NCBI RefSeq assembly: GCF_041365945.1
Contig: NZ_JBGFSK010000017.1
Location: forward strand, 2,555-12,733
Source of the DNA: Janibacter sp. GXQ6167
GTDB taxonomy: Bacteria; Actinomycetota; Actinomycetes; Actinomycetales; Dermatophilaceae
Direction of reading: 5' to 3'
Length of the DNA: 10,179 bases
Notes under the pieces: model-generated
What the model was told of the DNA's origin: nothing
Seen by the model: the letters and a program-made list of their open reading frames with translations, nothing else
Databases searched by the model: none
Translations under genes and position numbers: made by a program
Shown here: positions 1 to 10,179 of the stretch, one piece after another
How the letters are laid out: every line of letters starts with the position of its first letter
Position numbering within the stretch: the stretch's first letter is position 1

Positions 1-612
1 GCATCTTCGGACATTACATTCACCTTCTTCTGCTTTCTCTCACTGCCGCCCTTCCCCATGTGCCCGGCTTTCCCGGCCTCGGAGTACTACGACGGCTCCG
101 CCCCACCCGCACCCTTCGGCTGGCAACGCACCTATCCCCACCAATGCGGGGAGCGGAATGCGGATGGTTCCCACGTTCACTGTTGTTCGGTTGACGGGCG
201 AGGCGTCCGGCTTTACCCCTGCGGCATCGTCGTGGCTACGCCGTAGACCTTCACCACGACCTGCCGGACCCGACACATACCACCGTTCCGACAGTTCCCC
301 ACCCGCCACGACCATCAACGATGGCCCCGACAAGCGGTTACGCACCGCAAACCAGCCCCGATCCACCGGGTTAGAGCTGGGCGACGATCAAGAGGCTTTA
401 CGACACCGGTTCCTCTCGTACACCTTCCCGCCTTGCTCACCAGACACGGCCCATCCGGTAGTACTGGACCGTCCTGACTATGTCACGGCTGCTCCCACCC
501 ACCCCAGGCGTTCCCCCAGGACAGGCTGCCGTCAGCTTCACTCGGCCGCTACGACGGCCAATCGATCAAGGTCTCTCACCTCCATCCGATACAACAGCGC
601 CTCGTGGCGCAC
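1..612 (-). mobile_element. Probable group II intron, 5' portion (domains I-III up to the start of the intron-encoded ORF); continues beyond window start
   Basis: On the minus strand, ISL3 transposase similarity stops at ...GTCGACGAGCACGTC (627-613). The next bases are GTGCG (612-608), the canonical group II intron 5' end. About 600 nt follow with no credible ORF; the 108-aa ORF at 40-366 is G/R/V-rich noise. This stretch is GC-rich with many short stems, e.g. GTCGTGG/CCACGAC at 226-232 and 253-259. It ends in the purine-rich AGAAGAAGGTGAATGTA followed by ATG TCC GAA GAT GC at the window edge. That distance is where the domain IV reverse-transcriptase ORF usually begins. No covariance model was run. 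Confidence 0.5.
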
Positions 613-1123
613 GACGTGCTCGTCGACACCGATCGTGGTGACCCCGTCGAACCGACCAGGATCGTCGATCAGGCGCCGCTTGCCCTCCGCGAGCACCGCA
701 GTGTTCGCGGCGCTCCAGGAAACCCCAAGACCGGCGGCGACACGGGTCACGGTGAGGTGGTCGACGACGATGCCCCGCAGCGCCCACTCCACGCCGAGGC
801 GGGAGATCTTCGCTCGTGGCGCGGCGGCGCGAGTCATGTCCCGCCGCCACGTCCGCCGGCAGTGCGCGCACCGGTAGCGGCGGACCCGGACCAGAAGCGT
901 TGTCGGCCTATGCCCGAACGGCTCATGCGCGAGTCGACGCGTCACCGTGTCCCGCGACACACCCCTCCGCCCCGCACTTCCGACACCAGGGGTCCACCTC
1001 GACCGACCGACACTCGATCATCGCCCGGTCCCGCTCGAGCAGCTGGCCGACCGCTTCGAGCCCGAGTTCATCGAGGCGGCAGAACGTGGTCAGGTCAGGG
1101 GTCGCGAAAGTAGGGTGGAGCAC
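613..1123 (-). pseudogene. ISL3-family transposase, N-terminal ~170 codons; frameshifted and interrupted
   Basis: Two track ORFs on the minus strand join into one protein. ORF 923-1123 reads MLHPTFATPDLTTFCRLDELGLEAVGQLLERDRAMIECRSVEVDPWCRKCGAEG. ORF 538-960 reads SRDTVTRRLAHEPFGHRPTTLLVRVRRYRCAHCRRTWRRD...TTIGVDEHV. Together they match the conserved ISL3 N-terminus (CxxC...CxxC Zn finger, then HTH, then VDEHxWRH). The join needs removal of one G from the GGGG run at about 962-965 (plus-strand CCCC). Similarity ends at 613. Confidence 0.85.
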
Positions 1124-1210
1124 GTCGAGGTCTTTCGGGATGGCGAGCGTGAAGAACTTCCATCATCCGGGAGACCTCGACCCCTACCCGGCTGCCAACG
1201 CGCTCACCCG

Positions 1211-1235
1211 ACTACACCCTCATTCGTGAAGAGCC
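1211..1235 (-). repeat. Terminal inverted repeat (IRL) of the ISL3-family element
   Basis: The minus strand reads 5'-GGCTCTTCACGAATGAGGGTGTAGT. The outer boundary coincides with the loss of integrase-like coding sequence. The inner extent is approximate because the partner IR is outside the window. Confidence 0.55.
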
Positions 1236-1653
1236 CGATAAGACGGGCGACGTTGCGGCTGACGAGTTCGTCGCGCATCGCGCGGGTCAGGGCGGCGGAC
1301 AGTACGGTGCGGAACTTCTGTGCGGTGCGGATTGAGTGGCCCTCGTCGAGCAGCGCGCAGGCGGCGTTCTGCACGTCGCGCACGGTGAGCTGGGTCAGGC
1401 GCTTGCTGCCGATGCGAGGAAGGATGTGCAGTCGCACGACGCCCTCGTATCCCCGTGCGGTGTTGCGTCGGTTGCGGCGCGGCACGACTGTCTCTAGCCA
1501 CTGCTGCAGATAGCCGGCGACCGTGACCTGTGAGTTCGGGGTCAGGATGCCGCGGCCCTCGTGCCGCGGCCCGCCCGGGCGCTTGCGTCGCCTTGCGACC
1601 CGCCGGATCGGCTCGAAAAGACGTTCTGTGGTATATCTATTACGAGAGGCCAT
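1236..1653 (-). pseudogene. Tyrosine recombinase/phage integrase, N-terminal SAM-like (core-binding) domain only; catalytic domain removed by the IS insertion
   Basis: Part of track ORF 1204-1857 (-). The segment TVAGYLQQWLETVVPRRNRRNTARGYEGVVRLHILPRIGSKRLTQLTVRDVQNAACALLDEGHSIRTAQKFRTVLSAALTRAMRDELVSRNVARLI matches the integrase N-terminal SAM-like pattern. The last 11 codons and the stop (GLFTNEGVVG*) are encoded by the IS terminal repeat. ATG at 1653 is the first plausible start. No R..HxxR..Y catalytic domain is present. Confidence 0.85.
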
Positions 1654-1661
1654 ATACAGGA
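1635..1661 (+). promoter_or_regulatory. AT-rich motif copy A (ATCTATT-N7-GCCATATACAGGA), upstream of the six-gene cluster; candidate operator or promoter element
   Basis: ATCTATT lies at 1635-1641 and GCCATATACAGGA at 1649-1661. The same 7-mer and 13-mer occur contiguously on the minus strand at 9283-9264, upstream of the XRE gene. This is one of very few AT-rich patches in the window. The site lies ~55 nt upstream of the GTG start at 1715. Confidence 0.5.
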
Positions 1662-1714
1662 TGCACCTGGGCCTTGTCTGGGGGCTACCCAGATCGAGTC
1701 TGGAGGTGTACGGC

Positions 1715-2329
1715 GTGGCCGCGCGAGTCGTCGATGTGCGTTGTCCGGGATGCGGGAGCGCCTGGAGCACCAACCAGCAGTTCTGCCAGTACTGCGGTCG
1801 CCAGGTGCTGATCAGCTCGATGTCCGACCTGATCAGCCTGGAAGCGCGCGACCTCAAGAAGCACGTCCGTACCTACGAGGACGCGCTGGACGAGGGCGCC
1901 GATGATCCGAGCGTGCATGCGGCGCTCGGCATGTGCCTGCTCAAGCTGGGGCTGCGCGACAAGGCGCTGTCGCACTTCGAGGATGCGCTGCTCGATGACA
2001 TCGAGAACTCGGAACCGTACTTCTACGCCGCCGTCGCGTCGCTGGGTGGCAAGAAGCCGTTCCTGGTTCCGCTGGCTGGCATCCGCCGCGCGGAGGAGTA
2101 CCTCACGGCGGCGCTGCGGCTCGAGGAGCGCGGAATCTACGCCTACCTCTACGGGTACATCCGCTTCGACTACTACGAGCGCAAGTCGCTGAACGTCGAG
2201 CCGTCGTACCAGCACTACCTGCAGCAGGCAGTGCTTCGCGGTGTGACCGATCTGGACATCCAGACGCTGTTCGAGCTGCTGGAGATCGTCCCTTCGTCCG
2301 CTTCCATTCCGACCAGCGTTTCCGCCTGA
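1715..2329 (+). CDS. Zn-ribbon plus TPR-like repeat protein (hypothetical)
   Basis: Track ORF 1523-2329. I place the start at GTG 1715, which has GGAGG at 1702-1706 with an 8-nt spacer. In-frame alternatives are ATG 1661 and GTG 1736. The N-terminus carries CPGCGSAWSTNQQFCQYCG (CxxC-x11-CxxC zinc ribbon). HAALGMCLLKLGLRDKALSHFEDAL is a textbook TPR-like helix pair. The rest is helical and shows high-GC third-position codon use. Confidence 0.8.
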   Translation: MAARVVDVRCPGCGSAWSTNQQFCQYCGRQVLISSMSDLISLEARDLKKHVRTYEDALDEGADDPSVHAALGMCLLKLGLRDKALSHFEDALLDDIENSEPYFYAAVASLGGKKPFLVPLAGIRRAEEYLTAALRLEERGIYAYLYGYIRFDYYERKSLNVEPSYQHYLQQAVLRGVTDLDIQTLFELLEIVPSSASIPTSVSA

Positions 2330-2365
2330 CCCCTGTTCTAACCACCCGAGAGAGGTTCCTTCGCA

Positions 2366-3061
2366 ATGGCCATCAACTATGAGCGCAACAAGAAGTACTT
2401 CAAGCAGTCCAGCCCCAAGGCCGGCATCATCCTGATCGTGATCGGCCTGGTGCTGACGCTCGCCCTCCCCGAGGCGGGCAAGCTCGTCGGCATCCTGGGC
2501 ATCCTGGGTGGCGCGGCGCTGATCTACTTCCAGTTCGCGGGCAAGCCGAGCGACGCGGACATCGACTCGGACGCTGCTGCCGCCATCGCGGACGTGAAGA
2601 AGCGCGCGCTGGGCAAGCTCGGTCTGGACGAGGACGAGGTCAAGCTCATCGACCCGGTGATCGTTCACGGCTACTACTACAAGAACATCGCCTCGGGCGT
2701 GCAGGTCAAGCTCGGCAAGGACCGCGTCTTCCGTTCCTCGAACTACGAGGGCGTCGTGCTGTTCTTCAGCGAGCACCAGCTGCACGCGTTCAAGTTCCAG
2801 TTCTCTCTCGTCTCGCCGCAGGAGAGCCGCGAGCAGACCGACGAGTACTTCTACAAGGACGTCGTGTCGGTGGCGACGCAGTCGGAGACGTTCAAGATCA
2901 ACGACATCAAGGGCAACAGCCAGCAGGTCAACTTCGAGGAGTTCAAGCTCACCACCACGGGTGGCACCTCGATCACTTCGTCGATCCGCGACGAGGGCTC
3001 GGTCAGCCGCGTCATCTCCGGCGCGCGCAGCCTGATTCGCGAGAAGAAGATCGCGTCCTGA
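2366..3061 (+). CDS. Membrane protein: N-terminal 2-TM hairpin plus beta-rich soluble C-terminal domain (possibly PH-like); function unknown
   Basis: ATG 2366 has GAGAGAGG ~10 nt upstream. The TM segments are AGIILIVIGLVLTLALP and LVGILGILGGAALIYFQF (about 2420-2536). The C-domain has alternating strand-like segments (VIVHGYYY, VVLFFSEHQLHAFKFQFSL, EYFYKDVVSVAT, FKLTTTGGTSI). I recognise no catalytic motif. Confidence 0.85.
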   Translation: MAINYERNKKYFKQSSPKAGIILIVIGLVLTLALPEAGKLVGILGILGGAALIYFQFAGKPSDADIDSDAAAAIADVKKRALGKLGLDEDEVKLIDPVIVHGYYYKNIASGVQVKLGKDRVFRSSNYEGVVLFFSEHQLHAFKFQFSLVSPQESREQTDEYFYKDVVSVATQSETFKINDIKGNSQQVNFEEFKLTTTGGTSITSSIRDEGSVSRVISGARSLIREKKIAS

Positions 3062-3076
3062 CCCCGAGTTCTCTGC

Positions 3077-3115
3077 GTGCCGGGGCCGGTCGGCAGTCGC
3101 CACCGGCTCCGGCAC
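3077..3115 (+). promoter_or_regulatory. Intergenic GC-rich stem-loop (14-bp stem, 11-nt loop); possible partial terminator, attenuator or RNA-stability element
   Basis: GTGCCGGGGCCGGT (3077-3090) pairs with ACCGGCTCCGGCAC (3102-3115). There are 13 Watson-Crick pairs plus one G-U. It sits in the only sizeable intergenic gap of the cluster (3062-3156). No U-tract follows. Confidence 0.5.
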
Positions 3116-3156
3116 ACCAATTCCGCTGCCCGAGCGTGACGTGAGGAGTGTGCCGT

Positions 3157-5841
3157 ATGCCCGCAGGCGACGCGCCCCTGACGTTCACGCCTCTCGCGCA
3201 GGGTGAAGTAGCCGCTGCTACGGTGGTCGAGGTCGTCCGCATCCCGCACGTCTCCGTGCTGGGCGATGATCCGGCTGCCGAGCTGGTGCAGCAGTCCAAG
3301 CGGGACTTCGTCAGCCTGCTGTTCGAGGCGTACCAGTCGTACCGCGGACAGTACGAGGACGGCCCCGACCGAGCTAGCGACTGCGCTCTGGAACTGCTTT
3401 GGCAAGCACACCCCATTCAGGGCCAGCCGCACGCCGCCGACCTCACGCTATTCATCATCGTTCGCGCGATCGGCGCGAACCGGGACGACGCAGCGGCGGT
3501 TGTCAACGAGCTGCACGCTGTCGTGATCAGCGCGCTCACGCTCGGCGGCTTCGACTACGCAGATCGTCCTGCCTCCGCGATCGGCGCCCAGGCGGCGGAA
3601 CGGTCGGTTGCGCTCGTGAAGGAGGAGTGGATTGAGAACCTCGGCAACCAGATCCTGCCGAGCGCCTTCGCCTTCCACCGTATCCCCACGGGCAGCCGTG
3701 ATCTCTCACGTATCGCCAGCGCCCTAACCGAGGTGCCCGGTGCGTCCCTCTCGGTTCAGCTGATCCCGGCGACACTGGAGCCTGACGAGCGGACTGCTAT
3801 CGAGCAGCTGACGCTGGCGCTCACGACCCTCGCCAACGGTGTGACGGATCAGTCGATCGGTACCGTCAGCTTCACCGCGGCGAAGCGCCTCGCGGAGATG
3901 TACTCGTATCTGGAGGGGCACAAGGACTCGCCCCTGTTTCTGTTTAACGTCGTCGTCTCCGGGCCGAAGCTCGCCGTGCCGGTGATCGCCAACCGGGTGC
4001 TCGGTCACCTCTCCGCCGACGCCGAGGTAGGCGCGCTGGCGGCACGCTTCGTCGACGCCACAGCCCTGGTGCCACGAGGCGATGCGTCCTTCGTCGCTGC
4101 ACCGTGGCAGCTGAACGAGACGCTGCTCGACCAGACTCGTGATCCGTCGCTCTGGGCGGCGGGCCGCAATCCCGGTGAGGCATTCTACCGGCTGCCGTTC
4201 CTGCTGACGGCATTCGAGGCATCGGAGTTGTTCCGTCTGCCGATCGGCAGTGACACGGTCGGCGCCGGGCTGACGGTGAACACCACGACCCGGCACTCGC
4301 GCAACTACTCGGCCGGCGTGATCGGGAGCTCGAGCATCGAAGCCGGGCGACTCGCCGGGGCGGCCGAGGTCTCGATCGGGTTCGGGCATACCGACCTGAC
4401 CAAGCACGCTTTCGTCACGGGGACGCCCGGTTCGGGTAAGACGACGTTCACGGTCGGGCTGCTCGACCGGCTCTGGCACGAGCACGGCATCCCGTATCTG
4501 GTGATCGAGCCGGCGAAGAACGAGTACCGGGCGCTGATCGAGACGACGCCGGATCTGCAGGTGTTCACCCCGGGCAAGGATCATCTGTCTCCGCTTGTGC
4601 TGAACCCGTTCCTGCCGCCAGCGGGCGTGCGGGTGCAGAGCTACAAGTCGACCCTCAAGACGGCGTTCGCAGCCGCGGTCACGATGACGAGCCCCCTGGA
4701 CAAGATCTTCGAGGACGCCCTCTCAGCCACGTACTCGCGGTTTGGCTGGTTCGATGCCGACACAGCCGCCGATGGCCGTGAGGTGTTCTCTATCCGCGAC
4801 TTCCTGGCCGTTTTCCAGGAGACCTTCGTCCGCATCGGCTACACCGGAGACGCGGCCAACATCGGACGAGCAGGCCAGGTGCGCCTGCAGAGTCTGGTTG
4901 GCCTGTTCGACACCTACCCTTCGATCCCTGTCGAGGATCTGCTGTCGAAACCCACGGTAATCGAGCTGGCAGGGATCGAGAACAGCGACGACAAGGCCCT
5001 CTACATCGCGCTCATCCTGCTGCAGGTCCTCGCCTACGTGAACGCCAACGTCGCCGGCGACGGGAAACTCAAGCACGTCCTCCTGCTCGAAGAAGCCCAC
5101 GTCTTGCTCGACGCCGACGACGCCAGCGGACCGGGCGAAGCGGACCCCGCCGCGATTGCGAAGAAGCTGCTCAAACGCATGTTGGCCGAGATCCGCTCCT
5201 ACGGCGTCGGCATCATCGTGGCCGATCAGTCGCCACGCAAGGTCGGCTCGGACGTGGTGGCGCTCACGAACATCAAGCTCGGGTTCCGGCTGGTCGAGGC
5301 CGCAGACAAGGAGATCCTGGCCGAGAGCACCAACATGAGCGACGCGCAGCGCGAGCGGCTGGCGCGGCTCCGGCCGGGCGAGGCACTCCTGTTCTACGAC
5401 CGCCTCGAAGACCCCGAGGAGATCGCCACAGCCGACTGGCGCGCCCAGCGCGGCATCCCGACGTTCGTGTCCGATGAGGAGATCGCCCGAAAGGTCACTT
5501 ACTGGCAGCGGCACCCGGAACTGCTCATGCCATACCCGGAGAGCGCCTACATCGGGGGCTGGGACGCCTCGGTTGCCGGTGCGGGCAAGGAGATCGCCCG
5601 GCGCCTCTTCGCCGCGCACGTCCCGGCCGGCGATGTCGGCGTCAAGAGATTCGGCAGCATCTACCGGCAGCTCGATGCGTTCATCGCCGCCGAACTTCCC
5701 GCGTCGATCCCGAACACGCCGGCCCTGCGGCGAGCGGTCAAGGTCAACTTCCTGCGGCTGGTCAAGTACGAGTCGCAGATCCCACTGTCGGACGCCACGA
5801 TCCACAAGACCCTCGAAGCCGAGAGGAGCCGCACAGCATGA
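3157..5841 (+). CDS. HerA/FtsK-superfamily P-loop ATPase (DUF87/HerA-like C-terminal half) with a ~420-aa uncharacterised N-terminal region
   Basis: Track ORF 3148-5841. ATG 3157 is preferred, with GAGGAG at 3143-3148 and an 8-nt spacer. Walker A is GTPGSGKTT (4420-4446). YLVIEPAKNEYRAL follows it. Walker B is VLLLEEAH (5077-5100). IIVADQSPRKV, TNIKLGFRL and LRPGEALLF match the motif order of HerA-type hexameric ATPases. Confidence 0.93.
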   Translation: MPAGDAPLTFTPLAQGEVAAATVVEVVRIPHVSVLGDDPAAELVQQSKRDFVSLLFEAYQSYRGQYEDGPDRASDCALELLWQAHPIQGQPHAADLTLFIIVRAIGANRDDAAAVVNELHAVVISALTLGGFDYADRPASAIGAQAAERSVALVKEEWIENLGNQILPSAFAFHRIPTGSRDLSRIASALTEVPGASLSVQLIPATLEPDERTAIEQLTLALTTLANGVTDQSIGTVSFTAAKRLAEMYSYLEGHKDSPLFLFNVVVSGPKLAVPVIANRVLGHLSADAEVGALAARFVDATALVPRGDASFVAAPWQLNETLLDQTRDPSLWAAGRNPGEAFYRLPFLLTAFEASELFRLPIGSDTVGAGLTVNTTTRHSRNYSAGVIGSSSIEAGRLAGAAEVSIGFGHTDLTKHAFVTGTPGSGKTTFTVGLLDRLWHEHGIPYLVIEPAKNEYRALIETTPDLQVFTPGKDHLSPLVLNPFLPPAGVRVQSYKSTLKTAFAAAVTMTSPLDKIFEDALSATYSRFGWFDADTAADGREVFSIRDFLAVFQETFVRIGYTGDAANIGRAGQVRLQSLVGLFDTYPSIPVEDLLSKPTVIELAGIENSDDKALYIALILLQVLAYVNANVAGDGKLKHVLLLEEAHVLLDADDASGPGEADPAAIAKKLLKRMLAEIRSYGVGIIVADQSPRKVGSDVVALTNIKLGFRLVEAADKEILAESTNMSDAQRERLARLRPGEALLFYDRLEDPEEIATADWRAQRGIPTFVSDEEIARKVTYWQRHPELLMPYPESAYIGGWDASVAGAGKEIARRLFAAHVPAGDVGVKRFGSIYRQLDAFIAAELPASIPNTPALRRAVKVNFLRLVKYESQIPLSDATIHKTLEAERSRTA

Positions 5842-7019
5842 GCGACTACGGCACCGACATTGCAGACGCCCCCGTCGACACCGGCGCGGACGTCAGCGTG
5901 CCCGATACGACCGACTACGCCGACGAGCCGGTCGACCTGGCCGAGACCCCGCCCGAGTCGGAGGCGCCCGAGGCCGAGGAGGCGCCGCCCGCCGAAGACC
6001 TCTCGGAGCCCGCAGCAGATGAACTGAGCGGCACGGCGGAGACGCCGGCGGATGCGGAGGCACCCGTCGACCTGGGCGCGGCCCCGGAAACGGCCGACGC
6101 CGCCCCGGAACAGCCCCAGGACTGGCAGGAGGGCGAGGTCGTCGATCTCGGCGACGACGCTGCCCCCGACGCCCCGCAGGAGGACGAGACCGCCGAGGCG
6201 GACGATCCTGCCGGGCGCGACCTGGGTGATCCCGACCTGGCCGACAGCCCGGAGGCCGAGGCTCCCACGGATAGCGCCGGTGAGGATCTGACGACACCGA
6301 CGGACGACGAACCGGGCGCCGGTGATGCGCCGACTGACGCCGACGAGCAGGTACCTGAGGCGGCGGAGATTGAGCCCGAGGCCGCAAACGACGTGACGGA
6401 TGCCGAACCCGAGCCCAGGGTCGATGAGTTGACAGAGGCGGCCCGGGATGAGGCCCGCCCCGCCGACGAGCTGCGCGCCGAGTACTACGCCGACGTGGCT
6501 GATGTGCTGGCCGATGACACACCATCCGACGCCGAGCCGGTCGAGACGCAGGACACTCCCGGAGCAGACGCTGCCGAGGCGCCGGAGTCGAGCGATCACG
6601 CGGACGCCGCCAATGACCGCAGCAACTCCCCAGAGAACGAGGCACTGACCTCGGCGCTAGCCGAGAAAGGCCTGTCGCTGGAGCCGGTCGATCGCTTCGA
6701 CTACAGCGACAACCCGGTTCTCGGCTACCGCGAGTCCGCCCCGCCCGAAGACGTCGCGTACGCCGTCAACGCCTGGAACGACGAGATCGCGCCCGGCATC
6801 GCGGCCGGCGCGACCCGTGAGGACTTCGCCGCCTACGACCAGGAGCACGGCCTCGAAGGGCAGCGGCAGCTGGCCGGCGTCTACGACTACATGCTCGGCG
6901 GCGACGCGATCAAGAGCGGCGGAGAGCGCGAGGACGGATCGCTCGACGTCACCGGCGGCAGGCACCGCCTGGAACAGGCGCGTCTGAACGGCGTCCAGTA
7001 CCTGCCCGTGAGGAAGTAG
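5838..7019 (+). CDS. Hyper-acidic, low-complexity protein with a C-terminal ParB/Srx-like (GxHR) domain; function unknown
   Basis: ATG 5838 overlaps the ATPase stop (ATGA), and GAGGAG lies at 5823-5828. By hand count the first ~270 aa hold about 89 D/E, 6 R and 0 K, and are rich in P, A and T. The last ~115 aa are ordinary in composition. They end DGSLDVTGGRHRLEQARLNGVQYLPV, which resembles the ParB-N/sulfiredoxin-fold signature (x-G-x-H-R-x2-A-x4-G-x4-P-V). Confidence 0.85.
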   Translation: MSDYGTDIADAPVDTGADVSVPDTTDYADEPVDLAETPPESEAPEAEEAPPAEDLSEPAADELSGTAETPADAEAPVDLGAAPETADAAPEQPQDWQEGEVVDLGDDAAPDAPQEDETAEADDPAGRDLGDPDLADSPEAEAPTDSAGEDLTTPTDDEPGAGDAPTDADEQVPEAAEIEPEAANDVTDAEPEPRVDELTEAARDEARPADELRAEYYADVADVLADDTPSDAEPVETQDTPGADAAEAPESSDHADAANDRSNSPENEALTSALAEKGLSLEPVDRFDYSDNPVLGYRESAPPEDVAYAVNAWNDEIAPGIAAGATREDFAAYDQEHGLEGQRQLAGVYDYMLGGDAIKSGGEREDGSLDVTGGRHRLEQARLNGVQYLPVRK

Positions 7020-7056
7020 CCGACCCGGCATCCGATCCGACGAAAGCGAACACCGT

Positions 7057-8256
7057 ATGAAGATCTACGACGTCATCAAGAACGAGACCGGCCTTCTCAA
7101 CGACGGCCTGGGCTCGAAGGCCGTGCTGGCGTGGAAGTTCACCGGTGAGGACTTCAACGACAACACGCAGCTGATCGTCTCCGAATCGGAGGAGGCGATC
7201 TTCATCCGCGACGGCATCGCCGTGGCGACCTTCGGCGGCGGCCGCTACACGCTCAACAGCAACAACCACCCCTTCATCGGCAGGCTGAGGAACCTGCTCT
7301 CCGGCGGGGTGAGCGCGTTCAGCTCGCGGGTGTACTTCGTCAACATCGATCACAAGTTGGAACTGCTGTGGGGCACCGACAGCCCGATCCAGCTCCGCGA
7401 CCCGGTCTGGAGCCTGCAGACCAGCGTGCAGGCGCGCGGCTCGTACTCGATCCAGGTGACGGACTCCAAGAAGTTCCTGATCAAACTGCTCGGCACCAAC
7501 ATCCAGGTTTTCGACGAGCAGCAGCTCGCCGGCTACTTCCGCAGCGCCTTCTCGCAGCACATCCGCGGACAGATCGCCCGCTACATCCGCGACTCCGGCC
7601 AGGAGATCCTGGAGATCACCTCGGACATCGAGCTGCTGGCCGAGCAGCTGCACCCGAGGCTCGCACCGCTGCTGGATGAGTACGGCGTGAAGCTCGTCAA
7701 CTTCTACATCGCCGCGATCGACATCCCCACCGACGACCCGAACCGCCAAGTGCTGGAGAACTCGATCGCACAGAAGCAGGCCAAGCTGCAGAGCGCGCAG
7801 GGCGATAAGGCCGTCATGGGGCTGCTCGGGGAAGACTGGGCCAGGCAGCAGTCGGCCACCATCCTCACCGAGCTCGCCAAGAACCCCGGCGCGGGTGGCG
7901 TGGCTTCCGCGGGTGCCGCAGCAGGCGTTGGCCTGGCTGCGGGCAGCGTCTTCGGGGAGATGGCGACGCAGATGTTCACGCGCCCCGTCCAGCCCGCAGG
8001 CGACCCGATGGCTGGCAATGTCGGGCGCAACCGCACATCGCGCTTCTCGCCCGCAGAGCCTGCCGCGCCGGCCGCCGCCGAGACGTGTCCGGGCTGCGGC
8101 GCGAGCGTGGCGGCGGGAGCGAAGTTCTGCCCGGAGTGCGGCAACCGTCTCGCACCTCAGCAGGTGCCCTGCTCGGGTTGCGGAACCGCAATCGCGAGCA
8201 CGGCCAAGTTCTGCCCCGAATGCGGAACGCCGAACAACCAGGGAGCATCCTCATGA
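7057..8256 (+). CDS. SPFH/band-7 family protein of the YdjI (COG4260-like) type with a C-terminal double zinc ribbon
   Basis: The N-terminal ~235 aa (MKIYDVIKNE...WKFTGEDFNDNTQLIVSESEEAIFIRDG...YFVNIDHKLELLWGT...RGSYSIQVTD...VKLVNFYIAAIDIP) match the YdjI / virion-core-protein-like SPFH family pattern. A Gly/Ala-rich segment GAGGVASAGAAAGVGLAAGSVFG follows (about 7885-7956). Then come two ribbons, CPGCG-x9-FCPECG and CSGCG-x9-FCPECG (8086-8232). Confidence 0.93.
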   Translation: MKIYDVIKNETGLLNDGLGSKAVLAWKFTGEDFNDNTQLIVSESEEAIFIRDGIAVATFGGGRYTLNSNNHPFIGRLRNLLSGGVSAFSSRVYFVNIDHKLELLWGTDSPIQLRDPVWSLQTSVQARGSYSIQVTDSKKFLIKLLGTNIQVFDEQQLAGYFRSAFSQHIRGQIARYIRDSGQEILEITSDIELLAEQLHPRLAPLLDEYGVKLVNFYIAAIDIPTDDPNRQVLENSIAQKQAKLQSAQGDKAVMGLLGEDWARQQSATILTELAKNPGAGGVASAGAAAGVGLAAGSVFGEMATQMFTRPVQPAGDPMAGNVGRNRTSRFSPAEPAAPAAAETCPGCGASVAAGAKFCPECGNRLAPQQVPCSGCGTAIASTAKFCPECGTPNNQGASS

Positions 8257-8930
8257 CCCGCACGATCCTGCGCGCCATCCTGTGGCTCGTCCCCATCGCC
8301 GTCTACGTCGCCATCTTCCTCATCCTCGAGGCCCCGCAGGGCGCGACGTTCTGGACGTCCGCACTGCTGCTGGCGTTCGCCTACGTCATGCTCGCCGTCA
8401 GTTTCGTCGCCGTGCCGCGCAGTCGGATAGCCGCGATCCTGGCCATGCCCCTGATCCTGGTGGCGAGCATCTACTTCACTGCCGAGCTCATCGCGGCCAG
8501 CATCTTCATCTACGTGCAGGACATTCCATACCCGTGGGTGATCATCACGCAGCTGATCCTGGCCGCGATCTTCCTCGTCGTGTTCCTCACCACCTTGTTG
8601 TCCAACGAGGCCATCGCCGCCCAGATCGAGACCCAGCACGCCGACGTCCTGGTGATCAAGAGCGCCGTCACCCGCATCACGGCCCTGGGACGTGTCGCCC
8701 ACGATCCGCGCCTGGCGAAGTCGCTGGACGGGCTGGCCGAGGAGTTCCGCTACAGCCCGACGATGCGCTCGAACCAGGTGCGCGAAGTCGACGCGCAGAT
8801 CGCCGTGCAGCTCGAGCGACTGGAGAGCCTCGTCCACATCCAAGCTTCGCAAGAGGATACCGTCGGCCAGATCGCGGCGATATCCGGGGCGCTCGCTTCA
8901 CGCAACGAGGCGATCAAGCTCCGCCAGTAG
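8253..8930 (+). CDS. Integral membrane protein (4 predicted TM helices) with a helical C-terminal domain; function unknown
   Basis: ATG 8253 overlaps the SPFH stop (ATGA), and GGGAG lies 7 nt upstream. There are four long hydrophobic segments (ILRAILWLVPIAVYVAIFLIL, FWTSALLLAFAYVMLAVSFVAV, IAAILAMPLILVASIYFTAELIAASIFIYV, WVIITQLILAAIFLVVFLTTLL). About 110 aa of amphipathic helix follow. The longer track ORF from 8085 overlaps the SPFH gene out of frame, so I reject it. Confidence 0.85.
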   Translation: MTRTILRAILWLVPIAVYVAIFLILEAPQGATFWTSALLLAFAYVMLAVSFVAVPRSRIAAILAMPLILVASIYFTAELIAASIFIYVQDIPYPWVIITQLILAAIFLVVFLTTLLSNEAIAAQIETQHADVLVIKSAVTRITALGRVAHDPRLAKSLDGLAEEFRYSPTMRSNQVREVDAQIAVQLERLESLVHIQASQEDTVGQIAAISGALASRNEAIKLRQ

Positions 8931-9226
8931 GAGGAGGTGCATAGGGCAGACCCGCGCGCAGATCCGGCCACGGCTGCGGCACCAGCTGGTCGAGCGTGAC
9001 ACCGAGCACCTGCGCGATGGCCATGATCTTGCGCAGACTCGGGTTGGCCGGAGTCTCCGGCATCGACTCGCCCTTCTCGAACTTCTGGAAGGTGTAGCGC
9101 GTGAGCCCAGCGGCGTAGGCAACCTGCTCCTGGGTGAGTCCACGGTCGATCCGGTGCCGCTGAATGCTGGCACCAAGTTCGCGCGCGTACTGGGGCCAAG
9201 GGCCATCGGGTCGTCGTTTTTGCCAT
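8914..9226 (-). pseudogene. XRE-family helix-turn-helix transcriptional regulator, apparent +1 frameshift near the 5' end (or assembly indel)
   Basis: Not in the ORF track. The minus-strand frame open from 9225 to 8917 encodes ...PQYARELGASIQRHRIDRGLTQEQVAYAAGLTRYTFQKFEKGESMPETPANPSLRKIMAIAQVLGVTLDQLV...*. This is a classic Cro/C1-type HTH, but it has no start codon upstream of the HTH. ATG at 9226-9224 is in the adjacent frame. Deleting one A from the AAAAA run (9216-9220, plus-strand TTTTT) gives an intact 103-aa protein beginning MAKRRPDGPWPQYARELG. The span is 313 nt, which is 3n+1. Confidence 0.75.
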
Positions 9227-9263
9227 CACCCCAGGCTGAGCAGGTGGCCTCCCGGAACGAACC

Positions 9264-9283
9264 TCCTGTATATGGCAATAGAT
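9264..9283 (-). promoter_or_regulatory. AT-rich motif copy B (ATCTATTGCCATATACAGGA), upstream of the XRE gene; candidate operator or promoter element
   Basis: The reverse complement of 9264-9283 is ATCTATTGCCATATACAGGA. It is identical to copy A apart from the 7-nt insert in A. It lies 38 nt upstream of the XRE ATG, in the same orientation relative to its gene as copy A. Confidence 0.5.
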
Positions 9284-9376
9284 CCGCTCGATCAGTAACC
9301 CCGCGTGGCCGTCGGCGACGATAGGCGCATGAATGAAGAAGGCCCGGGAGCCGCTCCAGCCGAGAACTCGTGGTTC

Positions 9377-9919
9377 TCAAGGCCGGGGCGAACTCCCGAG
9401 CAGGGCGTGCAGCTGATGGCTGGCTGGTGAGACGGCGCGAATGCGGGTCTCGTGGAGGGCGGGGTCGTGCGTGCGCAGGTACATCGCCCAGAACGCCGCG
9501 TCGGCATACGTTGTGTGCAGATCTGACTGCGCCCGCCAGCCGCTCGAAGCGGTGCGCCGGTAGCCGACTTCGTAAGGGCCGCCATGCAGGAGTTCCTGCA
9601 CGAGTGATGCCGGGACGTCACCGACCGGGTAGGTGCTGCCGATATCGCCCACGAGGAGCACGTCGCCGTGCAACGCCGGCCGCTGCCTTGAAGTGGTGTC
9701 CCAGAACCAGCGCAGCGACGAGGCGCGCAGGTTCATCGGGAGCCCGTTTCGGCGGTCGTCGGCGTCGAGCCACATCGTGACACCTCGGCTCTCGATGTCG
9801 ATCGGGATCACCAGATCAGCGAGCTGCTGAATGTCTGCGAACCCTGCGACCTCCCGCGTTTCGAGTTGTTGCTCGATCTGCGCCGGGATGAGAACAGCCG
9901 TGACGGTCTCACCATTCAC
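9377..9919 (-). CDS. Hypothetical protein with an N-terminal DUF3846-like domain
   Basis: Track ORF with a GTG start at 9919. VTAVLIPAQIEQQLETREVAGFADIQQLADLVIPIDIESRGVTMWLDADDRRNGLPMNLRAS...GDVLLVGDIG follows the DUF3846 pattern as I recall it (ALLIP...V..LQ.LVGG.IE......LW.NEEG...GLP.N.RA....G..l..G). The C-terminal ~80 aa are unassigned. Confidence 0.6.
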   Translation of the reverse strand: MNGETVTAVLIPAQIEQQLETREVAGFADIQQLADLVIPIDIESRGVTMWLDADDRRNGLPMNLRASSLRWFWDTTSRQRPALHGDVLLVGDIGSTYPVGDVPASLVQELLHGGPYEVGYRRTASSGWRAQSDLHTTYADAAFWAMYLRTHDPALHETRIRAVSPASHQLHALLGSSPRP

Positions 9920-10179
9920 GACGGCTCACCCGCAGTGAGGCAGTAGTGCCCCGTAGCGTGGTGTAGCCCGCGGTGGCCGGCTCGTCGTTCGCGACGTAGG
10001 CGCGGTCACCGTGTGATCCTTCGAGAAGTCTCTTACCTCCACTCGAAAGGCATCATCACGATGACCGCTCCTCATATTGTCGACAGTGAGGATGGGTTTT
10101 GGCATCCCCGGGTGGAGGTCTGACTCGATTGTCGACGGGCGTCAGCGACTGCCTTTGCATGGGATTCGTCGATCTTCAG

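Follow-up and report, generated by a model that had tools for sequence, protein, structure and literature searches.

The left end of the stretch of DNA analysed here (10,179 nucleotides of Janibacter sp. GXQ6167, in the following called the window) carries pieces of three different mobile elements within its first 1653 bases. This raises the question of whether the three are inserted one into the other and, if so, how the innermost came to lie where it does. An earlier note on this DNA had proposed a three-level nesting on the minus strand: an integrase gene cut by an ISL3 element, itself cut by a putative group II intron. All three junctions lie where that note had placed them, and the integrase fragment, the ISL3 element and the intron all read on the minus strand. 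We are highly confident that, at the left end of the window, an ISL3 element cuts an integrase gene and a group II intron in turn cuts the transposase gene of that element in the same orientation. The features are listed in Table 1. Loci used for comparison are given by their L numbers where they have to be told apart.

Table 1. Features at the left end of the window (window coordinates; exon positions are counted back from the intron insertion site)
Feature	Position	Strand	Basis or remark
Tyrosine (phage-type) integrase, N-terminal 139 codons	1237..1653	-	Phage_int_SAM_3 and tblastn matches
Left terminal inverted repeat, ISL3 family (GGCTCTTCACGAATGAGGGTGTAGT)	1211..1235	-	Alignment of ISL3 5' ends
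Conserved hairpin that stops 2 nt short of the transposase GTG	1126..1184	-	MFE hairpin, z = -1.9
ISL3 transposase 5' exon	613..1123	-	GTG start at 1123; +1 frameshift at ~961; ends ...GVDEHV at 613
Group II intron, 5' 612 nt	1..612	-	Homology to 2180-nt introns and consensus structure
EBS2, UCGUCG	382..387	-	Pairs with IBS2 CGACGA, exon -13 to -8 (window 625-620)
EBS1, UAUGUGU	273..279	-	Pairs with IBS1 GCACGU, exon -7 to -2
AACGTG, 3' strand of the domain I closing stem	172..177	-	Intron nt 436-441; partner strand, intron nt 6-10
Start codon of the intron-encoded RT/maturase	12..14	-	Aligned to the L006 ATG (488-aa protein) and to the annotated ltrA starts of L001-L003

The integrase fragment and the ISL3 element

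The integrase ORF starts with an ATG at 1653-1651. Its residues 45-97 match Pfam Phage_int_SAM_3 (3.2e-10), that is, the N-terminal SAM-like/core-binding domain is present, and residues 36-139 align with the N-terminal part of annotated site-specific/tyrosine integrases from actinobacterial plasmids (tblastn). In a 423-aa reference integrase the matched part corresponds approximately to residues 61-192, with about 230 aa, including the catalytic domain, further downstream. The C-terminal catalytic domain (R-H-R-Y) is absent from the ORF in the window, where IS sequence follows instead after residue 139. The gene is a truncated fragment and not an intact tyrosine recombinase.

The point where the integrase fragment ends is the ISL3 terminal repeat GGCTCTTC at 1235. 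Past codon 139 the integrase frame enters this repeat and terminates at 1204, and the last 10 or 11 codons of the fused ORF, together with its stop, are supplied by the repeat. This is the arrangement that had been read from the sequence before, with an integrase from 1653, a terminal repeat from 1235 and 11 repeat-derived codons, and the ISL3 alignments indeed start at 1235. Nine independent ISL3 copies have unrelated upstream flanks and become alignable from GGCTC(T/A)TC, the equivalent of window 1235. A terminal repeat of the ISL3 type beginning GGCTCTT is common to these nine copies and the window, which contains the left repeat only. The stem preceding the transposase start codon is likewise found in other ISL3 copies, notwithstanding sequence changes. 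Rfam hits to mir-36_2, Ms_IGR-7 and IMPDH RNA on the ISL3 hairpin (1122-1240) were below threshold and were judged to be chance matches.

The transposase begins with an N-terminal zinc ribbon (Pfam Zn_ribbon_ISL3, 27.7 bits, cutoff 25.5), and homologs of the protein encoded by exon 1 were found in L006, L010 and L013. Exon 1 is homologous to transposases that run on into WRHT...DDE regions (L006, L010 and L030), the DDE part lying beyond the window. L030, an intron-less ISL3 element on a plasmid of Glutamicibacter nicotianae, is 81% identical to the window at the nucleotide level over exactly 1235 to 613, and the two share the GGCTCTTC repeat, the hairpin before the start codon and the N-terminal zinc ribbon. 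Whereas L030 has an uninterrupted GVDEHVWRH motif, the window copy is cut by the intron at 613/612 and is frameshifted at ~961. There, the window has one base more than L030 (GGGG-T-GTG), and the resulting +1 frameshift splits the transposase into ORFs 1123-923 and 960-538. The frameshift could be a genuine mutation or a homopolymer error. The transposase had previously been read as running from 1123 to 613; its endpoints and the junction inside the motif stand, but the alignment with L030 shows that the frame between them is not continuous.

The intron at the left end of the window

Alignment with L030 locates the boundary between the ISL3 element and the intron to the base. L030 aligns through ...GACGAGCACGTC (window 613) and then reads TGGCGTCAC, giving GVDEHV WRH. 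After ...GACGAGCACGTC the window instead reads GTGCGCCAC, with GTGCG at 612-608 in place of the WRH codons. The GTGCG that directly follows the last base homologous to ISL3 agrees with the GUGYG consensus of 5' intron boundaries, and the precise junction at 613 followed by GTGCG, claimed earlier from the window sequence, is borne out by the intron-less copy. The initial nine bases of the intron resemble the exon they displace, which accounts for the reading VDEHV-VRH in the ORF and for a megablast alignment that overran the junction by 9 nt. We regard this resemblance as coincidental, because GTGCGCC is kept in related introns having unrelated targets. The short "VRH..." frame after GVDEHV is intron sequence and should not be read as transposase.

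A blastn search of bases 612-1 against plasmids returned 112 records, and in 47 of these at least 80% of the query was covered. Many of the alignments begin at query base 1-2 and stop where annotated ltrA genes start. Compared with complete introns of 2180 nt, the window is 94.5-96% identical in the ~640 nt that align and 95.8-98% identical in the first 600 nt; Tessaracoccus, Propioniciclava, Luteococcus, Brooklawnia and an Actinomycetes MAG all have close copies. In L006, L009 and L010 the intron is 2180-2181 nt long and ends with a match to the domain V/VI model RF00029 (59.3 bits, gathering score 40). Deleting the 2180-2181 nt from L006 and L010 restores ...GVDEHV/WRHTR... and with it a full ISL3 transposase.

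The protein encoded by the L006 intron has 488 aa and contains RVT_1 (2.5e-38) and GIIM (1.4e-18) domains; a domain search found no HNH endonuclease domain in it. Among solved structures, the T.el4h maturase-RT is its closest relative (1.7e-59). Of this RT/maturase the window contains an intact SD and, from the ATG on, the four codons for MSED and two bases of a fifth. The SD and ATG already noticed at the window edge are therefore the start of the intron-encoded protein, to judge from the alignment, and the putative group II intron of the earlier note matches the 5' ends of introns that have an RT/maturase, domain V/VI and the remaining half of ISL3 behind them.

Rfam covariance models, proposed in that note as a check, gave a different outcome: no intron family matched the window at the gathering score or at E<=10, the group-II-D1D4 models included. 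The D1-D4 models are class-specific, and a miss counts only against those particular classes. What decides the assignment as an intron is homology.

The predicted RNA structure agrees with this assignment. We aligned the window with two close copies and 15 diverged introns from plasmids, 18 sequences in all. The consensus fold has 165 pairs, 78 of which stay paired through changes on both sides. With this fold 96.3% of cells pair, against 32-46% when the partners are slid by 1-3 columns. Sliding the partners lowers the number of covarying pairs from 78 to 20-28, shuffling lowers it to 45.8 +/- 3.6, and the observed values were reached in 0 of 500 shuffles. In window coordinates, domain I extends over ~607-171, domain II over ~170-100 and domain III over ~96-45, followed by the start of domain IV. 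Helix 1 of the RNAalifold prediction (columns 2-4 with 608-610) has no changes on both sides and was not relied on.

Two loops that vary between lineages within conserved flanks are identified as the exon-binding sites. In the consensus structure EBS2 occupies an internal loop, and EBS1 lies in the loop at the end of a covarying stem. Across 16 intron lineages the loops pair better with the 5' exon of their own intron than with the exons of the others (Mann-Whitney p = 4e-6 for EBS2 and 7e-5 for EBS1). Several lineages (L001, L002, L020, L024 and L029) have perfect loop/exon matches of 6-8 bp. The EBS1 pairing in the window consists of 5 bp plus wobbles, with exon -1 (C) facing a U and unpaired, and it is in register with the perfect EBS1/IBS1 pairs of 6-7 bp in L001, L024, L026 and L029. 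A pairing with the ISL3 exon had thus been anticipated correctly, but it involves intron positions 387-382 and 279-273 and not AACGTG at 177-172, the partial EBS1 candidate put forward before. That candidate is ruled out, as it is conserved regardless of the exon and covaries with intron nt 6-10. In the alignment, columns 454-458 are the pairing partners of columns 6-10, and AU/GC swaps occur between them in 8-9 of the 18 sequences, which identifies AACGTG as part of the closing stem of domain I.

The 612 nt may also be a dead 5' remnant of an intron that is truncated or interrupted past the window edge, in which case the nesting would be a fossil incapable of splicing. Two close relatives are truncated or interrupted in this way, leaving the intron after ~147 nt (L005) and ~385 nt (L012), and the frameshift in the host transposase makes relaxed selection on the window copy likely. 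Against this, the whole 612 nt are colinear with the complete copies at 94.5-98% identity, the start signals of the intron-encoded protein, SD and ATG, are undamaged, and the window belongs to an alignment in which helix pairing amounts to 96.3% overall. On balance we consider a dead remnant unlikely, and prefer the window sequence as the 5' part of a longer intron.

The nesting most probably arose by successive insertions. An ISL3-family insertion sequence transposed into the tyrosine integrase gene after codon 139, and a group II intron subsequently retrohomed into its transposase gene, exactly between the ...GVDEHV and WRH... codons. This insertion is in sense orientation, and intron and transposase do share the minus strand, as claimed earlier. 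The window portion of the intron is its first 612 nt, comprising domains I-III, the beginning of domain IV and the start codon of the intron-encoded protein. If the nesting is simple, domain V (GAGCCGGAUGCG...), the intron end ...CCGACCCAAC and the end of the ISL3 right repeat ...GAAGAGCC are implied to the left of base 1. Domain V/VI, the RT ORF and the 3' halves of both ISL3 and the integrase gene would all be located beyond the window.

All three elements are probably crippled in the window copy, as the integrase has lost its catalytic half, at least locally, and the transposase is both interrupted by the intron and frameshifted. For annotation, bases 1-1653 should be treated as a pile of broken mobile elements without a functional gene. 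It had been suggested that such nesting immobilises the island and explains why the neighbouring cluster is fixed here, but this is speculation. The adjacent cluster includes a Zn-ribbon/TPR protein, a HerA-like ATPase and an SPFH/zinc-ribbon protein, among others. A tRNA scan for an attachment site found none within the window, and in the right-hand genes PADLOC recognised the 897-aa ATPase only, with HerA/mad8-like matches, without completing any known defence system.

Homing of the intron lineage into ISL3 transposase genes

An exact scan with the first 27 bases of the intron, using one genome per species, returned 14 loci. In 10 of the 14 a different ISL3 transposase gene forms the 5' flank, and its GVDEH(V/I) codons directly abut the intron. 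Identity among the intron copies is 96-99.7%, whereas that among the exon-1 DNA of their ISL3 hosts is only 57-84%. This difference indicates that the intron entered its ISL3 hosts recently and independently, homing into a conserved motif. In L009 and L011, both from Tessaracoccus massiliensis, the intron lies at sites outside ISL3 with partly matching GACGA..CGTC flanks, and these copies look like ectopic insertions.

That every ISL3-borne copy occupies the same codon boundary is also what a single ancestral insertion predicts, with vertical carriage as the IS family diversified and no specific homing. We find this very improbable in view of the near identity of the introns within diverged host exons, the existence of intron-less relatives of the same IS (L030), and the occurrence of the same intron at the two non-ISL3 sites with similar flanks. 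Our preferred reading is repeated homing. That bases 612-1 are no intron at all, but another IS or ordinary structured non-coding DNA with a chance GTGCG start, as the missing Rfam match in the window might suggest and as the earlier note had named among the findings that would overturn its reading, is refuted by their match to the 5' 612 nt of group II introns, by full-length homology to sequences between a splice-site-like boundary and annotated ltrA genes, by the domain V/VI of complete relatives and the host ORF restored upon removal, and by covariation of both the structure and EBS/IBS.

Based on homology with complete copies and with characterised introns, we propose that the intron would be transcribed inside the transposase mRNA and that the RT/maturase would aid its excision as a lariat. 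The resulting ribonucleoprotein would locate intron-less ISL3 copies through pairing of EBS2 (UCGUCG) and EBS1 (AUGUG) to CGACGA..CACGT, and would reverse-splice there. As the intron protein is without an endonuclease domain, reverse transcription is probably primed at replication forks in the manner of RmInt1, with nascent lagging-strand DNA as the primer. Retrohoming at replication forks by endonuclease-less introns is established (PMC6698660). By analogy with such introns, this lineage may be capable of splicing and mobility. The target motif is conserved across the ISL3 family, so a single intron lineage can spread through many diverged ISL3 elements of several actinobacterial genera.

We favour, with moderate confidence, the view that the lineage is a parasite specialised on the ISL3 family. 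Its EBS1 and EBS2 would be tuned to the DNA encoding the nearly invariant GVDEH(V/I)/W, allowing it to hop between ISL3 elements that are less than 70% identical at the DNA level and to cross between genera of Propionibacteriales and other Actinomycetes, while making transposition of its hosts dependent on splicing. In open-access text we found no description of a group II intron lineage targeted to an ISL3 motif, or of a family-wide relationship between an intron and an IS; a paper on Dolosigranulum deals with a group II intron and ISL3 separately and not as an association. The useful point is the choice of target: with guide sequences that match a conserved motif of an entire IS family and a protein lacking an endonuclease domain, the intron illustrates in nature how one selfish element can follow another from species to species. 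In addition, the EBS/IBS pairs defined here are candidates for testing or re-targeting.

Comparison with known intron-bearing insertion sequences

Several group II introns interrupt transposase or integrase genes, and introns in transposase genes make the mobility of the IS dependent on splicing (PMC4238363). Other mobile elements are described as the preferred residence of bacterial group II introns (PMC4181065). The nesting in the window is a clear case of this already-known phenomenon and founds no new class. Though solid, the observation is ordinary in biological terms, and its modestly interesting feature is the family-wide homing into a conserved transposase motif.

A comparable intron is RmInt1 (IIB3/class D), which resides in ISRm2011-2 of Sinorhizobium meliloti and is also inserted in sense orientation within the transposase coding region of an IS. 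Like the 488-aa protein of the intron family described here, the RmInt1 protein has RT and maturase domains and is without an endonuclease domain (PMC4238363, PMC6698660). RmInt1 also recognises its target by EBS1 and EBS2, and its host IS likewise needs splicing for an intact transposase (PMC4238363, PMC6698660). The two differ in their hosts, an ISL3 element in Actinomycetota here and an IS630-Tc1 element in Alphaproteobacteria in the case of RmInt1. Furthermore, the intron described here, unlike RmInt1, targets a motif that is conserved throughout an IS family, and copies of it occur in many diverged members of that family and in several genera.

Closer in sequence are the annotated ltrA introns on plasmids of Streptomyces, Rhodococcus and Mycobacterium (L001-L003 and L018-L029), with domains I-III 67-73% identical to those in the window (BLAST). 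These introns have the same secondary structure and the same positions of EBS1 and EBS2 as the window intron. They differ in the sequences of the EBS and in their targets, none of those sampled being inserted in ISL3. Five of the plasmid-intron lineages begin with UUGCG, whereas the intron in the window begins with GUGCG.

Features of the interrupted ISL3 transposase gene

At around position 961 (-) a GGGG-T-GTG run is one base longer than in the intron-less ISL3 homolog, shifting the transposase frame between the zinc-ribbon cysteines and RDTVTRRLAHEP. Two explanations are open for the extra base: a genuine mutation that inactivates the gene, or a sequencing error in the homopolymer. L030 (Glutamicibacter nicotianae plasmid, 1500-3200), the intron-less ISL3 that served as empty-site control, is also frameshifted, with its N- and C-terminal parts in different frames, and is adjoined by IS6100.

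The hairpin preceding the transposase start (see table) recurs in other copies of ISL3 even though their sequences differ, and may limit translation from read-through transcripts. A match to mir-36_2 was produced by this hairpin, was sub-threshold and is spurious.

The first nine nucleotides of the group II intron that interrupts the gene, GTGCGCCAC (604-612, -), look like the displaced exon, TGGCGCCAC. Because of this mimicry the interrupted ORF reads VDEHV-VRH, near the native VDEHVWRH. The likeness is probably a coincidence, as GTGCGCC is kept in introns with other targets.

The cluster on the right-hand side of the integrase

Seven listed proteins are encoded in a cluster spanning positions 1685-9919. 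The cluster possibly forms a module of a defence-like or conflict type, but no complete known system was matched by it.

Hairpin and cluster features, in window positions
Feature	Position	Strand	Remarks
Hairpin GUCGAGGUCU...AGACCUCGAC	1126-1184	-	ends 2 nt upstream of the ISL3 transposase GTG start
Zn-ribbon/TPR protein	1685-2329		
231-aa protein	within 1685-9919		no family match
897-aa HerA/DUF87-like ATPase	within 1685-9919		PADLOC mad8 (9e-17) and HerA models
393-aa protein	within 1685-9919		very acidic
SPFH/Band-7 protein	7057-8256		double zinc ribbon
281-aa membrane protein	within 1685-9919		
DUF3846 protein	within 1685-9919		

Other copies and relatives of the intron

Two further copies within ISL3 genes are truncated or interrupted, similarity to the ISL3-homing intron being lost part-way through domain I, from ~147 nt into the intron in L005 and from ~385 nt in L012. 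In Tessaracoccus massiliensis SIT6 the same intron occupies two non-ISL3 sites, L009 and L011, whose 5' flanks (CTCGACGAGGTCGTC and GTAGACGAAGACGTC) match the ISL3 target only in part. The two look like ectopic retrotransposition events in one genome.

A sister lineage (L022, L023 and L025), carried by plasmids of Streptomyces, Rhodococcus and Mycobacterium, has the EBS2 GCCCA and a common target, GACTGGGC(A/G)GAA..CA(C/T) (5' flanks, positions 181-200), which is unlike that of the window intron. This suggests that a second conserved gene serves as its homing site.

Five related actinobacterial lineages (L020, L021, L026, L027 and L029) start with UUGCG instead of GUGCG, at position 200 of each. 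In all of these except L021 the IBS1/EBS1 pairing stops directly before the U, and the first intron base of those four therefore appears to be U rather than the usual G.

Follow-up and report, generated by a model that had tools for sequence, protein, structure and literature searches.

The window analyzed here, a stretch of 10,179 nt from Janibacter sp. GXQ6167, carries one A/T-rich motif twice and in inverted orientation, once upstream of a six-gene cluster and once upstream of a gene encoding an XRE-family regulator. The first-pass annotation had offered two explanations for this pair, either a shared operator or promoter through which the XRE protein governs both its own gene and the cluster, or the terminal repeats of a 7.6-kb cassette. 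The question is which of these the locus and its relatives support. The comparisons presented here argue for the former: we put at roughly 0.6 the probability that the 13-mer common to the two sites is the core of a putative cis-regulatory site of the XRE regulator, acting as operator for autoregulation as well as for control of the HerA/SPFH operon.

Motif copies and the genes they precede

An exact search of the window revealed the 13-mer GCCATATACAGGA at 1649 to 1661 on the + strand (copy A) and at 9264 to 9276 on the − strand (copy B). On the + strand, ATCTATT (1635 to 1641) and ACGAGAG (1642 to 1648) precede the 13-mer, and the 20-mer ATCTATTGCCATATACAGGA is unbroken on the − strand at 9283 to 9264, with its ATCTATT at 9277 to 9283. 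This arrangement, with a 7-nt spacer in copy A and a contiguous, inverted copy B, agrees in sequence and coordinates with what had been described. The copies had also been placed upstream of gene starts and co-oriented with them, which was borne out: between the end of copy A and the GTG that opens the cluster (1715) there are 53 nt, between the end of copy B and the XRE ATG (9226) 37 nt, and the orientation relative to the downstream gene is identical for both. The hexamers CACCTG (1664 to 1669) and CTGGGG (1678 to 1683) located 3′ of copy A are likewise present, collinear, 3′ of copy B. When the two regions were aligned to each other, no mutual alignment was obtained beyond the motif; their likeness is therefore specific to the site and not that of a duplicated promoter.

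The six genes of the operon are encoded on the + strand. Gene 1 (1715 to 2329) starts with GTG, is preceded by a GGAGG ribosome-binding site at 1702 to 1706 (8 nt upstream), and encodes a zinc-ribbon and TPR protein according to Pfam matches (DZR, Zn_ribbon, and TPR) that are all weak. The same GTG is the first codon of the tblastn matches in six lineages. An N-terminal extension from the in-frame ATG at 1661 was considered and rejected, since L015 lacks this ATG and L017 has it in another frame. Gene 2 (2366 to 3061) encodes a predicted membrane protein of 231 aa that has no family match and is conserved in L006, L015, and L020. Gene 3 (3157 to 5841) encodes an 894-aa HerA/FtsK-like P-loop ATPase (Pfam DUF87/HerA), with partial PADLOC matches to HerA and mad8 and NCBIfam CedD/HerA matches below the cut-off; alignment assigned its start to M4. 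Gene 4 (5838 to 7019) encodes a very acidic protein of 393 aa with no family match, and gene 5 (7057 to 8256) an SPFH/Band-7 protein (Pfam Band_7_1, E = 1.3e-33) with a C-terminal double zinc ribbon (DZR). Gene 6 (8253 to 8930) encodes a membrane protein of 225 aa, matching a 225-aa gene in L006 and L015, and shares the last 14 nt of its 3′ end with the convergent XRE gene. Exact-protein look-ups of genes 2 and 5 and of protein P0106 found none of them on record.

The XRE-family HTH regulator gene occupies 8917 to 9226 on the − strand, where a single surplus A in a run of five (9217 to 9221) disrupts the frame. With four A's the gene encodes MAKRRPDGPWPQYARELG..., and the repaired 103-aa protein is 94% identical to P0001, which starts MAKRRPDGPW. 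Relatives of 94 to 48% identity carry the HTH_3 (PF01381) and HTH_31 (PF13560) domains, and NCBIfam and PHROG repressor/antitoxin HTH models match XRE residues 14 to 85, for which the window gene needs the 1-nt repair. Against the PDB, the best match (E = 5e-4) was to an unrelated HTH protein.

The recurrence of the motif had been judged unlikely by chance. Within the window alone it is only mildly unusual: approximately 9 distinct exact inverted matches of at least 13 nt are found, Markov-1 random sequences contain on average 5.8 such 13-mer pairs, and an A/T-rich inverted pair (at least 7 A/T) occurs in 8.5% of them; when up to 2 mismatches are allowed, the expected number of matches to the motif's own 13-mer is 0.04. 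Because exact inverted 13-mers are common in a GC-rich window, the significance of the motif rests on the comparison with other loci, and by that comparison it exceeds chance. A weight matrix trained only on the XRE-upstream sites of foreign loci, with the window left out, ranked 9277(−) first in the window with 25.7 bits and 1648(+) second with 16.3 bits, the next match scoring 8.1. A score of 16.3 was reached anywhere in only 1.5% of 1000 randomized windows (p ~0.015 for the second site).

Conservation and tandem architecture of the sites

Alignment of nine XRE-upstream loci (the window, L018, L006, L015, L021, L024, L027/L054, L028, and L055), whose proteins range from 94 to 48% identity, revealed an invariant TGCCAnAT.....AGG located 36 to 38 nt before the start codon. 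The conserved site thus lies directly upstream of the regulator's own gene in all nine. Farther upstream the DNA is unalignable among these loci, and the gene neighborhoods differ. The 13-mer itself is conserved at 10 to 13 of its 13 positions in the relatives, with flanks that are 15 to 45% identical. The hosts and contexts include Microbacterium (L021–L023, beside a DUF6907 gene, and L028), Bifidobacterium (L024–L026), and Herbiconiux (L027/L054), and the motif is kept even with the Microbacterium XRE protein of 48% identity (L055), so that the motif family spans Micrococcales and Bifidobacteriales hosts. The predicted recognition helix, GL(T/S)RYT(F/Y)QKFEKGES, is nearly invariant in these orthologues.

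The ATCTATT half of the 20-mer does not share this conservation. Beside copy B it is identical at 6/7 positions in L018, 4/7 in L006, and 2 to 4 of 7 in more distant loci; it is common to both sites of the window and, as CTATT, to L018, and is found at neither site in L006. ATCTATT is thus a lineage-specific match outside the conserved element.

To follow the operon side, we used related loci in which the cluster is present. P0001 was found on eleven Logan contigs (L006–L014) and P0002 on L015, all with the same arrangement of XRE gene and six-gene cluster, and a metagenome scan with the ATPase added L016–L020. The cluster lineages number only six, four of which are 83 to 92% identical to the window. 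When five lineages were aligned upstream of gene 1, the longest block without any change was GAGGCCAyATACA. Copy A is kept at 10 to 13 of 13 positions in L018, L006, L017, and L015, where the flanks fall to ~45% identity; L015 illustrates this with 10/13 identical positions between flanks of ~45%. The same alignment disclosed a conserved box upstream of the motif, GTTCTGTGGTAT (1623 to 1634, + strand), in which GGTA is invariant and positions 1629 to 1634 are conserved at 5 or 6 of 6 even in L015 and L017; this box may be a promoter element.

Occurrence of the motif core parallels that of the regulator. GCCAYATA is present exactly twice in each locus that has both the XRE gene and the cluster (the window, L006/L007, L018, and L015), before both genes and co-oriented with them, and it is absent from 22.7 kb of L016, which carries the cluster without the XRE gene. 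The same site is accordingly found at the operon promoter and co-occurs with the regulator, in what is a small sample.

The conserved motif is part of a larger element, a 14-bp tandem and non-palindromic array with the unit consensus GCCAyATAnnnGAG. The 13-mer and its flanks display no conserved dyad symmetry; the repeats are direct and follow a 14-bp phase. When a unit-1 matrix was applied in a leave-one-out manner to the XRE-upstream regions, the scores peaked at an offset of +14 (mean +7.0), with a weak signal at +28 (−7.3) over a background of ~−17. In the four cluster-upstream sequences the best non-zero offset was −14, with a score of −1.1 and a background of ~−19. Most XRE operators are palindromic, and cooperative binding does not usually involve units spaced at 14 bp (1.3 helical turns).

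In the window, the +14 and +28 offsets correspond to two more in-phase 14-bp units, GTTCGTTCCGGGAG and GCCACCTGCTCAGC (9235 to 9262, − strand), both degenerate in this lineage, and the −14 offset to a degenerate upstream unit, ATCTATTACGAGAG (1635 to 1648, + strand). The latter comprises ATCTATT together with what had been called a 7-nt insert. The letters ACGAGAG are indeed present at 1642 to 1648, but they are better described as part of this degenerate unit than as an insertion; for comparison with ATCTATTACGAGAG, the sequences are TTGCCACATACGAGAG / GCCATATAAT in L028 and TAGTTATACAGGAG / GCCACATACA in L015. On the XRE side, unit 2 is easily recognized as a repeat in L024 (GCCATATATAGGAG / GCCATATGAACGAG), L028 (GCCACATACGAGAG / GCCATATAATGGGG), and L021 (GCTATATAGGAGAG), whereas the window lineage has a degenerate version of it (GTTCGTTCCGGGAG). 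The XRE-side array therefore begins distally with its strong unit, copy B, after which one or two weaker units extend nearly to the ribosome-binding site, and the operon-side array consists of a weak unit followed by a strong, promoter-proximal one, copy A. Both have the same orientation relative to transcription. A tandem array that fills the space up to the ribosome-binding site would explain why the distance of 36 to 38 nt is kept without indels.

A candidate operator and its alternatives

Consistent linkage to the motif is seen for the XRE protein alone, and reading the arrays as its operators is therefore the most economical interpretation. Of the proposal that the XRE gene and the cluster share an operator or promoter, the conservation of the motif before both and its absence from the locus without XRE stand firm, whereas the XRE protein as the binding partner, the promoter positions at both arrays, and the direction of regulation are what we infer from them. 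The XRE protein would bind both arrays, probably cooperatively as dimers or multimers, and once bound would repress its own promoter (autoregulation) as well as the operon promoter, so that operon expression would stay low for as long as a functional repressor is present. Repression is favored over other effects on the model of the XRE regulators that accompany operons of mobile elements, toxin-antitoxin systems, and defense systems. Because the XRE frame is broken by the 1-nt insertion, the operon would be derepressed in this strain, provided that the frameshift is real.

The second motif copy is particular to this cluster. In Herbiconiux L054 the layout is similar, with a SMODS/S_4TM operon convergent with the XRE gene and an integrase opposite that operon, yet a second motif copy was found neither there nor within 10 kb of the other XRE orthologues. 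A general rule by which XRE controls its convergent neighbor through a second copy was accordingly rejected, and control of a neighboring operon would therefore be specific to the HerA/SPFH cluster. A broader proposal can be made only tentatively, and we consider it doubtful. This family of XRE regulators, together with the non-palindromic operator of 14-bp tandem units, could be the conserved regulatory anchor of a class of actinobacterial genomic islands with variable, defense-like cargo convergent with XRE, often opposite an integrase; examples of such cargo would be the six-gene HerA/SPFH/zinc-ribbon operon here and the SMODS/S_4TM operon in Herbiconiux. The HerA-SPFH operon, wired in by an operator copy, could then be a repressor-gated, possibly toxic, new defense system that is constitutively unlocked here by the XRE frameshift.

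The main rival to an XRE operator is that the motif is a shared, non-canonical core-promoter element or the site of another host factor (an alternative sigma factor or a global regulator), which would produce co-expression without XRE binding. We regard this as unlikely, although it accounts for several observations: the strictly fixed distance of 36 to 38 nt to the XRE start, the same orientation relative to transcription at both sites, the resemblance of TTGCCA/ATGCCA to a −35 hexamer, and a perfect TATAAT inside unit 2 of L028. The resemblance is not sustained across loci. The cluster-side copy reads GGCCA rather than TTGCCA, no hexamer within the motif or 16 to 19 nt downstream of it fits TAnnnT in all of them, and neither TTGCCA as a −35 nor CATATA as a −10 element holds from locus to locus. 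Promoter scans found no sigma-70-type consensus promoter at either site. The motif tracks XRE through different hosts and unrelated contexts and is missing from the same operon where XRE is missing, which points to a linked protein and not to a host factor.

A role at the RNA level in both 5′ leaders, through pairing of UUGCCAU with AUGGCAA in the start region or through a small-RNA or protein site, is a good deal less credible. The minimum-free-energy fold of the window does pair UUGCCAU with AUGGCAA at the XRE start, and copy B contains AGGAGG. However, shuffled sequences fold just as well (z of −0.11 to +0.16), and TGCCA is invariant in L024, L027, L028, and L055 although their starts (ATGTCG, ATGCCC, ATGTCA, and GTGAGC) are unable to form the pairing; covariation is thus lacking. 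Upstream ORFs after AGGAGG are not conserved, and no Rfam match was obtained. In fact, the upstream ORF after the AGGAGG of copy B is present in L006 only and elsewhere out of frame or absent, and a conserved ORF at this position was rejected.

The DNA-level readings fare worse than both. The first-pass annotation had suggested terminal inverted repeats of a mobile cassette spanning 1635 to 9283, in keeping with the inverted copies and with mobile-element debris nearby, namely the integrase relic described below and fragments of ISL3 and IS256 elements. Comparison with the related loci refutes this suggestion, and we assign it almost no probability. Blastn collinearity with the window extends over 1577 to 9941 in L018, 1577 to 9933 in L006, and 1733 to 9168 in L015. 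The L018 and L006 blocks thus run unbroken through both copies, their left edge (1577) lying 58 nt outside copy A and their right edge at least 650 nt beyond copy B. L016 shares only 1698 to 8932, that is, the six genes without the promoter region, the XRE gene, or the motif; this shared segment ends inside both copies, and its neighbors are a ThiF-family gene and a TnsA-like/sigma-70 region 4 gene. Copy B, moreover, keeps its spacing to the start codon of XRE orthologues in loci where a cassette is altogether missing. No transposase domain was detected among the seven genes between the copies, and the flanking octamers, TGTGGTAT and CCGCTCGA, differ and therefore provide no target-site duplication.

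The 20-mer also fails as a marker of cassette ends. A search of 185,579 reference genomes, in which the source species is evidently unrepresented, for ATCTATT-N(0-8)-GCCATATACAGGA returned three chance matches only, in Clostridium, an Acutalibacteraceae genome, and Nostoc, all of them unrelated, low-GC organisms. A dispersed-repeat reading of the motif was rejected on the same result. For annotation, this inverted repeat should not serve to call a mobile cassette.

Mobile-element sequence does occupy the left end of the window, in the form of a group II intron reverse-transcriptase fragment (1 to 612), an ISL3-type transposase fragment (604 to 1238), and a tyrosine integrase relic (1236 to 1556, − strand) that was delimited by blastn against L004 and retains the SAM-like N-terminal domain only. 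An IS256 fragment is also located nearby. The relic marks the left rearrangement breakpoint and lies outside the regulatory module: the junction falls at ~1556 to 1577, between the relic and the conserved promoter block, and not at the motif. It was previously suspected that the cassette boundary had truncated the integrase at its 5′ end. The truncation is correct, as homology is limited to 1236 to 1556, but its position is not, the breakpoint lying ~80 nt to the left of the motif.

The ORF opened by ATG 1653 encodes 149 aa and matches, at 100% identity, a Janibacter sp. GXQ6167 protein that NCBI lists as "hypothetical protein". In BLASTP, only residues 34 to 129 match an integrase (P0107 residues 129 to 224, 94% identity), and the window ORF lacks anything corresponding to the arm-binding N-terminus (GEGTITLRKDGRWEA...) of P0107 or to a catalytic domain. 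What is left of the integrase is hence a relic of 107 codons, and ATG 1653 is not its native start. The ORF is a chimera of integrase relic and promoter DNA with a spurious start inside the motif, and its database entry needs correcting.

These features likewise leave next to nothing of the idea that the inverted copies are crossover sites for a phase-variable inversion that the integrase next to them would catalyze. The inverted orientation and the tyrosine-recombinase ORF adjoining copy A would fit, but that ORF lacks the arm-binding and catalytic domains. The five lineages (eleven contigs) that carry both copies are all collinear, with no inverted isoform, and relatives have the motif pair without an integrase nearby, an SBP gene occupying that place in L006. 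Neither an intact recombinase nor both orientations were found. A phage-element reading was rejected as well, given that the window had no match in phage records, that the 25 matches of the degenerate motif in viral contigs were all in low-GC contigs without an XRE homologue, and that a profile search of viral contigs with XRE disclosed no real relative.

Comparison with known repressor systems

If the motif is the XRE operator proposed here, it provides a handle on an uncharacterized HerA-ATPase/SPFH operon of several actinobacterial lineages that can be tested by experiment, in the form of a defined operator, a defined candidate for its repressor, and an allele in which that repressor is naturally inactive. 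The small XRE proteins would, in addition, gain a member whose target is a tandem of asymmetric repeats and not a palindrome.

The closest functional resemblance is to the autoregulated repressors of the Cro/CI type, including the C proteins of restriction-modification systems. These too are small (~100 aa), single-domain HTH_3/HTH_31 regulators with a site just upstream of their own gene and a second copy at the promoter of an adjacent operon. As with the XRE regulators found beside defense and toxin-antitoxin operons, the neighboring cargo here looks defense-like. The dimer sites of C.Esp1396I are 15 bp apart center to center (PMC2995052), close to the 14-bp phase of our arrays. In contrast, C-boxes are palindromic and the site described here is without dyad symmetry, and in the Cro/CI-type and C-protein modules the regulator leads the operon, whereas the XRE gene is transcribed toward the operon and shares sequence with the 3′ end of the latter. 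The PDB search detected no sequence relationship of XRE to any solved C-protein.

Small HTH repressors that act on direct or asymmetric sites have precedent in the P2 C family (PMC2995052) and in the L5-type repressors of cluster A mycobacteriophages (PMC9283540). The P2 C repressor family, with a protein of 99 aa, uses non-palindromic direct repeats that span the early promoter; the half-sites are 8 bp long and located 2 to 3 helical turns apart, 22 bp center to center in P2 (PMC2995052). XRE resembles P2 C as a small HTH repressor that apparently reads non-palindromic direct repeats at a promoter region. The spacing sets them apart, since P2 C half-sites are 22 bp or more from each other and the units here abut with a 14-bp period. 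P2 C (PDB: 2xcj) was absent from the PDB matches of XRE, with no detectable similarity between the two.

The L5-type repressors recognize asymmetric 13-bp operators and stoperators that are oriented with transcription; they are monomers of ~183 aa with two DNA-binding domains and more than 20 sites throughout the phage genome (PMC9283540). An actinobacterial host and an asymmetric 13-mer oriented with transcription at every copy are shared with the present locus. Unlike the L5-type repressors, XRE is a 103-aa protein with a single HTH, has only two sites per locus, and occurs in no phage context. The differences in spacing, protein size and domains, and number of sites, together with the absence of detectable homology, exclude XRE from both the P2 C and the L5-type family. 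Read as proposed here, the locus would follow a familiar mode of regulation, with an operator whose tandem and asymmetric layout is somewhat unusual.

Integrase relic and insertion-sequence debris at the block edges

The 149-aa ORF on the minus strand at window 1204-1653, a hypothetical protein of Janibacter sp. GXQ6167 in the NCBI annotation, is a chimera of promoter DNA and an integrase fragment. Codons 1-33 are the promoter DNA of the neighbouring operon, while the remainder comes from part of a tyrosine integrase, without its arm-binding and catalytic domains, and integrase homology is confined to window 1236-1556. Adjoining this ORF is an ISL3 transposase fragment (604-1238), and the debris there also includes a group II intron reverse-transcriptase fragment (1-612). 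At the opposite edge, window 9948-10084 resembles IS256-family transposase regions on Microbacterium and Kocuria plasmids (83-87% identity). This stretch begins right where synteny ends with two related loci that carry the operon and the motif, L006 (9933) and L018 (9941); the conserved block is therefore flanked on both sides by insertion-sequence debris in this genome.

The XRE gene and the sequence beside its candidate operator

The A5 run at codons 3-4 of the XRE gene (minus strand, window 9217-9221) contains one A more than in all relatives, shifting the frame; the corresponding stretch in the Microbacterium locus L021 is GTGGCAAAACGACGACCC. An alternative start is unavailable because a TGA lies immediately upstream in the HTH frame. 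The extra A may be genuine, which would make this a null allele of the regulator, or it may be a homopolymer error in sequencing. L018 also carries a distant second XRE paralogue (45% identity across 75 aa) at 6982-7209, approximately 1.3 kb upstream of the operon, and no strong copy of the motif adjoins it.

Beside the 13-mer, the candidate XRE operator motif, ATCTATT is present at both window sites (1635-1641 and 9277-9283), in a phase relative to the 13-mer that differs between them by 7 nt. L018 displays CTATT in its place at both sites (8486-8492 and about 16143-16149), and neither of the two L006 sites has ATCTATT. This heptamer is outside the conserved element. Its occurrence at both sites is unlikely to have arisen by chance; gene conversion between the sites and lineage-specific selection are possible origins.

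Hairpins upstream of gene 1 and of the XRE gene

The leader of gene 1, the first operon gene, contains a hairpin, CTGGG-GGCTA-CCCAG (window 1678-1692), that is kept in L018, L006, and L017, whereas the related locus L015 has a different one, GCGAT-GGG-ATCGC, in the same place (about 8456-8444, minus strand). A 5'-UTR stem may be conserved here in structure, though the fold of the whole leader was no better than that of shuffled sequences. Upstream of the XRE gene, the stop codon of a DUF3846-like gene (9377-9919, minus strand) is overlapped by a perfect hairpin without a T-run, GAGAAC-TCGTG-GTTCTC (window 9362-9378), which both L006 and L018 retain. The hairpin may act as a terminator or processing signal between that gene and the XRE promoter.

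The six-gene operon and a similarly arranged locus in Herbiconiux

At least six lineages keep the genes of the six-gene operon (window 1715-8930) together, one of them (L016) in a different neighbourhood. Membrane proteins are encoded by genes 2 and 6, a zinc-ribbon/TPR protein by gene 1, an 894-aa HerA-like ATPase by gene 3, a very acidic protein of 393 aa by gene 4, and an SPFH protein carrying a double zinc ribbon by gene 5. No complete PADLOC system was matched, the matches being limited to partial ones for HerA and the mad8 ATPase. The operon may constitute an undescribed defence or membrane-stress system.

In a Herbiconiux sp. locus (L054, 10001-16815; CP053344.1), a five-gene SMODS/S_4TM/EC042_2821 operon lies between an XRE orthologue (74% identity), with which it is convergent, and an intact tyrosine integrase, from which it diverges; farther out are AbiE and HipA modules. 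The integrases of L054 and the window are not closely related. The gene order of XRE, cargo, and integrase is common to both loci, which suggests a recurrent island architecture.

Follow-up and report, generated by a model that had tools for sequence, protein, structure and literature searches.

A Candidate Polymorphic Toxin System With an Unnamed ATPase/SPFH Apparatus in Janibacter and Other Bacteria

The window analyzed here is a stretch of 10,179 nucleotides from Janibacter sp. GXQ6167 that contains a compact cluster of six genes (g1 to g6). With a probability of roughly 0.6, this cluster encodes polymorphic toxins together with a membrane-associated ATPase/SPFH apparatus of their own that has no name as yet, and we infer that this apparatus probably exports or delivers the toxins. 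The initial annotation had proposed a membrane-anchored, ATP-driven phage-defense module. Membrane anchoring and dependence on ATP are fair descriptions, but nothing points specifically to phage defense: the cluster matches no named defense system, the top 25 Pfam families of 148 flanking ORFs belong mostly to housekeeping and none of them to defense, and a search of 2.9 million viral contigs yielded a single orthologue. An undescribed toxin-handling system is preferred because a conserved module surrounds a swappable toxin gene with a very acidic leader; the toxin and immunity logic, and the presence of the same toxin domain in T7SS-type loci, point to toxin trafficking instead. As had been suspected, the system has no name in PADLOC, Pfam or NCBIfam (the NCBIfam matches are far under their cut-offs), and literature searches found no description of it.

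Gene Layout and Genomic Context

The six genes lie on the plus strand (Table 1) with gaps of 36, 95, -4, 37 and -4 nt from g1 to g6, and two pairs overlap at ATGA, g3/g4 at 5838-5841 and g5/g6 at 8253-8256. This arrangement, claimed previously, is confirmed by the ORF listing and by direct reading of the sequence.

Table 1. Coordinates of the genes, domains and flanking features in the window.
Feature	Position	Strand	Details
ISL3 Zn-ribbon fragment	538-960	-	
Tyrosine integrase remnant	1204-1857	-	Phage_int_SAM_3 E=4.3e-10; SAM-like N-terminal and central domains only
g1	1715-2329	+	204 aa; GTG start, GGAGG 6 nt upstream
g2	2366-3061	+	231 aa
g3	3157-5841	+	894 aa; ATG start, GAGGAG upstream; alternative start GTG 3148
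g3 Walker A, GTPGSGKTT	4420-4446	+	residues 422-430; K428 codon 4438-4440, counted from ATG 3157
g4	5838-7019	+	393 residues; stop codon 7017-7019
g4 leader	5838-6611	+	residues 1-258; MSDYG N-terminal motif, then polyanionic Pro/Ala-rich region
g4 toxin domain	6612-7019	+	residues 259-393; coordinates include stop codon
g5	7057-8256	+	399 aa
g6	8253-8930	+	225 aa
XRE-family HTH regulator	8917-9225	-	HTH_31 E=2.1e-9, HTH_3 E=2.9e-8
DUF3846-like gene	9377-9919	-	25.4 bits, slightly under the 27.5 cut-off

The integrase remnant marks the left edge of an island, and similarity to a Microbacterium locus (L001) begins at window position 1574. Of the decayed integrase, IS and intron stack described for this flank, the integrase and the ISL3 fragment are present, but the intron has no Rfam support. 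The accessory, mobile setting holds: integrase and IS remnants flank the window, intact integrases are found immediately upstream of g1 in four other loci (L047, L050, L068 and L069), two further loci (L013 and L041) have intact ones close to the system, and integrases, also of the rve type, and a D5_N primase are encoded near several loci. On the right, the XRE gene is convergent to g6 and overlaps its 3' end. It is context and no conserved part of the system, being kept only in L001; L091 and L092 likewise have an HTH_3 gene beside the system.

A Conserved Module Around a Variable Cargo Slot

Related loci were found with an ATPase profile and compared by tblastn and ORF clustering. Among the resulting 80 loci, many of them on truncated contigs, the ATPase family is present in 78, g1 in 54, the SPFH family (g5) in 51, g6 in 47 and g2 in 45. 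The g6 family comes after the SPFH gene in 47 loci, and the g1 family is mostly located upstream of g2 and sometimes after g6, being linked both ways. The loci span at least nine phyla, with gene order kept in Actinomycetota, Bacillota, Bacteroidota, Planctomycetota, Spirochaetota, Kiritimatiellia, Synergistota, Fibrobacterota and Desulfovibrionaceae; diderms carry the same gene set, without an outer-membrane component. Thus the expectation of a conserved syntenic unit is borne out: g1, g2, g3, g5 and g6 form one conserved module across phyla. At least 1609 g3 homologues of about 890 aa exist, and at least 389 g3 matches were confirmed among 599 pattern matches examined in species-representative genomes; the six-gene unit is thus conserved across hundreds of species of bacteria. 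A search of 72,556 plasmids gave no full-length orthologue.

The position of g4 behaves differently. The acidic ParB-like protein of the initial annotation is no fixed structural partner: its place is a hypervariable cargo slot with polymorphic-toxin-type occupants, always directly after the ATPase gene and often translationally coupled to it. The distance between the ATPase and SPFH genes ranges from 258 to 5190 nt, and the occupants are unrelated. Slot proteins are modular, sharing their N-terminal and central parts and differing in their C-termini: they have a M-x-[DE]-[DE]-[FY] start, a long acidic stretch almost without Lys or Arg, and swappable C-terminal toxin domains. The start M-x(0-3)-[DE]-[FYW] is found in 40 of 64 acid-leader ORFs (62.5%) vs 57 of 1111 other ORFs (5.1%; p=5e-31), and second toxins of one locus bear the same leader. 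The toxin-domain matches above Pfam thresholds, all of them C-terminal, are: WHH and Colicin-DNase (L059, L022, L053), TNT (L045, L067), the Gln deamidase Gln_amidase (L016, L028), the NS endonuclease Endonuclea_NS_2 (L062) and the C39-like Peptidase_C39_2 (L075); 19 of the 30 scanned slot proteins gave no significant Pfam match.

The toxin C-terminus is often accompanied by a small downstream ORF that varies with it (L016/L020, L015/L047 and L021/L070), and in L059 one such ORF, a SUKH-1 immunity protein, comes directly after the WHH toxin. The commonest "toxin/immunity-like" pair consists of a metallopeptidase-like protein of about 220 aa and a 98-aa ORF, followed by a second toxin; the 98-aa ORF is about 80% identical across phyla, and the pair may be an accessory instead of a toxin and its immunity protein. 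In the window, no immunity gene is adjacent to g4, which lies 37 nt from g5, and none is conserved in L001-L004. Similarly, a WHH toxin gene lies directly against the SPFH gene in L091 and L092.

The Acidic Leader and the Toxin Domain

The g4 protein has 111 acidic vs 18 basic residues (net charge -93), with no Lys or Arg in its first 120 aa and one basic residue in its first 180. The polyanionic region is probably disordered, and the leader is proposed to be a trafficking signal. The ParB/Srx-like C-terminus noticed earlier is confirmed on the last 135 aa, which have this fold and an invariant G..H(R) motif (GGRHR; H376 codon 6963-6965). ParB-fold domains are known polymorphic-toxin modules (PMC3482391). 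Where the initial annotation saw no obvious nuclease, it overlooked that the effector is g4 itself. The same toxin domain is also carried by WXG-like helical proteins encoded directly after FtsK_SpoIIIE ATPases in T7SS-type loci, a layout of pump ATPase and then toxin that parallels that of the window.

The ATPase and its Partners

g3 is a P-loop ATPase of the FtsK-HerA superfamily, with a HerA/VirB4-like ATPase core between an N-terminal domain of about 390 aa and a C-terminal region that is helical; its proposed role is that of a motor. The HerA-type assignment made previously is upheld by a Pfam match to the DUF87 "HerA central domain" (29.1 bits vs a cut-off of 23.2) and by the match to HerA among PDB profiles (4d2i, 1.8e-8). 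The NCBIfam HerA equivalogs score 32-37 bits vs cut-offs of 800-970, and the PADLOC matches of g3 are partial and generic (mad8, HerA, DndH); the other five proteins have none. The Walker A motif is unchanged in 16 of 16 aligned homologues, and the lysine codon singled out earlier does encode K428. By analogy with HerA proteins, g3 presumably forms a hexameric ring. Foldseek searches with the low-confidence g3 model (pLDDT 62.7) ranked VirB4/TrwK, then DndH-C, then HerA; the best matches were full-length VirB4/TrwK of the R388 T4SS (E=8.5e-14), at TM-scores of 0.22-0.31, a resemblance that is weak because the model is poor.

The reading of the remaining proteins as ZnR-TPR, membrane and YdjI-type SPFH proteins agrees with the matches and hydrophobic segments found. 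g1, with TPR_2, DZR and Zn_ribbon matches all under Pfam thresholds, is a cytoplasmic Zn-ribbon and TPR protein, proposed to be an adaptor or chaperone for the toxin leader. g2 has an N-terminal TM hairpin (two hydrophobic segments, about residues 14-59) and a conserved C-terminal domain of about 165 aa. In homologues of g2 that lack the hairpin, a YidD-domain TM protein comes next (PF01809, E=5.6e-19); an own hairpin and a YidD partner are complementary arrangements (Fisher p=1e-7). g5 combines a Band_7_1 domain (residues 32-226, E=1.3e-33), a low-complexity linker and two C-terminal Zn ribbons (residues 344-390, Zn_Ribbon_1/DZR E~1e-10), and the hydrophobicity scan shows no TM segment. It is a soluble YdjI-type SPFH protein, with the same architecture as YdjI of Bacillus subtilis (PMC8581546; PMC11237479), and is proposed to be a membrane-proximal scaffold. 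g6, translationally coupled to g5 and proposed to be its anchor, has four hydrophobic segments and a helical C-terminal domain of about 95 aa. Neither g2 nor g6 has a relative in Pfam, PADLOC, NCBIfam or the PDB. By the positive-inside rule, the soluble domains of all proteins look cytoplasmic.

A Model for Toxin Delivery

According to the proposed model, the ATPase g3 would form a ring on the cytoplasmic side of the membrane, docked on a platform of g2 and g6. g6 would recruit the SPFH protein g5 as a scaffold, as membrane partners recruit YdjI in Bacillus (PMC8581546), while g1 would bind the toxin leader via its TPR. g3, relatives of which pump polyanionic DNA, would engage the polyanionic leader and expel the toxin, which translational coupling would let the cell make in cis, from the cytoplasm. 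Once exported, the toxin would attack nucleic acids or nucleotides in competitors. No protein of the cluster is similar to a known channel.

Comparison With Known Systems and Alternative Explanations

The T7SS (ESX/T7SSb) also places an FtsK-HerA superfamily pump ATPase (EccC/EssC) directly upstream of toxins (WXG/LXG) with an N-terminal trafficking region, a swappable C-terminus and a downstream immunity gene; it shares the ParB-like toxin domain with the window, and the SPFH flotillin FloA scaffolds the T7SS of Staphylococcus aureus (PMC5718613). However, g3 has a single P-loop domain of DUF87/HerA type, without TM segments, FHA domain or FtsK_SpoIIIE match; the window encodes no WXG100, EssA/EssB/EsaA or EccB/D/E proteins; its leader is acidic and probably disordered, whereas that of the T7SS is a helical hairpin; and diderm phyla, too, carry the system. 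Polymorphic toxin systems as a class (Zhang et al., 2012; PMC3482391) share with these loci the modular toxins with a variable enzymatic C-terminus (WHH, Colicin-DNase, TNT, Gln deamidase, C39-like peptidase and ParB fold, the latter including Tox-ParB/Tox-ParBL1), SUKH immunity, several toxins per locus and cassette exchange between loci. In the window copy, by contrast, no immunity gene lies next to the toxin gene, and the trafficking modes given by those authors (T2SS, T5SS, T6SS, T7SS, PVC, TcdB/TcaC, MuF and PrsW) do not include an acidic leader with a HerA-like ATPase, an SPFH protein, a ZnR-TPR protein and two membrane proteins.

It is possible, if rather unlikely, that the cluster is instead an intracellular conflict system (abortive infection or addiction), in which the ATPase would sense invading DNA or a membrane insult and release, unfold or activate the acid-leader toxin within the producer, the small downstream proteins being antitoxins. 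In sequence, g3 is nearest to HerA, mad8 and DndH of defense systems, and its HerA-clade P-loop core is shared with Sir2-HerA/Nezha, DUF4297-HerA, MADS mad8, DndH/TdpAB and archaeal HerA-NurA. The cytoplasmic appearance of the soluble domains, the lack of a channel or outer-membrane component even in diderms, and carriage on small integrative elements with XRE regulators fit such a system, and a DNA-mimic-like acidic leader could act as a competitor of DNA at a DNA pump. Nevertheless, Sir2, DUF4297, NurA and Dnd/Mad partners are all absent from the window, the N-terminal domain of g3 is unlike the short HAS barrel, and g3 is accompanied instead by membrane and SPFH proteins and by toxins with immunity genes. 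The PADLOC results, the housekeeping flanks and the near absence from viral contigs also speak against it, while the effector repertoire, SUKH immunity and the several differently armed toxins of one locus with the same leader are hallmarks of secreted polymorphic toxins, and the window toxin domain is elsewhere attached to T7SS-type secretion domains.

A remnant or derivative of a conjugation (T4SS-like) machine on an integrative element is improbable. Its VirB4-like ATPase would move acid-leader effectors into recipients during element transfer, as anti-defense or "polyvalent"-type proteins and not as competitor-killing toxins. VirB4 is a membrane-docked secretion motor; TrwK is the best full-length structural match of g3 and is similar in size and two-domain layout, and weak P-loop similarity to TrwB and VirB4_plasma points the same way, as do the integrases and primase near several loci. 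Conjugative elements, too, commonly carry ParB-like and zincin-like domains. On the other hand, the structural match comes from a low-confidence model, and sequence profiles favor placing g3 with the HerA clade, not with VirB4. The six genes have no VirB6, VirB8, VirD4, relaxase or cell-wall hydrolase matches, these families are absent from the top 25 of the flanks, and none of the 72,556 plasmids gave a full-length orthologue. A module for envelope stress or membrane maintenance, akin to YdjGHI (SamGHI) and with the toxin gene as a frequent operon passenger, is highly improbable. The architecture of g5 and the Zn-ribbon and membrane proteins encoded alongside, which could recruit it, recall B. 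subtilis pspA-ydjGHI (PMC8581546; PMC11237479), and in Bacteroidota variants a two-Zn-ribbon protein with a C-terminal TM resembles YdjG in architecture. But neither PspA nor a TPM-domain YdjH was found, g2 and g6 are dissimilar to YdjG (ZnR, NTF2-like and TM) and YdjH, and an ATPase and toxin cargo are present; the fixed slot after the ATPase and the system-specific leader shared by the cargo speak for a functional link, not passenger insertion. Finally, decayed mobile elements flank the window, but the idea that unrelated genes merely came together by chance in a decaying island can practically be dismissed, since the same five families accompany each other in dozens of loci from distant phyla, with order kept and coupling recurring.

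Concluding Remarks

If the toxin-delivery reading is true, the cluster would represent an undescribed way to handle the toxins of bacterial warfare, built around an unnamed apparatus.

Gene Organization and Flanks

The six plus-strand genes of the cluster, g1 to g6, are arranged exactly as the initial annotation had described them, in their coordinates, in their intergenic gaps (36, 95, -4, 37 and -4 nt from g1 to g6) and in the position of the Walker A lysine (K428 of g3, codon at 4438-4440). ATGA overlaps occur at two junctions, g3/g4 and g5/g6, and Shine-Dalgarno-like purine runs, identified by direct reading of the starts, precede g1, g3, g4 and g6. The G+C content of the window is 62-73%.

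Features of the window, with positions, strands and sequence assignments
Feature	Position	Strand	Assignment
ISL3 transposase fragment	538-960	-	Zn ribbon; left flank
Tyrosine integrase	1204-1857	-	Truncated; left flank
g1	1715-2329	+	Zn ribbon followed by TPRs (weak matches)
g2	2366-3061	+	TM hairpin and a domain of ~165 aa
g3	3157-5841	+	ATPase with DUF87 (HerA central domain)
g4	5838-7019	+	Acidic cargo protein, beginning MSDYG
g5	7057-8256	+	Band_7_1 SPFH protein with two C-terminal Zn ribbons
g6	8253-8930	+	Four TM segments and a helical tail of ~95 aa
XRE-family HTH regulator	8917-9225	-	Convergent with g6, overlapping its 3' end by 14 nt

An exact-sequence look-up of the window's own proteins returned none on record. 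Rfam, tRNA, promoter and terminator scans of the window gave nothing useful, and Rfam provides no evidence for the intron that had been proposed in the left flank (1-1700). A hairpin-like stretch in the same flank (1122-1184) matches a miRNA at chance level only. A closely related locus is that of Microbacterium sp. HA-8 (L001; numbers of this kind denote loci from other genomes, most of them related to the cluster through the ATPase), whose similarity to the window runs from 1574 to 9194 and picks up again at the DUF3846-like gene, beyond a 2.7-kb insertion in L001. This insertion, absent from the window, carries two DDE transposase genes (L001:16126-18619) and lies between the XRE and DUF3846-like genes. 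A 44%-identical paralogue of the window's XRE gene is found upstream of the system in L001 (6206-6526).

Conservation and Spread of the Module

An ATPase profile scan of one genome per species yielded at least 389 relatives among the 599 pattern matches listed, and the best 80 of these relatives formed the locus sample. Gene families were counted by tblastn with the six window proteins and, independently, by all-against-all clustering of the ORFs; many contigs end inside the cluster. The ATPase family was found in 78 of the 80 loci, g1 in 54, the SPFH family (g5) in 51, g6 in 47 and g2 in 45. The usual order is g1-g2-ATPase-[slot]-SPFH-g6, where the slot is the position held by g4 in the window; g1 sometimes follows g6 and is still linked. 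The co-occurrence of the cluster genes across genomes is thus borne out for five linked families of conserved order, and synteny across the best 80 loci excludes a chance juxtaposition.

The loci belong to Microbacterium (93% identity), other Actinomycetota, many Bacillota, Bacteroidota, Planctomycetota, Spirochaetota, Kiritimatiellia, Synergistota, Fibrobacterota and Desulfovibrionaceae, and the carriers include Faecalibacterium, Ruminococcus, Lachnospiraceae, Prevotella, Bacteroides, Alistipes, Treponema, Fretibacterium and soil actinobacteria. Since this distribution is patchy and the neighbouring housekeeping genes are varied, the module fits a small, horizontally moving island. Intact integrases lie just upstream of g1 in four loci (L047, L050, L068, L069), and in L091 an rve integrase, a D5_N primase and an HTH_3 regulator adjoin the system. 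A plasmid or phage origin was also considered; against it, no full-length ATPase orthologue was present among 72,556 plasmids (PLSDB), the best match being a 34%-identical Priestia megaterium paralogue, and the viral contigs of IMG/VR hold one orthologue only.

The ATPase

The assignment of g3 to the HerA family is based on its P-loop core, its Walker A and B motifs and its match to DUF87, the Pfam model of the HerA central domain (29.1 bits; cut-off 23.2). Sequence comparison with the PDB retrieves HerA proteins only (1.8e-8), and the aligned homologues show no variation in Walker A or in Walker B (LLLEEAH). This membership does not extend to equivalence with a characterised HerA, as g3 scores 32-37 bits against NCBIfam equivalogs with cut-offs of 800-970. 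Pfam and PADLOC scans of the six proteins detected no NurA, Sir2 or DUF4297 partner family. The N-terminal domain of ~390 aa is not recognisable as a HAS barrel, and a Foldseek search places VirB4, the motor of the T4SS, at the top over the full length, followed by DndH and HerA. Because the AF2 model is poor (pLDDT 62.7), the predicted N-domain fold and the VirB4 resemblance are leads only. The Kyte-Doolittle hydrophobic stretches of g3 fall inside the soluble fold.

The family, of ~890 aa, has at least 1609 homologues with ~48% identity across phyla. Most of them carry a C-x2-C-x2-C-x3-C cluster near the C-terminus; in the actinobacterial clade that includes the window, these cysteines are lost through a 4-residue deletion (around residues 792-802 of g3, window 5530-5560). 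The Priestia megaterium paralogue (L081; mobilizable plasmid pN447-3.1, 7221-13694) has 963 aa, aligns at 34% identity over 68% of the query and is followed by a hypothetical protein of 1135 aa; it may belong to a related but different system.

SPFH, Membrane and Adaptor Proteins

The g5 protein has a Band_7_1 domain (E=1.3e-33), a pair of Zn ribbons at its C-terminus and no TM segment, which makes it an SPFH protein of the YdjI type. YdjI of B. subtilis has the same architecture, and this soluble SPFH protein is taken to the membrane by membrane partners (PMC8581546; PMC11237479). For g2 and g6 no relatives were found in Pfam, NCBIfam, PADLOC, PHROGs or the PDB, including profile searches against the PDB, which gave no meaningful match.

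In 25 loci (ranging from L005 to L068; for example L013:9464-9970 and L059:9485-9937), a TM protein of ~160 aa with a YidD domain (PF01809, 'membrane protein insertion efficiency factor', E=5.6e-19) is encoded between g2 and the ATPase; it is absent from the window. Many Bacillota combine this protein with a g2 that lacks the TM hairpin, an arrangement complementary to the hairpin-bearing g2 (Fisher p=1e-7); the g2 domain apparently has to be placed at the membrane, either by its own hairpin or by the YidD partner. Bacteroidota and some Spirochaetota encode, in place of g1/g2, a protein of ~360-480 aa with two N-terminal Zn ribbons and a C-terminal TM segment, located after g6 (L030, L037, L041, L043, L044, L046, L049, L055, L057) or before the ATPase (L008, L023, L025, L038, L054). 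The likeness of this protein to B. subtilis YdjG is one of architecture. Five tandem paralogous membrane proteins of ~190-210 aa separate ATPase and toxin in L052 (12706-15819), and L005 has one membrane protein of 185 aa, of no detectable sequence similarity, in the same position; these proteins could provide immunity to a membrane-acting toxin or be extra parts of the apparatus.

The Cargo Slot and Its Acidic Leader

A g4 homologue occurs only in the actinobacterial loci L001-L004 among the best 80, and L003 and L004 share with g4 the C-terminal 135 aa only. Outside the g4-bearing loci, the ATPase and SPFH genes are 258 to 5190 nt apart, with one to seven ORFs between them. The first of these ORFs almost always begins M-[GDSN]-[DE]-E-[FY], followed by an acidic, often repetitive stretch of tens to hundreds of residues from which Lys and Arg are virtually absent. 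Acid-leader ORFs are enriched in this start motif (40 of 64, against 57 of 1111 for the other ORFs of the same loci; p=5e-31). In g4 itself, 111 acidic residues stand against 18 basic ones, and the first 120 positions are free of Lys and Arg.

The slot proteins are mosaics with common leaders and central modules and differing C-termini. This is the layout of polymorphic toxins, with a conserved N-terminal part, here a putative trafficking leader, and a variable C-terminal toxin domain. Among the 30 scanned, 10 end in classic polymorphic-toxin domains above Pfam thresholds: WHH plus Colicin-DNase (L059, L022, L053), TNT NAD glycohydrolase (L045, L067), papain-fold glutamine deamidase (L016, L028), a non-specific endonuclease (Endonuclea_NS_2, L062) and a C39-like peptidase (L075). 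An eleventh protein, metallopeptidase-like (DUF6782, L008), falls just below threshold (26.8 bits against a cut-off of 27), and the other 19 have no known Pfam domain. Some loci encode one or two further toxins that carry the common leader, inside the slot or after g6. In a divergent clade of Clostridia, the slot holds only an acidic protein of 67-109 aa and no toxin domain. Such toxin-less acidic proteins are located at L078:3800-4003, L079:3124-3327 and L071/L074:12681-13010, and because of them the acidic module may itself be a core component, by analogy with the WXG100 proteins of the T7SS.

Immunity Genes and the Commonest Slot Pair

The ORF that follows the WHH toxin of L059 encodes a SUKH-1/SMI1-KNR4 protein (E=4.4e-9), and the SUKH superfamily is the archetype of immunity proteins (PMC3113570, PMC3482391). 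Small downstream ORFs also co-vary with the toxin C-terminus, as seen in the pairs L016/L020, L015/L047 and L021/L070. For g4 no candidate immunity gene was found: the 37-nt g4-g5 gap has no ORF, no flanking ORF is conserved in L002-L004, and the neighbours of the T7SS-type homologues of the g4 domain have no match in the window. The WHH toxin of L091/L092 likewise has no adjacent immunity gene.

The commonest slot pair, located directly past the ATPase, consists of a metallopeptidase-like (DUF6782/SprT-like) acid-leader protein of ~220 aa and an ORF of 98 aa (L008:6582-7600, L091:8339-9300, L093:8335-9297 and others, all of one subtype), and a further toxin often lies downstream of it. The 98-aa family comprises 444 clusters with ~80-88% identity in different phyla, against ~48% for the ATPases. 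Because identity stays at ~80% across phyla, the label 'immunity' was dropped for this family, and the pair may be an accessory one, for example a processing peptidase and its partner, rather than toxin and immunity. A check for orphan immunity genes of this family retrieved two long contigs, both with the full system.

One Toxin Domain on Two Putative Delivery Handles

The C-terminus of g4 shows a ParB/Srx fold with the conserved Gly-rich/Arg phosphate-binding motif before a helix. Its profile matches in the PDB have E-values of 0.08-1.5; the gathering score of Pfam ParB_N is not reached, as the window's g4 has no match and only 3 of 19 homologues match, weakly (best E=0.024). It is a distant member of the ParB/Srx superfamily by fold only. 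ParB-fold domains (Tox-ParB, Tox-ParBL1) are catalogued as modules of polymorphic toxins, which are trafficked via T2SS, T5SS, T6SS, T7SS and PVC (PMC3482391).

Residues 256-393 of g4, searched exhaustively with HMMER, gave 239 clusters, in nearly all of which the domain stands at or near the C-terminus. A word-indexed protein search with the same region returned zero matches, although the HMMER clusters include ~90%-identical ones, and its negatives are unreliable here. The N-termini of the homologues are either acidic MSDYG-type leaders or helical regions of ~100-200 aa with WXG-like motifs, so the domain is reused behind other trafficking domains. Proteins with the g4 domain are encoded beside FtsK_SpoIIIE ATPases in L083-L086. 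Two of the WXG-like type could be placed on contigs, both immediately 3' of an FtsK_SpoIIIE ATPase and WXG-like ORFs of ~90 aa, and these contigs are T7SS-type toxin loci. Judged by sequence, the g4 domain is one warhead on two putative delivery handles, since it occurs on acid leaders and on WXG-like N-termini, each encoded beside its own ATPase of the FtsK-HerA superfamily.

Comparison with Known Systems

No database names the cluster, which upholds the initial view of an undescribed system. A named defence system was sought with PADLOC, NCBIfam and PHROGs scans of the six proteins, and only generic ATPase matches came back; in PADLOC-DB v2, g3 alone matches (partial generic HerA, mad8 and DndH), and the remaining five proteins yield nothing at E<=0.1. 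A full-text search of non-subscription literature found no account of a toxin system with DUF87/HerA, SPFH and an acidic leader, and S8-PTS (PMC9424270) proved to be a different system. The apparatus lacks the defining features of HerA-NurA, Sir2-HerA and DUF4297-HerA. The T7SS is built on a multi-domain FtsK/SpoIIIE ATPase with TM segments, WXG100 and Ess/Ecc proteins, none of which is matched by any window protein. The T4SS shares with the cluster only the VirB4 fold likeness of g3, itself from a weak model, whereas VirB6/VirB8-like proteins, a coupling protein and a relaxase are absent from the cluster; no further T4SS family was found there or among the top 25 Pfam families of the sampled flanks. 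With pspA-ydjGHI (SamGHI) only the YdjI-type SPFH protein is common, and PspA and TPM (YdjH) have no Pfam match in the six proteins. By its sequence features, the toxin side is assignable to polymorphic toxin systems, with immunity genes found in relatives and not in the window. The cluster is best taken as a polymorphic toxin system with a putative new trafficking apparatus.

Proposed Mechanism and Its Alternative

What is established is that five genes form a conserved module, that the slot and the ATPase gene are translationally coupled, that the slot proteins have an acidic leader in common and swappable toxin domains, and that relatives possess immunity genes. Given the toxins in the slot, the SUKH protein and no PADLOC system, the phage-defence or surveillance module proposed at first has given way to a putative toxin-handling machine with swappable cargo, which probably exports the toxin. 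The ATPase g3 has relatives that translocate DNA. From what is known of the families, g3 would act as a ring ATPase, g2 and g6 would build a membrane platform, g5 would oligomerise as a membrane-proximal SPFH scaffold with g6 as its anchor, and the TPRs of g1 would bind the leader. More speculatively, the polyanionic leader might serve the ATPase as a nucleic-acid-like track along which it pushes the toxin out of the cytoplasm. The fullest form of this reading, held tentatively at a probability of about 45%, is an ATP-driven protein export or delivery system, a new secretion 'type', in which a HerA/VirB4-like ring ATPase on an SPFH-organised membrane platform would recognise and thread the polyanionic, DNA-like leader and deliver polymorphic toxins, in monoderms and diderms, among them abundant commensals of gut, rumen and mouth.

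Export itself is suggested by genomic context; g4 has no signal peptide and no known secretion domain. In S. aureus, flotillin scaffolds the T7SS (PMC5718613), and with this precedent a partnership of an SPFH protein and a pump ATPase in toxin export is plausible. The same genes might instead work inside the cell, in abortive infection or addiction, an unlikely explanation that has to be taken seriously because no recognisable channel-like protein is encoded, the soluble domains all look cytoplasmic, diderms carry the same gene set without an outer-membrane part, immunity genes are missing beside g4 and the WHH toxin of L091/L092, and the commonest slot pair is perhaps accessory. Several observations, however, argue against such a role: among 148 flanking ORFs the top 25 Pfam families include no defence family and are mostly housekeeping, with 4 integrases and 2 resolvases, and the system is near-absent from viral contigs. 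Moreover, PADLOC gives no match for five of the six proteins, and the toxin domain of the window is otherwise joined to T7SS-type secretion domains.

Biological Significance

Competition within microbiomes is shaped by polymorphic toxins, whose known classes each depend on a defined secretion route, such as T5SS, T6SS, T7SS and others. Here, classic toxin/immunity cassettes are coupled to an ATPase/SPFH machine that databases do not name, in at least 389 species-representative genomes. If the machine exports toxins, it would be a new trafficking route, it would identify a concrete substrate for SPFH scaffolds and for a HerA-type pump, and its polyanionic, nucleic-acid-like leader would point to secretion signals of a new kind. 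Many toxins now without annotation could also be annotated through it, as 19 of the 30 cargo proteins scanned match no known domain. An intracellular role would instead make the module a new HerA-based conflict system with swappable effectors. In either case, this unnamed module is widespread among bacteria of medical and ecological importance, and either outcome is testable in cultured strains.

Follow-up and report, generated by a model that had tools for sequence, protein, structure and literature searches.

A VirB4-like ATPase in a mobile gene cassette is a candidate exporter of polymorphic toxins with polyacidic leaders

Introduction

Type I RTX substrates are very acidic, are unfolded in the cytosol and carry D-x-D/S-type motifs, and the type I secretion system (T1SS) that exports them works with an ABC transporter and TolC and relies on a C-terminal signal. 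In Bacillus subtilis, YdjG, YdjH and YdjI are a Zn-ribbon protein, a membrane protein and a Band_7_1 SPFH protein, respectively, and they recruit PspA. Polymorphic toxins, as set out in the available text of Zhang et al. (2012; PMC3482391), have a targeting region that is constant at the N-terminus and a toxin that varies at the C-terminus, and an immunity gene lies downstream. The available text of Bell et al. (2024; PMC11090510) places EccE3-HerA ATPases in extended type III-A CoCoNuT loci, in McrBC-type operons, between VWA genes.

Here we analyse a 10,179-nt stretch of DNA from Janibacter sp. GXQ6167, the whole of which is called the window below. It carries a cassette that joins an ATPase, an SPFH protein and an acidic toxin-like protein. 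In the freely accessible literature searched, including by term within the available text of Zhang et al. 2012 and of Bell et al. 2024, we found no description of an ATPase–SPFH–acidic-toxin cassette.

Results

The subject of this study, gene 3 of the cassette, lies on the forward strand at 3157..5841 and encodes an ATPase of 894 aa. Its ATG start at 3157 stands 9 nt 3′ of a GAGGAG ribosome-binding site and its stop codon ends at 5841; the program-listed ORF starts upstream at GTG 3148, within the ribosome-binding site. More than 1,596 homologues were recovered at E ≤ 1e-5. Their length is mostly about 890 aa, with 97–100% of the query aligned, and those of full length number more than 1,500, with gut, rumen and termite samples as the main sources. 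In an alignment of 50 sequences the mean column identity was 66%, and invariant positions, among them GTPGSGKTT, LLLEEAH, ADQSP, GEALLF and many basic residues, were plentiful in all three regions of the protein. The homologue count, the column identity and the invariant positions together confirmed that this ORF is real and not a product of high-GC DNA by chance.

The RecA-like DUF87/HerA-FtsK core occupies residues ~394–760 (4336..5436, + strand), as delimited by Pfam DUF87, PADLOC, NCBIfam and motifs. The Walker A motif GTPGSGKTT was found at residues 422–430 (4420–4446), exactly where the initial annotation had placed it, and the Walker B motif LLLEEAH at residues 642–648 (5080–5100), for which that annotation had the correct motif and end and a start one codon early (5077). 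ADQSP follows at residues 689–693 (5221–5235) and GEALLF at 5377–5394. Pfam DUF87 matched the window ATPase with E 1.3e-6 and was present in all 50 family members (best E 2e-13), with FtsK_SpoIIIE in 41 of them. Among PADLOC models, mad8 (E 9e-17) and HerA models covered residues ~390–760, with E values between 9e-17 and 1e-6 for the set. The top NCBIfam match was CedD (E 3e-20, under its cut-off), HerA_antiphage matched at E 1.3e-9, far under the model cut-off, and HerA chains were the top PDB sequence matches (E 1e-8 using the family profile). With a RecA-like core and both Walker motifs, the core is that of a HerA-FtsK superfamily P-loop ATPase, in line with the HerA/FtsK-type assignment made at the outset, and the motor is predicted to be catalytically intact.

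The regions on either side of the core had been described as free of recognisable signatures, which holds at the level of sequence: outside residues ~390–780 there was no match in Pfam, NCBIfam, PADLOC or PHROGs, nor by PDB phmmer or profile hmmsearch. They had also been described as folded and rich in Ala and Leu. In agreement, residues 1–420 contain 15% Ala and 11% Leu, and AF2 models reached a pLDDT of 89 (pTM 0.90) for residues 1–375 (3157..4281, + strand) and of 76–90 for residues 761–894 (5437..5838, + strand). The latter were modelled as about 10 helices and, from this secondary structure and from conservation, delimited as an all-helical domain with conserved Y782, W783, P792, Y793, R816, E846 and R867. 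A four-Cys cluster present in 40–48 of the 50 relatives is missing from this domain in the window ATPase.

Fold comparison assigned residues 1–375 to a VirB4-type alpha/beta domain. The Foldseek search that the initial annotation had recommended for the N-terminal region returned nothing but TrwK chains at E ≤ 1e-3, and for the full-length model full-length TrwK ranked top (E 5e-13), above DndH-C, the VirB4 C-terminal domain and HerA. According to these models, the supposedly motif-less front half has the fold of the VirB4 membrane-docking domain, and the entire protein appears to be built like VirB4: its putative docking domain at the N-terminus is of VirB4 type, the motor is RecA-like, and helices make up the C-terminal domain. 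Of the sensor or partner-binding part proposed earlier for the N-terminal region, we retain a folded accessory domain, with partner docking as its very probable role. A HAS-barrel ahead of the core, which defines HerA proper, was found neither in the AF2 model nor in the fold comparison. The likeness to VirB4 lies in modelled structure only. The family profile gave no hhalign signal with R388 TrwK (probability 0.4%), none of the 50 members matched Pfam CagE_TrbE_VirB, TraC_F_IV or AAA_10 at E ≤ 0.01, and the sole NCBIfam VirB4 match was VirB4_plasma at E 0.007, with 14 bits against a cut-off of 590.

The ATPase is the hallmark gene of a widespread, self-contained mobile cassette with the conserved order Zn-ribbon/TPR protein, two-TM protein MemA, ATPase, cargo, SPFH protein and multi-TM protein MemB. 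All six genes are present in the window, and start and stop codons overlap for the ATPase–cargo and SPFH–MemB pairs. Gene 1 (1715..2329, + strand; 204 aa), whose GTG start was picked by analogy with a 204-aa orthologue in locus L001, was assigned from orthologues and from Pfam domains, namely a Zn-ribbon (DZR, Zn_ribbon_3) at residues 8–30 and TPR_2/TPR_19 at residues 51–106. It shows a weak, sub-threshold match to the NCBIfam SycD/LcrH T3SS chaperone family (E 0.005) and is possibly a cargo adaptor or chaperone. At least 23 of 31 loci, c6 included, have its orthologues (cluster c4) 5′ of the ATPase; in about one third of loci, c6 or unrelated genes occur instead of the TPR and MemA genes, and upstream adaptors are thus not universal. 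The idea that the c6 protein (358–476 aa) is a TPR–MemA fusion was rejected because the shared part is the Zn-ribbon only (hhalign 96%, 45 columns).

MemA (gene 2; 2366..3061, + strand; 231 aa) consists of an N-terminal two-TM hairpin, with hydropathy peaks at residues ~14–55, and a beta-rich soluble domain. It matched nothing in Pfam, NCBIfam or PADLOC and only marginally a PHROG (phrog_29766, E 0.006), and its orthologues (cluster c3, n = 43) adjoin the ATPase. The SPFH protein (gene 5; 7057..8256, + strand; 399 aa) carries Band_7_1 (E 1.3e-33) and a C-terminal double Zn-ribbon (DZR/Zn_Ribbon_1, E 1e-10 to 1e-11) and has no TM segment. MemB (gene 6; 8253..8930, + strand; 225 aa), which matched no family in Pfam, NCBIfam, PADLOC or PHROGs, has 4–5 TM segments and a ~100-aa helical tail by hydropathy; BLAST against cluster c2 gave 33 matches, with alignments beginning at residues 48–63 of the longer ORF. 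Of the 31 loci with enough flank, 29 have the SPFH gene, at least 26 have MemB, and 9 encode a protein with a YidD domain, which belongs to a family of membrane insertion factors.

We identified 74 loci encoding the ATPase at 45–50% identity in seven phyla, both diderm and monoderm: Bacillota, Bacteroidota, Verrucomicrobiota, Spirochaetota, Planctomycetota, Fibrobacterota and Actinomycetota. The cassette is patchily distributed and has spread by horizontal transfer. It occurs on integrative elements adjoining integrases, with a NACHT protein beside one locus, and in Modestobacter it is flanked by metabolic genes. A DUF3846 gene is also found in the window itself, as are integrase and transposase remnants; promoter/terminator and tRNA scans of it were uninformative.

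These mobile-element traces, together with a relaxase near one Firmicutes locus (L004, not conserved) and the VirB4-like N-terminal domain and build, would suit a genuine VirB4 of a conjugative T4SS, with the window as part of a conjugative element. We consider this very improbable and reject it on gene context. Pfam annotations of the window and of the conserved neighbourhood revealed no VirB2/3/6/8/9/10/11, VirD4, relaxase or other type IV secretion gene, nor any VirB3/VirB6/VirB8-type channel gene or coupling protein, and the Modestobacter genome lacks conjugative machinery. None of the 50 members has a VirB4-type Pfam match, and profile signal was absent between the ATPase and TrwK as well as between MemA or MemB and R388 TrwM, TrwG, TrwI and TrwJ (VirB3/5/6/8; hhalign probability <1% throughout), for which reason MemA is not called a VirB3 homologue. 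The initial annotation had named a VirB4-type N-terminus accompanied by conjugation genes as an outcome that would count against it; the N-terminus does match VirB4, in three dimensions only, and the conjugation genes nearby are absent.

The cargo gene (gene 4; 5838..7019, + strand; 393 aa) lies directly 3′ of the ATPase gene, its ATG overlapping the ATPase stop (ATGA), and encodes a polyacidic leader followed by a C-terminal module. The protein starts with the signal-like MSDYGTD and continues in a K/R-free polyacidic leader from residue 1 to ~270; its first 150 aa contain 33% D+E and 1% K+R. In the genes directly 3′ of the ATPase at 41 loci, the first 150 aa contained, when pooled, 38% D+E and 2.3% K+R. 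These loci share one layout, in which the cargo gene always stands next after the ATPase gene and a start of the pattern M-x-D/E-D/E-F/Y (an aromatic at position 4 or 5 after M-x-D/E in 30 of 41) leads into a K/R-free polyacidic leader of 60–1,200 aa and then a variable C-terminal module. Acidic cargo was scored in at least 24 of these 31 well-flanked loci, and high-GC loci are undercounted in this figure. The ATPase–cargo pairing is kept in relatives just 33–34% identical, on a Priestia megaterium plasmid and in Dactylosporangium locus L078. Among actinobacterial relatives the C-terminal module is 61–88% identical and the leader drifts.

At least seven distinct toxin families were detected at the cargo C-termini: Gln_amidase (four cases), WHH, Colicin-DNase and TNT (three each), ADPrib_exo_Tox, Endonuclea_NS_2 and an HExxH zincin. 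By these assignments, the predicted activities are those of DNases (WHH, colicin), NADase (TNT), ADP-ribosyltransferase, glutamine deamidase and HExxH peptidase, and the modules are classic polymorphic-toxin domains; many other C-termini carry no toxin annotation. A constant N-terminal trafficking region joined to exchanged, variable C-terminal toxins is the arrangement expected of polymorphic toxins, to which the cargo proteins would thus belong.

The C-terminal module of the window cargo spans ~125 aa with an invariant G-x-H-R motif. An exhaustive HMMER search found 239 relatives, C-terminal in all, where a word-indexed homologue search gave none. Only 8 of 150 relatives have acidic N-termini; most N-termini are helical, and a few of these match the WXG100/EspC T7SS families. 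The module is a shuffled cassette, of unproven toxicity. Pfam searches of 34 family members gave one weak match each to ParB_N, WXG100, WXG100_2 and EspC, and since the ParB_N link is a single weak match, a "ParB-like toxin" stays a lead only. The profile of this module family retrieved from PDB sequences only helical-bundle noise, for the N-termini.

The HerA and CedD matches of the core (CedD being a DNA-translocating ATPase) and the polyacidic, K/R-free cargo, which could mimic DNA, also allow for a HerA-type DNA translocase or helicase acting in repair or DNA uptake, with the acidic protein as a regulatory DNA mimic. Gene context led us to reject this reading too, and we regard it as barely credible. 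Pfam and PADLOC searches of the window found no NurA, Sir2, DUF4297 or other known effector as operon partner, and neither Mre11/Rad50 nor a nuclease partner nor a HAS-barrel accompanies the core. The constant partners are instead membrane and SPFH proteins, and a variety of toxins, which have immunity-like partners, form the C-terminal ends of the acidic proteins.

These immunity-like partners are small downstream ORFs that co-vary strictly with the cargo C-terminus, no two similar small genes being found behind dissimilar C-termini. In many Firmicutes loci they overlap or abut the toxin stop. They have almost no family matches, DUF7675 being the one known Imm family. In the window and its actinobacterial relatives, which have one C-terminal module in common, no immunity-like ORF was found 3′ of the cargo gene; in the window the SPFH gene begins 38 nt after it.

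Abortive-infection defence systems, too, typically carry variable toxic effectors, a point against export. As an abortive-infection or anti-mobile-element system, the HerA-like ATPase would sense invading DNA or infection stress and release or activate the adjacent toxic effector intracellularly, with the SPFH and membrane proteins as trigger or second effector. The initial annotation had assumed a HerA-based defence setting of this kind, and the PADLOC HerA and mad8 matches of the core, the HerA_antiphage match far below cut-off, the integrase-associated elements with one NACHT protein, the variable effectors and the missing immunity gene behind the window cargo agree with it. ATPases of similar build, the EccE3-HerA proteins, also occur in CoCoNuT defence loci in the available text of PMC11090510. 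The setting did not hold up for the partners: none of the five matched any PADLOC-DB v2 model, and only the ATPase core did, the six other window proteins scanned giving no match at E ≤ 0.01. Further, the N-terminal domain is VirB4-like and not an effector-docking HAS-barrel, toxin families with strictly co-varying small genes are the signature of exported toxin–immunity pairs, and a K/R-free leader of 60–1,200 aa with a conserved start has no precedent among defence effectors. Defence is therefore an unlikely explanation, though the strongest competitor to export that we considered.

For VirB4 itself, a role in dislocating pilin from the membrane has been proposed. An envelope or membrane-homeostasis module that delivers no toxin might use the ATPase and SPFH/MemB on polyacidic proteins, which it would insert, extract or display at the membrane or the cell surface, with cation binding and adhesion as examples of their function, and the enzymatic C-termini would act on the cell's own envelope. 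The SPFH/MemB pair does resemble PspA-linked SPFH modules, the Band_7_1 protein and its multi-TM partner are the most constant neighbours, YidD-domain proteins recur, and many cargo C-termini lack a toxin annotation. DNases, an NADase, an ADP-ribosyltransferase and a deamidase are, however, implausible as envelope housekeeping, and both cassette swapping with co-varying small genes and the patchy, horizontally transferred distribution indicate conflict, leaving homeostasis a distinctly improbable account.

Discussion

We propose, with about even confidence, that the VirB4-like motor exports polymorphic toxins bearing polyacidic leaders. The N-terminal domain would anchor the motor to its membrane partners, by analogy with the VirB4 N-terminal domain and VirB3/VirB8. 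The motor may recognise the cargo encoded downstream through the M-x-D/E-D/E-F/Y start and the long, disordered, K/R-free leader, a polyanion that could resemble the DNA pumped by FtsK/HerA relatives. Driven by ATP, it would push the cargo into, or all the way through, a membrane channel of MemA and/or MemB inside an SPFH assembly, and the exported C-terminal modules would act as toxins or effectors against competitors, with cognate immunity genes after them in many loci. Somewhat more tentatively, these features may amount to an unrecognised protein-export pathway, in which a minimal VirB4-like motor and an SPFH/membrane platform, with no other type IV parts, recognise acidic leaders, deliver polymorphic toxins and spread horizontally through gut Bacillota, five further phyla and soil Actinomycetota. 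Against export stands the finding of no recognisable channel or outer-membrane component, though carriers are both diderm and monoderm.

If the export reading is correct, a large, highly conserved ATPase family with more than 1,500 proteins in seven phyla would be assigned a structure, namely a DUF87 core in a VirB4-like build, and VirB4-type motors would operate beyond type IV secretion, needing just an SPFH protein plus two or three small membrane proteins. Because VirB4 and EccE have the same N-terminal fold, this would bear on the evolution of both T4SS and T7SS. The polyacidic, lysine- and arginine-free leader would be a new targeting signal that defines a new polymorphic-toxin class in gut and rumen communities. 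It would make toxins predictable from sequence, including many unannotated C-terminal modules, and together with the motor it might serve as an export tag. Since cultured carriers exist, among them Ruminococcus albus AR67, Faecalicatena contorta ET55, Bengtsoniella intestinalis BP47G, Paludibacter sp. 221 and Modestobacter lapidis DSM 100206, the export hypothesis is directly testable.

Compared with VirB4/TrwK of R388, the window ATPase shows just 8–11% identity, no profile signal and no VirB4 Pfam signatures, and has an additional ~130-aa helical C-terminal domain; it is encoded alongside an SPFH protein, membrane proteins unrelated to those of T4SS and polyacidic cargo, with no other T4SS gene. 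Sir2-HerA (Nezha), DUF4297-HerA and archaeal HerA-NurA share the DUF87-type core and are clear Foldseek matches. In these systems a HAS-barrel of ~100 aa docks the effector, whereas the window ATPase has a 375-aa VirB4-type domain; their effector families and partner sets are unlike those of the window, and the PADLOC matches cover the core only. From the EccE3-HerA ATPases, as far as the available text of Bell et al. describes them, our ATPase is set apart by gene context: the Pfam annotations obtained for the neighbours of the window ATPase and of 74 related loci contain no McrBC or VWA genes, and no CoCoNuT, McrBC or VWA genes were found around distant relatives in Dactylosporangium and Thermoanaerobaculia.

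Type VIIb secretion (EssC with LXG/WXG toxins) follows the same logic of an FtsK/HerA-superfamily ATPase, few membrane proteins and polymorphic toxins, and the window cargo module is also found behind WXG100/EspC-like N-termini. EssC, however, combines FHA domains with three ATPase domains in tandem, and T7SS substrates are helical hairpins, whereas those of the cassette have polyacidic disordered leaders. Neither three tandem FtsK-like ATPase domains nor WXG100, EsaA, EssA, EssB or EccB/D/E genes were found in the cassette. The likeness to type I RTX export is an analogy: the substrates are acidic and unfolded in both, and D-x-D/S motifs could bind Ca2+ outside and ratchet export, but the cassette has an N-terminal signal-like element and a VirB4-like motor instead of the T1SS parts. 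The YdjG/YdjH/YdjI proteins are similar in kinds of part, comprising a TM-less Band_7_1 SPFH protein, a multi-TM partner and a Zn-ribbon protein; the cassette lacks PspA, and the ydj operon lacks the ATPase and the cargo that distinguish the cassette.

The ATPase gene and its operon

Despite a window G+C content of 62-73% and many spurious long ORFs, the ORF at 3157-5841 (+) is a genuine gene. Its ATG at 3157 is preceded by a GAGGAG ribosome-binding site 9 nt upstream. Database searches with the 894-aa product yielded more than 1,596 homologues (E ≤ 1e-5), of which almost all are about 890 aa long and aligned over 97-100% of the query. A 50-sequence alignment gave a mean column identity of 66%, with invariant positions throughout. 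The motor is intact, and the Walker A (4420-4446), ADQSP (5221-5235) and GEALLF (5377-5394) motifs lie where the initial annotation had placed them; the Walker B motif LLLEEAH was likewise recovered, with its start one codon later than annotated (5080-5100). Searches with Pfam, NCBIfam, PADLOC and PHROGs, together with phmmer and hmmsearch against PDB sequences, matched residues ~390-780 as the sole region, to the DUF87/HerA, mad8, CedD and FtsK-type families. At the level of sequence, the description of a P-loop core between flanks of ~400 and ~130 residues without a recognisable signature thus holds.

The ATPase is encoded by the third gene of a six-gene operon on the forward strand. Upstream of it lie the genes for a Zn-ribbon/TPR protein (1715-2329) and for MemA (2366-3061), which has two transmembrane (TM) segments plus a soluble domain. 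A 476-aa ORF antisense to these two genes (1685-3115, -) was rejected as a high-GC artefact, since it clusters only with the equivalent antisense ORFs of close relatives. Downstream, the gene for the cargo, a very acidic protein of 393 aa (5838-7019), has a start that overlaps the ATPase stop and is translationally coupled to the ATPase gene. It is followed by genes for a Band_7_1 SPFH protein that carries a double Zn-ribbon but lacks TM segments (7057-8256) and for MemB, with 4-5 TM segments (8253-8930), whose start overlaps the SPFH stop; these two genes are also translationally coupled. Fragments of an ISL3-type transposase Zn-ribbon (538-960, -) and of a tyrosine integrase, comprising the SAM-like and central domains only (1204-1857, -), form a decayed mobile-element border just upstream of the operon, and the window contains no tRNA gene. 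At the right border, outside the conserved cassette, a 180-aa protein (9377-9919, -) matches DUF3846, a family often found on plasmids and conjugative elements, at 25.4 bits, below the Pfam gathering threshold of 27.5.

Predicted fold of the ATPase flanks

We modelled the whole ATPase with AlphaFold2 from the 50-sequence alignment without templates (mean pLDDT 76.8); the model is confident over the first 370 residues and in the helices at the C-terminus. Foldseek against the PDB ranked full-length TrwK, the VirB4 of the R388 type IV secretion system (T4SS), at the top (E 5e-13 to 6e-10, 919-1,010 aligned columns), followed by the DndH C-domain, the Thermoanaerobacter VirB4 C-terminal domain and HerA chains. 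Residues 1-375 modelled alone reached a pLDDT of 89.1 and a pTM of 0.90, and all 13 of their Foldseek matches at E ≤ 1e-3 were TrwK chains, with the next match at E 0.01. Because of these models and their matches to TrwK, the N-terminal region, in which the initial annotation had recognised no motif, is by predicted fold a VirB4-type N-terminal domain and not a HerA HAS-barrel. The likeness to VirB4 is structural only: hhalign of the ATPase family profile with the R388 TrwK sequence gave a probability below 1%, and no member of the family matched a VirB4-specific Pfam family.

Residues 761-894 (5437-5838) form an all-helical domain in the AlphaFold2 model. Four Cys are conserved there in 40-48 of the 50 aligned sequences, which suggests a metal or Fe-S site; relative to the window ATPase, three of them align with residues 796, 802 and 860 and one lies in an insertion that follows residue 799. 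The window's actinobacterial branch is without three of the four, and Cys796 is also lost in the window ATPase and its closest relative; the window has S796, W802 and A860.

Distribution and conserved partners

The operon arrangement was also found with an 86%-identical ATPase in a metagenomic actinobacterium, amid metabolic genes in Modestobacter lapidis (56% identity), and in Oscillospiraceae and Defluviitaleaceae (48-49%). Scanning one genome per species, we identified 74 loci in Bacillota, Bacteroidota, Verrucomicrobiota, Spirochaetota, Planctomycetota, Fibrobacterota and Actinomycetota. Since the ATPases are typically 45-50% identical in these seven phyla and the sources are mostly gut, rumen or termite samples, the distribution indicates a horizontal spread of the cassette.

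Neighbour clustering covered the 31 loci with enough flank, where the ATPase was most constantly accompanied by SPFH (29/31) and MemB (at least 26). The acidic protein was present at at least 24 loci, a count affected by the failure of crude ORF calling in high-GC loci, the TPR/MemA set or an alternative Zn-ribbon membrane protein (cluster c6) at at least 22-23, and a YidD-domain protein at nine. The SPFH/MemB make-up recalls that of the PspA-recruiting YdjG/H/I set of B. subtilis; a module for envelope homeostasis fits the gene context poorly, and we regard it as improbable. The conserved neighbour set of the 31 loci included none of VirB2/3/6/8/9/10/11, VirD4 or a relaxase. Because neither VirB4 sequence signatures nor a VirB4 gene neighbourhood was found, we did not file the ATPase as a T4SS VirB4; the gene context is a poor fit both to a true conjugative VirB4 and to a DNA-repair HerA, each of which we consider highly improbable. 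We place it within the HerA-FtsK superfamily, as a VirB4-like ATPase whose core is of the DUF87 type. The earlier HerA/FtsK-type assignment was right as to core and superfamily; we did not file the ATPase as a HerA, its predicted N-terminal domain being of the VirB4 type.

Acidic leaders and toxin modules of the cargo proteins

The gene directly 3′ of the ATPase gene is the most informative member of the cassette. The first 150 residues of the cargos, pooled from 41 loci, contain 38% D+E and 2.3% K+R; the acidic stretch is 60-1,200 residues long, and in 30 of the 41 an aromatic residue occupies position 4 or 5 after M-x-D/E (MDEEY, MGDEY, MSDEF; MSDYG in the window). The association of ATPase and acidic protein is kept at only 33-34% ATPase identity, at a Dactylosporangium locus (L078) and on the Priestia megaterium plasmid pN447-3.1 (L085; NZ_CP064271.1, 7221-13694). 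The 963-aa ATPase of this plasmid is 34% identical to the window ATPase over residues 195-800. Its gene is followed by one for a protein of 1,135 aa built from acidic 'TDTDTELQDD…SEKLDDLEQKETDQL' repeats, and the annotation shows no SPFH gene from the ATPase to the 3′ end of the viewed region (~8 kb). The plasmid locus is a cultured variant of the ATPase-acidic-cargo pair.

Behind the leaders we detected Pfam-type modules of Gln_amidase (four cases), WHH, Colicin-DNase and TNT (three each), ADPrib_exo_Tox and Endonuclea_NS_2, a recurrent HExxH zincin-like module after which a conserved 98-aa protein is always encoded, and many C-terminal modules without annotation. Small ORFs overlapping or abutting the cargo stop co-varied strictly with the cargo C-terminus, and similar small genes never followed dissimilar C-termini. 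This co-variation matches the toxin-immunity cassette signature as defined for polymorphic toxin systems (PMC3482391). Some cassettes (L051, L053, L009 and L056) contain two or three acidic-leader genes downstream of the ATPase. Clusters c8 and c9, the HExxH cargo and its conserved 98-aa partner, are frequently found beside a second toxin cargo; for this reason the two may be an accessory, such as a peptidase for processing, and not a toxin with its immunity protein.

In the window cargo, the leader (residues 1 to ~270) contains 33% D+E and 1% K+R and is followed by a conserved C-terminal module of ~125 aa with invariant G...G-x-H-R...A...G...P (…DVTGGRHRLEQARLNGVQYLPVRK). The module is 61-88% identical among actinobacterial relatives, and the leader drifts, with indels. 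An exhaustive HMMER search recovered 239 relatives of the module at the 50%-cluster level, always C-terminal; among the best 150, eight had acidic N-termini and the others helical ones, a few matching WXG100, WXG100_2 or EspC. Its constant C-terminal position, in most cases after a helical N-terminus resembling WXG100, marks it on sequence grounds as a shuffled effector module. One relative matched ParB_N, and the module may be a ParB_N-like toxin without a Pfam family; in the window's actinobacterial branch no immunity-like ORF follows it. Protein P0133 (187 aa) opens with sequence resembling the ATPase N-terminus (…GETVAAGVAAIVEIVRIPHVDVPG…) and closes with the G-x-H-R module; it looks like the product of a deletion that joined the beginning of the ATPase gene to the 3′ end of the cargo gene.

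A proposed export machine

The VirB4-like build of the motor, the membrane and SPFH partners, the coupled cargo gene, the K/R-free leader with its conserved start, and the toxin C-termini with co-varying small genes lead us to propose, with roughly even confidence, that the cassette is a machine for exporting toxins or effectors. The serious alternative, if an unlikely one, is abortive-infection defence: the ATPase core matches HerA and mad8 defence models, integrative elements carry the cassette, and CoCoNuT loci contain similar "EccE3-HerA" ATPases, whereas no partner protein matches any defence model, the predicted N-terminal domain differs from the effector-docking barrel of HerA, and the leader and immunity pattern favour exported toxins.

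In the R388 inner-membrane complex the VirB4 N-terminal domain contacts VirB3/VirB8, and by analogy the N-terminal domain of the cassette ATPase would dock the motor to MemA and/or MemB. The Zn-ribbon/TPR protein might hold the cargo, because it weakly matches the SycD/LcrH chaperone family, and the SPFH protein could scaffold the export site. FtsK/HerA relatives pump DNA, a polyanion; the polyacidic leader may similarly be recognised and threaded by the motor, or else, being rich in D-x-D/S, act outside the cell as an RTX-like Ca2+ ratchet. No channel or outer-membrane component could be identified in the cassette, though it is present in diderms.

Neither this cassette nor polyacidic leaders turned up in full-text searches of the openly accessible literature or in a term search of the PMC3482391 survey of polymorphic toxin trafficking. 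The ATPase is thus a real, ordinary-looking gene that marks an apparently undescribed, widespread cassette, and we suggest, with slightly less than even confidence, that the latter is a new export pathway. Its motor is built, and would work, like that of VirB4, but lacks the sequence signatures and gene neighbourhood of VirB4; although it has no parts in common with T7SSb/LXG systems, the cassette is similar to them in logic.

Follow-up and report, generated by a model that had tools for sequence, protein, structure and literature searches.

The window, a 10,179-nt stretch of Janibacter sp. GXQ6167 DNA, contains a gene at positions 5838–7019 (all features described here lie on the + strand) whose product is a real protein: its long front part is disordered and extremely acidic, and it ends in a small ParB/sulfiredoxin-like domain. 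Our preferred interpretation, to which we assign a probability of roughly 0.55, is that this protein combines an exchangeable effector "warhead" with a polyanionic handle that an ATPase–SPFH machine recognizes, and that it is the variable member, the cargo/effector subunit, within a conserved six-gene system. The protein comprises three modules: a short N-terminal motif, a long polyanionic disordered region and an exchangeable C-terminal warhead. As the variable slot carries classic bacterial toxins elsewhere, the window protein appears to be cargo for a machine that handles toxins.

The gene was identified from the ORF list, composition, codon-position GC and homologues. Translation from the ATG start yields a 393-aa protein with a net charge of −93 and a pI of approximately 4.05. 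The GC content at the three codon positions was 0.80, 0.49 and 0.85, as is typical of genuine coding frames in high-GC genomes. Conservation of homologues confirmed the frame, as the C-domains from P0121 and L011 were 92% identical to that of the window; moreover, the related loci all carry an orthologue in this same position. An SD-like GGAG lies 5' of the start, with GAGAGGAG 10–17 nt 5' of the start codon. The start overlaps the stop codon of the upstream ATPase gene as ATGA (5838–5841; GCATGAGC), as had been reported in a sequence-only reading of this DNA. The overlap is 4 nt in loci L001 and L003 and 8 nt in L005. Translational coupling had been proposed from this arrangement; the overlap is present, but coupling through ATGA is specific to the actinobacterial lineage.

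The overlapping upstream gene (3157–5841, ATG at 3157) encodes an 894-aa HerA/FtsK-superfamily P-loop ATPase, assigned from a match to Pfam DUF87 (29 bits, cut-off 23.2), homologues and a Walker A motif (GTPGSGKT, at about 4420–4443) that was invariant in alignment A3. At E ≤ 1e-10 the ATPase had 1596 homologues, with about 48% identity across phyla. Matches to PADLOC HerA/mad8 and NCBIfam CedD/HerA were all far under the curated cut-offs, the score with NCBIfam HerA_antiphage was 37 bits (cut-off 800), and PADLOC gave no model match for any of the remaining cluster components. Hydropathy analysis found no TM segment in the ATPase, and BLAST did not relate it to the FtsK/SpoIIIE ATPase of locus L009. 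Further upstream are genes for a 204-aa Zn-ribbon and TPR protein (1715–2329, GTG at 1715), recognized from sub-threshold Pfam DZR/TPR matches and from orthologues that are 39–87% identical in L001, L003, L005 and L006 and mapped in 30 loci, and for a 231-aa protein, memA (2366–3061; hydropathy, orthologues), with an N-terminal hairpin of two TM segments (residues 19–37 and 37–55) and a soluble domain. Downstream of the acidic-protein gene, following a 37-nt gap, is a gene encoding an SPFH protein (7057–8256; Pfam Band_7_1, 116.9 bits) with a C-terminal double zinc ribbon (DZR, 40.8 bits). Its stop overlaps the start of memB as ATGA (8253–8256). memB (8253–8930; hydropathy, orthologues) is a 225-aa polytopic membrane protein with four to five hydrophobic segments and a C-terminal coiled-coil-like tail, with orthologues in 49 loci. 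Mobile-element or defence-type genes adjoin the cluster at several loci: the window has an integrase fragment and DUF3846, L001 a TnsA-like gene, L003 NERD-UvrD, and L006 NACHT, integrase and relaxase genes.

The five genes flanking the acidic-protein gene are conserved as a cluster across at least eight phyla. The cluster occurs in Actinomycetota, Bacillota, Bacteroidota and Planctomycetota, as well as in Spirochaetota, Kiritimatiellia/Victivallales, Desulfovibrionaceae and Acholeplasmataceae. It is unchanged between monoderm and diderm phyla, and an obvious outer-membrane component was not seen. The six-gene system is horizontally spread. We found no published description of such an ATPase–SPFH toxin-handling machine.

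The slot immediately following the ATPase gene is the only variable position of the cluster and is hypervariable in sequence. Slot proteins were compared for the 55 loci holding both anchors, all of which have the SPFH gene downstream of the slot. A hyper-acidic slot protein was present in 52 of these loci (median net charge −112); the median charge per residue across the 55 loci was −0.26 for slot proteins versus −0.02 to 0 for the five conserved neighbours. When the last 200 residues of the slot proteins were clustered, 31 clusters were obtained, and in other lineages the warhead is replaced by genuine polymorphic-toxin domains, alongside which immunity-like genes co-vary. WHH plus Colicin-DNase, ADPrib_exo_Tox and Gln_amidase gave above-threshold Pfam matches. 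Firmicutes slot proteins combine the acidic region with a WHH/colicin DNase, ADP-ribosyltransferase or glutamine-deamidase toxin domain, and the small ORFs 3' of these genes co-vary with warhead type, one of them encoding a SUKH immunity protein (67 bits, cut-off 27). Acidic regions, which range from about 100 to 1000 aa among slot proteins, also precede metallopeptidase-like and HNH domains, and many slot proteins of Bacteroidota (125–250 aa) consist of the acidic region alone without a globular domain. As the cluster is the same in monoderms and diderms and is often warhead-less in Bacteroidota, toxin export cannot be its universal core function. No immunity-like gene was found after the ParB-type protein in the window, L090, L009 or L010. 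Both this absence and the limit on toxin export weigh against the exchangeable-effector interpretation, as does the lack of a TM segment in the ATPase.

The acidic region of the window protein spans residues 1–262 (5838–6623) and is rich in Pro, Ala and Thr. An exact count for residues 1–270 gave 48 Asp and 41 Glu (89 acidic residues), 6 Arg and no Lys, for a net charge of −83, in agreement with the earlier hand count and its estimate near −80; this segment also contains 55 Ala, 33 Pro and 19 Thr. TRF returned only three matches, each a trivial 2-copy repeat, and thus the region is without a strict tandem period, as the sequence-only reading had stated. The disorder that it had proposed was supported by a mean hydropathy of 0.397, below the Uversky boundary of 0.524, and by the full-length AlphaFold model, in which residues 1–190 had a pLDDT of about 40 and no secondary structure. 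It is charge rather than sequence that is conserved in the polyanionic region: charge per residue ranged from −0.21 to −0.32 across homologues while identity dropped as low as 17% from a maximum of 67%, with indels being numerous, compared with 92% to 48% for the C-domain. The sole conserved island is a low-confidence amphipathic helix at residues 195–226 (6420–6515; VDELTEAARDEARPADELRAEYY..., AF2 pLDDT 54–62). In alignment A4, P193 was invariant and the consensus included DELTEAAR.EAR. The protein begins with MSDYGTD (5838–5858), an instance of the motif M-x-[DE]-[EYD]-[FY]-[DE], which was derived from position-wise counts of 55 N-termini and is common to slot proteins of different phyla. 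An aromatic residue occurred at positions 3–7 in 45 of the 55 N-termini versus 26% expected from composition.

The C-terminal domain (residues 264–393; 6627–7016) had been suggested to be globular, with a ParB/Srx-like fold and a GxHR motif, and the analysis bore out each of these points. The AF2 model of this domain had a pLDDT of 95.2, and in the full-length model block-mean pLDDT was at least 90 for residues 261–393, except for a dip to 67 at about 291–300. The top 13 Foldseek matches were all ParB/Noc/Srx, and the nearest structural matches include the kinases SerK and SbnI and the CTP switches ParB, Noc and KorB; a match to Pfam ParBc was not found. A profile of the family matched SbnI, Noc and ParB best among PDB sequences, aligning on G-x-H-R...P-V, with G-x-H-R opposite the SbnI DGVHR and ParB/Noc GERR motifs. 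We confirmed that the protein ends in ...DVTGGRHRLEQARLNGVQYLPVRK and that G374-R375-H376-R377 is encoded by nucleotides 6957–6968. G-x-H-R (G111, H113 and R114 of alignment A2) was invariant across the 239 cluster representatives that make up the family, and among the listed members the domain was C-terminal in 148 of 150. From these results we predict that the domain is a divergent ParB/sulfiredoxin fold, with the invariant G-x-H-R as its nucleotide/phosphate-binding motif. The family is acidic to neutral (median net charge −4, n = 124; −9 for the window domain); this would be unusual for a non-specific DNase and counts against our best interpretation. The ParB-like warhead is also re-used on non-acidic helical N-termini. 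Domains 66–72% identical to that of the window are attached to such N-termini; in the two loci examined, L009 (one of this group) and L010 (32% identity), an FtsK_SpoIIIE ATPase and helical proteins of about 86–90 aa are also encoded. N-terminal net charge of these FtsK/SpoIIIE-linked homologues is approximately 0.

These results suggest how the system might operate. The ATGA overlap would allow co-production of the ATPase with the acidic protein. The ATPase would dock onto the SPFH and membrane proteins, recognize the N-terminal motif of the acidic protein and engage or thread its DNA-like polyanionic chain. This would deliver the warhead or concentrate it at the membrane, and the warhead may be an NTP-dependent phosphotransferase or nuclease acting on a target cell or an invader. 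We infer that the acidic protein is exported.

A possible but unlikely alternative is an intracellular abortive-infection defence, in which a HerA-like ATPase/SPFH complex detects incoming foreign DNA or a disturbance of the membrane, and the acidic chain is a DNA-mimicking tether that parks the effector on the ATPase until real DNA displaces it; the toxin, ParB-like or otherwise, would then be released and would kill the infected cell or arrest it. Defence systems that pair a HerA-family ATPase with an effector are known, and the sub-threshold HerA/mad8 matches, the mobile-element/defence-type neighbours in the window, L001, L003 and L006, the ParB type without an immunity gene and the identical core of monoderms and diderms all fit this explanation. 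However, the toxins are trailed by dedicated co-varying small genes, including that for the SUKH protein, and co-varying immunity genes are the hallmark of toxins used against other cells, which argues against self-killing effectors. The curated HerA scores far under cut-off, the lack of PADLOC matches for the other components, and the presence of two integral membrane proteins and an SPFH protein among the invariant parts also speak against defence.

It is also rather doubtful that the polyanion is itself the product, such that the machine places or exports an acidic polymer (a surface or periplasmic polyanion, scaffold or plug) and the ParB/Srx-like domain plays an accessory part without being toxic, working as a switch or kinase that depends on NTP, in the manner of ParB-CTP, SerK or SbnI. 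Acidity is the sole universal property of slot proteins, the Bacteroidota versions lack a globular domain, the structural neighbours of the ParB-like domain include kinases and CTP switches, its surface is acidic, and an immunity gene is absent. Nevertheless, in Firmicutes this slot is filled by clear-cut toxins that come with immunity genes, and the ParB-like domain is shuffled across two unrelated N-terminal carriers in the fashion of a toxin cassette.

We consider it very improbable that the acidic tail acts in cis as a DNA mimic, masking a DNA- or NTP-binding ParB/Srx domain until activation. As an intramolecular antitoxin it would account for the absent immunity gene after ParB-type proteins, and its extreme negative charge adjoins a domain of a DNA-associated superfamily. 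The sequence-only reading had advanced this role, which was not supported: regions just as acidic precede ADP-ribosyltransferase, deamidase, metallopeptidase-like and HNH domains or stand alone, indicating a role generic to the system rather than ParB-specific. In addition, the FtsK/SpoIIIE-linked homologues have the domain without an acidic region, the acidity of the domain itself makes electrostatic masking unlikely, and the tail did not pack on the domain in the full-length AF2 model. Finally, although the GC-rich region has several long overlapping ORFs on both strands, a chance open frame or non-functional low-complexity remnant is refuted by the conservation data (orthologues in place at every related locus; a C-domain conserved in 239 clusters, pLDDT 95), together with the codon-position GC, overlapping start and SD-like GGAG.

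Comparison with known systems places the exchangeable-effector interpretation in context. The ParB/Srx superfamily comprises the ParB/Noc/KorB CTP switches, sulfiredoxin, the SerK/SbnI kinases and Osa/PadC, and the window domain has the identical strand-helices-strand-strand-helix-strand order. Its G-x-H-R at the strand 3/helix junction corresponds to SbnI DGVHR, ParB/Noc GERR (GxxR), Srx GCHR and Tox-ParB DGHHR, and a D-N-P loop after strand 1 resembles the ParB N-P-x-x-P-R box. It differs in having three helices between strands 1 and 2, in stopping just after strand 4 without an HTH or dimerization domain, in its acidic surface, and in lacking a ParA partner or parS context. Among polymorphic toxins, passages of a 2012 survey (PMC3482391, section 25) describe Tox-ParB, whose ParB fold contains an H-R motif (DGHHR) and lies at the C-terminus, after trafficking N-termini that can be exchanged and that include the T7SS type in Actinobacteria. 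The window domain is likewise common to two N-terminal carriers; however, its family motif is [GN]-G-R-H-R rather than D-G-H-H-R, and the adjacent Imm20, Imm27 or SuFu gene is absent. A hyper-acidic disordered carrier is not among the trafficking modes tabulated in those passages, which name neither an 'acidic' nor a 'HerA' mode.

In type VII LXG/WXG secretion (FtsK/SpoIIIE ATPase EssC/EccC), a HerA/FtsK-superfamily ATPase also stands beside variable-C-terminus toxins and small immunity genes, and the toxin N-terminal part is a system-specific address. In contrast, the cluster ATPase has one P-loop domain and no TM segment, it is accompanied by SPFH, TPR/Zn-ribbon and two small membrane proteins, a polyanionic IDR takes the place of the helical hairpin as the address, and diderm phyla have the system too. 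The suggestion of an effector tied to the upstream HerA-like ATPase is plausible, whereas the likeness to HerA-effector anti-phage pairs (Sir2-HerA, DUF4297-HerA) is loose. The effector gene is immediately 3' of the ATPase gene in both, overlapping it here, but the window has a six-gene membrane-associated cluster, a HerA_antiphage score of 37 versus 800 bits, polymorphic effectors with immunity genes, and an acidic IDR without counterpart. Ocr and ArdA are compact folded mimics that display carboxylates in a B-DNA-like pattern. Very dense Asp/Glu and a mobile-element location are shared with these proteins, whereas the window region is Pro-rich and predicted to be disordered rather than rigidly folded, and slot proteins vary from about 100 to 1000 aa in this region. 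The B. subtilis YdjG-YdjH-YdjI (SamGHI) system, as described in bioRxiv 10.64898/2026.02.06.704340 and PMC8581546, likewise encodes a cytosolic Band_7_1-type SPFH protein together with a Zn-ribbon and a membrane protein, and the SPFH protein is recruited to the membrane by membrane proteins. PspA is absent here, and the SPFH and TPR proteins themselves carry the Zn ribbons as fused domains; the window cluster adds the ATPase and its acidic cargo.

The hyper-acidic protein gene is an ORF of 393 aa on the + strand (5838–7019). Its codon-position GC content of 0.80, 0.49 and 0.85 is that expected of a true coding sequence when the genome is GC-rich. As the sequence-only reading had stated, its ATG overlaps the stop codon of the upstream ATPase gene as ATGA (5838–5841), and a purine tract containing GGAG is located 10–17 nt 5′ of this ATG. 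The hand count of acidic residues in that reading was exact: residues 1–270 contain 48 Asp and 41 Glu with 6 Arg and no Lys, giving a net charge of −83, in addition to 55 Ala, 33 Pro and 19 Thr. The region also lacks a strict tandem period, as had been claimed, since Tandem Repeats Finder returned just three two-copy matches. The predicted disorder of the acidic part was supported by an Uversky hydropathy of 0.397, far below the boundary of 0.524 and thus in the range of natively unfolded proteins. When the full-length protein was modeled with AlphaFold, residues 1–190 lacked secondary structure and had a pLDDT of ~40, and residues 261–393 were folded, with block-mean pLDDT values of at least 90 except for a dip to 67 at ~291–300. 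Residues 195–226 (6420–6515) formed a low-confidence helix in this model. This segment is the sole conserved island of the acidic region (EP..DELTEAAR.EAR, with P193 invariant), and the modeled helix could be a second docking element. An 84-nt indel within the acidic region at position ~6336, identified by comparison with an 89% identical relative (locus L011, 10189–10273), shows rapid length change in the disordered part.

The 393-aa protein had no match in Pfam, PADLOC, NCBIfam or PHROGs; in Pfam, ParBc (PF02195) was not matched at E ≤ 0.1 by this protein or at E ≤ 0.01 by 27 homologues. A phmmer search of the C-terminal domain against PDB sequences gave a carbonic-anhydrase repeat as its sole match (E = 0.29), which was rejected as spurious. 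A word-indexed homologue search found nothing with the domain itself and only 15 proteins with the family profile. An exhaustive HMMER search with residues 264–393 against 1.8 billion cluster representatives identified 239 relatives at E ≤ 1e-3, and the domain was the C-terminal end of the protein in 148 of the 150 matches listed. The family alignment contained seven invariant residues (G324, D334, G367, G374, H376, R377 and P390 in protein numbering) and six near-invariant ones (W313, P319, D350, G354, A381 and G385). The G, H and R of the G374-R-H376-R377 motif were invariant in alignments of 34 and 27 sequences, and this G-x-H-R motif aligns with DGVHR of SbnI and GERR of ParB/Noc.

AlphaFold modeling of the domain with the family alignment gave a pLDDT of 95.2 and a strand–three helices–strand–strand–helix–strand topology, which follows the order of the ParB/sulfiredoxin (Srx) core. 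In this model G-R-H-R is placed at the last strand-to-helix junction, the site of the Gly…Arg phosphate-binding motif of ParB/Srx proteins. The ParB/Srx resemblance that had been proposed from sequence was recovered by Foldseek, in which CTP-bound ParB, Noc and sulfiredoxin were among the top 13 matches, with weak E-values and TM ~0.4. When the family profile was compared with PDB sequences all matches were sub-threshold (the best being SbnI, E = 0.046, and Noc and ParB, 0.25–0.3), and five of the top eight were ParB/Srx superfamily members aligned on the motif, with SbnI, Noc and ParB aligning precisely on ‘...G-x-H-R...A...G....P-V’. From the predicted topology, the Foldseek ranking and the profile alignment on the motif, we accept that the C-terminal domain adopts a divergent ParB/Srx fold, and the family appears to be too divergent for Pfam ParBc. 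As the family is acidic to neutral overall (median net charge −4, n = 124), its charge would suit an enzyme that handles nucleotides more than a protein that sticks to DNA. Outside Actinobacteria, two other acidic proteins, encoded at the equivalent place of related clusters, contain a second ParB-like family (DGRHR..AA.ELG.DIP), which is related to the first but linked to it weakly (E ~2e-7 and 2e-3, small database). It is C-terminal in L090 from Coriobacteriales (5295–6443, residues 262–378) and internal in L028 from the Firmicute Mediterraneibacter (9741–12749, residues 514–633), where another C-terminal domain follows.

The acidic gene belongs to a six-gene cluster that is encoded entirely on the + strand. 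Its other members specify a Zn-ribbon/TPR protein (1715–2329), a 2-TM protein (2366–3061), a HerA/FtsK-like P-loop ATPase of ~894 aa (3157–5841), an SPFH (Band_7_1) protein with a double zinc ribbon (7057–8256) and a polytopic membrane protein (8253–8930). The start of the last gene overlaps the SPFH stop codon as ATGA (8253–8256); the two ATGA overlaps imply that two gene pairs of the cluster are translationally coupled. Three of the cluster partners are predicted from TM analysis to be membrane-associated. The ATPase has a single Walker A motif and no credible TM segment. A search for its family gave 1596 matches at E ≤ 1e-10; the >1,500 matching protein clusters include many from gut and rumen bacteria, and conservation of the family between phyla is unusually high (~48% identity). 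A scan of 185,579 species genomes contained 144 relatives of the ATPase, and 80 loci fetched from these were compared, along with the contexts of selected homologues. The same five flanking genes were present in Actinomycetota, Bacillota, Bacteroidota, Planctomycetota, Spirochaetota, Kiritimatiellia/Victivallales, Desulfovibrionaceae and Acholeplasmataceae; the hosts include gut Firmicutes, Bacteroidota, Actinobacteria and other phyla. Gene order was constant across loci, with a variable gene position (the slot) between the ATPase gene and the genes for the SPFH and membrane proteins.

Several of the loci are on integrative or mobilisable elements with an integrase, relaxase or MobC. A phage origin was rejected, as a search of 2.9 million viral contigs gave only one relative, so that phages essentially lack the system. 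Positions 1574–9191 are 88.5–90% identical to the Microbacterium sp. HA-8 chromosome. The left end of the window (1–1574; 538–960 and 1204–1857, both − strand) contains a Zn-ribbon fragment of an ISL3-type transposase, together with an integrase ORF for which only the N-terminal SAM-like and central domains are matched. Because similarity to Microbacterium sp. HA-8 starts only at 1574, the sequence of this end suggests a mobile-element scar or island boundary adjoining the cluster. A DUF3846-like gene 3′ of the cluster (9377–9919, − strand; 25.4 bits compared to a cut-off of 27.5) is shared with Microbacterium HA-8, where ~2.7 kb of extra DNA separates it from the cluster. In Oscillospiraceae versions the gene directly 5′ of the ATPase gene is YidD-like and would thus encode a membrane protein insertion efficiency factor (L006, 7468–7953; L007, 3260–3466). 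One locus contains an encapsulin (Linocin_M18) and Dyp peroxidase pair ~6 kb 5′ of the cluster (L003, 1065–2885), which is probably unrelated to it.

Charge was the constant property of the slot. Among the 55 loci that held both anchor genes, 52 slot proteins had a net charge of −20 or below and of −0.15 per residue or below, and the three exceptions were still acidic (−23 to −46). The median was −112 (−0.26 per residue) and the extreme was −395, compared to −0.02 to 0 per residue for the five conserved cluster proteins. Slot proteins ranged from 125 to 1298 aa, and some of those from Firmicutes consisted of acidic tandem repeats, such as ‘DIPEDVPEDAPVDETDDLDG’ (net −275). In L007 the acidic toxin gene appears to be split into several called genes across the repeat region. 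Within the actinobacterial lineage the charge was kept while the acidic sequence drifted, the behavior for which the sequence-only reading had proposed to look: identity to the window protein in the acidic region fell from 67 to 17% with many indels, at −0.21 to −0.32 charges per residue throughout, whereas identity in the C-terminal domain fell only from 92 to 48% and the alignment was almost gap-free. An N-terminal motif, M-x-[DE]-[EYD]-[FY]-[DE], is common to slot proteins across phyla (MSDYGTD in the window protein), and an aromatic residue was present at positions 3–7 in 45 of 55, compared to an expectation of 26%.

The last 200 residues of ~64 slot proteins fell into 31 sequence clusters, several of which contain recognizable toxin domains. 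Matches above Pfam thresholds were obtained for WHH and Colicin-DNase (L036 and L089), ADP-ribosyltransferase exoenzyme (L054 and L056) and the papain-fold glutamine deamidase Gln_amidase (L044 and L030), and other slot proteins carry a HEMWH metallopeptidase-like motif. Clusters of small downstream ORFs co-varied with these C-terminal domains (warheads): warhead cluster 0 was followed by ORF cluster I0 in 5/6 loci, cluster 6 by I1 in 3/3 and cluster 8 by I2 in 2/2. In L089 a SUKH (SMI1/KNR4) immunity protein (9797–10207; 67 bits compared to a cut-off of 27) is encoded directly 3′ of the WHH/Colicin-DNase acidic toxin. This locus also encodes a second acidic protein with a HEMWH metallopeptidase-like domain and a 99-aa partner, indicating that its slot consists of two cassettes. 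Many Bacteroidota loci contain short, wholly acidic slot proteins without a warhead. No immunity gene follows the ParB-type gene of the window, in which 37 nt separate the stop at 7019 from the SPFH gene at 7057; no small ORF follows the ParB-type genes of L011, L014 and L090, and none is evident in L009 and L010. The locus family as a whole has the hallmarks of polymorphic toxins, i.e. a conserved N-terminus or trafficking part, hypervariable C-termini and co-varying immunity genes, and judged by their sequences the C-terminal parts of the slot proteins behave like polymorphic-toxin warheads. Some slots contain one to five paralogous polytopic membrane proteins of ~150–210 aa with no Pfam match between the ATPase and the acidic toxin (L079, 9706–12819; L015, 4743–5300; L054, 9684–10799; L061, 9706–10179), which could be immunity proteins against membrane-acting toxins or extra translocon parts.

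The ParB-like domain was also found on a second type of carrier. C-terminal domains 66–72% identical to that of the window protein are joined to short, non-acidic, Ala-rich helical N-termini in four homologues (P0125, P0126, P0128 and P0129). Two loci of the non-acidic type were analyzed. The gene for P0126 (L009) comes after those for an FtsK_SpoIIIE ATPase and a pair of helical proteins (~86–90 aa), and the same context was found for P0276 (L010), the C-terminal domain of which is 32% identical to that of the window protein. The L009 ATPase does not belong to the family of the window ATPase; no BLAST match was obtained between the two, and the acidic and FtsK/SpoIIIE contexts are therefore distinct. 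Weak WXG100 matches were found in 2 of 27 non-acidic homologues. The paired helical proteins of ~80–90 aa encoded 5′ of the non-acidic ParB-like proteins (L009, 4713–5245; L010, 7133–7665) are of WXG100-like size and have a central GGSAQ turn and no Pfam match; they may represent an unannotated T7SS-like substrate family. Polymorphic toxins are defined by just such behavior, in which unrelated N-terminal carriers exchange the same C-terminal cassette.

The three-module architecture (N-terminal motif, acidic region and warhead), the fold of the C-terminal domain with its invariant motif, the near-universal acidity of the slot, the toxin/immunity logic of the locus family, the membrane association of three partners as predicted from TM analysis and the signals for co-translation are established. 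The explanation that we favor, with a probability of roughly 55%, is that the ATPase engages a polyanionic chain at an SPFH membrane site and that this chain delivers an NTP-dependent warhead. HerA/FtsK pumps normally handle DNA, which is itself a polyanion. The ATPase would recognize the N-terminal motif and then engage or thread the polyanionic chain, and the warhead would have its site of action elsewhere, with NTP-dependent phosphotransferase or nuclease activity. Engagement may occur at a membrane spot that the two membrane proteins form together with the SPFH/Zn-ribbon protein. The analogy here is with the B. subtilis Band_7_1 protein YdjI/SamI, which is reported to be recruited to the membrane by YdjG/H (bioRxiv 10.64898/2026.02.06.704340; PMC8581546). 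The main doubts about this explanation are that an immunity gene is missing next to the ParB type, that warhead-less versions exist, that monoderms and diderms have one and the same system, and that secretion is presumed.

A more far-reaching proposal, which we put forward tentatively, is that the cluster is an undescribed translocation system in which a HerA/FtsK-type pump threads a DNA-like, polyanionic disordered polypeptide. The pump would work at an SPFH-organised membrane site formed with the two small membrane proteins, and the polyanion would be a universal handle for the export of interchangeable ParB-like, DNase, ADP-ribosyltransferase, deamidase and protease warheads. An intracellular abortive-infection device is an unlikely alternative to delivery of a warhead, and a function centered on the polyanion, with the ParB-like domain as a non-toxic switch or kinase, is quite improbable. 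The model of the sequence-only reading, in which the acidic tail masks the ParB-like domain in cis, is very improbable, as regions of equal acidity stand in front of enzymes unrelated to DNA or occur on their own, the same domain does without an acidic tail on non-acidic carriers, and the domain is itself acidic.

If delivery of a warhead by an ATPase-engaged polyanionic chain is correct, it would be a new trafficking mode for polymorphic toxin systems, in which a short N-terminal motif and the charge density of a disordered chain together form the address, which is read by a HerA/FtsK-family ATPase together with an SPFH protein. It would also be an example, concrete and open to testing, of a polyanionic protein handled by a ‘DNA pump’, and a gene cluster that is very widespread would gain a function. 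For the ParB/Srx field, the 239 clusters make up a compact family with an invariant GxHR that is exchanged between two delivery contexts, with NTPase, kinase or nuclease activity as candidate chemistries. The acidic handle could serve as a modular export or targeting tag.

Several known systems share parts of this arrangement. HerA-effector anti-phage systems are two-gene operons of HerA and a Sir2 or DUF4297 effector. The layout had been likened to such pairs; however, the ATPase scored 37.2 bits against a cut-off of 800 for NCBIfam HerA_antiphage, and in contrast to Sir2-HerA and DUF4297-HerA its partner has no PADLOC match and the cluster contains six genes. The T7SS combines a membrane-anchored, multi-domain FtsK/SpoIIIE ATPase with WXG100/LXG substrates, unlike the window ATPase with its single Walker A and the window protein, which has neither a WXG nor an LXG domain. 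DNA mimics of the Ocr/ArdA type have a compact fold with carboxylates at B-DNA spacing; a folded mimic was rejected because residues 1–190 are predicted to be structureless and the region is conserved neither in length nor in sequence.

A precedent is the set of ParB-fold toxin domains with a DGHHR motif catalogued in section 25 of Zhang et al. 2012, which in that section includes T7SS(WXG)-linked examples in Actinobacteria (PMC3482391). Like these Tox-ParB domains, the window's family is C-terminal behind exchangeable N-termini, which are hyper-acidic or neutral and helical. Compared by the described motif, the family's [GN]-G-[RYQ]-H-R retains the H-R of DGHHR and not the Asp or first His, and unlike Tox-ParB the window's ParB-type gene has no cognate immunity gene directly 3′. 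The acidic-handle carrier was not found among the trafficking modes tabulated in that survey, no ‘acidic’ or ‘HerA’ mode was found in its text, and searches of the open-access full-text literature gave no description of the cluster or of acidic-handle toxins. Neither the ParB/Srx fold nor the concept of a ParB-type toxin is new. What appears novel is the compact G-x-H-R family and, above all, the way in which it is carried, on a disordered, hyper-acidic handle that goes with a HerA-like ATPase/SPFH/TPR/membrane cluster.

Follow-up and report, generated by a model that had tools for sequence, protein, structure and literature searches.

An SPFH/4-TM gene pair is the constant core of a widespread membrane gene cluster that may, with an ATPase and an acidic-leader effector, form an undescribed toxin delivery route

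Gene content of the Janibacter cluster

The stretch of DNA analysed here (the window) covers 10,179 nt of Janibacter sp. GXQ6167 and contains a cluster of six genes, g1 to g6, all encoded on the + strand. Overlaps join g3 to g4 and g5 to g6, and the gaps between the other genes measure 36-86 nt, an arrangement compatible with a single operon; a promoter and terminator scan of this high-GC window was uninformative. Four of the genes constitute a membrane module, consisting of a Zn-ribbon/TPR protein (g1), a 2-TM protein (g2), an SPFH protein with a double Zn ribbon (g5) and a 4-TM protein (g6), with g5 and g6 as the invariant pair. A second, two-gene module (g3 and g4) is nested between g2 and g5. 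Searching the six proteins against Pfam, NCBIfam and PADLOC returned no matches for g2 and g6, none of use for g4 and only generic ATPase models for g3. No description of the cluster was found in the literature searched for SPFH proteins together with HerA, VirB4, DUF87 or polymorphic toxins, for COG4260 or for Band_7_1.

Homologue alignment and sub-threshold Pfam matches (DZR, Zn_ribbon_3 and TPR_2/TPR_19) identify g1 (1715-2329, +) as a soluble Zn-ribbon and TPR-like protein of 204 aa. Its reading frame is open from position 1523, with translation probably starting at the GTG at 1715 because homologues of 184-225 aa align from residue 65 of the frame onwards at 38-86% identity. The first-pass annotation had noted that the first gene carries the same style of ribbon as the SPFH protein, and this ribbon (CPGCG...FCQYCG) is indeed found at 1742-1798. 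The next gene, g2 (2366-3061, +), encodes a 2-TM hairpin protein, hydrophobic at residues 14-32 and 37-55, with a conserved cytoplasmic β-rich domain and, at the C-terminus, a basic helix (LREKK). The g2 family is conserved in alignment and has no sequence match in Pfam, NCBIfam or the PDB.

g3 (3148-5841, +) encodes an 897-aa ATPase of the HerA/FtsK/VirB4 superfamily, containing a Walker A motif (GTPGSGKTT, 4420-4446, +), a Walker B motif (LLLEE, 5080-5094, +) and the RecA-like ATPase fold of that clade. These features are preceded by an N-terminal domain of about 390 aa that is present in this ATPase family only. The family corresponds to proteins of about 890 aa annotated as 'DUF87'. The start of g4 (5838-7019, +) overlaps the end of g3 in an ATGA sequence. 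g4 consists of an acidic, disordered leader and a C-terminal globular domain (~6612-7016, +), ending in GGRHRLEQARLNGVQYLPV. Over the first 150 aa, aspartate and glutamate make up a fraction of 0.33 while lysine and arginine account for 0.01. Two short motifs are found within this leader, MSDYG at the very N-terminus (5838-5852, +) and DEPVDL further downstream (5922-5939, +).

The SPFH protein g5 (7057-8256, +; 399 aa) was assigned through Pfam, alignment and HHalign to PF13421 (Band_7_1), the YdjI-type subfamily. It scores 116.9 bits against this model (E 1.3e-33, cut-off 24) and just 29.5 bits against the generic PF01145, which places it with YdjI and not with the HflK/C or flotillin types. 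Its architecture, as proposed in the first-pass annotation, comprises an SPFH domain (~7150-7734, +), a Gly/Ala-rich glycine zipper (residues 277-300, 7885-7956, +) and two Zn ribbons (8086-8142 and 8170-8226, +) matched by the Pfam models DZR and Zn_Ribbon_1 at about 1e-10. The ribbon spacing is CxxCG-x8-FCPECG and not x9 as initially described. All eight ribbon cysteines (C344/C347/C358/C361 and C372/C375/C386/C389) are invariant among 22 aligned sequences, and the glycine zipper is among the best-conserved parts of the family, with N276, G280, G281, A283, A287, G290 and G292 invariant in the same alignment. No segment of g5 reaches the hydrophobicity threshold for a TM helix. Zn-ribbon proteins were the sole matches when g5 was searched against the PDB by sequence and profile.

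The g6 gene (8253-8930, +) is translationally coupled to g5 through an ATGA overlap in which its ATG (8253-8255) shares bases with the TGA of g5 (8254-8256). g6 contains four hydrophobic segments within residues 1-113 followed by a cytoplasmic helical tail of about 110 aa, so that the earlier description of a coupled 4-TM protein with a long helical tail holds in each of its parts. The tail motifs ANE, D..KkiEk.YD and eRN are conserved across 79 homologues. No Pfam, NCBIfam or PADLOC model matched g6, and an exact look-up of the window's g6 sequence returned no record.

Relationship to the B. subtilis PspA-YdjGHI system

The nearest characterised relatives of the SPFH protein are found in the PspA-YdjGHI (SamGHI) system of Bacillus subtilis, where YdjI reaches the membrane only together with its membrane partners (PMC8581546). 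YdjI scores 146.9 bits on PF13421, and HHalign comparison of the g5 family with YdjI yielded a probability of 99.8% (E 6e-29, 320 columns). Both proteins follow the order SPFH domain, Gly-rich low-complexity stretch and C-terminal Zn ribbon, neither has a TM helix of its own, and both are encoded alongside integral membrane proteins and a protein with a Zn ribbon. However, YdjI carries one ribbon where g5 has two, and BLASTP aligned 345 residues at only 20% identity; even those members of the g5 clade that come from Bacillus share only 22-24% identity with YdjI. Given this low identity, g5 is best classified from sequence as a distant paralogue of YdjI and not as its orthologue. Subfamily and domain order agree with the original YdjI-type assignment, which is corrected to a distant relationship.

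The suggestion that the accompanying membrane proteins are analogous to YdjG and YdjH did not survive profile comparison. g2 and g6 reached an HHalign probability of 0.3% against the TPM-domain protein YdjH, and g1 shares with YdjG the Zn ribbon alone (33 columns). No TPM domain was detected in the window proteins, and a search of about 95 loci with YdjH was negative. The partners of the SPFH protein are therefore a ZnR-TPR, a 2-TM and a 4-TM protein here, whereas B. subtilis encodes YdjG (two Zn ribbons, an NTF2-like domain and a TM segment) and YdjH. The absence of a PspA partner noted in the first-pass annotation was borne out, with no PspA_IM30 domain found among the window proteins or in the Pfam-annotated neighbourhoods. 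In related loci, single-sequence phmmer, a search of limited sensitivity, gave no match to a B. subtilis-type PspA or to YdjH up to about 10 kb from the SPFH gene. Instead of pspA, the cluster carries as its putative client an optional HerA/VirB4-class ATPase with its effector.

Distribution and gene order of related loci

A survey of 80 related loci or genomes from about ten phyla, 41 of them fully covered, was carried out using ORFs from a simple caller of our own and seed HMMs built from 5-7 sequences. g5 and g6 lie side by side in 79 of the 80 loci, the one exception (L067) ending 166 bases past g5. The most frequent gene orders among the 41 fully covered loci are g1-g2-g3-g5-g6 (12), g1-g2-g5-g6 (11) and g3-g5-g6 (9), and loci of the last type mostly encode a ZnR-TPR variant 3' of g6. 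More generally, g1 and g2 usually accompany the g5-g6 pair, and g1 homologues are found in most related loci, located either 5' of g2 or 3' of g6. A membrane gene cluster that is widespread and uncharacterised is thus built around the SPFH and 4-TM genes as its constant core. Gut Clostridia and Bacteroidota account for many of the hosts, and culturable carriers include Microbacterium sp. HA-8, Modestobacter lapidis and Ruminococcus albus AR67.

The cluster appears as a defined cassette in varied surroundings. All six genes also occur in Modestobacter, and g1-g2-g3-g5-g6 in Gordonia and a gut bacterium, where the acidic gene is located elsewhere or replaced; in each of these cases the flanking DNA is unrelated. 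Homology detected by blastn to two of the surveyed loci (L001 and L018) spans only 1634/1702-8935 of the window, coinciding exactly with the cassette. Phage and plasmid collections contain essentially no members of the g5 clade, only distant PF13421 relatives, and a ydjI-primer scan of viral contigs gave no match.

The ATPase gene is present in 23 of the 41 fully covered loci, confirming that such an ATPase accompanies the SPFH cluster. ATPase-positive loci span Actinomycetota, Bacillota, Bacteroidota and Synergistota. In every one of them g3 lies 5' of g5, and where g1/g2 were detected upstream it lies between these and g5. The remaining 18 fully covered loci encode g5-g6 without g3, and since these complete loci are devoid of ATPase and cargo, the core must serve a function of its own. 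The first-pass annotation had proposed that occurrence of the SPFH and 4-TM genes independently of the ATPase would indicate two unrelated adjacent operons. While this occurrence is indeed observed, the proposed conclusion does not follow and was rejected because loci of several phyla have the ATPase module nested in one and the same place within the four-gene core, because g3 identity correlates with g5 identity (r = 0.84) and g6 identity (r = 0.93), as tightly as the core genes do among themselves, and because three out of three independently chosen g3 homologues sit in PF13421 clusters.

The same observations bear on a second reading, in which the core would represent a YdjI-like module for membrane stress or organisation whose client, PspA or another protein, is encoded elsewhere, with the ATPase and acidic genes as a functionally untied passenger. 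Such a role would fit the family and architecture that g5 shares with YdjI, the many hosts, Bacillus, Paenibacillus and Gorillibacterium among them, in which the core occurs by itself, and the PspA-independent roles of SamGHI in B. subtilis (bioRxiv 10.64898/2026.02.06.704340). However, a mere passenger is difficult to reconcile with the constant placement of the ATPase gene in four phyla, its coupled divergence, the SPFH clusters surrounding all three examined homologues and the overlaps and short gaps that fit a single operon. Overall, we regard the passenger scenario as improbable.

Acidic-leader cargo and proposed function of the ATPase

g4 was passed over in the first-pass annotation, and taking it into account changes the functional reading of the cluster. 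Acidic ORFs are tightly linked to the ATPase, being found in 22 of 33 g3-positive loci and in 0 of 23 g3-negative ones. An orphan pair of g3 and cargo genes occurs on a Priestia plasmid. An N-terminal motif, M-x(1-3)-[DEKNG]-[FY], is present in 20 of 29 distinct g3-adjacent proteins compared with 9% of background ORFs, where it should be noted that the motif was defined after inspection of the data and that the loci are not phylogenetically independent. In eight g3-adjacent proteins from two phyla, EP[LVI]DL is found at residues 29-34. The C-terminus of these proteins varies by locus and carries TNT (7e-16, L026), Gln_amidase/Tox-PL1 (4.7e-15, L082), C39-like peptidase (Peptidase_C39_2, 7.6e-11, L038 and L047) or metallopeptidase-like domains, the latter (L062, L086 and L098) mostly scoring below Pfam cut-offs. 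Across the family as a whole, a conserved N-terminal region is thus combined with exchangeable C-terminal toxin domains. Small ORFs 3' of many cargo genes co-vary with toxin type, one of them with a weak SUKH/SMI1_KNR4 match (E 0.0019). The small ORFs that accompany the TNT cargo of L026 and the Tox-PL1 cargo of L082 measure 88 and 82 aa, respectively. No immunity-like ORF is located 3' of g4 in the window. Neither a signal peptide nor a known trafficking domain was found in the cargo.

The C-terminal domain of g4 itself belongs to a family that occurs only in loci of Microbacterium and Modestobacter, apart from one distant member in Coriobacteriales. It shows no detectable toxin homology and no Pfam or PDB match, including by PDB profile search, and a homologue search returned no proteins although close homologues are present in the surveyed loci. 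Its single-sequence AlphaFold model has a pLDDT of 57, and the corresponding Foldseek matches (SARS protease, E > 1) are meaningless. The segment GGRHR...LP resembles ParB box II at the motif level, and HHalign against a Spo0J sequence aligned exactly this motif at a probability of 1.7%, leaving a ParB-like reading tentative at most. g4 appears to be the polymorphic effector or cargo of the ATPase, with its C-terminal domain as a putative toxin.

The relatives of the ATPase point in more than one direction. Its top Foldseek matches are full-length TrwK/VirB4, its closest folds include the defence ATPases DndH, Sir2-HerA and DUF4297-HerA, and overall the fold is equally close to DNA translocases (HerA, DndH) and secretion ATPases. 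Sequence and profile searches against the PDB gave weak HerA matches only, and the best NCBIfam match, the DNA-translocating ATPase CedD, lies far below cut-off. The VirB4 and CedD resemblances would be expected if the ATPase pumped DNA during conjugation or uptake, in the manner of VirB4, TraB or Ced, at a membrane site organised by the SPFH protein. A mobile-element device of this type could also be suggested by the flanks of the window, where remnants of integrase and transposase genes occur along with a DUF3846 gene, by relaxase, MobC and ArdA genes beside one surveyed locus (L099) and by a weak T4SS-pilin match beside another (L100). However, the Pfam-annotated cassettes encode no relaxase, coupling protein or VirB6/VirB8-type protein, the chromosomal context of most loci is ordinary, and an acidic toxin-domain protein beside the ATPase would be left unexplained, making DNA transport very unlikely.

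Anti-phage defence or abortive infection deserves more weight, although we still consider it unlikely. Here, the HerA-type ATPase, perhaps together with membrane sensing by the SPFH protein, would detect infection and free the effector inside the producing cell, its acidic leader being no export signal but a DNA mimic or an inhibitory tether. As an accessory element, the cassette is found in varied contexts, among them a Cas9 locus adjoining one homologous cassette and neighbouring ThiF and TnsA-like genes at L001, besides the remnants flanking the window; a close SPFH relative (P0047) is fused to a TIR domain, and defence systems typically have variable effectors. In PADLOC-DB v2, the generic HerA, mad8 and DndH models match g3, in line with its closest folds, but none match g1, g2, g4, g5 or g6. 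The partners of known HerA defence systems (Sir2-HerA/Nezha, DUF4297-HerA, DndFGH/DptH and the mad8-containing MADS), namely Sir2, DUF4297 and NurA, are absent from the cluster, which instead encodes an acidic-leader effector together with membrane and SPFH components. Further, TNT, Tox-PL1 and C39-like domains are classic polymorphic-toxin domains (PMC3482391), the small co-varying ORFs often found 3' of the effectors recall toxin-immunity pairs, and about half of the loci encode neither ATPase nor effector.

At this locus the core is accompanied by a HerA/VirB4-type ATPase and by an acidic-leader effector whose family carries toxins, so the cluster may represent an undescribed toxin delivery route. 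We hypothesize that the SPFH platform anchors an ATPase that delivers polymorphic toxin-like effectors, a reading that we consider about evenly balanced between right and wrong. In this model, g6 and probably also g2 would hold the soluble SPFH protein on the inner side of the membrane via the glycine zipper, and the SPFH protein would oligomerise into a platform or cage, with g1 (through its TPR) and the Zn ribbons serving as adaptors. The ATPase would dock on this platform, read the N-terminal motifs of the effector and spend ATP on threading the acidic leader or handing it over, which would carry the toxin-like C-terminal domain into or across the membrane. More tentatively, the cluster could constitute a new protein-delivery pathway of both monoderm and diderm bacteria in which the ATPase on its SPFH/4-TM platform exports polymorphic toxins such as TNT NADases, Tox-PL1 deamidases and peptidases. 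Equally speculative is the part of this pathway in which a single-domain HerA/VirB4-class ATPase would read a short N-terminal motif and thread a polyanionic, DNA-mimicking leader. No cluster component resembles a known translocation channel, and no outer-membrane component was found in diderm hosts.

The proposed arrangement can be compared with two further kinds of known system. Polymorphic toxin systems (PMC3482391), for example T7SS LXG toxins with the FtsK/HerA-type ATPase EssC/YueA, likewise combine a conserved N-terminus with exchangeable toxin domains, commonly encode small co-varying 3' genes and are accompanied by a HerA/FtsK-superfamily ATPase and membrane proteins. Their N-termini are WXG/LXG, RHS or PAAR domains, whereas the leader of the cargo described here is disordered, repetitive and polyanionic and contains short motifs. 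The cluster further differs in its single-domain ATPase with a unique N-terminal domain, in encoding an SPFH protein and in containing no known secretion-system genes, export itself being putative. SPFH proteins have been linked to the assembly or function of T4SS and T7SS (PMC8656257). In the cases of Staphylococcus aureus FloA and its T7SS, detergent-resistant membranes and the Agrobacterium tumefaciens T4SS, and Helicobacter pylori HP0248 and the Cag T4SS, a scaffold of the flotillin/SPFH type is tied to a machine driven by a HerA/FtsK/VirB4-class ATPase, as is proposed here. However, those SPFH genes are unlinked and general-purpose, while the cluster encodes a dedicated paralogue within the operon that diverges together with the ATPase.

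SPFH proteins are ubiquitous and mechanistically obscure. A dedicated SPFH paralogue co-encoded and co-diverging with an ATPase and its cargo would offer a genetically tractable pair of scaffold and client. The analysis re-annotates the family of 'DUF87' proteins and provides a searchable effector signature, consisting of M-x-[DE]-[DE]-[FY] at the N-terminus, EPLDL around residue 30 and an acidic low-complexity stretch. It also places YdjI/SamI as one branch of a broader family with different membrane partners and clients. If the ATPase does export acidic-leader proteins, this would represent a new mode of trafficking for polymorphic toxin systems, relevant to the many hosts among gut Clostridia and Bacteroidota, whose communities are shaped by antagonism between bacteria.

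Organisation of the cassette

The window carries a cassette of six co-directional genes on the + strand, g1 to g6: a Zn-ribbon/TPR protein (g1; ORF open from 1523, likely GTG start at 1715), a 2-TM protein (g2; 2366-3061), an 897 aa DUF87/HerA-type ATPase (g3; 3148-5841), a 393 aa acidic protein (g4; 5838-7019), an SPFH protein with a double Zn ribbon (g5; 7057-8256) and a 4-TM protein (g6; 8253-8930). ATGA overlaps are found at g3/g4 and g5/g6 and the remaining intergenic gaps span 36-86 nt, an arrangement compatible with a single operon g1-g6. The left edge is formed by mobile-element remnants, specifically, an ISL3-type transposase Zn-ribbon fragment (538-960, - strand) and a truncated phage-integrase N-terminus comprising only the SAM-like domain (1204-1857, - strand), whose ORF and the start region of g1 overlap. 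Downstream (9377-9919, - strand) lies a gene for a DUF3846-like protein, which at 25.4 bits falls narrowly short of the 27.5 cut-off. In blastn comparisons of the window with two related actinobacterial contigs, homology ends at the cassette edges, indicating that the six genes move as one unit. Microbacterium sp. HA-8 (locus L017) encodes an SPFH protein 96% identical to g5; this locus shares no homology with the window left of 1574, and its cassette is separated from the DUF3846 region by an extra ~2.7 kb (12138-14810), absent from the window at 9194/9195.

g5 matches PF13421 (E 1.3e-33), against 29.5 bits on generic Band_7, and also several Zn-ribbon models. Across 22 aligned g5 homologues, conservation is complete or almost complete for the glycine zipper NPGAGGxAAxGAGxGxGxAAG and for each of the eight ribbon cysteines; g6 consists of four hydrophobic segments followed by a conserved helical tail. 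These results confirm the first-pass annotation of an SPFH protein with a glycine zipper and two ribbons, ATGA-coupled to a 4-TM protein with a helical tail; only the ribbon spacing, given there with x9, needs a small correction to CxxCG-x8-FCPECG. Across the family, the SPFH C-terminus is exchangeable (P0036, P0066, P0117, L098 6696-7856, L099 11877-13052), most members having two ribbons while others carry three ribbons or a SHOCT domain, or lack ribbons altogether. One close relative (P0047, L013 5920-7863; 55% identity) has a TIR_2 domain replacing the Zn ribbons, and its gene adjoins serine recombinases and RyR-domain genes; it may represent a defence-type offshoot.

Relationship to the YdjI/PspA system

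A B. subtilis-type pspA-ydjGHI locus, located on a metagenome contig via a published ydjI primer sequence (PMC8581546), was used for comparison. YdjI there reaches 146.9 bits on PF13421 and carries a single ribbon at its C-terminus; YdjH has a TPM domain and YdjG contains two ribbons. The g5-YdjI alignment extends from end to end, but identity is only 20%; at the profile level, 81 g5 relatives give an HHalign probability of 99.8% (E 6e-29) against YdjI. In profile comparisons, neither g2 nor g6 is related to YdjH or YdjG (HHalign probability ≤12%), while the likeness of g1 to YdjG is limited to the ribbon. The label "YdjI-like" thus holds for subfamily and architecture, but g5 belongs to a separate paralogous clade with non-homologous partners. 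The SPFH proteins of the two systems share PF13421 and overall architecture but differ in ribbon number, one in YdjI and two in g5, and in their partners, YdjG and YdjH there and the non-homologous g1, g2 and g6 here. As had been noted, a PspA partner is missing from the cassette: the window and the ~10 kb surroundings at all related loci yielded neither PspA, searched with a single query sequence, nor a TPM protein. In a less favoured, rival reading, the cassette may be a YdjI-like stress module with a passenger insertion.

A widespread core with an optional ATPase

The SPFH architecture is widespread, with 1736 matches, the best 120 of which share 42-97% identity. The same six genes as in the window are found in Modestobacter, while Gordonia and a gut bacterium encode g1-g2-g3-g5-g6 with other acidic or variable genes at the g4 position, and Gorillibacterium and Bacillus timonensis encode g1-g2-g5-g6 without the ATPase. 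We surveyed the best 80 of 178 confirmed genome loci, which are phylogenetically non-independent, from a scan of species-representative genomes, using a simple ORF caller and family HMMs seeded with 5-7 sequences. Hosts include Actinomycetota, Bacillota, Bacteroidota, Synergistota, Spirochaetota, Verrucomicrobiota, Planctomycetota, Desulfobacterota, Alphaproteobacteria, Gastranaerophilales and two Thermoplasmata archaea. g5 and g6 are adjacent in 79 of 80 loci, the odd one out ending 166 bases past g5. Among the 41 loci with full flanks, the orders g1-g2-g3-g5-g6 (12), g1-g2-g5-g6 (11) and g3-g5-g6 (9) were found, the last mostly with a ZnR-TPR variant gene after g6, some variants having their own TM anchor. 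Some such variants end in a conserved 'CYIATAVYGSYDCPEVWVLRRYRD' motif (L055 11812-12567, L059 7760-8506, L061 2787-3548), others in TM helices (L041, L044, L045). Some g2 homologues (g2-family alignment A6; L087 8729-9358, L093 1957-2592) have a short 'KYF..GGC' N-terminus instead of the 2-TM hairpin. A gut-bacterium cassette (L009-L011, ~14989-19806) is followed ~3 kb downstream by a type II CRISPR-Cas9 locus.

g3 is present in 23 of the 41 full-flank loci, always upstream of g5, and its presence is scattered through the g5 tree. SPFH and 4-TM genes without the ATPase, a pattern the first-pass annotation would have read as two unrelated operons, do occur (18/41), but that inference does not follow. 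Pairwise identities of g3 track those of g5 (r = 0.84) and g6 (r = 0.93) at least as closely as those of the core genes track one another, and three of three homologues picked from an ATPase search lie inside PF13421 clusters; on these grounds, together with the constant position upstream of g5, two unrelated adjacent operons were set aside. The sequence evidence points to a core with an optional, integrated ATPase module. The g3 family is strongly conserved (mean column identity 68% across phyla), and its ~390 aa N-terminal domain occurs in only 152 of 1.84 billion cluster representatives, full-length matches being ~860-945 aa proteins with the domain at their N-terminus.

An AlphaFold model of g3, built from 25 sequences (pLDDT 73.8, N-domain well predicted), retrieved full-length TrwK/VirB4 as top Foldseek match (E 1.7e-12, TM only 0.24-0.26). 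This predicted fold places g3 in the HerA/VirB4/coupling-protein clade and is silent on DNA versus protein as substrate. In a further, less favoured reading, the cassette may serve a mobile element as a device for handling DNA. One cassette has relaxase, MobC/NikA-like and ArdA genes immediately next to it (L099 13918-16648), so that this copy resides on a mobilisable or conjugative element.

Putative acidic-leader cargo and a proposed model for the cassette

The gene after g3 usually encodes a protein, referred to as putative cargo, whose leader is strongly acidic, free of K/R and often repetitive (D+E 0.25-0.57; protein length ~110-1374 aa). Acidic ORFs of this type occur in 22 of 33 g3-positive loci and in none of 23 g3-negative loci. 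An N-terminal M-x(1-3)-[DEKNG]-[FY] motif is found in 20 of 29 distinct examples compared with 9% of background ORFs, and EP[LVI]DL lies at residues 29-34 in eight cargo proteins from Actinomycetota and Clostridia, including g4; as motifs were defined after data inspection and loci are related, their p-values are indicative only. A Priestia megaterium plasmid (pN447-3.1, L097 7221-13694) encodes a distant ATPase homologue (34% identity) and, directly after it, a 1135 aa acidic tandem-repeat protein; an SPFH gene is lacking in the vicinity, so that the ATPase-cargo pair is a module in its own right.

Cargo C-termini vary from locus to locus and include TNT NADase (Fretibacterium; Pfam match 7e-16), Gln_amidase/Tox-PL1 (4.7e-15), Peptidase_C39_2 (two loci; 7.6e-11) and HExxH metallopeptidase-like domains, the latter mostly below Pfam cut-offs. 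Small downstream ORFs, one with a weak SUKH match, co-vary with C-terminal type. Exchangeable C-termini with co-varying small downstream genes match the published signature of polymorphic toxins (PMC3482391). In the window, g4 is not followed by an immunity-like ORF. In another, less favoured reading, the cassette may act in abortive infection or defence. The g4 C-domain family is small (Microbacterium, Modestobacter and one distant Coriobacteriales member). A large-database search with this domain returned no match, though proteins of 60-88% identity are encoded on contigs of the same collections. The domain ends in GGRHR...LP, whose likeness to ParB box II was not substantiated.

The best-supported model is an SPFH platform hosting an ATPase that acts on an acidic-leader effector. 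g5 would form the platform, held by g6 and probably also g2, with g1 and the Zn ribbons as adaptors; in the window, it would host g3, and g3 would act on the effector, most probably so as to deliver it into or across the membrane. All interactions among the parts, as well as the transport direction, are what we infer. SPFH proteins have precedents for supporting T4SS and T7SS function (PMC8656257), and YdjI requires membrane partners (PMC8581546).

No description of this cluster was found in the literature searched. Its parts are singly of known kinds, namely the PF13421 SPFH subfamily, HerA-class ATPases and polymorphic toxin domains. The novelty seems to lie in their combination: a dedicated SPFH/4-TM platform with ZnR-TPR and 2-TM partners, an ATPase with a unique N-domain and effectors with polyanionic leaders.
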